A DNA stretch of 64,000 bases, taken from positions 480,001-544,000 of the forward strand of contig CAXXMD010000003.1 in NCBI GenBank assembly GCA_963675755.2, given 5' to 3'. Below the pieces are notes generated by a model, which ran no database searches, was not told the DNA's origin, and saw only the letters and a program-made list of their open reading frames with translations. Of the stretch, positions 1-64,000 are shown piece after piece; within the stretch, counting starts at the first letter, position 1, and every line of letters begins with the position of its first letter. The stretch is from a bacterium (GTDB lineage Bacteria > Zhuqueibacterota > Zhuqueibacteria > Residuimicrobiales > Krinioviventaceae). The position numbers were made by a program, and so were the translations under genes.

Positions 1-1257
1 CAGGGTCCTGCCGGTATGATAAGCAATATTGCCCAGGTGCATGACCGATGTGGACAAGTGCCCCTCTAAAATATCCGCGTTCAGGTCCTGCCAGCGACCG
101 GTACGCACGCAATCGATAAAATTGCCCATATGCGGTCCGTCTGTGCCCTTGAATTCCTGTATCATTTTTTTGTCTGTCGGAATCGTCATGTCTTTGCTGT
201 TCATTGCGGGCCCCGGTTCATTGTCCTTGCCTAAAAACGTCTTGAATGAGGTATGTGTAATGTGCATCCAGCCTTTAGAGCCGTAAATAAACTCGCCGCC
301 CTTTTCTCCATCTTCAGAATTATTATACAGACTGCGCACATCCACCTGGATGGTTTTCCCGTCCGCGTATTCAAACGCGCCCAACTGTACATTGGGGATC
401 TCCTGGTCCGAATCCCAGATATGGAACCCGCCCATACACTGGATTTTGGCTGGGTGCTCGCGCTTGTTCATGGCCCAGCGAATCACATCTACGCCGTGAG
501 TGCCGTTATTGCCAAACTCGCTGGTGCTGGTGTCCCAGAACCAGTGCCATTTGTAATGAAAGCGGTTTTCGTTAAAGGGACGATATGGCGCCGGTCCCAA
601 AAACAGGTCCCAGTTTACGCCTTTAGGGATTTCACTGTCCGCTACTCTGCCAATGTTTGGCCGAAACCCGAACACAATCGCGCGGCCCATATAGATCTCG
701 CCAATCACTCCTTCTCTCAGCAACCGGATGGCCTCGTGTACAATGGAACTGCTACGGCTCTGGGTGCCCACCTGTACAACACGATTGTACTTGCGTGCCG
801 CTTCCACCATCTTGCGGCCTTCCTGCAGGGTATAGGAAACGGGCTTTTCGATATAAACATCCTTGCCGGCCTGACACGCCCAAATGGTTTGCAGCGCATG
901 CCAGTGGTCCGGGGAAGCAATAGAGATTGCATCCAGATGTTTTTCATCCAGCAATTGCCGAAAATCGGTTACCGTCTTGACTTTTTTAGCGTCCTTCTCC
1001 TCCAGTTCTTTAAGACCTTTGGGGAACAGACGTTCGTCAATGTCGCACAAGTGGGTAATGCGTACATTGGGCATTTCCGCGTAACGACGGATATGCGCAA
1101 TGCCGCGGCCATGCAGTCCCACAACAGCGATATTGATGGTATCGTTAGCTTTGGATTTTGCGTATAAAGGATGGATCAATGGTGCGGACATGAGCGCTCC
1201 GGCTGTGGTCATGCCGGATGTTTTGATAAACTCACGACGATTGGTTACACTCATCAT
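1..1257 (-). CDS. Gfo/Idh/MocA family oxidoreductase with Tat signal (3' end runs off the window)
   Basis: Not in ORF track. Manual reverse-strand translation from ATG at 1257 (SD CAGGAGG upstream) gives MMSVTNRREFIKTSG... (twin-arginine motif), then INIAVVGLHGRG (Rossmann). It continues in frame toward position 1. Confidence 0.85.
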   Translation of the reverse strand, partial: MMSVTNRREFIKTSGMTTAGALMSAPLIHPLYAKSKANDTINIAVVGLHGRGIAHIRRYAEMPNVRITHLCDIDERLFPKGLKELEEKDAKKVKTVTDFRQLLDEKHLDAISIASPDHWHALQTIWACQAGKDVYIEKPVSYTLQEGRKMVEAARKYNRVVQVGTQSRSSSIVHEAIRLLREGVIGEIYMGRAIVFGFRPNIGRVADSEIPKGVNWDLFLGPAPYRPFNENRFHYKWHWFWDTSTSEFGNNGTHGVDVIRWAMNKREHPAKIQCMGGFHIWDSDQEIPNVQLGAFEYADGKTIQVDVRSLYNNSEDGEKGGEFIYGSKGWMHITHTSFKTFLGKDNEPGPAMNSKDMTIPTDKKMIQEFKGTDGPHMGNFIDCVRTGRWQDLNADILEGHLSTSVMHLGNIAYHTGRTL

Positions 1258-1363
1258 GACCTCCTGAAAATGGATTGATTTGGATCTTTTTTAAAAGATA
1301 ACAAGTCAGGTAATGAAAAACAATCGGAAAATCAAACTCTCACATATCCTACGTCTTGGTTTC

Positions 1364-1515
1364 TCCTTCCCAAATTTTATTTGGGAAGGAAAGTTTGCTC
1401 CAAGCTTTGCTTGGAAAAAATTGCGTAACACATAAATAATTAATTTACAGATATTCGCGAAGCAGAGCTTCGCACCAAAGTTCCGTCTCATCCGTCAGCT
1501 GACGGATGGGACGGA
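1364..1515. repeat. Four-hairpin REP-like palindromic element
   Basis: TCCTTCCCAAAT-TTT-ATTTGGGAAGGA (1364-1390), TCCAAGC-TTT-GCTTGGA (1399-1415), GCGAAGC-AGA-GCTTCGC (1457-1473), TCCGTCTCATCCGTCAGCTGACGGATGGGACGGA (1482-1515). Confidence 0.7.
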
Positions 1516-1581
1516 GAATTGTTGCTTTTTCAAGGTTAAGCTCTTTTTCAACAATCACCAAAAGATGGTATTACATTAATA

Positions 1582-1777
1582 TTGCATACCTGACGGCATG
1601 CAAATACGCATTTCTTATGTTTCTACAAATATCTTGTCCCTACGGGACTTGGAATGTATTGTGATTGGATTAATAATTCTCATGTTAAACGCCATTGACT
1701 ATCCAAAGGCCCCGTCAGGGGCCATATAGTTGTAGCCATACAAAAACCATAGTTTTCTGCGTGCCGTCAGGTACGCA
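1582..1777. repeat. Nested inverted pair of REP-like hairpins (GTCA/GTA loops)
   Basis: TTGCATACC-TGAC-GGCATGCAA (1582-1603) is the near reverse complement of TGCGTGCC-GTCA-GGTACGCA (1758-1777). TTCTACAAATAT..GTCCC-TAC-GGGAC (1621-1648) mirrors GGCCCC-GTCA-GGGGCC..ATAT..GTAG (1708-1735). Confidence 0.7.
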
Positions 1778-1811
1778 ATCTGACAAAATAATATATAATT
1801 ATCAATAAACT

Positions 1812-2855
1812 CTACTCTTCAACATCAACATACATTATATCCCACAAGTAGCCTTCATAAAACTCACTTCGGCTCCTGTTAAACTTGAACACCTCTGAAA
1901 ATTCTCCTGTAGTGAAATCATATTTCATAAATTTAATTTTTGTAAAAATCTCCAAATGTCTTGAAAAATGTTTAAAATACAAACAGTTATTATATATAAA
2001 CATATTTTGAAAATTCCCCCAATGTTCATACTCAAACAATTCGTTTCTTTTTTTTGTTTGTATATCAAACAATTCAATTTGATATTTTTTCAATTCTTTA
2101 TTATAACGATACAAAACCAATGAATCACTATTTAGCCAGGTAAAATCATAAACATCTTTTGCAATTGGTATTAGCCCTTCAAGGTTTAAATCCCAAAAAA
2201 ACAACTCGTACATATGTTTATTTCTATCATAATAATTCACACCAATTATATTATAATCTTGGCTCTTCTTAACTTTACTATGCCAACTCATCGAAATATT
2301 TTGATTTTCCCTTGTAATATTATAAAATAATTTTTGATTTTTATCTTTAATCATCAATATTCTATGTTGTTTATTATCATCACTCAAAACAAGCATACAT
2401 AGATAAACAGTATCAATATTTTTACAAACCCATTCCAGCCTTTCTATTTCCTTATATTGGTATTCAGTTTCATCATTAAATAAAATCTTGCTTGTTTCCT
2501 CCGGCGTGCCAACAAAAATAGTATCTCCTTTCATTTTCGCCCAAACGCCCTGGTTAAAAACTACTGTTTTATAATCCCAGTCACTCATTGGTGTTATGGA
2601 TTTATTTTTTAAGTCGATAATGCAATAACCACTTCTACCTACACCAACAATACTCGTTTTTGAAAAGAAATAATATTTTGAAAGCCCCCATTGCAAAGGA
2701 ACAATGTAATCCATAATCATTGTATCTCTTTCAAGATCATGGATTACAACTCGGCATTGCTTATTTGCTGCCGGTTCCGTGTACACCATCCAGGGTGATT
2801 CAGCAGCGTATAACATTTGAAACCCAAATAATAAAATAAAAACTTTTAAATTCAT
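1812..2855 (-). CDS. Hypothetical exported protein, AT-rich, possibly beta-propeller
   Basis: Long ORF. Likely start MNLKVFILLFGFQMLYA|A at 2855 (signal-peptide-like, GGGG upstream). Beta-rich aromatic pattern; no recognised motif. Confidence 0.6.
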   Translation of the reverse strand: MNLKVFILLFGFQMLYAAESPWMVYTEPAANKQCRVVIHDLERDTMIMDYIVPLQWGLSKYYFFSKTSIVGVGRSGYCIIDLKNKSITPMSDWDYKTVVFNQGVWAKMKGDTIFVGTPEETSKILFNDETEYQYKEIERLEWVCKNIDTVYLCMLVLSDDNKQHRILMIKDKNQKLFYNITRENQNISMSWHSKVKKSQDYNIIGVNYYDRNKHMYELFFWDLNLEGLIPIAKDVYDFTWLNSDSLVLYRYNKELKKYQIELFDIQTKKRNELFEYEHWGNFQNMFIYNNCLYFKHFSRHLEIFTKIKFMKYDFTTGEFSEVFKFNRSRSEFYEGYLWDIMYVDVEE

Positions 2856-2954
2856 GGTTTTCCCCATAATGATATTTATTTTGATTAATATACTAACAAT
2901 GCGAACCAATCCAAAAAACCGAAACGCAACTCATGCCCTTCTAAAAGCCCCCCA

Positions 2955-4661
2955 TCATACCTGCAATAACGCCTCGATGATCTCTTTTACCGAGGTTTTG
3001 TGCACATCCAAAACAACAGGATTTGTGATGCGCCAGCGGATGCATACATCCTGAATGATCCGGTTTCTCACAATCCACAACATGGGTTTTGAATACGCAT
3101 GCACCAACGCATCCAGCGCCTCTGCCCATCCTTCGCCGCGCAGTTCCAGGGGACCCACTTCATCCACCACAACCACATCCGGATCGGCATCAACTGCCAT
3201 CAAAATAGCTTGACTACCAAATTCCATCCCCTTTTCTAAAAAATGAAACGGGCCCATTTCTATTCCACTACCCTGTATCTCTGTTCTGCACAAAGGTTCC
3301 TGCACACCATCCTGAATGCGTACCACATCAAAACCGGAGCGTTTATTATTCTGCCAGTATCCCGTGGAATAGATGCCCCCGGTGGTCAAGCCCAGCTCGG
3401 TTAAGCGTCGCAGTAATTTCTGCACCAGGGTGGTTTTGCCCTCACCGGACCTGCCGGTCAAAAACACGATCCGTTTTACGGGCACATGCTCGTTCTGGTA
3501 TTCCAGCAACCATTGTTTCGAATAATACAGCATCTGCGGCAGGACTTGTCCGAGTCGTTTCCAAAGCTGTTTTTGCGCGGACAAAACCGACATGAACCGC
3601 GGTAGGGTTTCAAAAGCAACACCCAACGCGCGGGGGAAATCCTGCATGCTGTGCTTGATGAACCAGTCCAGTATTTTCGGGTTCCGCAGTTCAATGCTCA
3701 CAGCCGAAAACCCCACCAGAATTACAATGGCCCGCAGGCTCATACTCGTTCCAATTACCACTCCATTGAGCGTAAAAAACTCGCGTCTTTGCAGTCCGTC
3801 CAAAAAGATGGCAGATAAAAGAATCACCGAGATCAACATGATCCACAATCCCGGTTTCCTTAAGCGGTTCAACGACCGTCGGTACCGGTAGAAATTAAAC
3901 GCGATAAACAGTATACAATATATTGCCGCTATCCATAAAGGATAAAAACTTAACAGCAGCAGACCGGCTACGATCCCCATACTGATCAATATCAGCAAAA
4001 TCAGAGAAAATTGCTGGGTGGGATCCAATCCGAATGACATGGCATGTTTGCCTTCATTCACGACCGGCATCTGTTCGGCATCCAACAGGATCGCTTTTTT
4101 CCCGATGCGTACCGCAATGATTGCGACAATCACGCCAAATAGCATTTGAATCAACCAAAACGCCAGTACCAGATCAAAGGGCCCAAAGGAGGACACACCC
4201 AGATTTTTAGCCGCAAAGAAATAGAGGTTCTCATAGAGGTCCACAAAATACAGTCCAAATGTAATGACCAGTCCTATGATCTTTTGCACAAAACTCCACG
4301 ATACCGCAAGCGCCCCGCCCAAAAGATAGGCGAACAGATTTCTGCCCAGTAACAATACAGCCAGCTCTAACAACACCCCTTCCATAAAGATCCCGATCAT
4401 GGGGCCCATGATTACCGCACTGGGAGAAATGGACTTCATCACCGCGCAGATCAATCCCGAGCGCCAGAACAGTCCTTTTTCCGGCCACAACTGGTGTCCG
4501 CTGATCATGATCAACGCACCGATTGCGGAAAGCAGCGTGCCCGACATGGGGATTTTTAAATTGTGCAGCATGCTGCCCAAAATGATTTCGCTGGATGCCC
4601 ACAAACTGCCCAGTACCGCGGCCTTGAGCCAGATGTGTGATATTTCTGGTGATTGCTTCAT
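2955..4661 (-). CDS. Multi-pass membrane protein fused to C-terminal NTPase (THEP1/NTPase_1/DUF2478-like)
   Basis: About 10 hydrophobic segments, then Walker A GRSGEGKTT, GGIYS...GFD and Walker B VVVVDEVGPLE. Confidence 0.8.
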   Translation of the reverse strand: MKQSPEISHIWLKAAVLGSLWASSEIILGSMLHNLKIPMSGTLLSAIGALIMISGHQLWPEKGLFWRSGLICAVMKSISPSAVIMGPMIGIFMEGVLLELAVLLLGRNLFAYLLGGALAVSWSFVQKIIGLVITFGLYFVDLYENLYFFAAKNLGVSSFGPFDLVLAFWLIQMLFGVIVAIIAVRIGKKAILLDAEQMPVVNEGKHAMSFGLDPTQQFSLILLILISMGIVAGLLLLSFYPLWIAAIYCILFIAFNFYRYRRSLNRLRKPGLWIMLISVILLSAIFLDGLQRREFFTLNGVVIGTSMSLRAIVILVGFSAVSIELRNPKILDWFIKHSMQDFPRALGVAFETLPRFMSVLSAQKQLWKRLGQVLPQMLYYSKQWLLEYQNEHVPVKRIVFLTGRSGEGKTTLVQKLLRRLTELGLTTGGIYSTGYWQNNKRSGFDVVRIQDGVQEPLCRTEIQGSGIEMGPFHFLEKGMEFGSQAILMAVDADPDVVVVDEVGPLELRGEGWAEALDALVHAYSKPMLWIVRNRIIQDVCIRWRITNPVVLDVHKTSVKEIIEALLQV

Positions 4662-4662
4662 T

Positions 4663-5514
4663 CTAAATAACCGGATCCTGATTTACTGACCACAACATGC
4701 CTCCCACAGTGCCCTTGTGCACCCGTGTGATTTGTCCGTTTTGCTGTTTATCATTGAGATACGTTTCAATCTTTTGTTTCAACACGTCATAAGGCATATT
4801 AACAATCCGGCTAAAAAAACGCGTATAATACTCGACCGTTTCTCCAAATGGCAGAAATTTTGACCATTCCTGCGTATCAAACCGGATCTCGGGATAGATC
4901 CCCATAGAATATAAAAGATTCAAGGCATATTGAAAATGCCGGCTCTTGCGATTTTCTCCAAGCAGTTCCACAAACAGATCGTCCATGGGTTGGTTCTCCC
5001 GGTCTCCGGCCCATCCCGCCAGATAACACCACCCCCGCGAGCGTTTCATCATACGGAGCAGATCATCCGCGCAATTGATTGCAGGTGTCATGTGCGCAAA
5101 AACCAGATCGTACTGTTTTGCGATTTTTGCTTCAATCTCCGGTGCCAGCCAGTCGCCATGCACAAGGTGCAAAGCGGAGAGCAATTCCTGTGGTGCCCGT
5201 TGAGATATCTGATCAAGCATCCCCTGCGATACATCAACGCAGGTGACTTTGGCGCCATGTTCGGCAAAGGGGATTGCAAATGTGCCGGGCCCCGAACCAA
5301 TATCCAATACCGTTGCACCGGGACGGATAATTTCATTCTCTTTTAAATGGTTAATCAAACAACGGTTGCGTTCTGCAGATTCACCTTTTTCCTTAGAATA
5401 ATCGGGAGCCTTTTCATCCCAAAATCCCGCGTTTTTAAAGCCGTCTCCCTGCCGGTTGGTGCGATCAAAGGCATTCCACTGTTCTATCCAATATTCTTTT
5501 GACCCAATATCCAT
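4663..5514 (-). CDS. Class I SAM-dependent methyltransferase
   Basis: Motif I VLDIGSGPG, then VTCVDVSQGML and YDLVFA; WD..A..Y N-terminal motif. Confidence 0.9.
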   Translation of the reverse strand: MDIGSKEYWIEQWNAFDRTNRQGDGFKNAGFWDEKAPDYSKEKGESAERNRCLINHLKENEIIRPGATVLDIGSGPGTFAIPFAEHGAKVTCVDVSQGMLDQISQRAPQELLSALHLVHGDWLAPEIEAKIAKQYDLVFAHMTPAINCADDLLRMMKRSRGWCYLAGWAGDRENQPMDDLFVELLGENRKSRHFQYALNLLYSMGIYPEIRFDTQEWSKFLPFGETVEYYTRFFSRIVNMPYDVLKQKIETYLNDKQQNGQITRVHKGTVGGMLWSVNQDPVI

Positions 5515-5522
5515 TTTCTCAC

Positions 5523-7814
5523 TCAGAATTTTGCTTCAAATTGTACAATCACTGAACGCCCGGGCTGCCAGGTATGGTGCCACAATCTGTACTCTGTATC
5601 ACTCAGGTTTTTGATATGCAGCGAGACCTTGTAATACCCCGACAAGCTCAATCCCACAGACGCGTCCTGCAAAGCAAACGCAGGATACGGATTGACCTCA
5701 TAATCAAAGAAATATCCGTCGCCGGTATAATCATATCGCCATGCAAGGTCCATGATTACCAGATTGATCTGTTTTTCGTAATACAATCCCACATTATAGC
5801 GATGACGGCTGGTCTGGAACGTAAAATCACCGGGATCCAATAAAGTATATGCGCTATACACACTCAGTCCGCGGACCGGTTGAAATTTAAACGCCACTTC
5901 CACTCCCTGTGGAGTATAATCTCCGCGGTTGGTGCGGCGATCAAAATACAACGTATCCGTACCGCTCGAATTGGGCATGAGCACATATTGTCCCCAGCCG
6001 GTTGAACCCTGTTTATCGCTCACCATCAGATTTTCTACCTGCATCCTGAATGCGGAAACACTTATAAATCCCCAATCCTCCAGACGCTGGATGACGCCCA
6101 CATCCACATTTGCAGTTTTTTCCGGCTGCATATCCGGATCGCCATAGCCGCTCAGGGAACGTGAATACAGATCAATCATGGCTGGCGCCCTGAATCCTCT
6201 GGCATAATTGACTTTGAGATGGGTTGTGGAATTATTTATCCTGAGCAGGCGATAAGCCAGACCCGCATTGGGATTCACAATACTGCCAAATTCCGAATGC
6301 ATATCCAGTCTTGCACCCAGTACCGCATGCAGCCTGCTGCCAATATCCTGTTGATATTGCATATACAATGCGGTATTGTGTAATTGATAATCCTGCCGGG
6401 TGCTGCCATATTCCCCGGTGTAAAGATCTACAGGATGCGTGGCATACTGTCCCGACTGTCGGTTATAAACATCAATTTCCTGCACACCCGCATAGGCAAG
6501 ATTGTCAATAACCTGCTCATAATCCACATCCGCATTATCAAGAATCCCTTCAAATCCAAACTGCAATAGTGCGGCATTCCATGGCAGATACAGAGCATAG
6601 TTACTCATCAATCCGGTTCTGAGGGCGGTATATCCGGTTGCAATATCACTCACCAGACTGGTTTCATCATCCTGGTTGAGGTTTACAAACACTCGAGAAT
6701 CCCACACACCCCGACGACCATTGTATTGAACATGCACGTCTGCACCCGCATAGTAATAATCACTTTTCACCGGATTTTGGTCTGCCGGTTTTTCCCAGGA
6801 ATTGTTATGAAAATCAACATGAATAGTGGCTTGCAGCTGTTCATTATATTGGCGTTTATATTTATACTTCAGATCTGTATTGTTCCATTCATTGTTATTG
6901 GGCACCCGATAATCCTGCATAGAGCTGCGCAGCCCCAGTGAGAAAAAATGGTTGATCTTTTCATTGCGATACGAACCGGTCCATTGCAGCGTATTGGCTT
7001 CCACTATAGGACGACTGTATCCGTCAGCATTGGGATCACTAATAAGATCAGCCGCTTCCAGTTCTTTGGAAGCGGAAACCCAGGTGTGCCAGCCAGGTTC
7101 CGGGACCTTTGTCAGCACGTTCACCACACCCGCCGTAGCCTGAGAGCCATACAATGCAGAGCCCGCCCCTTTCACCACTTCAATCCGGTCTACAATCTCC
7201 ATGGGGATGGTATTAAAATTTACGCCTCCGTTCCAGCCATTGTTCATGGGACGTCCGTCAACCAGGACCAGCGTCTTGTTGGAATATCCTCCCCCGTTCA
7301 AAGAACGGATCGATAGACCATAATCTGCGCCAACAGTGGATCCATCCCGAATGACTCTTATACCGGGTAACTGGTCAAGTGCCTGACCGGCATTATACTG
7401 GTATTGCTGTTGTAAATCTTTTGGAGATAATTGAGAAATGGATTGCGGGGCTTTATCCGCAATCAGCACATTCCGGGTAGCGGTTACGGTAATCTCATCA
7501 AAAGTTAATGTACGTTTATTTTGAAATTGTAAATAAATGGGGCCATTGTGGTTATCATCCACTCGGATTGTTTTTCTCACCGGATCGAATTGTATATGGG
7601 ATACGGTAAGAGTATATTCTCCTGGCTCGGGTACTTTGAATGCGAACGAGCCGTCCGTACGGCTGGCAGTCCCCGTTTTGGTATCTTCCAGGAGTATATT
7701 TGCATTTACAATTGCCTGACCATCAGAATCCAGAACATATCCGGATAGCGGAATATCGGCAAAGGATATACCGGTACAAAAAACAATGCAAATCCAAATC
7801 TGTTTCATGATCAC
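5523..7814 (-). CDS. TonB-dependent outer-membrane receptor
   Basis: Signal peptide, carboxypeptidase-regulatory-like N-domain, TonB box (EITVTA), plug (LVLVDGRP...VDRIEVVKGAGSALYGSQATAGVVN), C-terminal Phe. Start may be the ATG at 7808. Confidence 0.95.
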   Translation of the reverse strand: MIMKQIWICIVFCTGISFADIPLSGYVLDSDGQAIVNANILLEDTKTGTASRTDGSFAFKVPEPGEYTLTVSHIQFDPVRKTIRVDDNHNGPIYLQFQNKRTLTFDEITVTATRNVLIADKAPQSISQLSPKDLQQQYQYNAGQALDQLPGIRVIRDGSTVGADYGLSIRSLNGGGYSNKTLVLVDGRPMNNGWNGGVNFNTIPMEIVDRIEVVKGAGSALYGSQATAGVVNVLTKVPEPGWHTWVSASKELEAADLISDPNADGYSRPIVEANTLQWTGSYRNEKINHFFSLGLRSSMQDYRVPNNNEWNNTDLKYKYKRQYNEQLQATIHVDFHNNSWEKPADQNPVKSDYYYAGADVHVQYNGRRGVWDSRVFVNLNQDDETSLVSDIATGYTALRTGLMSNYALYLPWNAALLQFGFEGILDNADVDYEQVIDNLAYAGVQEIDVYNRQSGQYATHPVDLYTGEYGSTRQDYQLHNTALYMQYQQDIGSRLHAVLGARLDMHSEFGSIVNPNAGLAYRLLRINNSTTHLKVNYARGFRAPAMIDLYSRSLSGYGDPDMQPEKTANVDVGVIQRLEDWGFISVSAFRMQVENLMVSDKQGSTGWGQYVLMPNSSGTDTLYFDRRTNRGDYTPQGVEVAFKFQPVRGLSVYSAYTLLDPGDFTFQTSRHRYNVGLYYEKQINLVIMDLAWRYDYTGDGYFFDYEVNPYPAFALQDASVGLSLSGYYKVSLHIKNLSDTEYRLWHHTWQPGRSVIVQFEAKF

Positions 7815-8042
7815 ACCCTGGGATTATGTAACACGAATTTTAACATAGGATATTTGTAAAAAAAAATCAATCAGTATTTGATATTTAAATGCAACAGATG
7901 CCCATTCTTGTTAATTTCCTTTTAACCATTAGAATTGTAAAATATTACAAACACTTGGAAATTTGGAATTTTCAGAATGTAATATTGTTACTAAAGCAAA
8001 ACACAATACAAATCATAATACTCTAACAATTCAGGGGTTACT

Positions 8043-8858
8043 ATGGAAAATATGAATATCTATGTCGAAAAAGGCATAGAAATGATCATGGAATATGGAC
8101 CCAAATTATTATTAGCAATTGTCACACTAATTATCGGTTTGATGGTGATCAAGGCTTTTACCAAAGGGTTAGGCAGAACCATGGCGAAAAGCAATACGGA
8201 TGAATCTCTACGACGCTTTTTATTAAGCCTGACAAGAGTAGGATTAAAAATATTGCTGTTCATCAGTGTGGCGTCTATGGTTGGTATACAAATGACATCC
8301 TTTATTGCCATTTTGGGTGCTGCGGGACTCGCTGTAGGCCTGGCTTTGCAGGGCAGTCTGGCTAATTTTGCCGGAGGCGTGCTGATTCTGTTATTCCGTC
8401 CGTACAAGATCGGTGACTTTATCGATGCCGCCGGTCACATGGGAACTGTTCGCGATATTCAGATATTTAACACCATTCTGAAAACACCGGACAATAAAAC
8501 CATCATCATTCCCAATGGTGTCTTGTCAAACGGCAGTATTACCAATTTTTCTACCGAGCCTACACGTCGTGTGGATATGGTATTTGGCATCGGCTATGGA
8601 GACGATATCAAAAAAGCCAAAGACCTGTTGAGCTCCATGGTCAACAGCGATGAGCGTGTGCTCAAAGATCCGGAACCATTGGTGGTTGTTTCCAGCCTGG
8701 GAGACAGCTCGGTCAATTTTACGGTACGAGTCTGGTGCAACAGCGGCGACTACTGGGGCCTGTTTTTCGATATGCAGGAAAAAGTTAAACTCGAGTTCGA
8801 TAAAGCCGGTATTTCAATCCCCTTTCCCCAACGCGATGTTCATGTGTTTAATCAATAA
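8043..8858 (+). CDS. mscS: Small-conductance mechanosensitive channel
   Basis: GAAGLAVGLALQGSLANFAGG, RPYKIGDFI, IIIPNG, GISIPFPQRDV. Confidence 0.95.
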   Translation: MENMNIYVEKGIEMIMEYGPKLLLAIVTLIIGLMVIKAFTKGLGRTMAKSNTDESLRRFLLSLTRVGLKILLFISVASMVGIQMTSFIAILGAAGLAVGLALQGSLANFAGGVLILLFRPYKIGDFIDAAGHMGTVRDIQIFNTILKTPDNKTIIIPNGVLSNGSITNFSTEPTRRVDMVFGIGYGDDIKKAKDLLSSMVNSDERVLKDPEPLVVVSSLGDSSVNFTVRVWCNSGDYWGLFFDMQEKVKLEFDKAGISIPFPQRDVHVFNQ

Positions 8859-8871
8859 ATAAAAACTCTTC

Positions 8872-8898
8872 CCACCCGAGGGTTTTGCCCTCGGGTGG
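8872..8898. terminator. Hairpin between convergent mscS and yeiH-like genes
   Basis: CCACCCGAGGG-TTTTG-CCCTCGGGTGG. Confidence 0.7.
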
Positions 8899-8918
8899 AT
8901 AAATAAAATCATTTTAGC

Positions 8919-9896
8919 TCATACCAAATGCATTACAACAAACAAGCTACCGATCGACAATACAACAAAAACCAATACACCTGTCATCAAGGCACCCATC
9001 CCCTGTTTGATCTGTGAAAAATGGACTGACAGTCCCATTGCGGTCATGGCCATTAATACAAATAATGATCCGGTGCTGGCAAATATATGAGAAACGGATT
9101 GGGGCAAAATCCCCAAAGAATTCACAATACCCGCGATTAAAAAATACAACACATACATGGGGAATTTTGCTTTCTCAACATTACCATCACGTTTATTATA
9201 AATAAAACTCAGCGCCAAAGATACCGGTACAAGCATCATCACTCTGGTCATTTTTACAAAGGTACCAATTTCTCCGGATTCACTGCCTTTGGCATATGCA
9301 GCCGCAATTGCATGGGCCACACCGTGCAACGACAAGCCTGCCCATGTACCATATTGAACAGGTGTCATCACAAATCCACTAACCGCAATTGCCGAATAGA
9401 CAATGACCCCAATCGCACCCAAAAAGCTGACAATGGATACCGCCAGCACCGAATCCTTATCATTTGCCCGAATACAGGGGGCCACGGCAAGCACCGCCGA
9501 AGCACCGCAAATACAGGAACCAATGCCTATTAACGTTGCAAGCCGGGTGTTCAAGTTGAAAAATCTGCCCAACAAATTGGATATCATCAAGGCGATCAAT
9601 ACATAAAACACAACCAGAATTAAAAATCGGGGGCCCAGTTTTAAAAGCACATGAGAATCAATCCTGAATCCCATAAGAATAATTCCCAGTTTTAAAATAT
9701 TTTTCAATGACAAAGAAATCCCCGGTTTAAAGCGGGCCTGGGTACCAACAGAATTATTATAAATCATGCCAATAATAATTGCTATTGTCAGCGCTTCCAG
9801 ATTGATAAATTTGATAGATTGATTTAAAAAAATAGATAATAGTGAAATGATGAGAACCAGAACCAGTCCGGGAATGTAATTTCTAATATTTTTCAT
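8919..9896 (-). CDS. yeiH: YeiH family putative sulfate/sulfite exporter
   Basis: LIGIGSCICGASAVLAVAP, GTWAGLSLHGVAHAIAA, KMTRV..L.P motifs. Start moved to ATG 9896, which has a GGAG SD. Confidence 0.85.
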   Translation of the reverse strand: MKNIRNYIPGLVLVLIISLLSIFLNQSIKFINLEALTIAIIIGMIYNNSVGTQARFKPGISLSLKNILKLGIILMGFRIDSHVLLKLGPRFLILVVFYVLIALMISNLLGRFFNLNTRLATLIGIGSCICGASAVLAVAPCIRANDKDSVLAVSIVSFLGAIGVIVYSAIAVSGFVMTPVQYGTWAGLSLHGVAHAIAAAYAKGSESGEIGTFVKMTRVMMLVPVSLALSFIYNKRDGNVEKAKFPMYVLYFLIAGIVNSLGILPQSVSHIFASTGSLFVLMAMTAMGLSVHFSQIKQGMGALMTGVLVFVVLSIGSLFVVMHLV

Positions 9897-9941
9897 TATA
9901 CTTGCTCCATATTTTTTTGTCAAGTATAATGCATTATATAT

Positions 9942-9987
9942 ATAAATAAAAATTATTGTTTTTTATATTATCATAAAAATATCTTAT
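9942..9987. promoter_or_regulatory. Two LysR-type boxes (ATAA-N7-TTAT) upstream of yeiH
   Basis: ATAA-ATAAAAA-TTAT (9942-9956) and ATAA-AAATATC-TTAT (9973-9987); both fit T-N11-A. The region is AT-rich, so chance matches are possible. Confidence 0.55.
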
Positions 9988-9997
9988 AATTACTCAA

Positions 9998-10882
9998 CTA
10001 TTCATCCTGCTTTTTACAAAACGAGATAAAAGGCCCCATAAATTCATCATCGAAATCGAAATAGATGAAATTAAATTCTCTGAAAATACCAAAATCCTGA
10101 ATGGGCACGTGGACCAGGCTGCCCGATTTCAGATGTTCACGTACAGCTTCGCGGGAGATTATGGTACACCCCAGGTTAGACTCGACCAGTGAAACAAGCG
10201 CATTGATATTCCCAATCTCCATATAAATCATATCATCCGTGAGATGGTACCCCTTGCTCACCAGCTCATTTTCAAAGACCATCCGTGTACCAGAACCTTT
10301 TTCCCTCAGAATCAGCTTGTTCTCCAGCACCGCTTCAATACTCACACTTGATTTGGATGCAAATTCATGCTCAGGAGATACGACCAATATCAGCTCATCA
10401 TCTTTGAATTTGGTGAATTGAAATTGGGTCCGGTCAAAGGGGCCCTCAACAATTCCCATCAACATATCCCCCGTTATCAGGTGCTTTATGACTGTCTCCG
10501 TATTTTCAACAGCCAGCATAATTTCCACATTGGGGTGTTCTTGTTTATATCGTCCCAGAATCTCGGGTATTACATACCCGCCAATGGTTAATGTTGCACC
10601 AATATTGTATTTTTTCACAAATCCGGCTCTATTTTCAAGATCGTTCTTGACAGTATTCGCCAATCGATTAACCTCAATCGCATATTCATATAACCGCTGG
10701 CCTTCCAGCGTAAGCTCTATTGATTTTTTCTTAATATTGAATAATTTAACATTATAATATGCTTCCAGACTCTTGATATGTTGAGATACACCGGGTTGGG
10801 TAATATGCAGCAATTCCGCGGTTTTGGTATAATTGCGGGTCTTGACCACAGATAAAAAAGTCAGCATTTTATAATCAATCAT
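9998..10882 (-). CDS. LysR family regulator, YeiE/CysL subgroup
   Basis: HTH (NYTKTAELLHITQPGVSQHIKSLE), IGATLTIGGY, GIVEG, ILREKGSGTR. Confidence 0.9.
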   Translation of the reverse strand: MIDYKMLTFLSVVKTRNYTKTAELLHITQPGVSQHIKSLEAYYNVKLFNIKKKSIELTLEGQRLYEYAIEVNRLANTVKNDLENRAGFVKKYNIGATLTIGGYVIPEILGRYKQEHPNVEIMLAVENTETVIKHLITGDMLMGIVEGPFDRTQFQFTKFKDDELILVVSPEHEFASKSSVSIEAVLENKLILREKGSGTRMVFENELVSKGYHLTDDMIYMEIGNINALVSLVESNLGCTIISREAVREHLKSGSLVHVPIQDFGIFREFNFIYFDFDDEFMGPFISFCKKQDE

Positions 10883-11056
10883 AACAAATCTCCTTTCCCT
10901 GTAAATGTGAGAATATATTTTCTCAAATTCAAGTATCTCCTCTTACTATTACAAATCAGAATTTAATTTTTTTATAAATTAAATACGACTTGGATGATAA
11001 TATATTTTTTCTATTTTAATATACCGGGGCAACATTTCATTTTTCGAGGGATATAT

Positions 11057-11821
11057 ATGAAATGCAATTTTTTACATATAATTTTGATCACAATTATAGC
11101 TGCTATATCACAATCATATGCGGAAGGATTACCTGAAAAAGGTACATTATGGTTTACCCTGGAGCTTGGTATTGGAGCACATTATAGTAAAATCAAAAAT
11201 GAAGAACAAAAGTTTATAAATGAAAACAATATATATCTGGTTTCTAAAAGTGATTCAACCATTACAAAACCTATTTATTACGATACTTTTAACCAAATTC
11301 TCAATATCTCGGTCCAATATCAAAAATCCCCTTCGTATTCCTATGGAATAAATTATCAAATCTATTCTGTACAACAACTATTAGCATCACAAGTTGGTTT
11401 TAGTGGGACCAAAGAAATTTTATTTTTGAATAATTTGGGGCCTGTCTTTATAAAATGGACAAACGTTATCAAACACAATATAAATTTTTCAGCATCACCT
11501 AAATTATTTTATGGGAAATTGCATCGTGCTGCAGTCTTGAGGAAAAATTTATCAAAATTTCCAGCAGATGATACGGAATTTGTATCTCTTGTTAAAAATT
11601 ATCACAATAATTTAAATGTTTATGGTTTTGGCATTAATTTTAATTTCAATTTCACTCTTATCCAAAGAGAACGAATGCAAACAATGTTAGGATTGGGATT
11701 TGACTATTCAAAGTTGTATTTTAATGATAAAAGTTTTGAATATATTGACAATACCTATTTCAAGAGTTTTAATTTATCAGTCGTTTTTGCTTTCAATAAA
11801 AAATCCAAATCACCAGAGTAA
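11057..11821 (+). CDS. Hypothetical exported protein, possible outer-membrane beta-barrel
   Basis: Start ATG 11057 after GAGGG; signal peptide ...SQSYA; alternating hydrophobic strands near the C-terminus. AT-rich. Confidence 0.55.
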   Translation: MKCNFLHIILITIIAAISQSYAEGLPEKGTLWFTLELGIGAHYSKIKNEEQKFINENNIYLVSKSDSTITKPIYYDTFNQILNISVQYQKSPSYSYGINYQIYSVQQLLASQVGFSGTKEILFLNNLGPVFIKWTNVIKHNINFSASPKLFYGKLHRAAVLRKNLSKFPADDTEFVSLVKNYHNNLNVYGFGINFNFNFTLIQRERMQTMLGLGFDYSKLYFNDKSFEYIDNTYFKSFNLSVVFAFNKKSKSPE

Positions 11822-12035
11822 TTATTAATATCAAATCAAAGCTTCTGCAATTTCCCAAAAAGAAGACAGGAGATTAACCCTATACTCACTACAACCTACT
11901 TAAAAAACGCATTGCTAATAGATACCCATCACCCATCAATACAGGCAAAAAATATTATTTGCCTCTCTACTCTATCCATTGTATATTATATCATAAACAG
12001 ATGAAAAAGCAGTTAACATATATCCCAGAGGTGTT

Positions 12036-13376
12036 ATGTCTGAAAACAAAATATCCCGCAGAAGTATGTTGAAAACCACATCCGCCGCCGCATTTGCAGC
12101 AAGCATTCCCACAATTATCCCTGCCACAGCATTGGGCAGCAACGGCAAAGCCCCGGCTAGTGATCGGGTAAATATAGGTATGATTGGATGCGGTAACCGG
12201 TCCGGTGTTACAAAAGCATATCAGAATTATGAAAAGTCCCAAATCGTAGCAGTATGTGATCCTATCAAAGAAAGGCGACTCGCCAGAAAAGAACAATATG
12301 GCAATTGTGCAGATTATGTTGATTTCCGTGATCTGCTGGCTCGGTCAGATATCGATGCGGTACATATCGCCACACCTGACCATTGGCATGTGCCTATTTC
12401 CCTGGCTGCAGCCCGCGCCGGAAAAGACATGTATACCGAAAAACCTTTGGGTATCAGTATTGAGCAGTGTGTTGCCGCACACGAGATCATTGACAAACAC
12501 AACCGCATTTTCCAATACGGTACGCAAAACCGTTCAATGGCTCAGGTACGCATGGGGATTGAACTGGTTTTGAACGGACACATTGGAGATGTTAAAAAAG
12601 TGCATGTTTGGTGCCCCCAAAGCGAGTTTGGCGGTTCCACCCAAACCATGCCTATTCCGGATGGATTCGATTACGATATGTGGCTGGGGCCCGCCCCGGA
12701 AGCACCGTTTAGTCAGGACCGCTGCCTGAATCAGGGACAGCGAAACGGAATTTTCCACATATACGATTACGCCATTGGCTTTATTGCAGGATGGGGCGCA
12801 CACCCCATGGATCAGTTGCAATGGTGGGCCGATCAAATGGGACTCGGAATTCCGGTACATTATAAAGGGTGTGGAACCCTGCCGGCAAATGGATTGTTTG
12901 ATACCATCACCCATTGGGATGTTACCGCTACCTATGCAAACGGATTGCAAATGCGATTCATGGATGCTGCCACCGCACGTTTTAAACAAAGTGATGATGT
13001 AATACCTTATATGAACGAAGCACCTTTTTCTCACGGTACCTTGTTTGAAGGAACAGATGGCTGGGTAGCCGTAACCCGAAGCGGCTGGAAAGTATTTCCC
13101 GAAACGCTGTACCAAAAAGCTAAAAATCCGGGCAAAATCCGACTCATTGAAAATTCACAACATCAAACCCATTTTGTGGATTGTGTATTGGACCGCAAAC
13201 AACCCATCAGCGATCTAAAATCAGCTATCAATTCAGATACCATATGCCACCTCTCGGATATCTGCATCCGTACCGGACGAGAAGTGACCTGGGACCCACA
13301 GAACAATACCATCAAAGGTGACCGCGAGTTGAAAAAACGCATGCACCGCGATATGCGCGGTCCGTGGACGTTATAA
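12036..13376 (+). CDS. Gfo/Idh/MocA family oxidoreductase with Tat signal
   Basis: SRRSMLK, IGMIGCGNR, IATPDHWH, YTEKP, WGAHPMD. Confidence 0.92.
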   Translation: MSENKISRRSMLKTTSAAAFAASIPTIIPATALGSNGKAPASDRVNIGMIGCGNRSGVTKAYQNYEKSQIVAVCDPIKERRLARKEQYGNCADYVDFRDLLARSDIDAVHIATPDHWHVPISLAAARAGKDMYTEKPLGISIEQCVAAHEIIDKHNRIFQYGTQNRSMAQVRMGIELVLNGHIGDVKKVHVWCPQSEFGGSTQTMPIPDGFDYDMWLGPAPEAPFSQDRCLNQGQRNGIFHIYDYAIGFIAGWGAHPMDQLQWWADQMGLGIPVHYKGCGTLPANGLFDTITHWDVTATYANGLQMRFMDAATARFKQSDDVIPYMNEAPFSHGTLFEGTDGWVAVTRSGWKVFPETLYQKAKNPGKIRLIENSQHQTHFVDCVLDRKQPISDLKSAINSDTICHLSDICIRTGREVTWDPQNNTIKGDRELKKRMHRDMRGPWTL

Positions 13377-13424
13377 GAATTTAGTCGCAAAGCAAAACCC
13401 CGCGACACAAAACATTGATCACTG

Positions 13425-13618
13425 TTGCCCGGCACCTCGGAGGTGCCGGGCTTTTTTTTATATTAACTTGATCGCGATGCAGAGTGGACGTTGAAAAGAT
13501 TAACATAAACATGACAGAGATAATCTCTGTCATGATCGTTTTTATTGATCGTGATGCAGATTCCTGCATCACGGATAATTATATCGGGACATTTGTCCCG
13601 TTTATATTTTCACAATCA
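13425..13618 (+). repeat. ~195-bp multi-hairpin element, copy 1
   Basis: Near-identical to 13663-13857. Hairpins GCCCGGCACCT-CGG-AGGTGCCGGGC, CATGACAGAGAT-A-ATCTCTGTCATG, CGTGATGCAG-ATTC-CTGCATCACG, CGGGACA-TT-TGTCCCG. Confidence 0.9.
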
Positions 13619-13662
13619 AAAAAAAAAACGTAAACAAATCAATACGTTAAGGCACAATATAC

Positions 13663-13857
13663 TTGCCCGGCACCTCGGAGGTGCCGGGCATTTTTTTTAT
13701 ATTAACTTGATCGCGATGCAGAGTGGACGTTGAAAAGATTAACATAAACATGACAGAGATAATCTCTGTCACGATCTTTTTTTATTGATCGTGATGCAGA
13801 TTCCTGCATCACGATAATTTTATCGGGACATTCGTCCCGTTTATATTCTCACAATCA
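13663..13857 (+). repeat. ~195-bp multi-hairpin element, copy 2
   Basis: Direct repeat of 13425-13618 with a few substitutions/indels; 44-bp unique spacer beginning with a poly-A run. Confidence 0.9.
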
Positions 13858-13917
13858 TAAAACATCCCCATAAACACATCTGCCAGATATTGGCTGATCA
13901 CAATTCTTATACAAACA

Positions 13918-13981
13918 AAAATGCCGGTTGCTGAGTGCTCGTCTGTTAAAACGGACGAGCGTATCGAAGCACCGGCATTTT
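13918..13981 (-). terminator. Long hairpin downstream of SPFH gene (REP-like / terminator)
   Basis: AAAATGCCGGT...ACCGGCATTTT enclosing GCTCGTCTGTT-AA-AACGGACGAGC; a U-tract follows on the minus strand. Confidence 0.6.
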
Positions 13982-13998
13982 GATCATGTAAATATAAC

Positions 13999-14871
13999 TT
14001 ATGCTTTATCTTTTTCCTTAAACAGCTCTCCCACACCGCCAATACTTCCCAAAATACCGCTGGCTTCCATTGGCAAAAAGATCTTGGTGGCGTTACCGTT
14101 GGCTACTTTTTCAAGTGCTTCCAGGTATTTAATAGCAATCAGATCATTTGAAGGATTCCCTTCGTGGATCGCTTTATAAACAATAGAAATCGCTTCAGAT
14201 TCACCGTTAGCAATGGCAATCTTTTCATACTTGTTTGCGTCTGCAACCTGTCTAATGGCTTCGGCCTCACCTTCCGCTTTAAGGATTGCGGATTTTTTGG
14301 CACCTTCTGCTTCCAGAATCATGGCACGGCGTTCACGCTCCGCTTTCATCTGACGGTGCATGGCTTCAGTAACATCTACTGGCGGTTCAATACGCTGTAA
14401 TTCCACGCGAGTCACTTTGACGCCCCATTTATCGGTTGCGTCATCCAATATCTGGCGGAGCTGGGTATTGATGGCTTCACGGGATGTCAAAGATTCATCC
14501 AAAGCCATATCACCCACCAGGTTTCTGAGGTTGGTTTGTGCCAGCTTGGTTACTGCCAGCCAAAAATTGGTAACGTTATAGGTCACCTTGACAGGATCGG
14601 TAACTTCGTAATATACAACCGCATCCACTTCTACGACTACGTTATCTTTGGTGATTACACTTTGCGGAGGAATATCAACCACATTTTCACGCATATCCAC
14701 TTTACTCATATTTTCCAAAAACGGAAGTATAAAGGAAAGACCGCTGTCTGCGGTACGCTGGTAACGTCCCAATCTTTCAATCAAACCCTTTTGCCACGGA
14801 CGAACAATTTTCAATCCACTTGCGGCAATAATAAATACAACGATGGCAATAATAATTAACAGAATATCCAT
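13999..14871 (-). CDS. SPFH/stomatin/band-7 family protein (QmcA-like)
   Basis: N-terminal [42 protein letters not shown]. Confidence 0.93.
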
Positions 14872-14872
14872 G

Positions 14873-15322
14873 TTATTCTCCCTCTTCTACAGGTGATACA
14901 ATTAAATGGGTCCCCTCAACTTGGGTCACTTTGACCCTGGTACCCTGCGGAATTATAATACCTTGTTCGCTCGAAGCCCGCCACTCTTCGCGGTCCATTC
15001 TCACACTTCCGGTATTGGAAAAATTATCAATATCTTCTAAAACGATCGCTTCCTTGCCTACAAACCGGTCTGCACCAATGCCGGGTGGCTGTGGCTTGGT
15101 GACCTTGTCAGCAAATTTGCGGGATACGCCCACAAGGATCCCTGAAACGATAACAAAAGCAAGCAATTGCCACAACGGTCCAAGTCCCAACAGGGATAAA
15201 ACTCCGGCTGCGGCAGAACCTACTCCGAACCACAGGATAAAAAATCCGGCTGTAAAAATCTCGCCAACTATAAATACTGCGGCAAGTATAAACCAGATTA
15301 ACCAGGTTTCTATGCCCAACAT
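14873..15322 (-). CDS. NfeD family protein (short, YbbJ-like)
   Basis: TM N-terminus plus OB-fold (VGKEAIV...G.V....EEWRA...G..V.V..VEG..LIV); classic partner of SPFH genes. Confidence 0.9.
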
Positions 15323-15348
15323 GATTGCCCCTTTCCTTTTAACTAAAA

Positions 15349-16998
15349 TTAATGTGAATACATGAATCGTTTAATTTTTTTAGTTGGTGTTTTTTCAAAT
15401 TCTTCAGGATACAATTCTATCTTGGAAATACTAATAAAACCGGGAAGCAGCGCATTCAAAGCTTTGCGATTCTCTTCCATTATTTCTGTAATATCGGCTT
15501 CTCCCATCTCTTCGGCATCCGTCATTTCAAGATCAGGATAAACCAATGCCACCAGTTTGTCATTCTTTTCAATTACCAGAGATTCCTGAACATAAGGCAT
15601 ATTATTAAGCTTGGCTTCCACTTCTTCAGGATAAATGTTTTGGCCTGACGGTCCCAATATCATATTCTTACTGCGACCTTTGATATAAACAAAGCCATCT
15701 TTATCAATTAATCCCAAATCACCGGTATGCATCCAGCCGTCAGGTTCAATGGTTTCCTTTGTGGCTTTTTCGTTTTTATAATATCCCATCATCACATTCT
15801 CTCCCTTGACCAAGATTTCGCCGACTTGCTTTTCAGGATCCTCAGAATCAATCTTGATCTCGAGCGTATCTACACGTTGTCCTATGGCACCGAATCGATT
15901 TTTATCCCAGTTGGAATAGCTAATCAAAGGACCGCATTCGGTCATGCCATAGCCCACGGTATAAGGGAAACCCACTTTTCTCAAAAACGCCTCTACTTCT
16001 TCATTAAAAGCCGCGCCGCCAATAACAATTTCCAGGAAATTATTGCCAAAGACATCCATCAATTTATTATACACCTTTTTATGAACAATATTCTGTAAAA
16101 CCGGTGTTTTTAATAAATATTTTGGCGCGCCTTTGCTTATAGCCGGTTTGATTTGTTTTTTATAAATCTTTTCAATAATGAGCGGAACAGACAAGATCAG
16201 GTTGGGTTTGACATCCTGAAATGCCTTAACAATGATCTTGGGTGACGGGGTTTTACTTAAAAATGTAATATGGCATCCAATAGTAAAGGGGAACAAAAAT
16301 TCAAACGCGCAGCCATAAGAGTGTGCCAGGGGCATAAATGACAATATCCGGTCCCCGCGCTTCAACGCAATATTATTCCAGGCAAATCTCACGTTTGCCA
16401 TCAGGCTGTTGTGCTGCAGCATAACGCCTTTTGAAAACCCGGTAGTGCCCGAAGTATAAACAATCGCAGCCAATTCAGCGTTACTAATCTCCGGAAACTG
16501 AATGGACTCTTTGCTGAAATTGGCATCGCGCTGGGTTCTGGCAGATAATGTTTTTTCCACAATACCGGGTAGATCTTTTTTCTTGTGATAGAGCAATTTC
16601 ATACTTTCCAGAGAAAACACCCCTTCCAACTCGGGCATTTCAGATTCATCCAAAGTATCAAAGATAGCTTCAGCAGTAAAAAACAGCACTGAATCCGAAT
16701 GGTTCACAATATGTGTCATATCATCAGGACTAAAATCCGGTAATATGGGCACAATCACTGCACCATAGGTAACGGCCGCCAGAAAGGTAACACCCCAATT
16801 GACAGAGTTTTTGCCAACCAGAGCAATCTTGTCGTCTTTTTTTATACCGCATTCTTTAAACAAATCATGCATCCAGCGGATCTCTTTGGCTACATCGCCA
16901 TAGTTCAAATGGCCGCTTCCATAATTAGAAAAAGCCGGCAGGTCCCAGTTGTTTTTCAAACTGTCTTGTAATGTTTTTACAAAATTTTCAGGTAACAT
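15349..16998 (-). CDS. fadD: Long-chain fatty acid--CoA ligase
   Basis: YTSGTTGFSKG, GYGMTE, WMHTGDLG, IKGRSKNMIL, GQNIYPEE. Confidence 0.9.
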   Translation of the reverse strand: MLPENFVKTLQDSLKNNWDLPAFSNYGSGHLNYGDVAKEIRWMHDLFKECGIKKDDKIALVGKNSVNWGVTFLAAVTYGAVIVPILPDFSPDDMTHIVNHSDSVLFFTAEAIFDTLDESEMPELEGVFSLESMKLLYHKKKDLPGIVEKTLSARTQRDANFSKESIQFPEISNAELAAIVYTSGTTGFSKGVMLQHNSLMANVRFAWNNIALKRGDRILSFMPLAHSYGCAFEFLFPFTIGCHITFLSKTPSPKIIVKAFQDVKPNLILSVPLIIEKIYKKQIKPAISKGAPKYLLKTPVLQNIVHKKVYNKLMDVFGNNFLEIVIGGAAFNEEVEAFLRKVGFPYTVGYGMTECGPLISYSNWDKNRFGAIGQRVDTLEIKIDSEDPEKQVGEILVKGENVMMGYYKNEKATKETIEPDGWMHTGDLGLIDKDGFVYIKGRSKNMILGPSGQNIYPEEVEAKLNNMPYVQESLVIEKNDKLVALVYPDLEMTDAEEMGEADITEIMEENRKALNALLPGFISISKIELYPEEFEKTPTKKIKRFMYSH

Positions 16999-17014
16999 GT
17001 ATACTCCTAAAATG

Positions 17015-20000
17015 TTATATATGAATTTCTATATATTTTCCGGTAACTTTGTATTGTTTATTTTCCACAACCGGCAGTTTATGAACAGCCTGTATATAAT
17101 CATCCAACTGTTCAGCCTGGTATTGTTCACCCGTCTTGTAATCAATAATCTCAACATATCCGTCTTTTAAATTCACCATCATACGGTCAAGTCGCAATTC
17201 CTTGCCGGATTGAGTGTAAAGTGTATACTCGGTGAAAACCCGGTCCCAAACAGCGGCATCAAACAGTTCGGGATGTTGAGATACAACATTACGCGCATTC
17301 TGCATGAGTGATTCCAACTGTTCTATGGGCAGCAAATTACCAAAATACCCTAATGTCTGTTGCCGGGCAAACTCGAATTCCTTGTTTGTACCATAATGGA
17401 CGTATGACAGATAAAAATGGATGATATTCCCCTTGTCAATATCTCGATTTTTCAGGTAAACGCTTTTCAGGTCAATGTGTTCCATGCGCTGTAAATGCAG
17501 GGCATCCGGTTGTTTTAAAGGACGTCTGTTATAACTCAGATAATCCGGCAGCCAGGTATAATCAACCGTTTCCTTTTCATCTTTTACATGCTGAACAGGT
17601 ATAAACGAGCCGGAGGTCCAAACCGACTTGTTGGCTGTATTGTCTGCACCTGCCTCAAACCGCTGTACCCGGTTCAAAACCGATAAAAATAACAAGCGGT
17701 CAGATCGTATCTTTGTAGTATCATCGGGTAGACAATCTTTAATAAATTCAGATATACCTCCCTTTTTACCCAATACAAATTGAATATAGAGGTTTGTTTT
17801 GGCGCGAGTCAAAGCTACATAAATATTGTTCAACTCTTCAATAATATCACGTTTATCTTTTTGCTCAATCAACGGTGCATAATCCGTTAATTCAAGAATA
17901 TGATCATAATTCAATGTATATATGTAATGTAAAAGATGACTGAAATCCAGTTCATAACTCAGATAATACGAAATCTCTCCACTAAAATTCCCACCAGAGG
18001 GTGACAAATTCCAATAGAGGAACACATTATCATATTCCAGTCCTTTTGATTTATGGATAGTCAGCAAGGTAATGGCATTATATTCTTTGAGTCCAATCTG
18101 CTGAAACCGTTCATTCTGTTCGTTTTCCTGACAATATTCCAAAAAGCCTTTTAACGAATAATTGGCATCCGTTTGGGTGAATGCAGCAAGGATCTCCAGA
18201 AACCGGTTCAGATTCACCAGATCGTTTTCCTGCTTAAAGATACCGGTAGCGTTCCACTTTTCAATGACTTTTTGTGTAAACAATAGCAAATTGGGGTGTG
18301 CCGCAAACACTAATTCTTTGGCTAGCTGATAGATCTCATCCACTTTTTTCAATGCGTCAATACTGTCCAGGCTGCTGAAAAGATCACTGAGCGAATAGCC
18401 ATCCTTTGCATTGTCCCGAATGTACAACATGATTTTTTTCAAAGCTTCCGGAGACATTAAAACCAGATCAGAGCGTAAAAATCTCAGTAGATCATAAACA
18501 TCCTGATAAACCAGAAAACGAAACAGCATCATCAACGGGACGACAGTCCTGTGCTGCAATATGGAACCCGATGACTCGAGAATGTAATCAATATCCAGCT
18601 CATCCAAAACCGCGGCAATATGTTTCAGGTCACTGTTTTTACGGGCAAGCACAGCTGTTTTCTTTACATCCAGTTGACCCGACTGCAGCAGTGGCGCCAG
18701 GGTTTGGGTCACAAACTCTCGCAGTGCGTCTTCAACCGTAGAGATATCGTTATTATCATCCTTGAAATTGGCATAATTGCGTGCCTGAACTTTAATAAAT
18801 CCATCATCCGATGTTTTATGCACCTGCACCGGATCATAGGGCCAGTGGATATCCAGACTGGCATGCATATCGGTATCCATAAAAATATCATTGATAAAGT
18901 CCATAATCCGGCGGTAGCTGCGGTACGATGTATTGAGACTGAACTGATTGCAATCGTTCAAAACTGAGGGCATGGCCAAAAGCAGGTCGCGCTCACCACC
19001 ACGCCATCCATAAATGGATTGCTTCTCATCGCCCACAATGATCACACCGCCATATTCTTTGGCACCCATACCACTGGTAATCTCGTTGATAATTGGCAGC
19101 AGTATTTTGTATTGGATCATACTGGTGTCCTGGAACTCGTCAATAAGAATAAAGCGGATCTGCGCGGTCAGATATTCATAAAAGGCATTAGTCACCGAAA
19201 AATCATCAATCAATGAAAGATCAGGATCATAGAGATACTTGAACGTATAATACGATACATCACTATGGGTAAATCGTTTATCTCTGAATTTGATTTCGTC
19301 ATATTTTTCAAAAACCCGGTTTGCAATCAAGCGGATTTCATCCTGTTCTGCAAACAGTTCTTTCTCTAGAATAAAAGCAGCCAGATCTTTACGGCAATTT
19401 TCAAAATCAGCAATCAACGCTTCCTTGATATCCGCATAAGCCTTGCCGCGAAAGACTTTGGATCCGTCCCAAAAATACTCCATCCCCAACAGCTTTTTAT
19501 GGTGTTCTGAAACAATCTCCTGACCAAGATTATCCATAATGCTGGCAGCAAAAACCTGGCTGTCCAAATCAGCAGGACTCAGAAACATCTTTATGAAATC
19601 CATTTTAAAATATTGTGAATTGGTCAGATTCGGGTAAGAAGAACAGACCTCAGCCTCTAATCGACGCAACAACGCGGAAAAGGATTTGAAAAAGCGCTGA
19701 TACGCCTCTTTAATTTGCTGCTCCCGGTTTTTTGGATCAACCTGCGGTTGATCTTCCGCATCCATAAAATCAAAGATCCAGCGGTTCCGCAGCAACGATT
19801 CTATAAATTTCTGATAATCGGTTATAGTCTTTTTGTTTGCACGAAAGAAAAAGTCATGCATTAATTGTTGTGCCTGCGGATCACGCTCCTGCATCAGAGA
19901 ACTGAACACCTCTGCAAACACATCATCATGAATGGTATTTTCTATTTCATAATTGGCAATGCCAAGATAAGGCGCGATAATGGTTTTAAATATCTCGTTG

Positions 20001-20356
20001 GTAAAAGCGTCAATGGTGCTGATGCGGACCTTGTTTTTGTTAACCAGCATATCTTCATAGATCCGCTTTAAAACGGAACGGTCCTTGTCTGATATTTCAA
20101 GTCCCAAAATACTCTGCAAATTCGCCAGCAATTCTTTGCCGTCATCGTCCATCCGGATGATGTGGTGCAGATGCTCAAAAATCCTCTCCCGAATCTCTGA
20201 TGTGGCCTTTTTGGTAAAGGTAATTACCAGCATCTCGCTGTAATGGATACCCTGTTTATAATATTTCAACAGCAGTCCAATATATTCCAAAGACAACCGA
20301 TAGGTCTTGCCCGTACCCGCACTGGCACTGATGATCTTGTTCTCGAGACCGTTCAT
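17015..20356 (-). CDS. addA: AddA-like UvrD helicase with C-terminal RecB-type nuclease
   Basis: SASAGTGKT, ITFTKKAT, LIDEFQDT, VGDEKQSIYGWRG, TIHKSKGLE, YVALTRAK; nuclease RLDRM...IIDYKTG. Confidence 0.88.
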   Translation of the reverse strand: MNGLENKIISASAGTGKTYRLSLEYIGLLLKYYKQGIHYSEMLVITFTKKATSEIRERIFEHLHHIIRMDDDGKELLANLQSILGLEISDKDRSVLKRIYEDMLVNKNKVRISTIDAFTNEIFKTIIAPYLGIANYEIENTIHDDVFAEVFSSLMQERDPQAQQLMHDFFFRANKKTITDYQKFIESLLRNRWIFDFMDAEDQPQVDPKNREQQIKEAYQRFFKSFSALLRRLEAEVCSSYPNLTNSQYFKMDFIKMFLSPADLDSQVFAASIMDNLGQEIVSEHHKKLLGMEYFWDGSKVFRGKAYADIKEALIADFENCRKDLAAFILEKELFAEQDEIRLIANRVFEKYDEIKFRDKRFTHSDVSYYTFKYLYDPDLSLIDDFSVTNAFYEYLTAQIRFILIDEFQDTSMIQYKILLPIINEITSGMGAKEYGGVIIVGDEKQSIYGWRGGERDLLLAMPSVLNDCNQFSLNTSYRSYRRIMDFINDIFMDTDMHASLDIHWPYDPVQVHKTSDDGFIKVQARNYANFKDDNNDISTVEDALREFVTQTLAPLLQSGQLDVKKTAVLARKNSDLKHIAAVLDELDIDYILESSGSILQHRTVVPLMMLFRFLVYQDVYDLLRFLRSDLVLMSPEALKKIMLYIRDNAKDGYSLSDLFSSLDSIDALKKVDEIYQLAKELVFAAHPNLLLFTQKVIEKWNATGIFKQENDLVNLNRFLEILAAFTQTDANYSLKGFLEYCQENEQNERFQQIGLKEYNAITLLTIHKSKGLEYDNVFLYWNLSPSGGNFSGEISYYLSYELDFSHLLHYIYTLNYDHILELTDYAPLIEQKDKRDIIEELNNIYVALTRAKTNLYIQFVLGKKGGISEFIKDCLPDDTTKIRSDRLLFLSVLNRVQRFEAGADNTANKSVWTSGSFIPVQHVKDEKETVDYTWLPDYLSYNRRPLKQPDALHLQRMEHIDLKSVYLKNRDIDKGNIIHFYLSYVHYGTNKEFEFARQQTLGYFGNLLPIEQLESLMQNARNVVSQHPELFDAAVWDRVFTEYTLYTQSGKELRLDRMMVNLKDGYVEIIDYKTGEQYQAEQLDDYIQAVHKLPVVENKQYKVTGKYIEIHI

Positions 20357-23226
20357 TATACAGCATCCCCCGAGGTAAAATTCTGTGCAAGATACAGATC
20401 TTTGCGTGTAATGTCCGGCATGTATTGCAGTTTGCTTTTTTGCTCTGCCAACGAGAATCCCTGTTCATTGAGCTTGCTGGCAATCTCGATCAAACTCTCG
20501 GCAAACGCATCGAAAAGGTCCTGCTTTGTTTTCTGTTTTGATCTGGCGGTAATATATTCCAGCAGTTCTTTTTTTTCTTTTTTCAAAACCTGGTAAAACC
20601 ATGATGAAACAGCATCCTGTTTTTCCGGTTCTTCAAGCAAATGATAAAACTGTTCATAGATAATCAACTGCTCTTTTTCAAACTGCCCTGTCTTGAAATC
20701 AAAAATATAATTCACTTCGTCGTCAGGATCAAAAATACGCAAATCCGCGCGTCCCCTGAACTGAAAGTCCAATTCCAGCACATTCTGCTCTGCCGGTAAA
20801 AATGTTTTATATCGTCTTTCCGCGGCGGTTCCTTCTTCCTCTTCGGGCATAATAACCAGCGACTTGCCAAACAGTCCTTGTTCAGTCAGCAGATCAAAAA
20901 AGCCAAGAAGCCCGTCTGCCAGGTTGGGTGCGGTAATATATTCAAAATATGAAAAGGTGTAATCATGCAATATACTGTAATAATACTTTGACCAGCGTAC
21001 CACATTCTGAATGGCCCGCATAACCAGCTCACGTTCAATGGGAGCATCAAAGGCAAAGACATCATCACTTTGCGGATGCATCAGCCGCCAGCATTCTGTG
21101 GCTACATCGTGGGCAATGTTTCCGATTAATCGGGCAGAAAAGTCCCGCTCAACAGTTTTGGGCTTTTCATCGATACGACAAAAACTGCGTACAAAATAAA
21201 GGAATGGATTCGTTTTCAAATCACGAAATGAGGTATAAGAAAGTCGAATTCGGCTGTCAGGATAATCTGTTTTTACATCCAGGGGGATACGGTAAAATTC
21301 CGGCGAGTAGATCTTTTTCCTGTCCACTTTATAATCCGCACAATCCAGTATCGTATCATATACAGGTTTATAATTATAACCTTGATCTTTAGTGTATTGC
21401 AAGACAGTAGCATCAAAATTTAGCATCAGTTCTTCTACAAATGAACTGACCTGCACATTATTTTCGATATTTTTCTGAGTATAAAGATATACATTTTTAC
21501 TGGCCAGCACCATACGATAAAAATAATACTGTTCTCTCAAACGGATATCATCATAAATTTTCAAGCCCATGTGCTTACGCTGCTGGTCTGTAAAAAGAAA
21601 TGGAGACAACCGCTGTGAAGGGATTTTACCCTCCATTACGTTCAACACCGCAACCGATTCATAAGCAATATTTCGGGTATCATTCAGGTTGGTGATCTCT
21701 ATTCTTGACCCACCGGGCTCTGTATTCCATTGCCAGGTTTTGGCTTTCATATAATCAAGAATAATCCTGAGCAGGCCCGCACCGGTTTTATATGTCATTA
21801 GATTCGGATTCTGAACATTTAAATAGGTATCCCAATCGGTCACAATACCAATAGATTCTATGGATTCCAAATCCGCAAGGAGTCGATAAAACACATCCAG
21901 TATTGTTGAATGCTCTTTTTCATGCCGGCTCACAATCTGCTTGATTCGAATACCGGCTTCGCTGTCTATAAAGTCTATCCACTCGGTAAGCGATTTCAAA
22001 CGGGCCATTTTTTCAAGCAATACAACAAGCGTATTGCTCAAGGCCAGCACCTGTTCATCCTTAACAAACGTATTCAGTTCTGTATCCATATCCAGATATT
22101 TGTATTCACGGTCAAGCAAGCCGTACAATACATTTAGTATATGTTCACGATTGCTGTCACCGGACGATGGTACAAAATAGTCTACAAATCCGGGTACCAA
22201 TACAGCAGACAATATAGAATCTACAGGCAGCAGATATTTTTTCTGTTTTTCCTCATAGATAATGGAATTGAGAGCCGTATACAATGCGGTAAAAAACCGG
22301 TATATTGAAGATTGAGTGAACGAGACCGACTCGCCGAGGTTAAATTTTTCCGGAGAAACCATTGCAGAATAGGGATTGCGGTTAAATGCAGGATCAATGA
22401 TTTGCTTTATCTTTTGAGAATCCAATGTACGAGACATTGAGAGTATCATTGAAAAATCATTGGCGCACTCGGTGATATTTATATTTTCAACGGCAAATGC
22501 TTCTGTCAGATCATGCAGACCAAAAGGTTGAATATTCAACGATTCCTGATCCAACAGTTTTTCAGGCAATTGATAATACAGTACAACCTGCTTGTCCAAC
22601 TGTTCCAACTGCTTGATAATATTTTTTTCCAAATTGGTATAATAAAACTGGTTGGCAAAAACAAATCGATCATATTTTTCTAGAAATCCGGAATCAGGGT
22701 TGTCAGTATTGCGCACAAAGATCAGATCATCAAAACCTTTTTCAGTGATAAAGGCTTTGTAACGGGCTTTGATCTCTAATAATCGGTTAAAATTCTCAAT
22801 CTGCCAATCCAGAATATCAACCAGATTTCCATCAATCAACGTGTCTAAAATTTTGTCCGGTACACACTCGTCATTAAATTCTTCCCAAAGGGTAAAAAAC
22901 TGGTGCGCCAGTTCTATAGCCTGAAAATAAGAATGGACCCTGAAAACTTTTTTATCTTCTGTAGAAAGCACCGCGTAAAACGCGAGTGTTCGTTTCTCTT
23001 CGCGCAGCAGACTTTTTTGTGTTAGATAGAGCAGGCCTTTAAGTTCTTCAATGGTAAGAAACCGGGTATCGCTAAAATCCCACTGCTGTTGAAAAATTCT
23101 GAGTGCCTTTTTTTTACTGTTTTCATTGGGAAAGACAAAAACAGTCCCATCAAAAGGCTCTTTTTCCAGCAGATGTGTAATAACATCTGTTGAAAAGTCA
23201 CAAAACTCGAATTCTTTTATAGACAT
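20356..23226 (-). CDS. addB: AddB-like subunit with C-terminal PD-(D/E)XK nuclease
   Basis: Inactive helicase-like body (FVFPN..., VLNVMEGKIP, YYFYR) plus G..AH...RGRADLR...IFDFKTG; stop overlaps the addA start. Confidence 0.8.
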   Translation of the reverse strand: MSIKEFEFCDFSTDVITHLLEKEPFDGTVFVFPNENSKKKALRIFQQQWDFSDTRFLTIEELKGLLYLTQKSLLREEKRTLAFYAVLSTEDKKVFRVHSYFQAIELAHQFFTLWEEFNDECVPDKILDTLIDGNLVDILDWQIENFNRLLEIKARYKAFITEKGFDDLIFVRNTDNPDSGFLEKYDRFVFANQFYYTNLEKNIIKQLEQLDKQVVLYYQLPEKLLDQESLNIQPFGLHDLTEAFAVENINITECANDFSMILSMSRTLDSQKIKQIIDPAFNRNPYSAMVSPEKFNLGESVSFTQSSIYRFFTALYTALNSIIYEEKQKKYLLPVDSILSAVLVPGFVDYFVPSSGDSNREHILNVLYGLLDREYKYLDMDTELNTFVKDEQVLALSNTLVVLLEKMARLKSLTEWIDFIDSEAGIRIKQIVSRHEKEHSTILDVFYRLLADLESIESIGIVTDWDTYLNVQNPNLMTYKTGAGLLRIILDYMKAKTWQWNTEPGGSRIEITNLNDTRNIAYESVAVLNVMEGKIPSQRLSPFLFTDQQRKHMGLKIYDDIRLREQYYFYRMVLASKNVYLYTQKNIENNVQVSSFVEELMLNFDATVLQYTKDQGYNYKPVYDTILDCADYKVDRKKIYSPEFYRIPLDVKTDYPDSRIRLSYTSFRDLKTNPFLYFVRSFCRIDEKPKTVERDFSARLIGNIAHDVATECWRLMHPQSDDVFAFDAPIERELVMRAIQNVVRWSKYYYSILHDYTFSYFEYITAPNLADGLLGFFDLLTEQGLFGKSLVIMPEEEEGTAAERRYKTFLPAEQNVLELDFQFRGRADLRIFDPDDEVNYIFDFKTGQFEKEQLIIYEQFYHLLEEPEKQDAVSSWFYQVLKKEKKELLEYITARSKQKTKQDLFDAFAESLIEIASKLNEQGFSLAEQKSKLQYMPDITRKDLYLAQNFTSGDAV

Positions 23227-23313
23227 GGAATAATCCGGATTAGAAAATAAACGTCATAAAATATAAAATATTTCAGCATCAAAACAAAAGATTTATCATC
23301 AAAAAAGACTAAA

Positions 23314-24504
23314 TCAATCCATCATTTTCCTCATAACATCACCCAGTTTGCTGATACCTGCCTCAATCTGTTCAGGATTTGCGTTAGAATAATTCAGTCG
23401 AAAACTGTTTTTTCCACCGCCATCCACATAAAACGGATCACCCGGAACAAAAGCAACCTTTTGTTCTATGGCAAGATCAAACAATTCCATTGATGATATA
23501 TGCTCCGGCATGGTCACCCAGATAAACATGCCCCCCTCGGGACGGGTGAATTGGATATCCTTTGGAAAGTATTTTTCAATCATCTTGACCATTGCATCCC
23601 GCTGTACGCCATAGGCCTCTTTAATATTCGCCATATGTGCATCAATATTACCCCGGGTATAAAAATGATGCACTATTCGTTGCCCAAAATAGTTCGTGTG
23701 CAAATCGCTGCCTTGTTTGGCAACAATCAATTTTTCCATAATCGGCAGATCAGCACATACCCAGCCCAATCGGAATGAGGGTACAACCGTCTTTGAAAAA
23801 GAACCCAGCAGTATGGATTGGTTCCCCACCTGTGTTTTTATGGGAGGGATATCCTCTCCCATAAAGCGCAATGCCCCGTATGGGTTATCTTCAACCAGCA
23901 GGGTTTGTGTTGTATTTAAAACCTTTGCAACCTCTTCACGCACCTTTGCAGAATAGGTAACGCCTGAAGGATTCTGAAAGTTGGGCACACTGTAATACAG
24001 CTTGACCGGCTTTTCAAATGCCCGCCTGAATGCATCCAGATCCGGTCCCTCGTCCGTTAACGGGACAGTAACAAACTCGGGTTGATAAAGAGATAACGCC
24101 TGTATAGCACCCAGATAACCGGGACTTTCAATCAGCACACGGTCACCGGGTTCGATCAAAACTTTAGCCAAAAGATCCAGACCTTGTTGCGAGCCATTTG
24201 TAACAAGAATATTTTCCGCACCAACATCCAGGTTGTATTGATCACGGTACTGCTGCGCAATCATCTCGCGCAAGGGAGCAAAACCTTCGGTTGTGCTGTA
24301 TTGTAAAACCGAACGGCCTTCTTCTTCAAGCAGGTCGTTACAAGCCTTTTGAATATCGGCAACGGGAAACAACTCGGGATTCGGTAAACCACCGGCAAAT
24401 GAAATGATTTCAGAATCAGCAGCAACCTTGAGGATCTCACGAATAAAAGATTTTTGGACACGTGTAACGCGTTCAGCAAACAGCCCATTAAATTCGGTCA
24501 ACAT
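23314..24504 (-). CDS. PLP-dependent class I aminotransferase (LysN/AvtA-like)
   Basis: ISFAGGLP, TNGSQQGLD, PNFQNPSG, EDNPYG, GSFSKT..P..RLGW. Confidence 0.92.
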   Translation of the reverse strand: MLTEFNGLFAERVTRVQKSFIREILKVAADSEIISFAGGLPNPELFPVADIQKACNDLLEEEGRSVLQYSTTEGFAPLREMIAQQYRDQYNLDVGAENILVTNGSQQGLDLLAKVLIEPGDRVLIESPGYLGAIQALSLYQPEFVTVPLTDEGPDLDAFRRAFEKPVKLYYSVPNFQNPSGVTYSAKVREEVAKVLNTTQTLLVEDNPYGALRFMGEDIPPIKTQVGNQSILLGSFSKTVVPSFRLGWVCADLPIMEKLIVAKQGSDLHTNYFGQRIVHHFYTRGNIDAHMANIKEAYGVQRDAMVKMIEKYFPKDIQFTRPEGGMFIWVTMPEHISSMELFDLAIEQKVAFVPGDPFYVDGGGKNSFRLNYSNANPEQIEAGISKLGDVMRKMMD

Positions 24505-24516
24505 AAATTTCCCTCT

Positions 24517-25509
24517 TTAAAAACCCAATATAAATTCAATTTTATTGATCTCATCTTCAGTCAATTCAGACTTTTCAAGCATTTTCAGGTTATCATCCAA
24601 CTGCTCAACACTGCTTGCCCCAATCAGAACAGATGTAACCCGTTTATCACGCAGCACCCACGCCAAAGCCATTTGGGCAAGACTCTGTCCGCGACCCTGT
24701 GCCATCTCATTCAATGCGGTGATCTGTCTTTTCACGCTTTCATCCAAAGCGCTCTCATTCAGGAAACCATGCGGTTTGGCAATTCTGGAATCAGAAGGAA
24801 CACCGTCAAGATAGCGGTTTGTCAGCAACCCCTGGGCGAGCGGTGAGTAGGCAATACACCCCACACCATTTTGTTCAAGTGTATCCAGCAAACCCTCTTC
24901 GCACCAGCGTTCATACATGGAATAGCGCACCTGATGGATTAAACAATGCCTGCCCAACTCGTCCAGAATTTTTAAAGCATTTGCTGTCTGGTCCGGACGA
25001 TAATTGGAAATGCCCACATACAGAGCCTTACCTTGGCGAACAATCAGGTCCAGTGCTTCCATGGTTTCTTCAAGCGGGGTTTCCGGATCAAATCGGTGTG
25101 AATAAAATATATCTACGTAATCCAGCCCCATACGTTTCAAACTTTGATCAAGACTGGCTACCAGGTATTTTTTAGAACCAAAATCTCCATAAGGTCCGTC
25201 CCACATGGTATAACCGGCTTTGGTTGAAATGATCATCTCGTCACGATAGGGTGCAAAATCTGTTTTCATCATCTTGCCAAACATTTCTTCTGCTGATCCC
25301 GGAGGAGGCCCATAATTATTGGCCAAATCAAAATGAGTAATTCCGGCATCAAAAGCACGTCTAAGCATGGCTCTGCCATTTTCATATACATCTACACCAC
25401 CAAAATTGTGCCACAGCCCCAATGAAATTGCGGGCAAATCGAGTCCGCTAGCCCCACAGCGATTATATGTCATATCTGAATATCGGGTATTAGAAGCCTG
25501 ATAAACCAT
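24517..25509 (-). CDS. gpr: L-glyceraldehyde 3-phosphate reductase (aldo/keto reductase)
   Basis: LPAISLGLWHNFG, GITHFDLANNYGPPPGSAE, STKAGY.MW.GPYG, LDQSLKRMGLDYVDIFYSHR. Confidence 0.9.
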   Translation of the reverse strand: MVYQASNTRYSDMTYNRCGASGLDLPAISLGLWHNFGGVDVYENGRAMLRRAFDAGITHFDLANNYGPPPGSAEEMFGKMMKTDFAPYRDEMIISTKAGYTMWDGPYGDFGSKKYLVASLDQSLKRMGLDYVDIFYSHRFDPETPLEETMEALDLIVRQGKALYVGISNYRPDQTANALKILDELGRHCLIHQVRYSMYERWCEEGLLDTLEQNGVGCIAYSPLAQGLLTNRYLDGVPSDSRIAKPHGFLNESALDESVKRQITALNEMAQGRGQSLAQMALAWVLRDKRVTSVLIGASSVEQLDDNLKMLEKSELTEDEINKIEFILGF

Positions 25510-25620
25510 AATTGATCCTTTCTTTTTTATATGATTGAAAAATACGGTTTTGTTCTTTATTAATCAACTGATATTGTAAGAAAGGAATAGCAAATCAAAC
25601 CAGCATCACCATTTATTTTT

Positions 25621-26457
25621 TCAATTAGGCAATGGTGGTAAAAGCCGCGAACGCTTTACATAGTATCTCACCAGGAGTAACACCCATATCAAGCATACAA
25701 CAATCGTAATTAGCGAAGCCTCAGGACCAAAATCCCCTCCGGTCAACCAGGCAGGCCCAACAAGATTACTTTTTATAAAGGGTGTTAGTTTATCATTACC
25801 TGAAATCGCAACGCCATAAAAATTCTGACTAAAATTCCAGAACAGATGAAAAGAAATTGGCAGCCACAGTCTGCCCGTGGTAGAATACATTAATCCAAAT
25901 ATTAAACTCCCAAGCGCAGCAGAAAGCAACCCTGGTAATGATGTGTTTGCATTAAAAATATGAGCAGCCATAAACAATATACTGGTAATCCCTAATGCCC
26001 ACCAAATCCCCAGTTCAGTTTCAAGAATCCGATAAAGTATCCCTCTGAACAGTAATTCCTCAATCACACTCAACAGCATAAAGAAAACCAGAGATGTCCC
26101 CAGAACGGATATTGAATAAAAATCCTGAATTGAATACGCACCCAAACCCCACAGTAATCCTATAATCAAGGATATGCTGCCAAATCCAATCAAACCTCCC
26201 GTTATAAACGCTTTGGAAAAAAATGACAAATCCAACTCGTCAACATTTCGTTTTTCGGTTTTACGAACAAAATAATAATAGGCCCCCAACAATGTTATGG
26301 TCGTAAATACAGCTTTGATTGTTTTTTCAGTTATCCCCTCGAATCCCAAAACATGCTGGAGTATATAACCTACGAAAAACTTAATCAACAAGGCAGCCCC
26401 TAAAATCCAGATACATCCCCCTACAATGCGCAACAATATGAAACCTGCTTTTTTCAT
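25621..26457 (-). CDS. CPBP (CAAX/Abi) family intramembrane metalloprotease
   Basis: EELLFRG, F...H, H..WN motifs; LTGGDFGPEASL. Confidence 0.9.
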   Translation of the reverse strand: MKKAGFILLRIVGGCIWILGAALLIKFFVGYILQHVLGFEGITEKTIKAVFTTITLLGAYYYFVRKTEKRNVDELDLSFFSKAFITGGLIGFGSISLIIGLLWGLGAYSIQDFYSISVLGTSLVFFMLLSVIEELLFRGILYRILETELGIWWALGITSILFMAAHIFNANTSLPGLLSAALGSLIFGLMYSTTGRLWLPISFHLFWNFSQNFYGVAISGNDKLTPFIKSNLVGPAWLTGGDFGPEASLITIVVCLIWVLLLVRYYVKRSRLLPPLPN

Positions 26458-26694
26458 AACATCTCCTATAATTGTGTGTACGCATTAAATCTAAATATCA
26501 AAATAACTACCAACAATAGGCCTATTGTCTCATTTTCACCTATTCTCTTCAATATGCGCAGGATTGCCTTAATTCACAATTTTTAGTTGATATTCTACAG
26601 GCAAAAGATTAACTTTATCTGCAAAACGGCCCAATTTCATTATATATCTTTTATAAATGATTAAACCTAATCTATTGATTTTATTAACGCACTC

Positions 26695-28032
26695 TTGGAG
26701 GGCGACTTTATAAAAAAAAATATTACAGAAAAAATTTCATTTTTCATGTTCATCATCTCTCTTTTGTGTATGGCTTATGGTTATGGATACCTGACTCACG
26801 AATTAAAATTATTCCCGTATTATCAGATAAAGAATGCAAACAGATTCAGAGTTGAATTTATAGCCAAGCTCAAAGGACAAAAACAGTGGTTTTATCAACC
26901 CACAAAATATAACCAAAATGTCCCTGTTTATGAGCATATTGCCGCATACAATGCACCTACCATGTTTTCCTGCATAGGTAAAGATAAACATTTATATATA
27001 AAAATTGTCAATATGGATGGGAGCCTTGTGCACCAATGGAAAACCGACTGGTTTGATCTCTGGCCCAAAGATGCTAAAATACATAAACGTTTTGTCCCCA
27101 AAAAACGACCCGGTACAAACATTCACGGTTTAGAGATTATGGACAATGGCGATATAATTTTTATATTTGAAGATATTGGTATGGTATGTCTGGATGTATG
27201 TGGAAATTTAAAATGGCATATCAACTACTCGTTCCACCATTCCCTGCATCGTGATGATGAAGGTAATTTTTGGGTTAGTGGAAACATCTGGCATGAATCC
27301 GGTATCAAAAACTATTCATATTTAAATCCCGTTGTATTAGAACCAACTGTGGTCAAGGTGTCTCCGAATGGCAAGATCCTCTCAGAAACTTCAGTGTTTG
27401 ACATTCTACGCCATAACGAGCTTGAATCTTTTTTGATCATGCAAACCAAAGCCAATATTACTCCGCAAAACTCGGGGGATATACTGCACCTGAACGATGT
27501 TGAACCCTTTCCTACATCTATGGAACCCGGATTTTTTGGCCCCGACGATGTAATGATCTCGATACGAAACATGAACACCGTGCTGGTCTATAACCAGGAA
27601 ACACTGGAAGTTAAATATCAACGTACGGGCAAGTTCATTAGACAACATGATCCGGACTTTATTGACGGCAACACAATATCCTTGTATGACAATAACAATT
27701 TGGATATAAAAAATGACTCGGTACAAAGCAGAATCGTCATGTTCCATCTGCCGGAAGACCGGGCACAGGTTATCTATAGCGGCAGCAAAGAGGAACCTTT
27801 TTTCTCTAAAATCATGGGCAAGCATCAATGGCTTCCAAATGAAAATCTGCTAATTACAGATTCGCTATCCGGGCGTGTATTTGAAATCGACAAATCGGGT
27901 AAAATTGTCTGGGAATATTTTAATATTGTAGAAAAAGGGTATACAGGTATTATAGGCGAAGCAAAACGTATTTCTCCGGATTTTAATAAAGCGTTTTTTG
28001 AAAAAAGAAAAAGTGACTGCGCAGACAACTAA
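26695..28032 (+). CDS. Arylsulfotransferase (ASST) family protein, N-terminally membrane anchored
   Basis: HHSL, DILHLNDVE, SIRN.N, RQHDPD, YDNN, MGKHQWLPNENLLIT...GRVFEI...VWEY beta-propeller motifs. Start uncertain (26695 TTG, 26710 ATA or 26746 ATG). Confidence 0.82.
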   Translation: MEGDFIKKNITEKISFFMFIISLLCMAYGYGYLTHELKLFPYYQIKNANRFRVEFIAKLKGQKQWFYQPTKYNQNVPVYEHIAAYNAPTMFSCIGKDKHLYIKIVNMDGSLVHQWKTDWFDLWPKDAKIHKRFVPKKRPGTNIHGLEIMDNGDIIFIFEDIGMVCLDVCGNLKWHINYSFHHSLHRDDEGNFWVSGNIWHESGIKNYSYLNPVVLEPTVVKVSPNGKILSETSVFDILRHNELESFLIMQTKANITPQNSGDILHLNDVEPFPTSMEPGFFGPDDVMISIRNMNTVLVYNQETLEVKYQRTGKFIRQHDPDFIDGNTISLYDNNNLDIKNDSVQSRIVMFHLPEDRAQVIYSGSKEEPFFSKIMGKHQWLPNENLLITDSLSGRVFEIDKSGKIVWEYFNIVEKGYTGIIGEAKRISPDFNKAFFEKRKSDCADN

Positions 28033-28047
28033 CAACAAGGATCGGTC

Positions 28048-29364
28048 TTGAAAAATTTTAAAGAAAACCTCCCCAAATACATGTTCATGTTCTCAATTGT
28101 CTTTATGGCTTTTATTTATGGCTATATATGCAAAGAATTAAACCTGTTTCCATCAAAGCAGATACAAAGTGCAAATGCCTTTCGAGTATCATTAATGCAG
28201 CAATTTGCCGGAGAAAAACAATGGTATTACCAACCCACTGAGGAGAAACTAAACGTACCCATTTACAATAAAGACATGGCGTTTAATGGTTCTACCATAT
28301 TTTCCTGTGTTGGCGAAGACAATTATTTATTTGTAAAAATTGTTGATATGGACGGCAGCCTGATCCACCAATGGAAAATCGACTGGTTCGAGATTTGGCC
28401 GGATTGTGAGCATGTGCCCGAATCAGATAAACCAAAATCAAGACCCGGCACTCAAATCCAGGGAATCACATTATTAGACAATGGAGATCTGGTATTCAAC
28501 TTTTCCGGATTGGGGCTGGTACGCATGGATCCATGCGGTAAAGTTGTGTGGCGTCTTGCACATCGCACCCACCATTCAATCCATCAGGATGAGCAGGGAA
28601 ACCTGTGGGTTCCCAGAGATATTTTCCATCAATCCAAAGTTGCGGATTATCCATTCCTAAAACCAATATTTTTAGAGCCAACCATCCTGAAAATATCGCC
28701 AGAGGGTAAAGTACTCAAAGAAATTTCCATGTTAGACGTACTGGTAAGGAACAATTACAACAGTTTGTTAGTTATGTCTACCAAAGCCCGTACCGATGTA
28801 AGAACATCCGGCGATATATTACACCTGAACGATGTGGAAACATTTCCGGATTCTTTGAAAGAAGGCTTTTTCACTAAAGGAGACATTCTGGTCTCTCTGC
28901 GCAACATAAATACGGTCCTAGTATTCAATGAAGCAGACCTGAAAATAAAGTATATTAAAATCGGTGATCTAGTTAGACAGCATGATGCGGATTTTATTGA
29001 TGGCAATACGATCTCGGTTTATGATAACAACAATATTGCTCAAAAAGATAAATTCATGTACAGCAATATTACAATACTCGATGCGGTAACCAACCAAACC
29101 CGTATCTATTACAAAGGCACACCGGAAGCACCTTTTTTCTCCAACTTGATGGGCCGTCATCAATGGTTACCCAATGGCAACATGTTAATCACAGAATCTT
29201 CAACTGGTCGAGCTTTTGAGATTAATGATACTGGCAAAATCGTATGGGAATATATTAATATTGTTGAAAAAGGATATGTGGGCATTATGGAAGAAGCCAT
29301 ACGCATCTCCCCTGTTTTTAATCGGGACTTTTTTAAAAAGAAAATTGCTGAATGTGCTGATTAA
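28048..29364 (+). CDS. Arylsulfotransferase (ASST) family protein, tandem paralog
   Basis: Same motifs (THHSI, DILHLNDVE, RQHDAD, MGRHQWLPNGN); colinear with the upstream copy. Confidence 0.82.
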   Translation: MKNFKENLPKYMFMFSIVFMAFIYGYICKELNLFPSKQIQSANAFRVSLMQQFAGEKQWYYQPTEEKLNVPIYNKDMAFNGSTIFSCVGEDNYLFVKIVDMDGSLIHQWKIDWFEIWPDCEHVPESDKPKSRPGTQIQGITLLDNGDLVFNFSGLGLVRMDPCGKVVWRLAHRTHHSIHQDEQGNLWVPRDIFHQSKVADYPFLKPIFLEPTILKISPEGKVLKEISMLDVLVRNNYNSLLVMSTKARTDVRTSGDILHLNDVETFPDSLKEGFFTKGDILVSLRNINTVLVFNEADLKIKYIKIGDLVRQHDADFIDGNTISVYDNNNIAQKDKFMYSNITILDAVTNQTRIYYKGTPEAPFFSNLMGRHQWLPNGNMLITESSTGRAFEINDTGKIVWEYINIVEKGYVGIMEEAIRISPVFNRDFFKKKIAECAD

Positions 29365-29488
29365 TGAATTGTCCAAAATGATTCCAGAATAATCATCACA
29401 GGAATGCAAACAATCAAAAAAATATGAAATAAATAATAAATTTTGTATATTTAATGTTATTACAATTGATATGTTTAGGAGTTACATC

Positions 29489-29725
29489 ATGAAAAATACA
29501 TCGAAAATATTATTGGTTTTCTCAGCCATTTTACTATTCCTGGGCCCCCAAAATGCTGCAGCATATATAGGCCCCGGAACCGGCTTGTCTGCAATTGGTG
29601 CGTTTCTTGCCTTTATTTTTGGAATCATAGTAGCCATTTTGGGGTTCTTGTGGTATCCCTTTAAAAGAATTTTCGGCAAAAAGAAATCTCAGGAACCAGA
29701 TGAAATTAAAGGTGAAAACGAATAA
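29489..29725 (+). CDS. Small exported single-TM protein with AYIGPG motif
   Basis: ATG 29489 after AGGAG; signal peptide ending NAAA, then YIGPGTG, a TM helix, WYP and a basic stop-transfer KRIFGKKK. Confidence 0.75.
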   Translation: MKNTSKILLVFSAILLFLGPQNAAAYIGPGTGLSAIGAFLAFIFGIIVAILGFLWYPFKRIFGKKKSQEPDEIKGENE

Positions 29726-30105
29726 TGACTATTGTAGGCGCTATCATTCTGGTTGTTGGATTTATTGCCATCATAAATATATTTGATCTTGTAGGAAAAA
29801 GCAAAAAAGTAATAGATGTGGCAAAGCTCTCTGCACATGTATTTCAAAATCCGGATATGAGTGATCTGGAAAAAGAAAAAGCCATGCAAAAGAATTCTCT
29901 CATTTTATTCAAATATTTTTTTATCATAGTGGCAATCTGTGCAATAGCCATTTTTGCTCCCCTGGGTATTATTTGGCTGATCCAATTGACGGGTGTAACA
30001 ACCGTTGAAAATGTACTCCACGAAACATTTTCATGGCAATTCATTGTAATCAGTTCTATCTTAATCATCGGCATAACCTGGTTGTTACGGAGAAAAAATG
30101 TCTGA
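29725..30105 (+). CDS. Small membrane protein (3 TM)
   Basis: Overlaps neighbours on both sides (translational coupling); hydrophobic helices around SDLEKEKAMQ. Confidence 0.75.
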   Translation: MTIVGAIILVVGFIAIINIFDLVGKSKKVIDVAKLSAHVFQNPDMSDLEKEKAMQKNSLILFKYFFIIVAICAIAIFAPLGIIWLIQLTGVTTVENVLHETFSWQFIVISSILIIGITWLLRRKNV

Positions 30106-31177
30106 TTTTGAAAACAAGTACTCCTTTATAGAAAAAATGCTTCACGATGTAGCCTTTAAAACCTTTCCCTCCCAAATTGCAATGTCTGACCTTGAAAGCA
30201 GATTAAACAAAAAAAAACTACAAGACATCCGGATTGAGCAGCCAACCTTTATTACCGCACTGCCCCGCGCCGGTACAACCTTGTTGCTTGAGCTTGCTGT
30301 AGAAACCCGCGAGTTTGTTTCACATACCTATCGGGATATGCCATTTTTATTAACCCCCATGTTCTGGAACAGTTTTTCAAAAATTTTTAAACAATCAGAT
30401 ACTCCCCGCGAACGTGCTCATGGCGATGGCATGCTGGTTAGTGTTGACAGTCCCGAAGCCTTTGAAGAAATCATCTGGAAAGCTTTTTGGCCGTCCCGTT
30501 ACAGAAAAGATAAAATTGTACCCTGGGCAGAACCAAGCTATCCGGAATTTGAAGCATTCCTTCGCGATCATATTGTCAAGCTCATTGCCTTGCGTGGTGA
30601 AGGTGATAAAGACAGACGTTACATATCTAAAAACAATCTCAACATTTCACGGTTAAAATATATTAGCAAAATTTTCCTCGATGCAATCATCATTGTTCCT
30701 TTTCGAGATCCCATACAGCACGCGTCTTCACTGTTACGCCAGCATCTTAATTTTATCAACATTCATAAAGAAGATGCTTTTGCAAAAAAATATATGGCTG
30801 CAATAGGGCATTTTGATTTTGGCGAAAACCTGAAACCCGTTGATTTTGATAACTGGCTCGACTCGTCCGCTATCAAGGATCCGCAAAAAATCGATTTCTG
30901 GCTGCAATACTGGTCCGATTCTTATAACTATATGATGAATAATAGTAATAATAATATTCAATTTATAGCATACGATGCCATGTGCGAAAATCCATCCAAA
31001 CACATGAAAACCTTTGCGGAAATGCTAAAGCTGAAAAATCCGGACGTCCTTTTACAACAAGCTGAAAGGATTGCACCACCCAAACCTTATCAGGTAGAGT
31101 TGGAATCTATTGATGCTACAATTCTGGACAAAATAAATTCTACCCATTCTCGCTTGAAAGAAATTTCCAAATTTTAA
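30098..31177 (+). CDS. PAPS-dependent sulfotransferase family protein
   Basis: 5'-PSB loop FITALPRAGTTLL, KN motif, 3'-PB motif FRDPIQHASSL; no signal peptide. Confidence 0.87.
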   Translation: MSDFENKYSFIEKMLHDVAFKTFPSQIAMSDLESRLNKKKLQDIRIEQPTFITALPRAGTTLLLELAVETREFVSHTYRDMPFLLTPMFWNSFSKIFKQSDTPRERAHGDGMLVSVDSPEAFEEIIWKAFWPSRYRKDKIVPWAEPSYPEFEAFLRDHIVKLIALRGEGDKDRRYISKNNLNISRLKYISKIFLDAIIIVPFRDPIQHASSLLRQHLNFINIHKEDAFAKKYMAAIGHFDFGENLKPVDFDNWLDSSAIKDPQKIDFWLQYWSDSYNYMMNNSNNNIQFIAYDAMCENPSKHMKTFAEMLKLKNPDVLLQQAERIAPPKPYQVELESIDATILDKINSTHSRLKEISKF

Positions 31178-31336
31178 CAATCCGTTCTTCTTGATACTCT
31201 CCTTACATTCCTGTTAATACATCTCCCCCTGTATTGATCAAGGCTTACTTTTTTTATCACAAAATCAAACTATTTATTGCGTATTGCGTATAAAACCTTA
31301 CATTTAATTAGACAGTAATGAAAAAAGGGGATTCAC

Positions 31337-31717
31337 ATGGAATTACTGAACTATTACACAGGATGGGCCAGTATTATACTGGGCTTTGTAGCAGGGGCGG
31401 TGATTGGTTTGTTTTTTTACAAAGACGATTGGGCTGGCGGCTATAATTCCTGGCAAAGAAGAATGATGCGGTTGGGACACATCTCTTTTTTCGGACTCGG
31501 TTTTATAAACCTGGTTTTTGCACTAAGCATCAACAATTTTCAAATCCATTTAACTACAGATCTGCCGTTTTACTTGCTGGCCGCGGGTAATATTTTAATG
31601 CCAACAGTTTGCTTTTTATCCGCGTACAGGAAAAATTTCAGACAACTCTTTCCGCTGCCTGTTGCTTGTATGTTAATTGGTACCTTAATCTTTATTTTGA
31701 ACGGGGGCTTATTATGA
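31337..31717 (+). CDS. Small 4-TM membrane protein
   Basis: GGYNSWQRRMMRLGHISFFGLG; ATGA overlap with the downstream gene. Confidence 0.75.
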   Translation: MELLNYYTGWASIILGFVAGAVIGLFFYKDDWAGGYNSWQRRMMRLGHISFFGLGFINLVFALSINNFQIHLTTDLPFYLLAAGNILMPTVCFLSAYRKNFRQLFPLPVACMLIGTLIFILNGGLL

Positions 31718-33048
31718 AAATCGCACTAACCGCAATGAGTGGAATACGCGCTTATGATCAGGAACTATTGGAGCTGGGTCTGACATTACCCGGATTTGTT
31801 GAAAGAAGTAAAGTAATTGCATCTTTACCGAGCCTGGGTTTATTGACACTTGCAGGTATGACACCCAGCCACCATGACGTGGAATATATTGAAGTTCCTG
31901 ATATTGAAAACAAATCCGAAATAGTAGACAGGTTGAAAAATTTTGATCTGGTTGCAATTTCAAGTTTTAGTGCACAAATTAAAGAAGCGTACGAATTGGG
32001 CGATGCCTTGTTACAGCACGATGTAGCTGTTGTATTGGGTGGTCTACATGCAACGGCCCTGCCCCAAGAAGCAAAACAACATTGTACGTCTGTGGTTGTA
32101 GGCGAAGGTGAAATCACATGGCAGCAACTGCTCAAAGACGCTGAAACAAAAAAACTTGATCCAGTATATGGAAATAGTGAACAGGAATTTGATTTTAATG
32201 AGGCACCTATGCCTGCATTTGAATTGTTAAACATAGAAAATTATAATCGTCTGACTGTTCAAACCAGCCGTGGATGCCCTCACTTTTGTGAATTCTGCGC
32301 CAATACCATTATGCTGACCCGAAAATACAAACAAAAACCTCAGGCCAAAGTATTGGCTGAAATCGACAAAATCCGGGAAATATGGCCCCACCCCTTTATT
32401 GAATTTGCGGATGACAATACCTTTGTAAACAAAGACTATTGGAAAGCCCTGTTACCCGAGCTAAAGAAAAGAAAAATTCGCTGGTTTACCGAGACAGACA
32501 TCTCTATTGCAAACGATACAGAACTGTTACATCTCATGCGGGAGAGCGGTTGCGCGCAGGTACTGATTGGGCTTGAAAGTCCAACTTCTGATGCCCTTCG
32601 AGGTTTAGATACCAGAAGTAACTGGAAAGAAAAACAATTCCACAACTATATGCAGGCGATTAAAACCATTCAATCACATGGTATAAGTGTAAATGGATGC
32701 TTTATATTGGGCCTGGATGGACAAGACACAACAGTCTTTGACAAAGTCTATGACTTTGTTGAAAAATCAGGGCTACATGAAGTACAAATTACCGTACAAA
32801 CTGCATTTCCGGGAACATTATTATACGAAAGACTGGTAAATGAAAAGCGGGTAATTAAATTAGACGCCTGGGAAAAATGCACCCTTTTCGACATTAATTT
32901 TACCCCTAAAAACATGACAGTTCAGGAACTAGGCAAAGAATTTAGAGAACTGGGTGTAAAATTGTACAACAAAGATTTTACAAAAAAACGACAGGACCAT
33001 TTTAAGGAATTGCTGAGGGAACTGGTCAGGTCTCGGCGTTCAAATTAA
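31714..33048 (+). CDS. Cobalamin-binding radical SAM protein (class B methylase-like)
   Basis: PSLGLLTLA, DLVAISS, VVLGGLHAT, VVGEGE (B12 domain); TSRGCPHFCEFC (CX3CX2C); IGLES, FPGT. Start at ATG 31714. Confidence 0.9.
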   Translation: MKIALTAMSGIRAYDQELLELGLTLPGFVERSKVIASLPSLGLLTLAGMTPSHHDVEYIEVPDIENKSEIVDRLKNFDLVAISSFSAQIKEAYELGDALLQHDVAVVLGGLHATALPQEAKQHCTSVVVGEGEITWQQLLKDAETKKLDPVYGNSEQEFDFNEAPMPAFELLNIENYNRLTVQTSRGCPHFCEFCANTIMLTRKYKQKPQAKVLAEIDKIREIWPHPFIEFADDNTFVNKDYWKALLPELKKRKIRWFTETDISIANDTELLHLMRESGCAQVLIGLESPTSDALRGLDTRSNWKEKQFHNYMQAIKTIQSHGISVNGCFILGLDGQDTTVFDKVYDFVEKSGLHEVQITVQTAFPGTLLYERLVNEKRVIKLDAWEKCTLFDINFTPKNMTVQELGKEFRELGVKLYNKDFTKKRQDHFKELLRELVRSRRSN

Positions 33049-33073
33049 AAATCCTAAATGAAAGGAGAATCCT

Positions 33074-33457
33074 GTGAAAAAGATCAGGTTAATATCTCTT
33101 TTGTTCTATGCAAGCGCAGTATATGACGGGCTGCTTGGAATCATTTTTCTATTTTTCCCGCTGTCATTATACAAGGTTTACTCGGTTACCTTTCCAAATC
33201 ATAATGGATATGTACAATTTCCGGCACTATTGTTGATTATATTTGGAATCATGTTCATGAATATTGCCAGAAAACCTGTACAAAACCGGAATTTAATGCC
33301 CTATGGTATATTATTAAAAGCCGCCTATTGTGGTGTTGTCTTTGTATATTGGTTTACGATCAATATTCCAAACATGTGGAAACCATTTGCAATCATTGAC
33401 CTGATTTTTGGTATTCTGTTTTATCTGTCTTATCGCTCACTGCAAAGCACCAACTAA
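33074..33457 (+). CDS. Small 4-TM membrane protein
   Basis: GTG start after AAGGAG; four hydrophobic segments; YD...G, P..NR, IDL motifs. Confidence 0.7.
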   Translation: MKKIRLISLLFYASAVYDGLLGIIFLFFPLSLYKVYSVTFPNHNGYVQFPALLLIIFGIMFMNIARKPVQNRNLMPYGILLKAAYCGVVFVYWFTINIPNMWKPFAIIDLIFGILFYLSYRSLQSTN

Positions 33458-33481
33458 GTTTTATCCTTTTTTAATCAAGCA

Positions 33482-33508
33482 TATCAGGACCTCCCGAGGT
33501 TCCTGATA
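33482..33508 (+). terminator. Hairpin after the radical SAM operon
   Basis: TATCAGGACCTC-CC-GAGGTTCCTGATA; no clear U-tract. Confidence 0.45.
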
Positions 33509-33597
33509 AGCTGTTATTGGCATGATTATTGATTAGTTAATTTGTTATAAACATTAGAATTATGTACTAAACAAAACTTTATAAAATCAGCCAATAT

Positions 33598-35817
33598 ATG
33601 ATTAATTATGACAAAATATTTCAGACATTCATTGACAAAATGAATGATGGTATCATTCAAGTCGATAAAGATCTGAAAATTGTCTATTGTAATCCCAAAG
33701 TTTGTGAACTTTTGGGACACTCTTTTGAACGTCTGCATCATAATTCTTTGCTTGACTTTCTAAGTCCCCAAAACCAAAAAATTGTTGCAAAACAATTTAA
33801 AATGCGGGAACAGGGTTCTAATCAATCCTATGAACTGGAATTCCACAAAAATGATCAAATCATTACAGCCATTCTGGTTCCCCACACAATATATGATGAA
33901 AACGATAATTTTATTGGAAGTGTAACCGTTCTTAATGATATTTCAGAACGCAAAAAAATCGAACAAGCACTTATATCCAACGAAGAAAAATATAAAGCCA
34001 TATTTAATAATAATTTTCAATTTACCGGATTATTGGATCCCCAAGGTTTATTGTTAGACGCCAATCAAATAGCATTGGATTTTATTGGTAAAGAAAAAAA
34101 AGATGTTATCAATCAATATTTTTGGGACACTCCCTGGTGGGCTCATGATAAATTTATTCAGCAAGACCTGAGAAACGCAATTCAACATGCCTTAACCGGT
34201 GAAATAGTACATTTCGAAACCTATCATATCAATGCAAAAGGTGAAAAACGATACTTTGATGTTACACTTAAACCGGTCATAGATTCTAATAATGAGATCA
34301 TTTATATCGTTCCGGAAAGTCATGATTTTACTGACAGGCGCAATATAACAAAATCGCTTTATGAGAACAAGAAACGTTACCAGCTATTGTTTGAAATGGC
34401 AAGTGTGGGAATCATTATTCTCAGAGAAGGAAGCTTTTTTGATTGTAATAAAAAAACCATGGAACTGTTTGAAACAGATTCCAGCAGATATTTTATAGAT
34501 AAAAGTCCCGAAGAATTATCACCAGAGAAACAAAAAGATGGTATTCTGTCAAGTACTAAAGCTCAGGAATATCTAAAAGCAGCACTTGAGGGTACCCCAC
34601 AGGATTTTGAATGGACCTTTCTAAAAGCATCCGGTAAAGAGTTTATTGCAAGAGTAAGGCTTGATCTTATTGTAATCAATGAAACACGCTTTATTCAGGG
34701 ATTCGTTACAGATATTACTGAAATTAAAAAAGCAGAGCAAGCTCTGCTTGAAAGTGAAGAAAAATATCGTACACTGGTTGAACTTGCAAATGACGGCGTT
34801 GTTATTGTACAGGATGGTTTGTTAAAATTTATCAATTCCAGATTTTTAAAAATGCTTGGCTATTCTTTTCAACGAGCCATCAATCATCCGCTTGAACAAT
34901 TTATTTACCCTGATGATCGCGCTCATGTTCTTGAATATTATAAAAAAAGAATGAAGGGCGAAATTTCTACAAATATGTACAACTTTAGAATCATTACCAA
35001 AGATAACCGGGTAATTACAATTGAAGCAAACATAATGAGAATCATTTACCAGGGTAAACCTGCAAGTTTTGGGTTTATACGAGATGTTACTGAACGACTA
35101 AAACTACAGGAAAAACTTGCTTTTTCAGAAAAAATGTCTACCATTGGTGAGCTTTCAAGAAAAGTTGCTCACGAAATTGGCAACCCGCTTTCATCCATTT
35201 TACATTCAGCAAGTGAATTAAATGATACAGCAATGCTTGCCGGTGATGAAAAAATATTAATGGATATCATCCTTAAAGAAACCAAACGTTTAGATGAAAT
35301 CATCAAAAACTTTTTAAAATTCAGCAGACCCAGACAACCTGAATTTAAAACAATCAACCTTGCAACAATTGTTAACGAATTGTATCTGGTATTTCAAAAT
35401 GATCAAACCTTTAAAGAAAAAAATATTGTATTAGAAAAAACAATAGAACAAGACCTGCCAGAAATAACAGCAGATCCCAATATGATCAAAGAAGTACTCT
35501 GGAACATATTTTTAAACGCCAGGGATGCTTTAGACTCAAATGGATGTATTTGCCTTTCTCTTTTTTCTCTATCGCATGAAAATGTTAAATCTGTCCAGAT
35601 GATAATAAGAGATAATGGAAAAGGTATTCCTAAAGAAAATATAAACATAATATTTGAGCCATATTTTACTTCAAAATTTACCGGTTCCGGGCTGGGGCTG
35701 GCAACAGTCAAGAAAAATATTTCCGAACATGATGGAAGCATTTCAGTAAAATCCACAATAGATAAAGGTACCGAATTCAACATCATTCTACCCGTTGAGA
35801 GGAGCATTGAAAAGTGA
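33598..35817 (+). CDS. Cytoplasmic multi-PAS sensor histidine kinase
   Basis: Four PAS/PAC repeats; H-box VAHEIGNPL, N-box NIFLNARDA, G1 DNGKGI, F-box IFEPYFTSK, G2 GSGLGL. Confidence 0.93.
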   Translation: MINYDKIFQTFIDKMNDGIIQVDKDLKIVYCNPKVCELLGHSFERLHHNSLLDFLSPQNQKIVAKQFKMREQGSNQSYELEFHKNDQIITAILVPHTIYDENDNFIGSVTVLNDISERKKIEQALISNEEKYKAIFNNNFQFTGLLDPQGLLLDANQIALDFIGKEKKDVINQYFWDTPWWAHDKFIQQDLRNAIQHALTGEIVHFETYHINAKGEKRYFDVTLKPVIDSNNEIIYIVPESHDFTDRRNITKSLYENKKRYQLLFEMASVGIIILREGSFFDCNKKTMELFETDSSRYFIDKSPEELSPEKQKDGILSSTKAQEYLKAALEGTPQDFEWTFLKASGKEFIARVRLDLIVINETRFIQGFVTDITEIKKAEQALLESEEKYRTLVELANDGVVIVQDGLLKFINSRFLKMLGYSFQRAINHPLEQFIYPDDRAHVLEYYKKRMKGEISTNMYNFRIITKDNRVITIEANIMRIIYQGKPASFGFIRDVTERLKLQEKLAFSEKMSTIGELSRKVAHEIGNPLSSILHSASELNDTAMLAGDEKILMDIILKETKRLDEIIKNFLKFSRPRQPEFKTINLATIVNELYLVFQNDQTFKEKNIVLEKTIEQDLPEITADPNMIKEVLWNIFLNARDALDSNGCICLSLFSLSHENVKSVQMIIRDNGKGIPKENINIIFEPYFTSKFTGSGLGLATVKKNISEHDGSISVKSTIDKGTEFNIILPVERSIEK

Positions 35818-37160
35818 AAAGCATCCTAATAATAGATGATAATGACAGCTTTAGAAAAGTATTATCAATGCGCCTGGGAAAACGGGGATTCAGGGTCAAA
35901 GATGTTGCAGAAAGCATTAAAGGTTTGGAACTGATTACAAATGAATTTTTCGACATTATTATCACAGACCTTGTTATGAAGGACAAAGACGGTATTCAGG
36001 TCATTCAGGAAGCACGTGTATCAAGTCCTGCATCTATAATCATTCTTATAACCGCATATGGTTCAGTTGACACAGCCGTTCAGGCTATCAAAGCTGGTGC
36101 ATATGATTATATTACCAAAGAATCAAACCTTGATGAAATTCTATTGGTCATTGACAGAGCCATGGAAAAAAAATCATTGATGGATAAAATCCAGGTCCTC
36201 GAAAATCAAATTCGTGAACAATTTGATTTTGACGAGATCATTGGCAGCTCTCCCAAAATGATAGAAGTATTGAAAACTATATCAAAGGTAAGTACTACCC
36301 AGGCAACCGTACTCATTACCGGCCAGTCAGGTACGGGTAAGGAGTTGGTTGGCAAAGCAATTCATTATAACAGCCCTCGTAAAAACAAATCTCTGGTAAC
36401 AATTAATTGCGGGGCAATCCCGGAGAACCTTCAGGAAAGTGAATTGTTTGGCTATAAAAAAGGGGCCTTTACCGGAGCTATTCAGGATAAAAAGGGATTA
36501 ATTGAAGAAGCAGATGGTGGTACATTAATCCTTGATGAAGTTGGCGAGCTGTCACCTACAGCCCAGGTAAAGTTGTTGCGTTTTTTACAAAACAACGAAG
36601 TACGCAGGGTCGGTGATACTAAAACAAGCATAGTAGACGTTCGCATTATTGCCATGACAAACCGCAATCTTGAAGACGAAGTCAAAAACAATACTTTTCG
36701 TGAAGACTTGTTTTTCAGACTGAATGTTGTTCCAATTATATTACCCTCCCTTTCAGAAAGACCTGGTGATATTGAAATCATGCTGGAGCATTTTGTTAAA
36801 AAAATTGGCAAAAAATTACACATGACAAAATTAAACATTACTCCTGAAGCAGTCCGTCTATTAAAGATTTATCACTGGCCGGGTAACATCCGTGAATTGG
36901 AAAATGTATTGGAACGATGTGCAATCTTGTGTAACGATGAAACCATATACCCTGATGATTTACCGTCAGACATTCAGCAAAAAAATAATAACAATGAACC
37001 CGAGTTCACGGGCACACATTTGTCATTACAAGAGATTGAAAAAAAATACATCCTTTCTGTTCTTGATAGTACAAACGGTAACAAGTCACATGCTGCAGAT
37101 ATCTTGCAAATTTCCAGACCCACTTTGATCAATAAATTAAAATCATATAACATTGATTAA
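35814..37160 (+). CDS. NtrC-family sigma-54-dependent response regulator
   Basis: Receiver (IIDD, TDLVM, TAYG), AAA+ GQSGTGKE, ESELFG..KGAFTGA, FREDLFFRLNV, WPGNIRELEN, Fis-type HTH. Confidence 0.95.
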   Translation: MKSILIIDDNDSFRKVLSMRLGKRGFRVKDVAESIKGLELITNEFFDIIITDLVMKDKDGIQVIQEARVSSPASIIILITAYGSVDTAVQAIKAGAYDYITKESNLDEILLVIDRAMEKKSLMDKIQVLENQIREQFDFDEIIGSSPKMIEVLKTISKVSTTQATVLITGQSGTGKELVGKAIHYNSPRKNKSLVTINCGAIPENLQESELFGYKKGAFTGAIQDKKGLIEEADGGTLILDEVGELSPTAQVKLLRFLQNNEVRRVGDTKTSIVDVRIIAMTNRNLEDEVKNNTFREDLFFRLNVVPIILPSLSERPGDIEIMLEHFVKKIGKKLHMTKLNITPEAVRLLKIYHWPGNIRELENVLERCAILCNDETIYPDDLPSDIQQKNNNNEPEFTGTHLSLQEIEKKYILSVLDSTNGNKSHAADILQISRPTLINKLKSYNID

Positions 37161-37184
37161 TTTCTTTACACCTACTCTTAAAAA

Positions 37185-37203
37185 CTGTAAAGATTCTTTA
37201 CAG
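37185..37203. promoter_or_regulatory. Candidate enhancer (UAS) for a sigma-54 activator
   Basis: Perfect palindrome CTGTAAAGA-T-TCTTTACAG about 100 bp upstream of a sigma-54 promoter; a second half-site TTTCTTTACA at 37161-37170. Confidence 0.6.
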
Positions 37204-37298
37204 CATTTTCTTTCCAAAAATAAAACCACTTTTCTTGCCATCTAAGCAAGCCCAATAAAAACAAAGCATTACATCTTGAAAAATTATCGGTAAATCTT

Positions 37299-37314
37299 TG
37301 GTACAACCTTTGCT
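37299..37314 (+). promoter_or_regulatory. Sigma-54 (-24/-12) promoter for cheY-cheW-MCP1
   Basis: TGGTAC-AACCT-TTGCT; GG-N10-GC spacing exact. Confidence 0.7.
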
Positions 37315-37342
37315 TATACTGATAATAAAAAAAGAAAACGAG

Positions 37343-37672
37343 ATGAAAAATATACTAATAATAGATGACAACATTTCCCTTTGTGAATCAATAAAGATAT
37401 CGTTAAAAAAATACGACTATAATATAGATACAGCTTATAATGGAAAAAGTGCTATTTCCAAGATCCAGGAATCAGATTACAATACCATCATTACCGATGT
37501 TTTCATGCCAGACATAAACGGAATAGAACTGGCACAAAATGTTTTCAAACAATTTCCGGATATGAAAATAATTATCATGACAGCTAAAGAATTTCCACAA
37601 TTCCAGGAACCCTTTAAAAAACTACAAAAACCATTTTCAAATTCCGAGCTTGTCAAACTAATTGAAAATTAA
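37343..37672 (+). CDS. Single-domain response regulator (CheY-like)
   Basis: ILIIDDN, TDVFMPDING, MTA, KPF. Start moved to ATG 37343 because the ORF-track start lies in the promoter. Confidence 0.85.
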   Translation: MKNILIIDDNISLCESIKISLKKYDYNIDTAYNGKSAISKIQESDYNTIITDVFMPDINGIELAQNVFKQFPDMKIIIMTAKEFPQFQEPFKKLQKPFSNSELVKLIEN

Positions 37673-37693
37673 TTAAATCTAAAAGGTAGACAA

Positions 37694-38233
37694 ATGTCAA
37701 ATACAACAACTTCAAATATTGTAAAAAAAGAAAACTATGCTTTATCTACTCTTGAACGAAATGACAAGGTGGAAACAAATAAATACCTGACCTTCTTTTT
37801 AAAAGATGAAGAATATGGTATTGAAATCTCCAAAGTGATCGAAATCATTGGTGAAATGCCCATAGTACCCATACCCAAATTACCAGACTATATCAAAGGG
37901 ATCATCAACTTGCGCGGTAGAATTGTACCAATAGTAAATCTGAGATTAAAATTGGGAATGGCAGACAAAGAAATGACCGATGAATCTGTCATTATCATTG
38001 TTAGTTCAAGTAATCGGGATATGGGTCTGATTATTGATAAAGTTACCGAAGTGCTTGACATCCGTCAGGATAATATTGATGATGCCCCTGAGTTTGGTAC
38101 CAGTATAAATACAGAGTATATCATAGGTATAGCAAAACAGGAAGACTCGATCAAGATCATTCTGGATATTGATAAAGTTATCAATTCGGAAAAGATCTCT
38201 GAATCAATTGAAGATAATAATAATAATATATAA
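37694..38233 (+). CDS. cheW: Chemotaxis scaffold CheW
   Basis: YLTF.L..EEYGI.I..V.EI, IKGIINLRGRIVPIVNLR, GLIIDKVTEV. Confidence 0.93.
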   Translation: MSNTTTSNIVKKENYALSTLERNDKVETNKYLTFFLKDEEYGIEISKVIEIIGEMPIVPIPKLPDYIKGIINLRGRIVPIVNLRLKLGMADKEMTDESVIIIVSSSNRDMGLIIDKVTEVLDIRQDNIDDAPEFGTSINTEYIIGIAKQEDSIKIILDIDKVINSEKISESIEDNNNNI

Positions 38234-38254
38234 AATGGTTAGGAGGAAATAACC

Positions 38255-40663
38255 ATGTTAAATAAACTCAGTCTTAAAAACAAAATTGCTCTGATTGTAG
38301 TACTTATGATTATTGCTCTTGTTGCGATCAGCAGTTGGGTTTCATACGAATCAGCATATACTTCAGTTAAAGAATCGTATGTAAATCAAATTGAAAACAT
38401 TAACAAATCAATTGACCAAAAATTAACAAATTTCTATGAAACCCAGGAAAAAATCGCGGCTGCTCTTGCATCAGATAGAATGATGATTGATGCAATCAAT
38501 CAAGGTGACCACGAGAGACTGATCGAAATGCTTTCTCTTTCCGAAAGTCAGAGTGATATTTATGAAAATCTGTTTTTATCTACAGCAGAAGAAAACACAT
38601 CCATTTTTGCATGTCCTGAAAAACTTGTAGAATCATCTATTAATTTAAAATGGCGTGACACAGGCTTTAACGAAAATATTAAAAAAGCACTTCAAGGACA
38701 ATCCCATCTTAGCAGAGTAGGCATTTCTCCTGCTACAGGTCTCATTGTTCAGGTATACACCGTACCGGTCAAAGAAAATGGTAAAGTAATTGCTATTTTG
38801 GGCATGCCCTTTGATTTAGGTACATTTTCAAAAAGTATTGTACAAAATATAAAGATTGGCTCTACCGGGTATCCTTTTATTACTGATCTTCAAGGAATAG
38901 CATATGCTCATCCTGATGAAAAACAAATCATGAAACTTGATATCAAAGAATATGATTGGGGAAAACAAATACTTGAATTACCATCAGGCTCTGTTCTGGA
39001 ATACAAGTGGCAAGGCAAAAAAAAGATATTGTCTTTTATCAAAAACGAAAAATATGATTATATCTGCTCAAGTTCATTGTATGATGATGATATGAAAGCA
39101 AGCGCAGCTTCTGTAGTTCGCATTCTGGTTATTACTGGTGTATTCATCATTATTGTTGCAGGTGTACTGATTTTTCTGTTCCTCCGCAAAAGTCTCAAAC
39201 CGCTTGATACTACTGTTGAAGCCGCAAATAAACTGGCTGAAGGTGATATTGATGTTTCTGTTGATCTTAATCGCCAGGATGAAATTGGTCAAATGTTAAA
39301 AGCTTTTGATAAAATGATCCAAAGCATTAAAGCCAAAGCAGAAACCGCAGCAGAAATTGCCAAAGGCAACCTGGATGTCGATGTACAGGCTGTATCTAAC
39401 AAAGATGTTTTAGGCAACGCAATGGTAGCTCTAAAAGAAAACGTAACTGCAATGGTACAGGATGTAAATAATCTCGCGACAGCAGCTGTAAACGGAAATC
39501 TTTCAGTCCGTGCAAATGCCGAAAACCATCAAGGACAATTCCGTAATATCGTCCTGGGTATTAATGGCACATTAGACGGTGTCATGGGCCCCATTAACGA
39601 AGCGTCTATTATCCTTGAAAAACTGGCAAACCGTGACCTCAGTAGTCGGATGGAAGGCGACTATAAAGGTGACCATGCAAAGATCAAAAACTCTTTAAAC
39701 ACAGCACTTGAAAATCTCGATGCCAGTATACAGCAAGTATTTTCCGGCGCAGAACAGGTTGCCTCTGCTGCAAATCAAATTAGTGACGGTAGCCAGCAAA
39801 TGGCACAATCCGCTACAGAACAAGCCGGTAATCTGGAAGAAATCTCAAGTAATCTCCAGGAAATCACGTCCATGTCATTGCAAAACTCTAGCAATGCTAA
39901 AGAAGCAAAAAGCATGACAGACAATTCACGTGAAAGTGCTAAAAAAGGTGTAGATAGCATGGGCCGTTTGTCAAGCGCAATTGACAAGATTAAAACATCA
40001 TCTGACGAAACCAGCAAGATTGTTAAAACGATTGACGAAATTGCATTCCAAACCAATCTGCTTGCGTTGAATGCCGCAGTTGAAGCCGCAAGAGCTGGTG
40101 AAGCAGGTAAAGGGTTTGCTGTAGTTGCTGAAGAAGTACGAAACCTGGCAATACGAAGCGCAGAAGCTGCAAAATCTACTGCTGATCTCATCCAGGAATC
40201 TGTAAGTAATGCCCAGGAAGGTGTAGTCCACAATCAGGAAGTAATGGAAAACCTGAACATCATCAATGACCAGGTTATTAAAATTGGTGAGATCATGGGT
40301 GAAGTAGCAGCTGGATCAGATCAGCAACGTGGCGGTGTTGAACAGGTGAATATGGCTATTGAACAAATGAACAAGATTACCCAGCAAAACGCTGCCAACT
40401 CGGAAGAATCTGCAAGTGCTTCCGAAGAACTCTCAAGTCAGGCTGAAGAAATGCGGTCACTTACTTCTAAATTCAAAGTATCTGGCATGCTTTCTCGTTC
40501 TAGCATCAGATCCAATATTGATTATACCAAAAGCAAACATGAAAATGGATTCAGCAATGGCTCTCACTCTAACGGCAATGGTATAGATTTATCCGCAGAA
40601 GAATTGATACCTTTTGACGACTCTGATAATAAGAATGACAACTTTGTTTTAAAAGAATTTTAA
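38255..40663 (+). CDS. Methyl-accepting chemotaxis protein 1 (dCache sensor, poly-HAMP)
   Basis: 2 TM, GYPFI..AHP Cache motif, HAMPs, [34 protein letters not shown]; ends ...LKEF. Confidence 0.95.
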
Positions 40664-40683
40664 TACCCCTCAATTCCCCCTCA

Positions 40684-40724
40684 AAAGCCTCTGTAATCCT
40701 GTAATTTTGGATTACAGAGGCTTT
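40684..40724 (+). terminator. Intrinsic terminator after MCP1
   Basis: AAAGCCTCTGTAATCC...GGATTACAGAGGCTTT followed by a T-rich tract. Confidence 0.75.
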
Positions 40725-40834
40725 CCTTTTTTATATAAACTCAACATAATAATATTTTTTCTTTCACTATTTACATTTCTTCACATAACAAAAAATATTT
40801 TAAATTTTAGCCAAATTTATCATTTTCCTCGAAA

Positions 40835-40850
40835 TGGTACAAAATTTGTT
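40835..40850 (+). promoter_or_regulatory. Possible sigma-54 promoter for MCP2 (imperfect -12)
   Basis: TGGTAC-AAAAT-TTGTT; shares TGGTACAA with the 37299 promoter but has GT instead of GC. Confidence 0.4.
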
Positions 40851-40906
40851 ACAAAAGATATGAATTAATGAAACTTGTAATATCACATATCTTTAAGAAT
40901 CTTACT

Positions 40907-40940
40907 GCAGTATTTCACTCGTAGCAGTATTTCACTCGTA
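40907..40940 (+). repeat. 17-bp perfect tandem duplication
   Basis: GCAGTATTTCACTCGTA x2 in the MCP2 leader. Confidence 0.9.
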
Positions 40941-41027
40941 ACATTAGTTCTAAATTTCAACAAAACAACAATTTCAAAATTTCACATGTCAGTGTCTAGA
41001 GCACAATAAACATGAAAGGATAACGTT

Positions 41028-43433
41028 TTGAACTTAAAAAACAAGAGTTTAAAGAACAGGATCTCATTTATAGTCTTGTCATTAATTCTACTTTTGGTAA
41101 CTGTCAGTAGTATTGTAGCATTTAAAACTTCACACCAGGCTGTGCAAGCATCATATGTCAATCAAATGCTAAATATCAACAAAACACTTGATAAACAACT
41201 GAACAATTTTTACACAGAGCAGATAAATATTGCCAATTCTTTAGTTTCAAACCAGGAATTGATTACAGCTATTAATAATAACGATTCCTTTGAAGTGAAC
41301 AAGTTATTATCTATTGTTAGTGATCAAACAAATATTTATGAAGGTTTTTTCGTTTCTACTCCGGAAAATGATACAGAAATTTTGTATGCTCCAAAAAAAA
41401 TGCCTTTTTTATTGGGCTTAAAGTGGGCGAACACAGGTTTTGATAATAATTTGAATACTGCTCTAAATGGCAAACAGCTACTGAGTGACATCGGCATCTC
41501 TCCTGCTACCGGCAGAGCGGTTCAGTTATTGACCACACCTATCAAGAATAATGGACAGGTTATTGGAATTTTGGGAATGTCAATTGATATTGGTACCTTT
41601 TCAAACAGTACGGTCAAAGATATAACCATTGGCTCCAACGGTTATGCTGCCGTCTTAACCTTCGAGGGCATTGCCTTTGCTCATCCCGATGAAAAACTGG
41701 TTATGAAAGTAGATTTTAGCAAATACGATTTTGGCAAAAAAGCAATTGAAATGCCTTCCGGTAGTGTCATTGAATACAATTTTCAGGGTGATGCCAAAAT
41801 ACTTACCACCATTAAAAACGAAACCTATAAATATATTGCCGTAACAACCATGCCCGAAAGTGATATTATAGCCAGTGCCATTAAAATAGCTAAAATATTA
41901 TCACTGTTGGGTATTATTGCCATAATTGGTAATGGAATATTTATCTTGTTGTACCTGAACAAAAGTTTAAAACCGCTGGAAACAACCGTAACCGCTGCCA
42001 ACAAGCTTGCTGAAGGTGATGTTGATGTTTCCATCTCACACACCAGCAATGACGAAATTGGACAGATGCTCAAAGCTTTTGATAAAATGGTGCAAAGCAT
42101 TAAAGCCAAAGCGGAAACCGCTGCTGAAATTGCGAAAGGCAATCTGGAGGTTGACGTTCAAGCCATTTCAAATAAAGATGTTCTGGGCAACGCCATGGTT
42201 GCACTCAAACAGAACGTAACCGCCATGGTCAATGATGTTGACAGTCTCGCAACCGCCGCCGTGAACGGTAACCTTTCCGTTCGTGCAAATGCAGAACAGC
42301 ATCAGGGACAGTTTCGCAAAATCGTTCAGGGTATCAATGAAACGCTTGATGGTATTATGGGACCTATCAACGAAGCTTCCGACGTTCTCGAAAAACTGGC
42401 GGACAGAGATTTGAGCATTCGGATGCATGGCGATTACAAAGGCGACCACGCCAAAATTAAAACCTCTATCAATACCGCTCTTGAAAATCTGGACGCAAGC
42501 ATTCAACAGGTCTTTTCCGGTGCTGAACAGGTTGCCTCTGCCTCGAATCAAATCAGCGATGGCAGTCAGCAAATGGCACAGTCCGCTACAGAACAAGCCG
42601 GTAACCTGGAAGAAATCTCCAGCAATCTGCAAGAGATCACATCCATGTCGCTTCAAAATACCAACAATGCCAAAGAAGCCAAAAACATGACCGACAACTC
42701 GCGCGAAAGTGCTTTAAAAGGTGTGGAGAGTATGAAACGCCTCTCCGTATCCATAGATAAAATCAAAACATCTTCCGATGAAACCAGCAAGATCGTTAAA
42801 ACCATTGATGAAATCGCTTTCCAGACCAACCTGCTCGCGCTCAATGCCGCGGTTGAAGCCGCAAGGGCCGGTGAAGCAGGCAAAGGATTTGCCGTAGTGG
42901 CCGAAGAAGTACGTAACCTGGCAATCAGAAGCGCGGAAGCCGCTAAAAACACAACCGATCTCATAAACGAATCGGTAAGCAACGCACAGGAAGGTGTGGT
43001 ACAAAACAAAGAAGTAATGGAAAACCTGCAGCTTATTAATGACCAGGTTATTAAAATCGGTGAAATCATGAGTGAAGTATCAGCAGGGTCAGAACAGCAG
43101 CGTGGTGGTGTGGAACAGGTCAATATGGCAATCGATCAGATGAACAAAATCACACAGCAGAACGCAGCCAATGCTGAAGAATCTGCAAGCGCATCCGAAG
43201 AACTCTCCAGCCAGGCTGAAGAAATGCGTTCATTAACTGCCAGGTTTCAGGTCTCAAGATCTGCTTCCGGTGTTCATATAATTGCTCCAAAATCGTCACA
43301 ACCCGCACAATCAACCTCAAATTACAGAACCCGTCAAACAAGCAACGGGGCAAGCAAATCTGCGGAAGATCTGATTCCCTTTGACGACTTTGACAGTAAC
43401 GCTAACGATAAATTTATTCTGGGTGAATTCTAG
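41028..43433 (+). CDS. Methyl-accepting chemotaxis protein 2
   Basis: TTG start after AAGGA; same architecture as MCP1; ends ...LGEF. Confidence 0.95.
41985..43433 (+). repeat. ~1.45-kb near-identical segment shared by MCP2 and MCP3 (other copy 44659-46107)
   Basis: High nucleotide identity begins at the first HAMP (ACCGTAAC..) and ends at the stop codon; offset 2674 bp. Confidence 0.9.
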
Positions 43434-43441
43434 TATTACAA

Positions 43442-43476
43442 TATCCCTGTAATCTATCAATTAGATTACAGGGATA
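43442..43476 (+). terminator. Intrinsic terminator after MCP2
   Basis: TATCCCTGTAATCTA-TCAAT-TAGATTACAGGGATA. Confidence 0.7.
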
Positions 43477-43592
43477 CTATTTTTGAACAATTTTTCCCAT
43501 TACCAAGTAAAAAATATTCTCTCTCTCAAACCAGAACCCAACAAAACCGCACTAACCTCAATAAAAACAAACATAATTACAAAAAATGAATC

Positions 43593-43608
43593 TGGCTTCA
43601 TTTTTGCC
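43593..43608 (+). promoter_or_regulatory. Sigma-54 promoter for MCP3
   Basis: TGGCTT-CATTT-TTGCC; GG-N10-GC exact. Confidence 0.55.
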
Positions 43609-43701
43609 ATTTACGCAAAAAAATTAATTTAATCGCCATTATTAACCATTTAACGCAAAGATGGAAATTAAAACAGGTCATCATTTTCAAAAGGAGTCGC
43701 T

Positions 43702-46107
43702 ATGTTCAAAAATATGAGCATTAAAAACAAAATTTCAATAATTGTCATTTTGCTTATTGTTGTACTTGTAGTCACCAGCAGTATCATTTCTTATAATTCT
43801 GCATATAATTCAGTTCAATTATCATTTTTAAATCAGATAGAAAACATAAACAAAAGTTTAGATATAAAATTGACAGACTTTTATTCTGAACAGGAACAAA
43901 TTGCAAACTCGCTTACAACATCAGATGCATTGATTGGAGCCATTGTTAATGATAACCAGGATCAATTAATAGAAATTCTTACTATTATCGAAAAACAATC
44001 AGAAATTTGTCAGAATGTATTTCTTTCAACTCCTGAAAGTAATTCCAAAGTATTTGCATGTCCTGAAAGATTAAAATCTTCTTATCTGGGTATTGAATGG
44101 AGTAATAACGTATTAAAAGAAAATATTGAAAAGGCATTACAAGGGCAATCCTACCTGAGTGGTATCAATAAATCAGATGTGACGGGTTTAATTATCCAGG
44201 TTTACAGTGCACCAGTCAAGTACAAGGGTGAAATAATTGCAATTCTAGCAATGACCATAGATGTTGGTACCTTGTCAGAAAATATGGTAGCCGGTATATC
44301 TATTGGAACAACGGGTTACCCATTTATTGCTGATAACATGGGTGTTGTATTTGCTCACCCTGAAAAAGAACAGATCATGAAATTAAAATTGAATGATACA
44401 AGTTGGGGTAAAGAAATACTCAATTCCGCCTCAAATTCAACCTTGAAATATAACTGGAATGGTAAAAAGAAAATTCTGTCTTTTGTAAAGAATGACAAAT
44501 ACAAATATATTTGTGCAAGCTCTATGTATGATGACGATATGCGTGCAAGTGCTATATCAATAGTTAAGATATTATTATTAGCAGGTGCATTTATTATTAT
44601 CATTTCAGGAATCTTTATAATCGTCTTTTTACAAAAAAGTCTTAAACCCCTTGACCATACCGTAACTGCTGCCAACAAGCTGGCTGAAGGTGATGTTGAT
44701 GTTTCCATATCACACAACAGTAATGACGAAATTGGACAGATGCTCAAAGCCTTTGATAAAATGGTGCAAAGCATTAAAGCAAAAGCGGAAACCGCTGCCG
44801 AAATTGCTAAAGGCAATCTGGAGGTTGACGTTCAAGCCATTTCAAATAAAGATGTTCTGGGCAACGCCATGGTTGCACTCAAACAGAACGTAACCGCCAT
44901 GGTCAATGATGTTGACAGTCTCGCAACCGCCGCCGTGAACGGTAACCTTTCCGTTCGTGCAAATGCAGAACAGCATCAGGGTCAATTTCGCAAGATCGTT
45001 CAGGGGATCAATGAAACACTTGACGGTATTATGGGCCCCATCAACGAAGCTTCCGACGTTCTTGAAAAACTGGCGGACAGAGATTTGAGCATTCGGATGC
45101 ATGGCGATTACAAAGGCGACCACGCCAAAATTAAAACCTCTATCAATACCGCTCTTGAAAATCTGGACGCAAGCATTCAACAGGTCTTTTCCGGTGCTGA
45201 ACAGGTTGCCTCTGCCTCGAATCAAATCAGCGATGGCAGTCAGCAAATGGCACAGTCCGCTACAGAACAAGCCGGTAACCTGGAAGAAATCTCCAGCAAT
45301 CTGCAAGAGATCACATCCATGTCGCTTCAAAACACCAACAATGCCAAAGAAGCAAAAAACATGACCGACAACTCGCGCGAAAGTGCTTTAAAAGGTGTGG
45401 AGAGTATGAAACGCCTCTCCGTATCCATCGATAAAATCAAAACCTCATCCGATGAAACCAGCAAGATCGTTAAAACCATTGACGAAATCGCTTTCCAGAC
45501 CAACCTGCTTGCGCTCAATGCAGCGGTTGAAGCCGCAAGGGCCGGTGAAGCAGGCAAAGGATTTGCCGTTGTGGCCGAAGAAGTACGCAACCTGGCAATC
45601 AGAAGCGCGGAAGCCGCTAAAAACACAACCGATCTCATAAACGAATCAGTAAGCAACGCACAGGAAGGTGTAGAACACAACAAAGAAGTAATGGAGAACT
45701 TGCAGATCATCAACGATCAGGTCATCAAGATCGGTGAAATCATGAGTGAAGTATCAGCAGGGTCAGAACAGCAGCGTGGTGGTGTGGAACAGGTCAATAT
45801 GGCAATCGACCAGATGAACAAAATCACACAACAGAATGCCGCCAATGCTGAAGAGTCTGCAAGCGCATCCGAAGAACTCTCCAGCCAGGCTGAAGAGATG
45901 CGCTCATTAACTGCCAGGTTTCAGGTCTCAAGATCTGCTTCCGGTGTTCATATAATTGCTCCAAAATCGCCACAACCCGCACAATCAACCTCAAATTACA
46001 GAACCCGTCAAACAAGCAACGGGGCAAGCAAATCTGCGGAAGATTTGATTCCCTTTGACGACTTTGACAGTAACGCTAACGATAAATTTATTCTGGGTGA
46101 ATTCTAG
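43702..46107 (+). CDS. Methyl-accepting chemotaxis protein 3
   Basis: AAGGAG SD; dCache + HAMP + MCP signalling domain; ends ...LGEF. Confidence 0.95.
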
Positions 46108-46119
46108 TAAAAAAATCCC

Positions 46120-46147
46120 GCCCCTGTAGTGTTTATCATACAGGGGC
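46120..46147 (+). terminator. Intrinsic terminator after MCP3
   Basis: GCCCCTGTA...TACAGGGGC followed by TTTTATTT. Confidence 0.75.
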
Positions 46148-46208
46148 TTTTATTTCTTTCAATAATCAAATCAGATCTGTATATTTCATAAAATTTAAAG
46201 AACGGGTT

Positions 46209-47498
46209 ATGAAATTAAAGATCGTATTATTATTCTATTTCATCATTCAATTGGTGTATATACTGTTTTTTCAATTGCCGTTTGTGGGCGACTCGTCCAT
46301 GTACTATAATCTGGCGCAAACGTGTATACAGCACAACTCTTTTTATCCTGCAGCACACAACTTGAATGACGCATACATTATTGCTCCATTATATGTTAAT
46401 TATATTATCCTGCTGTTGCATATTTACGACTCGCCTACAATCATTTTACTTTTTAATATCATTCTAAACCTTTTGAATCTGCTGCTACTGCGTAAAATAA
46501 CAGATCTGCTGTTCCAAAAGAAAAAATATACAGATACAATTACGGTGCTTTACCTAATATATCTGAGCAGTCTGGGTGCGGTCCTGATGAATGTTACAGA
46601 ACTCTTCTTTTGCGCCTTGCTGTTTGCGGGATATTATTTAATATTGAAAAATACAAAACAGAGTTTGTTTTTTGCCGGAATGTTTACAGCTTTGGCGTTT
46701 GCCACCCGTCAGGTTGCGCTTGCTCTGATTCTGACTTATTTTCTGGTCTCCATCATTCGCAAGCAATTTTCATTTTTCAAATCAACCCTGCTGATCTCAG
46801 GATTTGCCGTTACCCTGCTCTTGTTCGGGGTGTTCACCTGGTCTCAATCCGGAAAGTTTGTCATGTCTCCCAACACCGGCGCTTTGAACATGTTAATAGG
46901 CGCGAACGACAATGCTACCGGTGCTTATAACAACATTGCCTTTGAAAAAGGACATGCGGGATATATTGAAAATTTTGATAAAATCCCCTATTATAAAAAA
47001 GCAGAATTCTGGAAAAACCAAACCCTCTCATGGATCAAACAAAATCCTGTCAAATGGCTCATGCTTTTCCCTAAAAAAATAGCACATATGTTCATGTATG
47101 ATGATTGGTCAATCCATACGCTTGTGCCCACAAATGATTGGAACCTCTATCTCATTGGTAAAACCATTATAACAGAAAAAAGTATAAAACCGGTCTTTGC
47201 GGGTGAATCAGCATTCTTGAAAATATCATTTATATTGATTTACACATTGCATCATCTCGTTTATTTTGCACTTTTAATTTTCATGTTTTATCAATTCATC
47301 TATTATAAAAAACAAAATCCGCAAGTGATGTTCAGTTGTATGCATATTTATATTTTTTGTGTTATAGCAACCGGCGTAATATTGCTGGCCTTTGGAGTTC
47401 CCCGTTACAAACATCCCATATTTGTACTGTTATTGATAACCATAACCCCCATGATTGCCGAATTGAAATGGCCTAATATAAAAAAAAGGGTGGTTTAA
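46209..47498 (+). CDS. GT-C fold membrane glycosyltransferase (ArnT/PMT/GT39-like)
   Basis: Multi-TM; GDSSMY after TM1, P.Y, TE.LF, G...ALA...R, PRY near the C-terminus. Confidence 0.7.
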   Translation: MKLKIVLLFYFIIQLVYILFFQLPFVGDSSMYYNLAQTCIQHNSFYPAAHNLNDAYIIAPLYVNYIILLLHIYDSPTIILLFNIILNLLNLLLLRKITDLLFQKKKYTDTITVLYLIYLSSLGAVLMNVTELFFCALLFAGYYLILKNTKQSLFFAGMFTALAFATRQVALALILTYFLVSIIRKQFSFFKSTLLISGFAVTLLLFGVFTWSQSGKFVMSPNTGALNMLIGANDNATGAYNNIAFEKGHAGYIENFDKIPYYKKAEFWKNQTLSWIKQNPVKWLMLFPKKIAHMFMYDDWSIHTLVPTNDWNLYLIGKTIITEKSIKPVFAGESAFLKISFILIYTLHHLVYFALLIFMFYQFIYYKKQNPQVMFSCMHIYIFCVIATGVILLAFGVPRYKHPIFVLLLITITPMIAELKWPNIKKRVV

Positions 47499-47516
47499 AT
47501 AACCACCCTTTTTTTT
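47480..47516. terminator. Bidirectional terminator
   Basis: A-run-GGGTGGTT-TAAAT-AACCACCC-T-run between convergent genes. Confidence 0.8.
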
Positions 47517-48096
47517 ATTTCAATTCAATTTTAAAAGGCACTTTGAGTTTTTCCCATTGTAGAAACGCAGTTGCCGAAGTCCCATCCAGATCTTCAAAGC
47601 CATAAACCAGCCATTCCTGATGAGGAGCAGCAATAGGTGTGACGTTAATTCTTAACGCATCTTGAGATTCATCATATTTATAACTGCCCCATGCGTCATT
47701 GACCTTATTAAAAATGACAACCCAATCGTTTTCAGAGGGAATCATATGAATGCTATATTTACCGGCTGGCAAATCTTTACCATTTACTTTGACATCACTG
47801 CTAAAATCGATGGTGGTATTTTCATTAGCACCGGCTCTCCAGGGAAAGTCCTTGTTATCTGAATATTTGTTGCCGGGATTCAAGCCATAAGGTACCAAAT
47901 CACCCCAAATGGTTCTGCCTTTAACTCCGGGACGACTATAATTGATGGTAACCTTGGCATCTACACCCAGGCTCTGAGATACTTCTGCGGCAAGGCTCTT
48001 GCGGATTTTTTTATCCTGAGCCAATGTTGTATTGCTTAACCCTACAAGCAATGCCACAGCCAGCAATAAAATGGTTAGAAATTTAACTCTTTTCAT
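47515..48096 (-). CDS. DUF2911 domain exported protein
   Basis: Signal peptide; YSRPGVKGRTIWGDLVPYG, WRAGANENTTI.FS.DV, LPAGKYS. Start ATG 48096 after GGAGG. Confidence 0.85.
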   Translation of the reverse strand: MKRVKFLTILLLAVALLVGLSNTTLAQDKKIRKSLAAEVSQSLGVDAKVTINYSRPGVKGRTIWGDLVPYGLNPGNKYSDNKDFPWRAGANENTTIDFSSDVKVNGKDLPAGKYSIHMIPSENDWVVIFNKVNDAWGSYKYDESQDALRINVTPIAAPHQEWLVYGFEDLDGTSATAFLQWEKLKVPFKIELK

Positions 48097-48271
48097 TATT
48101 CCTCCATGTGGAAATATTACAATTATATTTATCGAATTCATTACAGGTTGTAACAACAATTTTACAATTATTATTGCATGTCCACAAGATTTCTACGCAG
48201 GAATCAATAAAAAGATTCAATACTGAAATAACATCAACACTAAAATCTTCCCAAATCGCATTCTTTTTCCC

Positions 48272-49666
48272 TCAGAAATAAATTTTAAATCCAGCAGATA
48301 TATTCAAATGGGTTGCACTCATTGTTTCATCTGATTCTACCCGAATATCATTAAATTCAAACTCGTCAAATTTTCCAAGAATCAGAGAAACACCCACTCC
48401 CAAAGCCAGATTTTTATTCAACATTATATCTACTCCGGTTTGTAATCTAAAACCCATCGTTGTTTCATCCATTGTTGCTTGAATACCTGCTATTCTTCCT
48501 TCTTCAGTATAGCTCAACATTCCCACCCCCACTGTTCCATATACAACTACTCCCTCAACATCTGTTGTACACAGGAATATTTGCCCTCCAACAACCTGAA
48601 TACGTACATTATCTTTGACCAAACCTATATTCTCATAATAATTACCAATTTTAATCTTTTCATTACTCACAACAATAGCATTAGAAGACCAAAAATTTGA
48701 ATAGAAAATTCCAAAAGCGAGATTCGGCCGGCTAAAGAATACCAAATCAAGGCCCACTATTTTACCGTTTTTTAATTCATCTGTATAGTCTTTCAAACTT
48801 TTCGGAGTATATTTTGAATCGTCTCCAATAATTTTACCCAATCCAAATTCAACACCTATCCGTGCTGGAAGCACAGCTTTATGTTCTTTTTTTAATGACG
48901 GATAAATTATTTTATTCTGTTGTTCGCTTGTGCTTTTTTCGTATTCGGGCTTCCATTCCCGGGTTGCAACCGAGCCACCAGAGCGGGAATCAACAGTCGT
49001 AGAAACATTCAACATTGAAGGACGAGGTGTTATTATAACTCCATTAGCAACCCGGATATCTGAATCAGGTATAAAAACAATTTTGGCTCCCTGAAACAGC
49101 CCTCTGGATCCTGTTTTAAAAACCATTCCATCTGTTTTGATCTCTAGAATTTCTCCCACCAGAGTCTCATTATTCTGCAAAACAATTGTAGACATATTGT
49201 CTGGTAACAGAGTTAGATCCGTTAAATAATAAGAATCTTTTTGAGGGACATCCTTTTTTATAACAGGAGTTTCGACAAACGTATCAACTTTTGCTTCTTT
49301 AACATTACTCACTTTATCAAACAAATAGCTTAAAAGTTGGGTGTCTTTTATTTCCGTACCCTCCCCGTTCGCGGTTCTTCCATCCGGGTGAACAATGATC
49401 CTGCCGTTTTGATCAATAAAGGTCAATATCTTTGCATAGGGTATAAATAGCTCTTTATGGGATTCAAATTTAATCCCCTCCGTTTTATAAGCAATGGGTG
49501 CTCTGTGCCAGATCTTTTCAGGGTATTGCTTCAATATTAACAATGGACAGTGAGGGACAAGCATATCCTTATACAGCATATCTATATCCGGTTCAACCTT
49601 GCTAAAAACGTATTGAGCCAAAATCAGCAATACAAAATTAGCATAAAATAATGATTGTAATCGCAT
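48272..49666 (-). CDS. Hypothetical protein with C-terminal outer-membrane beta-barrel
   Basis: Signal peptide; C-terminal ~200 aa of amphipathic strands ending AGFKIYF. Confidence 0.65.
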   Translation of the reverse strand: MRLQSLFYANFVLLILAQYVFSKVEPDIDMLYKDMLVPHCPLLILKQYPEKIWHRAPIAYKTEGIKFESHKELFIPYAKILTFIDQNGRIIVHPDGRTANGEGTEIKDTQLLSYLFDKVSNVKEAKVDTFVETPVIKKDVPQKDSYYLTDLTLLPDNMSTIVLQNNETLVGEILEIKTDGMVFKTGSRGLFQGAKIVFIPDSDIRVANGVIITPRPSMLNVSTTVDSRSGGSVATREWKPEYEKSTSEQQNKIIYPSLKKEHKAVLPARIGVEFGLGKIIGDDSKYTPKSLKDYTDELKNGKIVGLDLVFFSRPNLAFGIFYSNFWSSNAIVVSNEKIKIGNYYENIGLVKDNVRIQVVGGQIFLCTTDVEGVVVYGTVGVGMLSYTEEGRIAGIQATMDETTMGFRLQTGVDIMLNKNLALGVGVSLILGKFDEFEFNDIRVESDETMSATHLNISAGFKIYF

Positions 49667-49792
49667 AGATATTTCCCCTCAAACATATAACAAATGATTT
49701 ATGCAGGCATACTTCCCCTGGCATTGCATTTCATCAAAAATATAGCAATTCATCTGTTAAAACACAATAACTTATATATCCCCTAAAATGAA

Positions 49793-49819
49793 AAGGGCTG
49801 TCAATTTTTGACAGCCCTT
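49793..49819 (-). terminator. Intrinsic terminator after the esterase gene
   Basis: AAGGGCTGTCAA-TTT-TTGACAGCCCTT. Confidence 0.75.
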
Positions 49820-49823
49820 AAAA

Positions 49824-51692
49824 TTACTCGAGTAGTATAGCTTTTTGAAAGATCCGTGTATTGTCATGTTGAAACACCACATAATACACACCGGTGGGAT
49901 AGTCCAGCTCCATCTTCCAGTTTAATTGCCGCTGCCCCGGATACAATTTCACATTCTCCCGGTAGAGCTGTCTTCCCAGTATATCAAAAATACGGATATC
50001 CGCATCCAGATTATTTTGCGCGGGTTCAAATTGTATGGTGGTATTTAATGTGCTGTTAAAAGGATTAGGATAAACCGAAATCAAATTTAAATTTTCAGGG
50101 GTTGTCAGATCTGTTTCAGCAACAGCGGTTGTCTGGTATGAAAAAGACTCTACATCAGACCACTCACTTGCGCCCAGACCGTTTATACTTTTAACCCGCC
50201 AATAATAGTTATAACCGGGTTCAACATCCAATGACCAGCTGCATCCGGCTACCTCATTATCAAATACCAGATCAGCTTCTCCAAAAGATGCTTCTGTAGC
50301 AACCTGTAACTGATAATGTGTTGCTAATTTTTCATCCTGCCAGTTGAACGTAATCATTTCACCCATTGTTGCTTCTTCCGGTAATGGAGATGCTGGCAAA
50401 ATATCTAAATATTCTGCAACCATACGGGTTGATACACTGTTCCACATTTTTGTATTAATGGCATATATCTCTTCATAATGGCCTTCGGTCTCTCCAGGAA
50501 AATCTACATCCAATATTTCTTGCGGAATATCTGTTACGTTCAGCCTGGCAATTTCTACCTGGGGACCGTTCAATTCCACTATACTGTTGTAAAAATTATC
50601 AGCATCCTGCACAAATCCCGGCATATCCAGAAAATCACCTTCTTCGTTGAGAGAGATAATCAGAAAAGGCGGTTGGTCGGCGTTAATAAAATTACCAGGA
50701 GACGCGGCCAGCAGCACCTCCTCTTCCCAACTGTCAAAGGTGTTCTGACACAGTGTCTTGTAACCCAGGGCATCAACTGCGTCCAATCCTAATGGATTTG
50801 ACGGCCAGATCACAAGATCATACAAATTATAAGCACCGCTCATCAGTACCGCACCTTGAATCATATCTGTAGACAAATCCAGAGATTCCAAATACGAACC
50901 ATCTGTACTCATCAGTGCGCATAAATGTGCTCCGGCGGACTGGCCCATAATGTGGATCGATTCAGGATCTCCACCATATTCGGCAATATGATCCACAACC
51001 CATGCAAAAGCCATTGCCACATCCATTACATGAGTGGGATGTTTGGCATTCCAGGGATCAGACGACAACTGGTAATTTGCAATCACCGTTGTCACATTAT
51101 AGTATCCTGCATAGGTATTTCCCAACTCCATATACAGCTCCTTGTCACCCTGCTTCCACGCCCCGCCATGAATAAACAACAATACGGGTGTCTGTGTTTT
51201 TCCTTTGGGTTGATACACATCTAAAAGATGCTTGCCACCGCCTTCAGCAGGGGGATCCGCATAAGGGATATTAAAGGTTGCATCTACAAGATCCAGTACA
51301 TACCGGGCTTGAACCGTTTCACTGTTTTCCATACCATCCGAAATGGCAACTGCCCGCACCGTGGCAGAATAAAAGGTTTGCGGCTCGGTCGCATCAGAGG
51401 GGGCATTATCGCTATTGCCGGTCAAGCTGTCGCCGGTCACATGGTTATATAGTACAATAGGGCCACCACCATACAACAGATCTGATTCATCCGGTTCAGT
51501 ACCATCCAGAGTATAGTAAATTCTCGCATCGGGAGAATCACAGGTCAAGCACAGGTTTATTGCCTGATCATATTTACCGGATTCATGACTGAAAACCGGT
51601 AAAGAAACTTGAGCGGCCAATATCCATTGGGTGAGGCATTGAAACACAATTATTACAGACCCTATTATTTTTGTTTTTTTACACATTTCCAT
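49824..51692 (-). CDS. Secreted alpha/beta-hydrolase (carboxylesterase) with Fn3-associated domains and T9SS-type C-terminal sorting domain
   Basis: IYYTLDGTEP (chitobiase/Fn3-associated), LDVY.P, HGGAW, GQSAG, YYWRV (Fn3), YPNPFN...IFDILGR...TGVYY. Confidence 0.85.
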   Translation of the reverse strand: MEMCKKTKIIGSVIIVFQCLTQWILAAQVSLPVFSHESGKYDQAINLCLTCDSPDARIYYTLDGTEPDESDLLYGGGPIVLYNHVTGDSLTGNSDNAPSDATEPQTFYSATVRAVAISDGMENSETVQARYVLDLVDATFNIPYADPPAEGGGKHLLDVYQPKGKTQTPVLLFIHGGAWKQGDKELYMELGNTYAGYYNVTTVIANYQLSSDPWNAKHPTHVMDVAMAFAWVVDHIAEYGGDPESIHIMGQSAGAHLCALMSTDGSYLESLDLSTDMIQGAVLMSGAYNLYDLVIWPSNPLGLDAVDALGYKTLCQNTFDSWEEEVLLAASPGNFINADQPPFLIISLNEEGDFLDMPGFVQDADNFYNSIVELNGPQVEIARLNVTDIPQEILDVDFPGETEGHYEEIYAINTKMWNSVSTRMVAEYLDILPASPLPEEATMGEMITFNWQDEKLATHYQLQVATEASFGEADLVFDNEVAGCSWSLDVEPGYNYYWRVKSINGLGASEWSDVESFSYQTTAVAETDLTTPENLNLISVYPNPFNSTLNTTIQFEPAQNNLDADIRIFDILGRQLYRENVKLYPGQRQLNWKMELDYPTGVYYVVFQHDNTRIFQKAILLE

Positions 51693-52042
51693 TATCCTTA
51701 ATAATAATTATTATTTTGGGAATGTATACGGGATGTTACAAAAAAGCGTGTGATTTAAATCAATATATTATTATTTATCGGCCTCCTGGCCATTTCTTTA
51801 AGAAAAAATGGAAGCAAATGCATGTTTCTATTGTCTAATATGCAAATAAAAGAAAAAAAATCGCCACAACCATAAGGAAAATACTTCTTTCTATACCGAA
51901 AAAATTTCCTATTTTGTACGTAACTTATTGTTTAATAAACGCCTACGAAAATATTTTTATCATTAATTTTCACCCTTAAAAAGTTACGCTAAAAGACCAG
52001 TTAAAAATCAATTGACTTGACAAAAATAGAAATCATGGTGCT

Positions 52043-52264
52043 ATGAACAAAAGAAAAACCTATAGCGGAGAATTTAAAGCAAAGATCGTAAAAGAATGGA
52101 TTTTAGGGAAAAAATCGCTTCAGGAACTGGCGATTCTGTACAATTTGCACCCAAATCAGATCAAAAACTGGAAATCTCTTCTTTTAAAGAATGCAGACCT
52201 GGTACTGGATGACCAGAGAAAAAACAGGACCCGATCAAGAAAAAATGATGGCGTAACTTGTTAA
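52043..52264 (+). mobile_element. Solo IS3-family OrfA-like HTH (transposase remnant)
   Basis: RKTYSGEFKAKIV...S..ELA..Y.LHPNQIKNWK; no OrfB/DDE gene or terminal IRs seen. Confidence 0.7.
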
Positions 52265-52302
52265 TTTCTCAATATCTACAAATATTCATTTTTATCCGGT
52301 TC

Positions 52303-52318
52303 TGGCATACCGGTTGCG
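52303..52318 (+). promoter_or_regulatory. Sigma-54 promoter for EF-hand gene
   Basis: TGGCAT-ACCGG-TTGCG; GG-N10-GC exact. Confidence 0.7.
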
Positions 52319-52498
52319 TAAAACGGATTGTGCATACTGTCAGCAAGATCAACGGCAGTAACCATTGATTGCAATCAAAACAGCACAAATCCGTATTAAT
52401 CATCAAGAGGGAGTAAATTGTTGTAATCTTGCTTGCAGACGAGAGGAATTGCAAGACCGGATTCAGCTTTTTACAACCTAAACAAAAGGAGTTGTAGA

Positions 52499-53521
52499 AT
52501 GATTAACAACGTAAGTAGTATGAGCCAGTATTCGGACATGACGAGTATGCGGTCCATGCAGGGAGGCAGAGATCCATCTCAAATGTTCAACAAAATGGAC
52601 AGCGACGGTGACGGAAGTATTGGCCAGGCTGAATTTGAGCAGGTAGCTGCAAAAATCTCAGAAATGACCGGCAATTCTATCAGTTATGAAGACGCATTAG
52701 CGACTTATGATTCTGATGGAAACGGAACGTTTAGCGCTTCTGAAATGGATTCTTTTATGAAAGCAAGTGGACCACCTCCACCTCCGCCCCCGGCGGAAGG
52801 TATGGGTTCCACTGAAGAATCAGACGATACCACCGAATCAGAGGAAACGGACCCGATCCTGTCAATGTTAAACCAGCTCAAGATGACCAATGAAGCACCC
52901 GGAGATCTGTTTGGAAAAATTGACAGCGATGGTGACGGCAGTATCAGCAAAGCTGAACTGCAAACCATGCTGGATGATATTTCTGAAATGACCGGGGAAT
53001 CAGTATCCGCTAGCGATGTAATAGCCGAATACGATTCTGATGGAGACGGCGTACTGGGTGAAAGTGAGATGGATGCATACATGAAAGACAATGCTCCCCC
53101 ACCACCTCCTATGGACGGATCCTTTGCATCGCAAGGTTCTGAAAATGATACCATTCTCTCATTATTGAACCAACTCAATATGTCTCAACCACCTTCCCCG
53201 GAAGAGTCCTTTGCGCAAATTGATAGTAATGGTGATGGTGGTATTGACGCAACTGAATTGCAATCCATGATGGAAGGTGTTTCAGACAGTTCTGATTCAG
53301 ACTTTTCAGCAAGTGACGCAATTGCAGAATACGATATAAACGGAGACGGAACACTTGATCAGGAAGAGATGGATGCGTTTGTTCAAAACAACAGGCCTTC
53401 CTTCCAGGCACAGCAAACCGTTTCTGCTTATGCCAACAACACACTCGATACATTGTCGCAATTGATCAGCTCTCAAGCGATCAACACGGCCAATAATGCA
53501 GCAGTAAGCATTATTGCATAA
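52499..53521 (+). CDS. EF-hand repeat calcium-binding protein (XopAW-like)
   Basis: Six DxDGDG-type loops in three repeated pairs separated by poly-Pro linkers. Start ATG 52499 after AAGGAG. Confidence 0.88.
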   Translation: MINNVSSMSQYSDMTSMRSMQGGRDPSQMFNKMDSDGDGSIGQAEFEQVAAKISEMTGNSISYEDALATYDSDGNGTFSASEMDSFMKASGPPPPPPPAEGMGSTEESDDTTESEETDPILSMLNQLKMTNEAPGDLFGKIDSDGDGSISKAELQTMLDDISEMTGESVSASDVIAEYDSDGDGVLGESEMDAYMKDNAPPPPPMDGSFASQGSENDTILSLLNQLNMSQPPSPEESFAQIDSNGDGGIDATELQSMMEGVSDSSDSDFSASDAIAEYDINGDGTLDQEEMDAFVQNNRPSFQAQQTVSAYANNTLDTLSQLISSQAINTANNAAVSIIA

Positions 53522-53532
53522 CACACCCCTCG

Positions 53533-53555
53533 TCCCCCGGTTCACCGCCGGGGGA
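53533..53555 (+). terminator. Terminator after EF-hand gene
   Basis: TCCCCCGG-TTCACCG-CCGGGGGA followed by TTTAATTTT. Confidence 0.7.
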
Positions 53556-53640
53556 TTTAATTTTGGAACATCCCCCTATCCGATACGTACAATTAACCAA
53601 TCAAACAGAAAAAATACATATTATTGGGGAAAATCAATCC

Positions 53641-54576
53641 ATGAAGCAATCGGACCGGTTTTTTATGCTATGCATGCTTTATTTTTTTACCACCACACTG
53701 CTTTTTAGCCAAATTGTAGAATCACCCAACCCTCAAACTAAAAACCCTGACTTACAATTCGATTATTACAAGCATCCTTTGTATGAAGTAGATCCAATCA
53801 AAACAGATTATATAACCAATTTTGCGCTTGGAGGAATTTTAGATGGATCTCTATATGGCTTAATAGGCGGAATTGCACTGGCAGGCACAAGTAGCAGCAA
53901 AGGTGCGGAAGGTGAAATTACAAAATCAATAACTTATACAATGGGAATAGTTGTAGGATCTGTTCTAGGTGGGTATTTGGGTTACCGAAAGGGAGCCCAA
54001 TATCAAAAACTGGCAGACACAAAACCCGGATTTCATGGTACCCGGAGAAATTGGGGCTATTCCGTGCAAGGTAGTGCAAATCAGAGTTTTCAATTTTATA
54101 ATGATTTGGGTACAAGCCTGGTTGTTCGTAAATGGTCACCAAAAAAATGGATACCGAATAAGTTATTTATCACGTTCAAAAAAGAAAATTACGATGGGGT
54201 GATCATTCCAAATAGTACTGGAAACTATAGTCACTGGGCTGAAGCAAAAAAAATTCAAGTATTATTTCAATACAGTACAAAACCCTCATTCACAAGTATA
54301 CATGCCGGATTTGGCCTTGGTTATGCGGATGGTACATATAATGAGCGCTGGTATGTCATTGATTACGTGACCAATATTGAAACCAATGTTGTACCTATTC
54401 ATACGATATATTTTATTACCAACCTTGGATTAGAGATAAACCTGGGAGATTTACTCTATTTACAGACAGATATAGAATATGATCCACTCGGCTTTTATAA
54501 TCATCTTCAAGAGTACCAATCTTTTAACGACCAACATCTCAAAGTGATTGTCAGAGTTGGTAGATTTATTTTCTAA
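53641..54576 (+). CDS. Hypothetical exported protein (glycine zipper + beta-rich C-terminus)
   Basis: Signal peptide from ATG 53641; GxxxG helices; ends VRVGRFIF. Confidence 0.65.
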   Translation: MKQSDRFFMLCMLYFFTTTLLFSQIVESPNPQTKNPDLQFDYYKHPLYEVDPIKTDYITNFALGGILDGSLYGLIGGIALAGTSSSKGAEGEITKSITYTMGIVVGSVLGGYLGYRKGAQYQKLADTKPGFHGTRRNWGYSVQGSANQSFQFYNDLGTSLVVRKWSPKKWIPNKLFITFKKENYDGVIIPNSTGNYSHWAEAKKIQVLFQYSTKPSFTSIHAGFGLGYADGTYNERWYVIDYVTNIETNVVPIHTIYFITNLGLEINLGDLLYLQTDIEYDPLGFYNHLQEYQSFNDQHLKVIVRVGRFIF

Positions 54577-54623
54577 AATTTATTATCTTTGTATACAAGA
54601 GTACAAATTATTAGGATTCTATA

Positions 54624-55568
54624 ATGTACATGATACGGAAAAACTCTCTAAAACTAGCATTATTATTACTTTTTATCACCACCCATTTAACTGCTCAAGA
54701 AACTCAATGGCAAAATATCACCCGTGATAATCCTGACAAAACATTCGATTATTTCAAACATCCCTTGTATGAGCACAATCCGCACAAAACCAATTACAAA
54801 ACCATTTATACTACATGGGGATTATTTGATGGTGCAATGGCAGGACTACTGGCTGGAGCAGCTTTGACATACCAATTGGTTGGTGTAGAAGGTGACATGA
54901 GTGTTGCAATAGCATGGGCTTTTATTCCTCCGGCAGGTTCTGTTGTTGGATTTATAACTGGTGGGATCATTGGTTATAAAAAAGGCAACAGGTATCAAAG
55001 TAAATTGGAAAAAAGTCCCGGATACTATGGCGTTCGAAGACATTTTGGTTATTCCGTATATGGAATATCCACGTCAGATTTGCAGCTCTATACAAATCCC
55101 GGGGCGGCGCTGGTTGTGCGAAAATGGACGAACAACAAGTATGTACCAAATAAAATCTTTTTTTCATTTGAAAAAGAACGATATGATGGACAGACAGCAC
55201 TTGTCAATTCCAGAGTATATAATTACTGGGGCAATGCAAAAAATTATGAGCTATTATTTCAATATGCTAAACAACCAAACTTTTGTAGTTTGCATTACGG
55301 GCTTGGGTTGGGATACGCAGAGGGTTCTTTTGAAGAAGAATGGAAAGACCCAATTACTGCTTATATTAAAAAAACAGAATCAACTCCTATAAATACTTTA
55401 TATCTATTTGTAAACACGGGAATAGAGTTCAATCTGAATGATTTTATATTCTTACAAGCCGATGTCGAATTCGATCCCATTGGTTTCCAATATCAACTCA
55501 ACCAACACAAGCACTTTGAACAACATCCCTTTACTTTTGTTTGCCGGATAGGGAGATTTATACTATAA
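54624..55568 (+). CDS. Paralog of the upstream glycine-zipper protein
   Basis: Shares NPD..FDY.KHPLYE, GY.KG..YQ, LVVRKW...PNK, GLGYA.G, E.DP.GF, R.GRFI. Confidence 0.7.
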   Translation: MYMIRKNSLKLALLLLFITTHLTAQETQWQNITRDNPDKTFDYFKHPLYEHNPHKTNYKTIYTTWGLFDGAMAGLLAGAALTYQLVGVEGDMSVAIAWAFIPPAGSVVGFITGGIIGYKKGNRYQSKLEKSPGYYGVRRHFGYSVYGISTSDLQLYTNPGAALVVRKWTNNKYVPNKIFFSFEKERYDGQTALVNSRVYNYWGNAKNYELLFQYAKQPNFCSLHYGLGLGYAEGSFEEEWKDPITAYIKKTESTPINTLYLFVNTGIEFNLNDFIFLQADVEFDPIGFQYQLNQHKHFEQHPFTFVCRIGRFIL

Positions 55569-55602
55569 TTTGCATTTTTCATCATACTTTTAAAAATAAT
55601 CC

Positions 55603-55631
55603 TTGACTTTAAATGAATGATCGTTTAATTT
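55603..55631 (+). promoter_or_regulatory. Sigma-70-like promoter with overlapping TetR operator
   Basis: TTGACT-17-TAATTT; inverted repeat TAAATGA-ATGA-TCGTTTA (55610-55627) between the boxes; related site at 56226-56243. Confidence 0.55.
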
Positions 55632-55637
55632 AGAGCT

Positions 55638-56207
55638 ATGAGACATAAAGATGAAAAAAAGTTTGATGCGATTTGCAGCGCGGCTATTTCTTTGATAAAC
55701 GAGATCGGGTTTGCGCAGGCTTCCATGTCCAAAATCGCAAAACGCGCTGAGGTATCTCCCGCTTCCATCTATACCTATTTCGAGAACAAGGAAGATATGC
55801 TGGTGCAGCTCTATATTCAGGGTAAACGAAAAATGATGATGTTTATCATGCAGGACTATAATCCGGATCTGAGTATAGAAACCTCTACAAAAACTATTTT
55901 TAAAAAGGTATTCCAGTTCGCAACCGAGCATAAAGACTTTTTTGCATTCACCGAACAATTTAGCAATTCGCCGCTTATCCATTGCGTCAAAGAGGAAACC
56001 CAGGATATGTTCATACCCTTGATGGAAATGGTAGAAAAAGCAAAAAAGGAAAACATTATTCGTGATCTGCCCTTGGAACTGATTACTGTATTCAGCTTTT
56101 TCCCCCTCATGCAATTGGGCAAGGCACATCTGAGTGGTGAAATTGAGATAGATGATGAACTCTTGGATACAGCAGTTGACCTGGCCTGGAGGGCCATAAC
56201 AGTATAA
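55638..56207 (+). CDS. TetR/AcrR family regulator
   Basis: GF..ASMSKIAKRAEVSPASIYTYFENKEDML HTH. Confidence 0.93.
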   Translation: MRHKDEKKFDAICSAAISLINEIGFAQASMSKIAKRAEVSPASIYTYFENKEDMLVQLYIQGKRKMMMFIMQDYNPDLSIETSTKTIFKKVFQFATEHKDFFAFTEQFSNSPLIHCVKEETQDMFIPLMEMVEKAKKENIIRDLPLELITVFSFFPLMQLGKAHLSGEIEIDDELLDTAVDLAWRAITV

Positions 56208-56367
56208 AAAATTTTCCTTTTAAAATAAATGAACATTCAATAAACATAGGCATTTGTTTTGATGAGTACCATACTTTTATTGTTAAAAATTACAGATAAA
56301 TTATCAATTACTATTTTATTAGCTGCCCTGCTACTGTTATTACTGGGACAACTATAAAATACAGGAG

Positions 56368-57570
56368 ATGAAAATGCAATACAGAACCGTTCCGAAAAAT
56401 GGTGACAAACTCTCAATTCTCGGCTTTGGTGCTATGCGCCTGCCTATGAAACGCAGACAAATTGATGAAAGTCGTGCCCAGGCCCAGATCTATTCAGCAA
56501 TTGATCAGGGTGTCAATTATGTAGACACCGCATGGCCCTATCACAATGGCGCCAGTGAGACCTTTTTGGGCAAGATTCTGCCGCAAAACGGGTATCGTGA
56601 AAAGATCAAACTGGCAACCAAACTGCCGCACTGGTCCGCTAAAAGCAAAACAGATATGCTGAACATTCTCGACAAACAACTCGCCAAACTGCAGACAGAC
56701 CATATAGATTACTATTTGGTACACAACCTAAACAAAGACAACTGGGCCCTTGCCAAAGAACACAGTGTGCTCGAGTTCCTGGATGACGCTTTGAAATCCG
56801 GCAAAATATTGAATGCAGGATTTTCATATCACGGCGCCGCCAGAGATTTTAACAGCATTGTAGACGATTATGACTGGACCTTTTGCCAGCTCCAGTACAA
56901 TTATCTGGATACGGAAAACCAGGCCGGTAAAGCCGGGTTGGAATATGCGGCCTCTAAAAATCTGGGCATTATAGTCATGGAACCGCTGCGTGGCGGAAAT
57001 TTATCCAAAACACCACCCAAAGCTGTGCAAAAGATCTGGGACGAATCAGACGAAAAAAAATCTCCTGCTGAATGGTCTCTGCGTTGGATCTGGGACCATC
57101 CACAGGTAACCACAGTGCTTTCCGGCATGAATGAAGAAGCCCATATTGAAGAAAATATTAAAATCGCCTCAAGTGCGTTACCCAACGCCATGTCCGAATC
57201 CGACCGCAATCGTGTTGATACCGCTGCTGCCACCTTTCGTCAGTTAATGAAAGCGGGCTGTACAGGGTGCCAATATTGCGTCCCCTGCCCCAAAAATGTC
57301 AATATTCCCGGATGTTTTGAACTATATAACTCGTTACATACGTTTAAAGAAAAGAGGGCAAAATTCAGATACATGGTTTTAAACGGCGGTATCATTGGTG
57401 GTAAACCCGGTATGGCATCGCAATGTATTGACTGTGGTGTTTGTCTTGAAAAATGCCCACAGAATCTGCCCATTCCTGATTTATTAAAGGATGTTAAAAA
57501 CGATTTCGAAGGCATTATGACCAAACCAACCATCTGGCTGGCCAAACAGGTTGTAAAAAGAATGCGTTAA
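56368..57570 (+). CDS. Aldo/keto reductase with C-terminal 4Fe-4S domain
   Basis: LGFGAMRLP, YVDTAWPY, LATKLP, MEPLRGG; CTGCQYCVPCP and CIDCGVCLEKCP. Confidence 0.92.
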   Translation: MKMQYRTVPKNGDKLSILGFGAMRLPMKRRQIDESRAQAQIYSAIDQGVNYVDTAWPYHNGASETFLGKILPQNGYREKIKLATKLPHWSAKSKTDMLNILDKQLAKLQTDHIDYYLVHNLNKDNWALAKEHSVLEFLDDALKSGKILNAGFSYHGAARDFNSIVDDYDWTFCQLQYNYLDTENQAGKAGLEYAASKNLGIIVMEPLRGGNLSKTPPKAVQKIWDESDEKKSPAEWSLRWIWDHPQVTTVLSGMNEEAHIEENIKIASSALPNAMSESDRNRVDTAAATFRQLMKAGCTGCQYCVPCPKNVNIPGCFELYNSLHTFKEKRAKFRYMVLNGGIIGGKPGMASQCIDCGVCLEKCPQNLPIPDLLKDVKNDFEGIMTKPTIWLAKQVVKRMR

Positions 57571-57590
57571 GAACAAAAAGGGAGAATATT

Positions 57591-58493
57591 ATGCATCAAA
57601 AATGGAATAGTGAAAATATATCGGACCAAAACGGACGGGTTGCCATTGTAACCGGTTCAAGCAGCGGCATTGGTTTTGAAACCGCTCGCGTTCTCGCAAA
57701 CAAGAATGCAGAGGTGATTATTGCTGTTCGCAATTTGCAAAAAGGCAACAAGGCTATGGAACGAATCAAGGCAGAGAACGCAAACGCAAATCTGCGCATC
57801 ATGGAACTGGATCTTGCGGACCTGGCATCGGTTAAATCTTTTGTAGAAACATTCAAAGCCAATTATGACCAACTGGACTTGCTCATCAACAACGCCGGCG
57901 TCATGGTACCTCCCTATTCAAAAACTAAAGACGGCTTTGAACTGCAAATGGGTACCAACCATCTGGGCCATTTTGCCCTGACCGCGCAACTGATGGATCT
58001 GCTATTAAAAACTGATAACAGCCGGGTTGTCAACGTATCCAGCATGGCACACAGATATGGCAACATTGATTTTGAAGATCTGGACTGGTCTACTCGTTCT
58101 TACAAACGCGAGCGTGCCTATGGTGACAGCAAAATTGCCAACCTCTATTTTACCCGAGTTCTGTCGGAAAAGCTGAATGCATCGGGTAACAATACCATTG
58201 CCGCGTCTGCTCACCCCGGCTGGACGGCTACCGATTTACAGCGGCATTCAGGATTGTTTGAATTTTTGAACAACTTTTTCGCCCAAAAAATAGAAATGGG
58301 TGCATTACCCACTCTCTATGCGGCGGTAGGCCCCGATGTTCAAAATGGTGATTTTTATGGTCCCAAAGGATTTATGGAAATGCGCGGCTACCCTGTCAAA
58401 GTTACCCCCAATGAACTGGCGCAGGACAAATCCATTGCCGAGCGCTTGTGGCAGGAATCTGAAAAACTGACAAACAATTCCTTTCAGATATAA
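57591..58493 (+). CDS. Short-chain dehydrogenase/reductase (retinol dehydrogenase/WWOX-like)
   Basis: TGSSSGIG, NNAGVM, NHLGHF, YGDSK, HPG. Confidence 0.93.
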   Translation: MHQKWNSENISDQNGRVAIVTGSSSGIGFETARVLANKNAEVIIAVRNLQKGNKAMERIKAENANANLRIMELDLADLASVKSFVETFKANYDQLDLLINNAGVMVPPYSKTKDGFELQMGTNHLGHFALTAQLMDLLLKTDNSRVVNVSSMAHRYGNIDFEDLDWSTRSYKRERAYGDSKIANLYFTRVLSEKLNASGNNTIAASAHPGWTATDLQRHSGLFEFLNNFFAQKIEMGALPTLYAAVGPDVQNGDFYGPKGFMEMRGYPVKVTPNELAQDKSIAERLWQESEKLTNNSFQI

Positions 58494-58499
58494 AACAAA

Positions 58500-58525
58500 A
58501 ACGGCCCATATTAATATGGGCCGTT
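58500..58525. terminator. Bidirectional terminator
   Basis: AACGGCCCATAT-TA-ATATGGGCCGTT between convergent genes, with A/T tracts on both sides. Confidence 0.8.
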
Positions 58526-58536
58526 GCTTTTTACAA

Positions 58537-59868
58537 TCAGGATGCTTTTAAAAGCTTTTTTCGGTTTTCATAGATCTTGGTAATTCCATCCGCAATATCA
58601 TCCATATCTTTTTGACTTCCCAGAAGTAGGTTCTGCGTAAAGCAAACCGCTTCGTCACACAACTGATCATTATTGGGAAGGTTATGCAGCTCGTCCCTGT
58701 ACCGGTCCAGTCTTTCTTTTGAAAACAGCCTTTTATATCCGCGTGAATTGAGCATTTCTTCAATCAATCCGTCATGGTACTGCGGACCGTAACCCGTACT
58801 TAGGGGAATACCTTCAGCCCTGGCTGCTTTAATAAACTGCTCTCGGGACAATCCGTCAAACTGTTCTTTTTTATAGCGGAACGGATACAAATGGTATGCG
58901 GAACGTGTTGCTCCATTAGCAAGCTTGTAGGGAATAATACCCGGAATATCTTTAATTTTGGAAGACAAATACAGCGCATTTTTCAACCGCAGATCTGCAT
59001 CTGCTTTGATACGCTTCATCTGTGATATGAGAATAACCGCCTGAAATTCCTGCATTCGGCGATTGCTGCCACGTGAAGGATAATTGCTGGTCTTTTTTAC
59101 ACTACCATACGGTCGTCCGCAGTTGTGAAAGGAAACACAGCGGTCCATAATTTCCTCATCATTCCCAACAATTGCACCGCCTTCACCCGCCGGCAAGTGT
59201 TTTGAGTTCTGAAAGCTGAAGCAGCCCAGGTCTCCCAGGGTACCGCATTTTTGTCCCTTGTATTCTGCAAGCCATGCCTGGCAGGCATCTTCAACCACAA
59301 CCAGATCATGCTTCTTTGCGGCCGCATTTATTCCATCCATGTCACATGGCATTCCGTAAATATGCACCGGTAAAATGGCTTTGGTGCGGTCAGTTACCCG
59401 CGACTCAATGGATGCGGGATCCATGGTAAAGGTCTCCTGGTCCGTATCGGCAAACACCGGTAAAGCTTTATTGATAATAACAGAATTATAAGTAGCAATA
59501 AAAGTGAATGGAGAAACAATCACTTCATCACCCGCATCCACACCCAGTACATGCATTGCCGTTAGCAGGGCAGTTGTACCGCTGGCTGTGGCAAGGCAGC
59601 GTTTTGCGCCCATCAGATCCGCGTATTTCTTTTCAAACTCGGTTACTTTGGTGCCATGTCCGCGATACCAGTTACCGCTGTGAAGCACGGAAAGGATATC
59701 CTCTTCAGCATCCGGGTCCCACACCGGCCATTTGGGCCAGGCACCGGAATGGACCTTTTGGCCGCCCAATACAGCCAGATCTCCGGATGCGGCTTGAATG
59801 TTACCCAACACGGGCATCATAAGGGCAGCGGCTGACGCCGTTTTAATAAATTTACGTCTTTTCATCAT
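58537..59868 (-). CDS. DegT/DnrJ/EryC1/StrS aminotransferase with Tat signal
   Basis: KRRKFIK; SGTTAL, TFIAT, PVHIYG, EDACQA, FSFQNSKHL..GEGG. Confidence 0.9.
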   Translation of the reverse strand: MMKRRKFIKTASAAALMMPVLGNIQAASGDLAVLGGQKVHSGAWPKWPVWDPDAEEDILSVLHSGNWYRGHGTKVTEFEKKYADLMGAKRCLATASGTTALLTAMHVLGVDAGDEVIVSPFTFIATYNSVIINKALPVFADTDQETFTMDPASIESRVTDRTKAILPVHIYGMPCDMDGINAAAKKHDLVVVEDACQAWLAEYKGQKCGTLGDLGCFSFQNSKHLPAGEGGAIVGNDEEIMDRCVSFHNCGRPYGSVKKTSNYPSRGSNRRMQEFQAVILISQMKRIKADADLRLKNALYLSSKIKDIPGIIPYKLANGATRSAYHLYPFRYKKEQFDGLSREQFIKAARAEGIPLSTGYGPQYHDGLIEEMLNSRGYKRLFSKERLDRYRDELHNLPNNDQLCDEAVCFTQNLLLGSQKDMDDIADGITKIYENRKKLLKAS

Positions 59869-60006
59869 ATTCTTCTCCCAATATATAATAACGGGGGTTT
59901 ACTATAGAACATCAATTAAAAAACATAAAATCCATTCTTAAAACTACAAGATTCATGAGATCAAATGGTATATCAATGACAGGATAATTTCGGACACAAA
60001 CAAAAA

Positions 60007-60029
60007 AGGGCCTGAACAATGCAGGCCCT
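60007..60029 (-). terminator. Terminator after GH51 gene
   Basis: AGGGCCTG...CAGGCCCT with an A-tract on the left (U-tract on the minus strand). Confidence 0.7.
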
Positions 60030-60036
60030 GAATTTT

Positions 60037-61575
60037 CTATTTTACAGTTAACATAACAACCGATTTCGGAGGCAGTGTTGCTTCCACCATACCGTCTTTG
60101 ATTTTAGCATTGGAAAAAGATTTAATAAACACTTTTTCATCTTTACCAAAATCATTATACGCATTGATTGCGTCTGCCGTAATAATTTCGCCACTGACAG
60201 ATTTTACATCAGTGCCGCGAACATCACAGGTTATGGTCTGTGCTTTGTTGGGATCAGAATTGGTCAGGCTGATATGGATAGCTCCATCTTTACGCGAAGC
60301 TGAAGCATTGATGGCCGGCACAGATTCTTCACCAAATGTATAATCAACAGTCTCAACACTGGAGGGTAACAATTCAGCATCATGATGCGCGGTAAAGAGT
60401 TTAAAAACATGCCAGGTGGGTGTCTTAACCATCATGTCGTCTTTGGTCAATACCACGGCTTGTAATACATTCACCGTCTGCGCAATATTACACATTTGCA
60501 CACGATCACAATTGTTATTAAAAATATTAAAATTGATTGCGGCAATCATGGCATCGCGCAAAGAATTTTGCTGATACAAGAATCCGCGTTCGGTTCCCGG
60601 TTCTACGTTGAACCAGTTACCCCACTCGTCTATAATCAAACCCACACGTTTTTCAGGATCGTAATAATCCATTATGGCTAAATTCTTTTGAATAATCTTT
60701 TCCATATACAGCGTTTGATCAATCTGCTCAAACCAGTCAGCTTCTTCAAAATCCGTTGCAGAACCCTTGTCACGCCAGTTTCCATTGGCAACAGTATAAT
60801 GATGCATGGAAATACCCTGCATCTGACGCGAACCCACATCTCTCATCAGGGTTTCGGTCCAGATCACATTATCTCCATTGGGGCCACACGCAACTTTGAA
60901 AGGACGTGTGCCACCCATAGTACGACAAAAAGTAGCGTAATGTTTATAGATAGGTGCATAATAATCCGGTGTCATGCTGCCACCACAGCCCCAAACCTCA
61001 TTACCAATACCCCAGTATTTTACTTTCCATGGTTTTTCACGGCCATTCTCTTTACGCCAGTTGGCCATAGGATTCCCAACCTCTCCGTTCACATACAATA
61101 CCCAATCTTTTAAATCTTTGGGCGAACCTGTGCCCACATTAACCGCAAGGTAGGGTTCACAATCCAGCAGTTCACACAGATTCAAAAACTCGTGCGTACC
61201 AAAGCTATTATCTTCAAGCACATTGCCCCAATGATAATTCAAGATCGGTGGGCGTTCTTCTTTGGGACCCACACCATCCTGCCAGTGGTAGGTATCGGCA
61301 AAACAACCACCAGGCCAGCGCAAATTGGGGATCTTGATTTCCTGCAAAGCCTCAACAATATCTTTACGATATCCGTTGATATTGGGAATGTCAGAATCTT
61401 CTCCCACCCAGATTCCACCATAAATACAATGTCCCAGGTGCTCTGCAAAATGACCATAAATATGTCGGCTAATGGTGTATTCAGCTTGATCCGCGTTAAT
61501 GATCAACTTGTTTTCAGCAGCGCTTAACGACAGCACTGCCAATAAAAGAACAAAAATGATAGTACGGCTTTTCAT
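60037..61575 (-). CDS. Alpha-L-arabinofuranosidase, GH51
   Basis: IYGHFAEHLG, LRWPGGCFAD, FGTHEF, GIGNE, DEWG.W, NIAQTVNVLQA; signal peptide. Confidence 0.95.
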   Translation of the reverse strand: MKSRTIIFVLLLAVLSLSAAENKLIINADQAEYTISRHIYGHFAEHLGHCIYGGIWVGEDSDIPNINGYRKDIVEALQEIKIPNLRWPGGCFADTYHWQDGVGPKEERPPILNYHWGNVLEDNSFGTHEFLNLCELLDCEPYLAVNVGTGSPKDLKDWVLYVNGEVGNPMANWRKENGREKPWKVKYWGIGNEVWGCGGSMTPDYYAPIYKHYATFCRTMGGTRPFKVACGPNGDNVIWTETLMRDVGSRQMQGISMHHYTVANGNWRDKGSATDFEEADWFEQIDQTLYMEKIIQKNLAIMDYYDPEKRVGLIIDEWGNWFNVEPGTERGFLYQQNSLRDAMIAAINFNIFNNNCDRVQMCNIAQTVNVLQAVVLTKDDMMVKTPTWHVFKLFTAHHDAELLPSSVETVDYTFGEESVPAINASASRKDGAIHISLTNSDPNKAQTITCDVRGTDVKSVSGEIITADAINAYNDFGKDEKVFIKSFSNAKIKDGMVEATLPPKSVVMLTVK

Positions 61576-61612
61576 TTATTGCCTCCGGTTTAGTTGATTT
61601 TTATATAACTAC

Positions 61613-63955
61613 CTAGTATATAGCCTTGATATTGTAATTTCCTTCCTTGACCTTGAAAACCATATAATTATCTTTATCACTACTAAATTCTATACCTGTC
61701 TGCTGTACAGCTTTATTCTTTTCCCACACCGGTTTCCCATTGCACATTACAGATTTGGGGGTCTTGCCCGCAGGAATGCCCACAAGTGCAGTTGTCGATT
61801 TAGGCACATCTATTCTTGCTGTAAATTGTTTTTCTGCTTGTTCAAGCTCAACACGTATTTCACCCGCTGTACTCGCAACACGGGTCTGGATATTTTTCAA
61901 ACTTCCCATCTGCGGCATCACCTGAAAAGATTTGTATCCCGCTTCTACTGGCGATATACCGGTTGCATATTGCGACAACAATGTTAACGGGCCGCCGCTC
62001 CAGGCATGGTTATAGGTTCCCCATCTGAAATTGTGCTGTTGATCTTCCCAGCCTTCCCACAAGGTAGAAAGTTCGCTATCAACCATTTCTGCATATCTTT
62101 TTTTCATGCGGTCCAGAGCATCCTGGGGATAATCCATCAAATACAATGCTTCCAGTACATATTTCTCCATATAAGGACTGGCATGATACTCGTCTTTTAA
62201 AACTTGGCGTATCTTTTTAAACTTGTCAGGTTTTGCCAGACCCGTAACAACCGCCAACGCGTTGGCGCGGTCATCGGTTTCACCGTCATATTCCGGTGAA
62301 CGATAGGCTTTGCCGTTCCAAAATGTCGTATTAAAATTGGCATCGATACTTGCCATCCGTTCCTTAGCCCAGTTCACATCGTCCGAACGACTGAACAGCC
62401 CGGCCATGTTAGCATATCCCTTTAATGCCAGATAATACCATTCATTAAAAAGGATTTCCATATCTTTGTTTTCGCCCCAGTCACCCCAGGTCCAGCCGCC
62501 TTTGCGGGGAACAACCAACCCGTTTTCACCCAGTTTCCAGACCTCTAAATAAGTCCTGACATGGGGATACACGGATCGCAGTGTCTCAATATCTCCGGAA
62601 TGAAAATAATAGGTCCAGAAACCATAATATCCCACACTTGCAAGCATCTGCATGGGCAGTTCACGGTCATAATTACCCGCAGGGATCGGAGAAAATATGG
62701 TGGAATCGGGTCTTTGCCAGCTCATAAGCTCAATGATTGCTTTTTTTGCCAAAAGCTGGGATTGCGGACATAGTGCGTAAAAGGATTCGCCAATTTCATT
62801 CACTGCGTCTCCCCACCATTGCGCGCGTTCTCTGTCCGGGCAATCCATATAGTTGTCGCGCATGGTAATGTACAATGTCCGTCTGGATTTTTCCCACAAT
62901 GTATTATAAAAGGAATCATCACATTCAAATTGGCCGCTGAATTCCGTATTATAACCGGTTTCGCGGTATTTCAGATCCAGCACCTCTACTCCCGCCGGAA
63001 TGATGTAATACATTTCATGTCCGTTGATCCACCCCAGGGATTCATATCCTTGTTCACCTTCTTGAGTAACATATGCTGCACGCAGGTTTGCCGGGCCGCC
63101 GCCGTGGTAATCATCTGTCAGCATCTCTATTTTCAGTCCGGCTTTGGCTTTGACTTTAAGATATGGGGTAACCTGTGCGTTATAAGGCAGTTTACAAACC
63201 AGGGTATCTCCGGTAGAGGTTAATGGCAGTTTTGGTGCTTTTGTATAGGATTTCAAACCATAATCTTTCCATTGCGGAATGGGACGTTTTACCAGCTTGT
63301 TCCAGGGTTGGCATCCCGCAGGGCCATATTCTCCCGTATCTCCCCATCCCTTGAGTTTGAAACCGGATTGCTGCCAACCGGGCATATCGTTTCGGGCGTC
63401 AAAGCATACATTCGACTCGGACAAACGATAATTCGGCTGTGAACCGGAATCATCATTATAATATCCGGGATGCACACGGCTGCGCCAGGATTGGTCGGAC
63501 TTTACCAGCACATTGCCCGTTTCATCATTCATTTCAAAGATCAATCCCGCTCTACCGCTGGAGTGATGCGAAAATCCGTTTTTACCAAAATACCAAACCA
63601 GTACCGCAATGGTGTTCTCGCCTGTTTTTAAATGTTCGGTCAGGTCCAATTCGTCATAATAAGTATCCTGCGGAGAAGGACCACGTTTTAATCCGCCTTC
63701 AAACACAACCAGTTCTCCGTTCAACCACAACCAGTATTTGGAATCTACTGCAATTTTGGCAATTGCTTGTTGTGGCAGACTGTCAAGATTAACTGACTTG
63801 CGAAAAGCAATCCAGCTATTGGATTTATCCTGCGCGTTAAAGTTGTATATCCATTTGGCTTGCCAGTCTGTTTCCTGAGCGTGCAAAACGTTAATGGGTA
63901 AAAAATATACAACCGCTAAAATGATTAATAAGCAATACAGTGTTCTCGTTCGCAT
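61613..63955 (-). CDS. Alpha-L-rhamnosidase-like, GH78
   Basis: MDCPDRERAQWWGD, WGDW, TLWEGW, NHAWSGGP; signal peptide. Confidence 0.88.
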   Translation of the reverse strand: MRTRTLYCLLIILAVVYFLPINVLHAQETDWQAKWIYNFNAQDKSNSWIAFRKSVNLDSLPQQAIAKIAVDSKYWLWLNGELVVFEGGLKRGPSPQDTYYDELDLTEHLKTGENTIAVLVWYFGKNGFSHHSSGRAGLIFEMNDETGNVLVKSDQSWRSRVHPGYYNDDSGSQPNYRLSESNVCFDARNDMPGWQQSGFKLKGWGDTGEYGPAGCQPWNKLVKRPIPQWKDYGLKSYTKAPKLPLTSTGDTLVCKLPYNAQVTPYLKVKAKAGLKIEMLTDDYHGGGPANLRAAYVTQEGEQGYESLGWINGHEMYYIIPAGVEVLDLKYRETGYNTEFSGQFECDDSFYNTLWEKSRRTLYITMRDNYMDCPDRERAQWWGDAVNEIGESFYALCPQSQLLAKKAIIELMSWQRPDSTIFSPIPAGNYDRELPMQMLASVGYYGFWTYYFHSGDIETLRSVYPHVRTYLEVWKLGENGLVVPRKGGWTWGDWGENKDMEILFNEWYYLALKGYANMAGLFSRSDDVNWAKERMASIDANFNTTFWNGKAYRSPEYDGETDDRANALAVVTGLAKPDKFKKIRQVLKDEYHASPYMEKYVLEALYLMDYPQDALDRMKKRYAEMVDSELSTLWEGWEDQQHNFRWGTYNHAWSGGPLTLLSQYATGISPVEAGYKSFQVMPQMGSLKNIQTRVASTAGEIRVELEQAEKQFTARIDVPKSTTALVGIPAGKTPKSVMCNGKPVWEKNKAVQQTGIEFSSDKDNYMVFKVKEGNYNIKAIY

Positions 63956-64000
63956 TCCGTCTCCAAAAGTTGATTAGACATACATATCCGGGTCCGGGGA

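Follow-up and report, generated by a model that had tools for sequence, protein, structure and literature searches.

In the M13 procoat protein, a cleavable signal peptide with an AxA site precedes a short exported stub, a single helix, and a basic tail at the C-terminus. Known substrates of TPST and RaxST carry acidic residues near the tyrosine, and both O-glycosylation of tyrosine and tyrosine-primed glycan synthesis exist in other systems. In DltX and the MBOAT-SGNH pathways, according to excerpts of PMC12148441, a tyrosine shuttle motif resides either on a stand-alone microprotein or, as in PatA, on the enzyme to which it is fused. The caprazamycin pathway, as described in excerpts of PMC4257720 (citing Tang et al. 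2013) and PMC13426309, combines the PAPS-dependent sulfotransferase Cpz8, a sulfated triketide pyrone made by the type III PKS Cpz6, and Cpz4. Excerpts of PMC13426309 also identify His436 as the catalytic residue of E. coli AssT, report that ASSTs accept tyrosine-containing peptides, and describe the natural donors and physiological roles of these enzymes as unknown.

The window analyzed here, the whole 64,000-nucleotide stretch, contains the following parts:

26695–28032, + strand: ASST-like paralogue of copy 2 (copy 1; 51% identity between the two; Pfam PF14269, E = 1.3e-35)
28048–29364, + strand: ASST-like beta-propeller with an N-terminal membrane anchor (copy 2; Pfam PF14269, E = 6.5e-38)
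29477–29481, + strand: Shine-Dalgarno sequence AGGAG, 7 nt from the ATG at 29489 (read from the sequence)
29489–29725, + strand: small AY-cap membrane protein of 78 aa (ORF read from the sequence)
29489–29563, + strand: its predicted cleavable signal peptide, residues 1–25, with n-region MKNTSK, a 13-residue h-region, and c-region PQNAAA (column counts)
29564–29578, + strand: its cap Y-I-G-P-G, with Tyr26 the predicted residue 1 of the mature chain (invariant in the alignment)
29576–29653, + strand: its single predicted transmembrane helix, with a small-residue face G12, A16, A/G20, A24, G27 in mature numbering (column counts)
29651–29722, + strand: its predicted cytoplasmic end, W-Y-P-x-K-R followed by a tail rich in Lys/Arg that also has acidic residues (column counts)
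29725–30105, + strand: TM126, predicted three-helix anchor of the sulfotransferase (no Pfam family; matched by profile in 80/80 loci)
30098–31177, + strand: PAPS-type sulfotransferase (Sulfotransfer_3) with no membrane segment of its own (Pfam PF13469, E = 5e-10)

The small ORF has the build claimed for it in the earlier note, with the coordinates exact: YIGPG follows a signal peptide that ends in AAA, and behind it come a single membrane helix and a basic tail. Translation starts from the ATG at 29489, the Tyr codon lies at 29564–29566, and the TAA stop occupies 29723–29725; this start is preferred over the in-frame ATG at 29471 upstream because AGGAG is spaced 7 nt from 29489. The product reads MKNTSK, a 13-residue hydrophobic stretch, and PQNAAA up to the predicted cut, followed by YIGPGTGLSAIGAFLA...GFLWYPFKR and a KKK-rich tail. 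The profile search of the organism's own genome returned one strong copy, and there was no second AY-cap module among the weak matches. A promoter and terminator scan of positions 26300–31500 found fewer sites than in shuffled sequence and is uninformative.

We collected 88 homologues of 55–101 aa from 90 candidates. With a profile built on 45 of them, the number of representative clusters matched was 2,940 at E ≤ 1e-3 and 1,223 at E ≤ 1e-10, and the peptide was confirmed in 261 species genomes from many phyla out of 275 pattern matches. At the level of sequence, these matches confirm a real gene whose family extends far beyond chance. No Pfam or NCBIfam family matched the module. The sole Pfam signal, DUF6223 (PF19733), scored 20.0 bits on the peptide, below the gathering cut-off of 27.4, and PF19733 is the precomputed label of a few homologues. 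The ESM Atlas yielded no more than leads, all of them 'hypothetical protein' clusters at 0.89. A literature search by the motifs (YIGPG, AYLDPG, and kin) found no mention of the module in the titles and abstracts listed, and a second one, on the two enzyme types together with tyrosine sulfation and small membrane proteins, found nothing.

In the 80 loci that we aligned, the 35-residue core from the cap Tyr to Arg is free of gaps. The cap Tyr and Gly3-Pro4-Gly5 are present in all 80, as are G27, W30, and P32, and K34 and R35 are each present in 77. The residues ahead of the Tyr form a conserved, textbook signal peptidase I site, in line with the AAA/Y cleavage proposed by the earlier note: position −1 is Ala in 78/80, position −3 is Ala in 67/80 or Val in 10/80 (77/80 together), and Pro occupies position −6 in 54/80. 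In three loci, the longest possible ORF leaves just 5–9 residues ahead of the cap Tyr. Mature residues 1–33 contain no charged residue in any of the 80 loci, and residues 34–45 carry a mean of 5.7 Lys/Arg. Most likely, signal peptidase I cuts after Ala-Ala-Ala and leaves a mature chain of 53 residues. The AxA site, Pro at −6, the uncharged core, and the basic tail point to an N-out/C-in topology, and the small-residue face of the predicted helix would be suited to packing. The peptide thus resembles M13 procoat in build and in being shorter than 80 residues; we draw the likeness in build only and do not claim homology. It differs from procoat in being a cellular gene in an enzyme operon and in exporting a stub of about six uncharged residues with an invariant YxGPG.

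The invariance of the cap Tyr, which the earlier note had named as a check of its proposal, held up in both profile and alignment checks, with Tyr in every sequence examined: all 223 matches to the core pattern and 8 further sequences. The patterns behind the count of 261 out of 275 genomes themselves contain the Tyr; retrievals by profile, which do not require it, show it as well. Divergent members without the Tyr could exist, since the profile family was read in the best 150 of its 2,940 representatives. The second tyrosine, Tyr31 of the WYP motif, is less constrained (Y 198, F 24, L 1 among the 223). As a sulfation site, the WYP tyrosine is ruled out, being Phe in 24 of the 223 and missing from the enzyme-fused forms described below.

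Directly 3′ of the peptide lies TM126 in 77/80 loci, and the gene order is fixed as peptide, TM126, sulfotransferase. TM126 was found by profile in 80/80 loci and the sulfotransferase in 79/80. In the window, the stop codon of the peptide overlaps the TM126 start (TAATG). A single reading frame holds both TM126 and the sulfotransferase in 37 of the 80 loci, and 38 loci have them as separate genes; in the fused ORFs examined, the start lies mostly within ~3 nt of the peptide stop. This translational coupling to the sulfotransferase anchor makes the peptide look like a subunit. In the organism's own phylum, the cassette-type sulfotransferase occurs in 10 of 167 genomes, and 9 of these 10 have the stand-alone peptide, adjacent on one contig in 8 and split across contig ends in 1. 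The remaining AY-cap profile matches examined in this phylum are other module types. Several cultured, non-pathogenic marine strains are among the cassette loci.

The sulfotransferase is predicted to be of the PAPS type from its PF13469 match, its PRAGTT loop, invariant in the alignment of relatives, and its fold. Its profile matched TPST1 in the PDB (E = 3.5e-7). The structural model (pLDDT 94) gave Stf1, Stf9, and TPST1/2 as top Foldseek matches, with E = 7e-7 to the human protein-tyrosine sulfotransferases; at TM-scores of about 0.4–0.5, Stf1 and Stf9 are no worse a fold match than the TPSTs. TM126 has a Lys-rich loop 1, a nearly invariant Glu51 in the loop, and a C-terminus that reads RRK, and the sulfotransferase behind this three-helix anchor is predicted from sequence to be cytoplasmic. 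As in the RaxX/RaxST system, a TPST-like PAPS sulfotransferase thus has the gene of a small peptide with a conserved Tyr as its neighbor. Unlike RaxX, that peptide is a membrane protein and not a secreted RiPP, has no acidic residues near the Tyr, and is accompanied by no conserved peptidase-type exporter.

The fourth component is the ASST, found beside the peptide in 74/80 loci and elsewhere in the genome for 4 of the 5 remaining genomes tested. Residues H176, H259, N261, Q311, and H312 are invariant in the ASST alignment, and the Q-H pair aligns on Gln435-His436 of E. coli AssT. The model of copy 2 (pLDDT 94.4) has Cpz4 (9kf4) as its best fold match (E = 1.8e-16), and the sequence profile finds the same protein (E = 3e-11). 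Of 54 sequences, 28 have more Lys/Arg on the N-flank of the anchor than on its C-flank, 18 have equal numbers, and 8 have fewer; from this moderate charge bias only, the enzyme domain is predicted to be periplasmic. The literature found on PF14269 concerns plant, algal, or fungal sulfotransferases only.

Beyond these four components, neighbor clusters across the 80 loci revealed no further conserved neighbor. The local rSAM gene was rejected as a core part because it matched in 3/80 loci, as were TM126b, TM127, and a CPBP protease, each found in 1/80, the near-identical relative. MBOAT is absent both from the window neighbors by Pfam and from the conserved neighbor clusters. Neither a PKS nor any other carrier-making gene is among the conserved neighbors, and there is one polyketide-synthase-like flank in 110 ORFs. 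Complex prediction with ASST copy 2, the sulfotransferase, TM126, and peptide residues 26–78, each supplied with an alignment, scored 0.09 and 0.05, where the mark was 0.32; it was run with no controls and has no weight either way.

Taken together, we tentatively favor, with a probability of roughly 45%, a reading in which the peptide is a processed N-out/C-in adaptor of the sulfotransferase whose cap contacts the outer enzyme of a two-step sulfation module. The small protein would be made as a procoat-like precursor, and signal peptidase I would expose Tyr-Ile-Gly-Pro-Gly at the outer face while the basic tail stays in the cytoplasm. It would then act as the dedicated membrane partner of the PAPS-type sulfotransferase, its helix packing on the three helices of TM126 via the small-residue face. 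With TM126, the sulfotransferase, and the membrane-anchored, putatively outward-facing Cpz4-type ASST, it would form a self-contained four-part cassette for two-step sulfation at both faces of the inner membrane, probably acting on an envelope or secreted glycan. The Tyr-Gly-Pro-Gly cap would be nearly the sole periplasm-exposed piece of the inner complex, and could serve as a contact or anion-binding cap for the outer enzyme without necessarily being a covalent carrier.

Some points count against the adaptor. An anchor would have no need of a tyrosine that Phe replaces in no sequence examined, while Tyr31 of the same proteins is Phe in 24 of 223 sequences, and a cleavable signal peptide is spent on exposing a stub of six residues, which suggests that the stub does something specific. 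The earlier note assigned it such a role: Tyr26 would be O-sulfated, serving either as an aryl-sulfate donor for the ASST, in the manner of the DltX shuttle, or as the final acceptor. This overall interpretation is partly supported by our results, and we regard O-sulfation of Tyr26 as possible, if doubtful. Caprazamycin two-step sulfation, the one such case studied, likewise joins a PAPS-type sulfotransferase to a Cpz4-type ASST, and there the pair needs a phenolic carrier (excerpts of PMC4257720 and PMC13426309). In the present loci, no carrier-making gene is conserved, and among the membrane parts no phenol other than the peptide Tyr is invariant. That Tyr1 is never Phe among the sequences examined, that human protein-tyrosine sulfotransferases are among the solved structures nearest to the sulfotransferase, and that ASSTs, in excerpts of PMC13426309, take tyrosine-containing peptides and have unknown natural donors all speak for it too. 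Set against this are the equal match of Stf1 and Stf9 to the sulfotransferase fold and the lack of any acidic residue near the Tyr, unlike in TPST and RaxST substrates.

The compartments also pose a difficulty for sulfation of Tyr26, as the PAPS enzyme is predicted to be cytoplasmic and Tyr26 periplasmic, with no MBOAT-like or other conduit conserved. One workable route would have the cytoplasmic TPST-like enzyme act first, on a precursor that enters the membrane only post-translationally; the ASST could then take the sulfuryl group onto its catalytic histidine outside. In its full form, sulfo-Tyr26 would be the carrier, with its added negative charge aiding passage of the uncharged loop through the membrane, cleavage exposing the sulfo-Tyr, and the Cpz4-type ASST drawing on it as a natural aryl-sulfate donor to modify an envelope glycan, a sequence of events that we consider unlikely. 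Sulfation ahead of export would make the peptide a single-use one, a poor fit with its translational coupling and with the fusion of the same module to a domain of ~640 residues.

Comparison with DltX and with caprazamycin biosynthesis bears on the same proposal. Like DltX, the peptide is very small, spans the membrane once, has an invariant Tyr at the (here predicted) outer face, and is encoded with transferases. DltX stands, as excerpts of PMC12148441 describe, and the peptide would stand, between donor machinery on the inner side and a transferase on the outer side that works through a covalent enzyme intermediate. In contrast to DltX, in which the Tyr belongs to a C-terminal FxYxxF, the AY-cap Tyr is residue 1 of YxGPG after a signal peptide; the cassette lacks the MBOAT path across the membrane, and the group carried would be sulfate instead of acyl. 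With caprazamycin, the locus shares a PAPS-type sulfotransferase co-encoded with an ASST-type enzyme that, in the window, is closest to Cpz4 by both profile and fold. Here, however, there is no conserved PKS, both enzymes are membrane-anchored and predicted on opposite faces, a Tyr-capped peptide and a three-helix anchor are added, and the cassette occurs across many phyla rather than in one antibiotic cluster.

The AY-cap module extends well beyond the sulfation cassette, and the statement in the earlier note that AY(I/L)(D/G)PG peptides recur beside envelope-modifying enzymes proved correct, the partners being of AlkP, methyltransferase-like, and sulfatase-family types. A direct search for longer relatives found none, which was misleading, as whole-genome profile searches revealed the module at the N-terminus of PF01663 (AlkP-superfamily) enzymes of ~700–770 aa, where it is attached to an enzyme domain of ~640 residues. 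These form 1,688 clusters, with the motif in 119 of the 120 listed and the cap Tyr in all 119 with the motif; they are annotated merely as 'alkaline phosphatase family protein'. The peptide profile matches the fused module at E values from 1e-13 to 1e-7 per genome. Both forms have the signal peptide, AxA, Tyr-Ile-Gly-Pro-Gly-x-Gly, a helix, (W/L)-P-x-R, and a basic stretch. In the fused form, which does not stand alone, Phe-Ala-Phe-Leu-Thr-Ser replaces Leu-Ser-Ala-Ile-Gly and the WYP tyrosine is missing. Its neighborhood also differs from that of the cassette, comprising sulfatase-family and heparinase II/III-like proteins and a second PF01663 paralogue with an N-terminal signal- or lipobox-like sequence. 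AYLDPGTGS variants lie directly 5′ of a ~465-aa ORF in 7 of 8 places, an ORF that is methyltransferase-like by sub-threshold scores; in the eighth place, the variant is 5′ of a membrane sulfatase-family enzyme. Both kinds of partner belong to loci for envelope glycans.

For sulfation of Tyr26, this distribution cuts both ways. The co-existence of stand-alone and fused modules mirrors that of the MBOAT/SGNH Tyr motif (excerpts of PMC12148441), and a sulfate carrier would make no sense with AlkP-type and (sub-threshold) methyltransferase-like partners. A general role for the module as an anchor or partner of envelope enzymes seems indicated by these sequences, and we count it in favor of the adaptor.

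Another reading gives the membrane parts themselves the task of transport: the peptide helix and the three TM126 helices, possibly as oligomers, would form a conduit or flippase that passes a sulfated carrier or a lipid-linked acceptor from the sulfotransferase to the ASST. This would solve the compartment problem without a consumable peptide and would agree with the strict pairing of peptide and TM126, the small-residue face of the helix, the nearly invariant Glu51 of the TM126 loop, and a cassette without any other conserved transporter. We nevertheless think such a conduit quite unlikely, as there is no likeness to transporter families in Pfam or NCBIfam, the peptide helix has no internal polar or charged residues, and the AlkP-fused relatives have a single such helix and no TM126.

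Some of the genes around the cassette concern glycans. In an uncontrolled count, ~18 genes of glycan synthesis or modification and 5 sulfate genes were found among 110 flanking ORFs, including PMT_2, a periplasm-acting GT-C, on 4 of the 110 (and one more in a relative's locus), and a Wzy_C ligase-type gene. In one relative, the cassette is set among Wzx-like flippase and GT2 genes. These surroundings are the basis for the glycan acceptor proposed in the adaptor reading. The exposed Tyr might instead be a glycan attachment site, making the peptide a membrane-anchored primer or acceptor, akin to a small bacterial proteoglycan, with sulfate added later to its glycan. Precedents for O-glycosylated and glycan-priming tyrosines, the recurrence of PMT_2, Wzy_C ligase-type, and other glycan genes by the cassette, and the company of heparinase II/III-like and sulfatase-family membrane proteins with the AlkP-fused relatives (with APS kinase and ATP sulfurylase nearby in 1 of 6 of these loci) are compatible with it. 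None of those glycan genes belongs to the conserved core and the neighbor counts are uncontrolled, and we hold this reading to be highly improbable.

Thus, a small peptide, a membrane-anchored sulfotransferase, and a second, probably outward-facing sulfotransferase suggest, as far as their sequences go, that sulfation is organized across the cell membrane. The widespread, self-contained cassette ties a PAPS-type enzyme predicted to be inside to a Cpz4-type ASST predicted to be outside, with two small membrane parts added, and offers a testable system for the use of activated sulfate outside the cytoplasm. If sulfo-Tyr26 were indeed a carrier, it would do for sulfate, for the first time, what DltX does for acyl groups, and would explain where periplasmic ASSTs obtain activated sulfate. 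Thousands of enzymes that decorate the envelope come with the AY-cap module, whether as a fused part or as a coupled microprotein, and the role of the module's invariant tyrosine, once learned, would annotate all of those enzymes together.

The peptide, a product of 78 residues, is encoded exactly where the earlier note had placed its reading frame, in a cassette together with ASST-like proteins, TM126 (a three-helix membrane protein of 126 aa) and a sulfotransferase:

26695-28032, + strand: ASST-like protein, copy 1
28048-29364, + strand: ASST-like protein, copy 2
29477-29481, + strand: AGGAG, 7 nt 5' of the peptide ATG
29489-29725, + strand: peptide ORF, read from the sequence (ATG at 29489, TAA at 29723-29725)
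29725-30105, + strand: TM126
30098-31177, + strand: sulfotransferase

The peptide starts with a short, basic segment (MKNTSK), followed by a hydrophobic stretch of 13 residues, by PQNAAA and then by YIGPGTGLSAIGAFLAFIFGIIVAILGFLWYPFKR, the tail being Lys-rich and then acidic. Neither Pfam nor NCBIfam holds a family for the peptide or TM126, and the peptide gave only sub-threshold matches, to DUF6223 (20 bits against a cut-off of 27.4) and to a PTS accessory family (21 bits against 45). One strong copy of the peptide is present in the window's own genome.

A word-seeded search yielded 90 candidates, 88 of which are homologues of 55–101 aa; in an alignment of 45 of these 88, residues Y26, G28, P29, G30, G37, F53, W55, Y56 and P57 are invariant. 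When compared with 1.84 billion representatives, the profile of the 45-sequence alignment matched 2,940 clusters with E ≤ 1e-3, of which 1,223 reached E ≤ 1e-10. In P0114 (369 aa), the only long entry among the 150 best-scoring of the 2,940 clusters, the peptide module forms the C-terminus and follows a membrane segment of several helices; this entry is probably a read-through or gene-calling artefact. Searched in a single genome of each species, two peptide patterns, both of which include the Tyr, gave 275 matching stretches. We confirmed 261 of them and took the top 80 as the set of loci for comparison (L-numbers below denote individual loci). Judged from record titles, the 80 loci are spread over many phyla.

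The 80 loci share a gap-free core of 35 residues that runs from the Tyr, residue 1 of the predicted mature chain, through K-R. The Tyr, which the patterns include, is found in 80 of 80, as is each of G3, P4, G5, G27, W30 and P32. Ala stands at position −1 in 78 loci; at −3, 67 loci have Ala and 10 have Val, and at −6, 54 have Pro. The peptide thus shows the textbook features of a signal-peptidase I site, with a predicted stop-transfer helix and cytoplasmic tail after it. The signal peptide, single transmembrane helix and basic tail described in the earlier note agree with the Ala at −1, with the lack of charged residues at mature positions 1–33 in all 80 loci and with a mean of 5.7 Lys/Arg at positions 34–45. 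After cleavage, the N-terminus would face outward and the C-terminus inward. Since the longest possible ORF has only 5–9 residues before the Tyr in three loci, the leader seems dispensable for the mature protein.

The Tyr was also found where searches did not demand it. With position 1 of the core pattern open to any residue, all 223 fitting proteins, out of 231 examined, have Tyr there, and the remaining 8, which fall outside the core pattern, likewise have it by eye. At position 31 (in WYP), 198 of the 223 proteins have Tyr, 24 have Phe and one has Leu. In whole-genome profile searches, every credible match has the Tyr.

The cassette itself is conserved across the 80 loci: tblastn with the window's neighbours found the sulfotransferase in 79 and ASST-like proteins in 74, and a profile found TM126 in all 80. 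TM126 and the sulfotransferase occupy one stop-to-stop frame in 37 loci (a single ORF of about 484–499 aa) and separate ORFs in 38, and TM126 stands without a nearby same-strand sulfotransferase in two. In the window, the peptide stop overlaps the TM126 start as TAATG, and the TM126 and sulfotransferase genes overlap by 8 nt; in the relatives whose fused ORFs were inspected, the fused ORF mostly starts within about 3 nt of the peptide stop codon. Because 38 relatives are split likewise, the split is a recurrent natural form and not a local frameshift. TM126 is the membrane anchor of the sulfotransferase, encoded separately in the window and in roughly half of the relatives, since the two share a frame in 37 loci and TM126 directly follows the peptide in 77 of 80.

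The position of the ASST gene varies, with 50 loci having it upstream and 17 downstream on the same strand, 7 having it on the opposite strand and 6 lacking it. Five of these last six genomes were searched; four encode an ASST elsewhere (E 1e-66 to 1e-135), and the fifth assembly spans 1.8 Mb. Clustering of all flanking ORFs of the 80 loci revealed no further conserved gene, the next clusters comprising 14, 12 and 11 of 80. In the phylum of the window's bacterium, this type of sulfotransferase occurs in 10 of 167 genomes, nine of which have a stand-alone peptide (adjacent on the same contig in eight, at contig ends in one); in the tenth, a genome of 78% completeness, a contig end truncates the sulfotransferase. 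An obligate partnership of the peptide with the membrane-anchored sulfotransferase is well supported.

Other neighbours in the window recur rarely. A CPBP/Rce1-like intramembrane protease (25621-26457, − strand), just 5' of the cassette, matches 1 of 80 loci by tblastn and is not conserved with the cassette. On the 3' side, 31337-31717, 31609/31714-33048 and 33074-33457 (+ strand) encode a B12-binding radical SAM enzyme and two membrane proteins of about 126 aa without a family (TM126b and TM127). The radical SAM enzyme has tblastn matches in 3 of 80 loci (L007, L014 and L041), and a B12-radical SAM enzyme also flanks the cassette in L033; the two membrane proteins, like the protease, match only L007, a near-identical relative. 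Beyond these, two proteins (33598-35817 and 35814-37160, + strand) resemble, by sequence inspection, a histidine kinase and a response regulator of the AAA+ type; each matches 3 of 80 loci by tblastn. From the 80 loci, 144 nearest flanking ORFs were chosen, and the first 110 (loci L007–L067) were scanned. By our own tally, and as counts without a control, about 18 of the 110 are glycan-synthesis or -modification genes (four PMT_2, two each of GT2, Bac_transf, Acyl_transf_3 and sulfatase-family, and one each of Wzy_C, WbqC, GT87, STELLO, UDP-glucose dehydrogenase and epimerase); sulfate genes account for 5 of the 110 and c-di-GMP genes for 4. A divergent relative (LLYVGPGMGGG), accompanied by its ASST and TM126, lies among genes for a Wzx-like flippase and GT2.

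The sulfotransferase, which matches Sulfotransfer_3 and has an invariant P-R-A-G-T-T loop, is of the PAPS type. Among solved structures, the profile of the fused sulfotransferases came closest to human TPST1 (E 3.5e-7), followed by TPST2 and Stf1, and a structural model (pLDDT 94) was placed by Foldseek closest to Stf1, Stf9 and TPST1/2 (E 2e-7 to 6e-6, TM about 0.4–0.5); the TPST likeness is only a lead. The two tandem ASST-like proteins, 51% identical, match Arylsulfotran_2. Each has its own N-terminal membrane helix, and several relatives also have two copies (L014, L038, L060, L082 and L085). Residues H176, H259, N261, Q311 and H312 are invariant in the ASST-like proteins, and the profile puts Q-H on residues 435-436 of the E. 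coli AssT chain; an excerpt of PMC13426309 describes His436 of that enzyme as transiently sulfated and flanked by His252, His356, Asn358 and Arg374. The closest structures to the ASST model (pLDDT 94.4) are those of Cpz4 (9kf4, 9kf6; E 1.8e-16, TM 0.56), with E. coli AssT next. In the caprazamycin system, PAPS-dependent Cpz8 sulfates triketide pyrones, which are donors for Cpz4 (excerpt of PMC4257720, citing Tang et al. 2013). An enzyme pair for two-step sulfation is of a known kind; its inferred division between the two membrane faces, together with the peptide and the anchor, makes the cassette a novel variation on it. We found no literature on the motif or the cassette, in a search that lay outside most subscription journals, so that absence is unproven.

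TM126 has nearly no N-terminal tail; its loop 1 is rich in Lys, its loop 2 carries no charge, and helix 3 is followed by RRK. These charges would place the sulfotransferase in the cytoplasm, which matches its need of PAPS. The ASST-like proteins have a single N-terminal helix with more Lys/Arg in the N-flank than in the C-flank in 28 of 54 proteins, equal numbers in 18 and fewer in 8, and their propeller is, with moderate support, probably periplasmic. Given these predicted topologies, the two sulfotransferases would lie on opposite sides of the membrane, with the peptide Tyr on the ASST side.

We hypothesize, with a probability of roughly 0.45, that the peptide serves as an adaptor that is processed and spans the membrane once. 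It would pack its helix against the three helices of TM126, and its cap, nearly the sole periplasmic part of the peptide-TM126 complex, would contact the ASST on the outer side; the cassette overall would carry out sulfation in two steps at the membrane. The earlier note had instead proposed that the Tyr itself carries sulfate, as a shuttle or final acceptor. This proposal proved better motivated than expected, as the ASST resembles Cpz4, no gene for making a carrier is conserved around the cassette, the Tyr is never Phe in the sequences read, and DltX/PatA offer a precedent in which the Tyr shuttle motif occurs both as a microprotein and fused to enzymes (excerpt of PMC12148441). However, it comes without a route for sulfate across the membrane, and there are relatives with partners that do not handle sulfate; we regard sulfate carriage as unlikely. 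A conduit role for the peptide appears more improbable still, and we give very little weight to a role as a glycan primer.

The peptide profile matches 47 of the 167 genomes of the phylum. Those with weaker scores, E 1e-13 to 1e-7, fall mostly at the N-termini of ORFs of 700–770 aa that belong to PF01663 (AlkP superfamily) and start with a signal peptide, AxA, YIGPGAGFAFL(T/S)SF..., (W/L)-P-x-R and a basic stretch. A search from residues 30–110 of one such protein gave 1,688 clusters; all 120 listed contain PF01663, and 119 of these have the AY-cap motif within the first 140 residues, with Tyr in 119 of 119 and Ala at −1 in 117. By ORF size and starts, each of six AlkP-fused loci (L116–L121) has a heparinase II/III-like membrane protein and a second PF01663 paralogue, the latter with an N-terminal signal- or lipobox-like sequence where starts are shown; Pfam confirmed both in the scanned loci L116, L119 and L120. 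Sulfatase-family proteins were confirmed in L116 and L120 and a DUF2061 protein in L117 (L121 has an ORF resembling it), and APS kinase and ATP sulfurylase adjoin one AlkP-fused locus. The recurring cluster in these six loci also holds a methyltransferase and a 275-aa membrane protein.

Weaker yet are profile matches to small ORFs that read AYLDPGTGS.... A query with one of them found 8 places in 7 genomes and also matched the window peptide (E 3.8e-4). Seven of the eight lie directly 5' of an ORF of about 465 aa that begins ...FRDPSGFLF, has class I methyltransferase signals only below threshold and belongs to no curated family; together (loci L137 and L142–L147) they look like a second uncharacterised microprotein-enzyme pair. 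The eighth lies 5' of a membrane sulfatase-family enzyme, near glycosyltransferases. The statement in the earlier note that AY(I/L)(D/G)PG peptides recur beside envelope-modifying enzymes holds. It is well supported that the peptide is a member of a family of Tyr-capped anchor modules that are fused to, or translationally coupled with, enzymes decorating envelope polymers.
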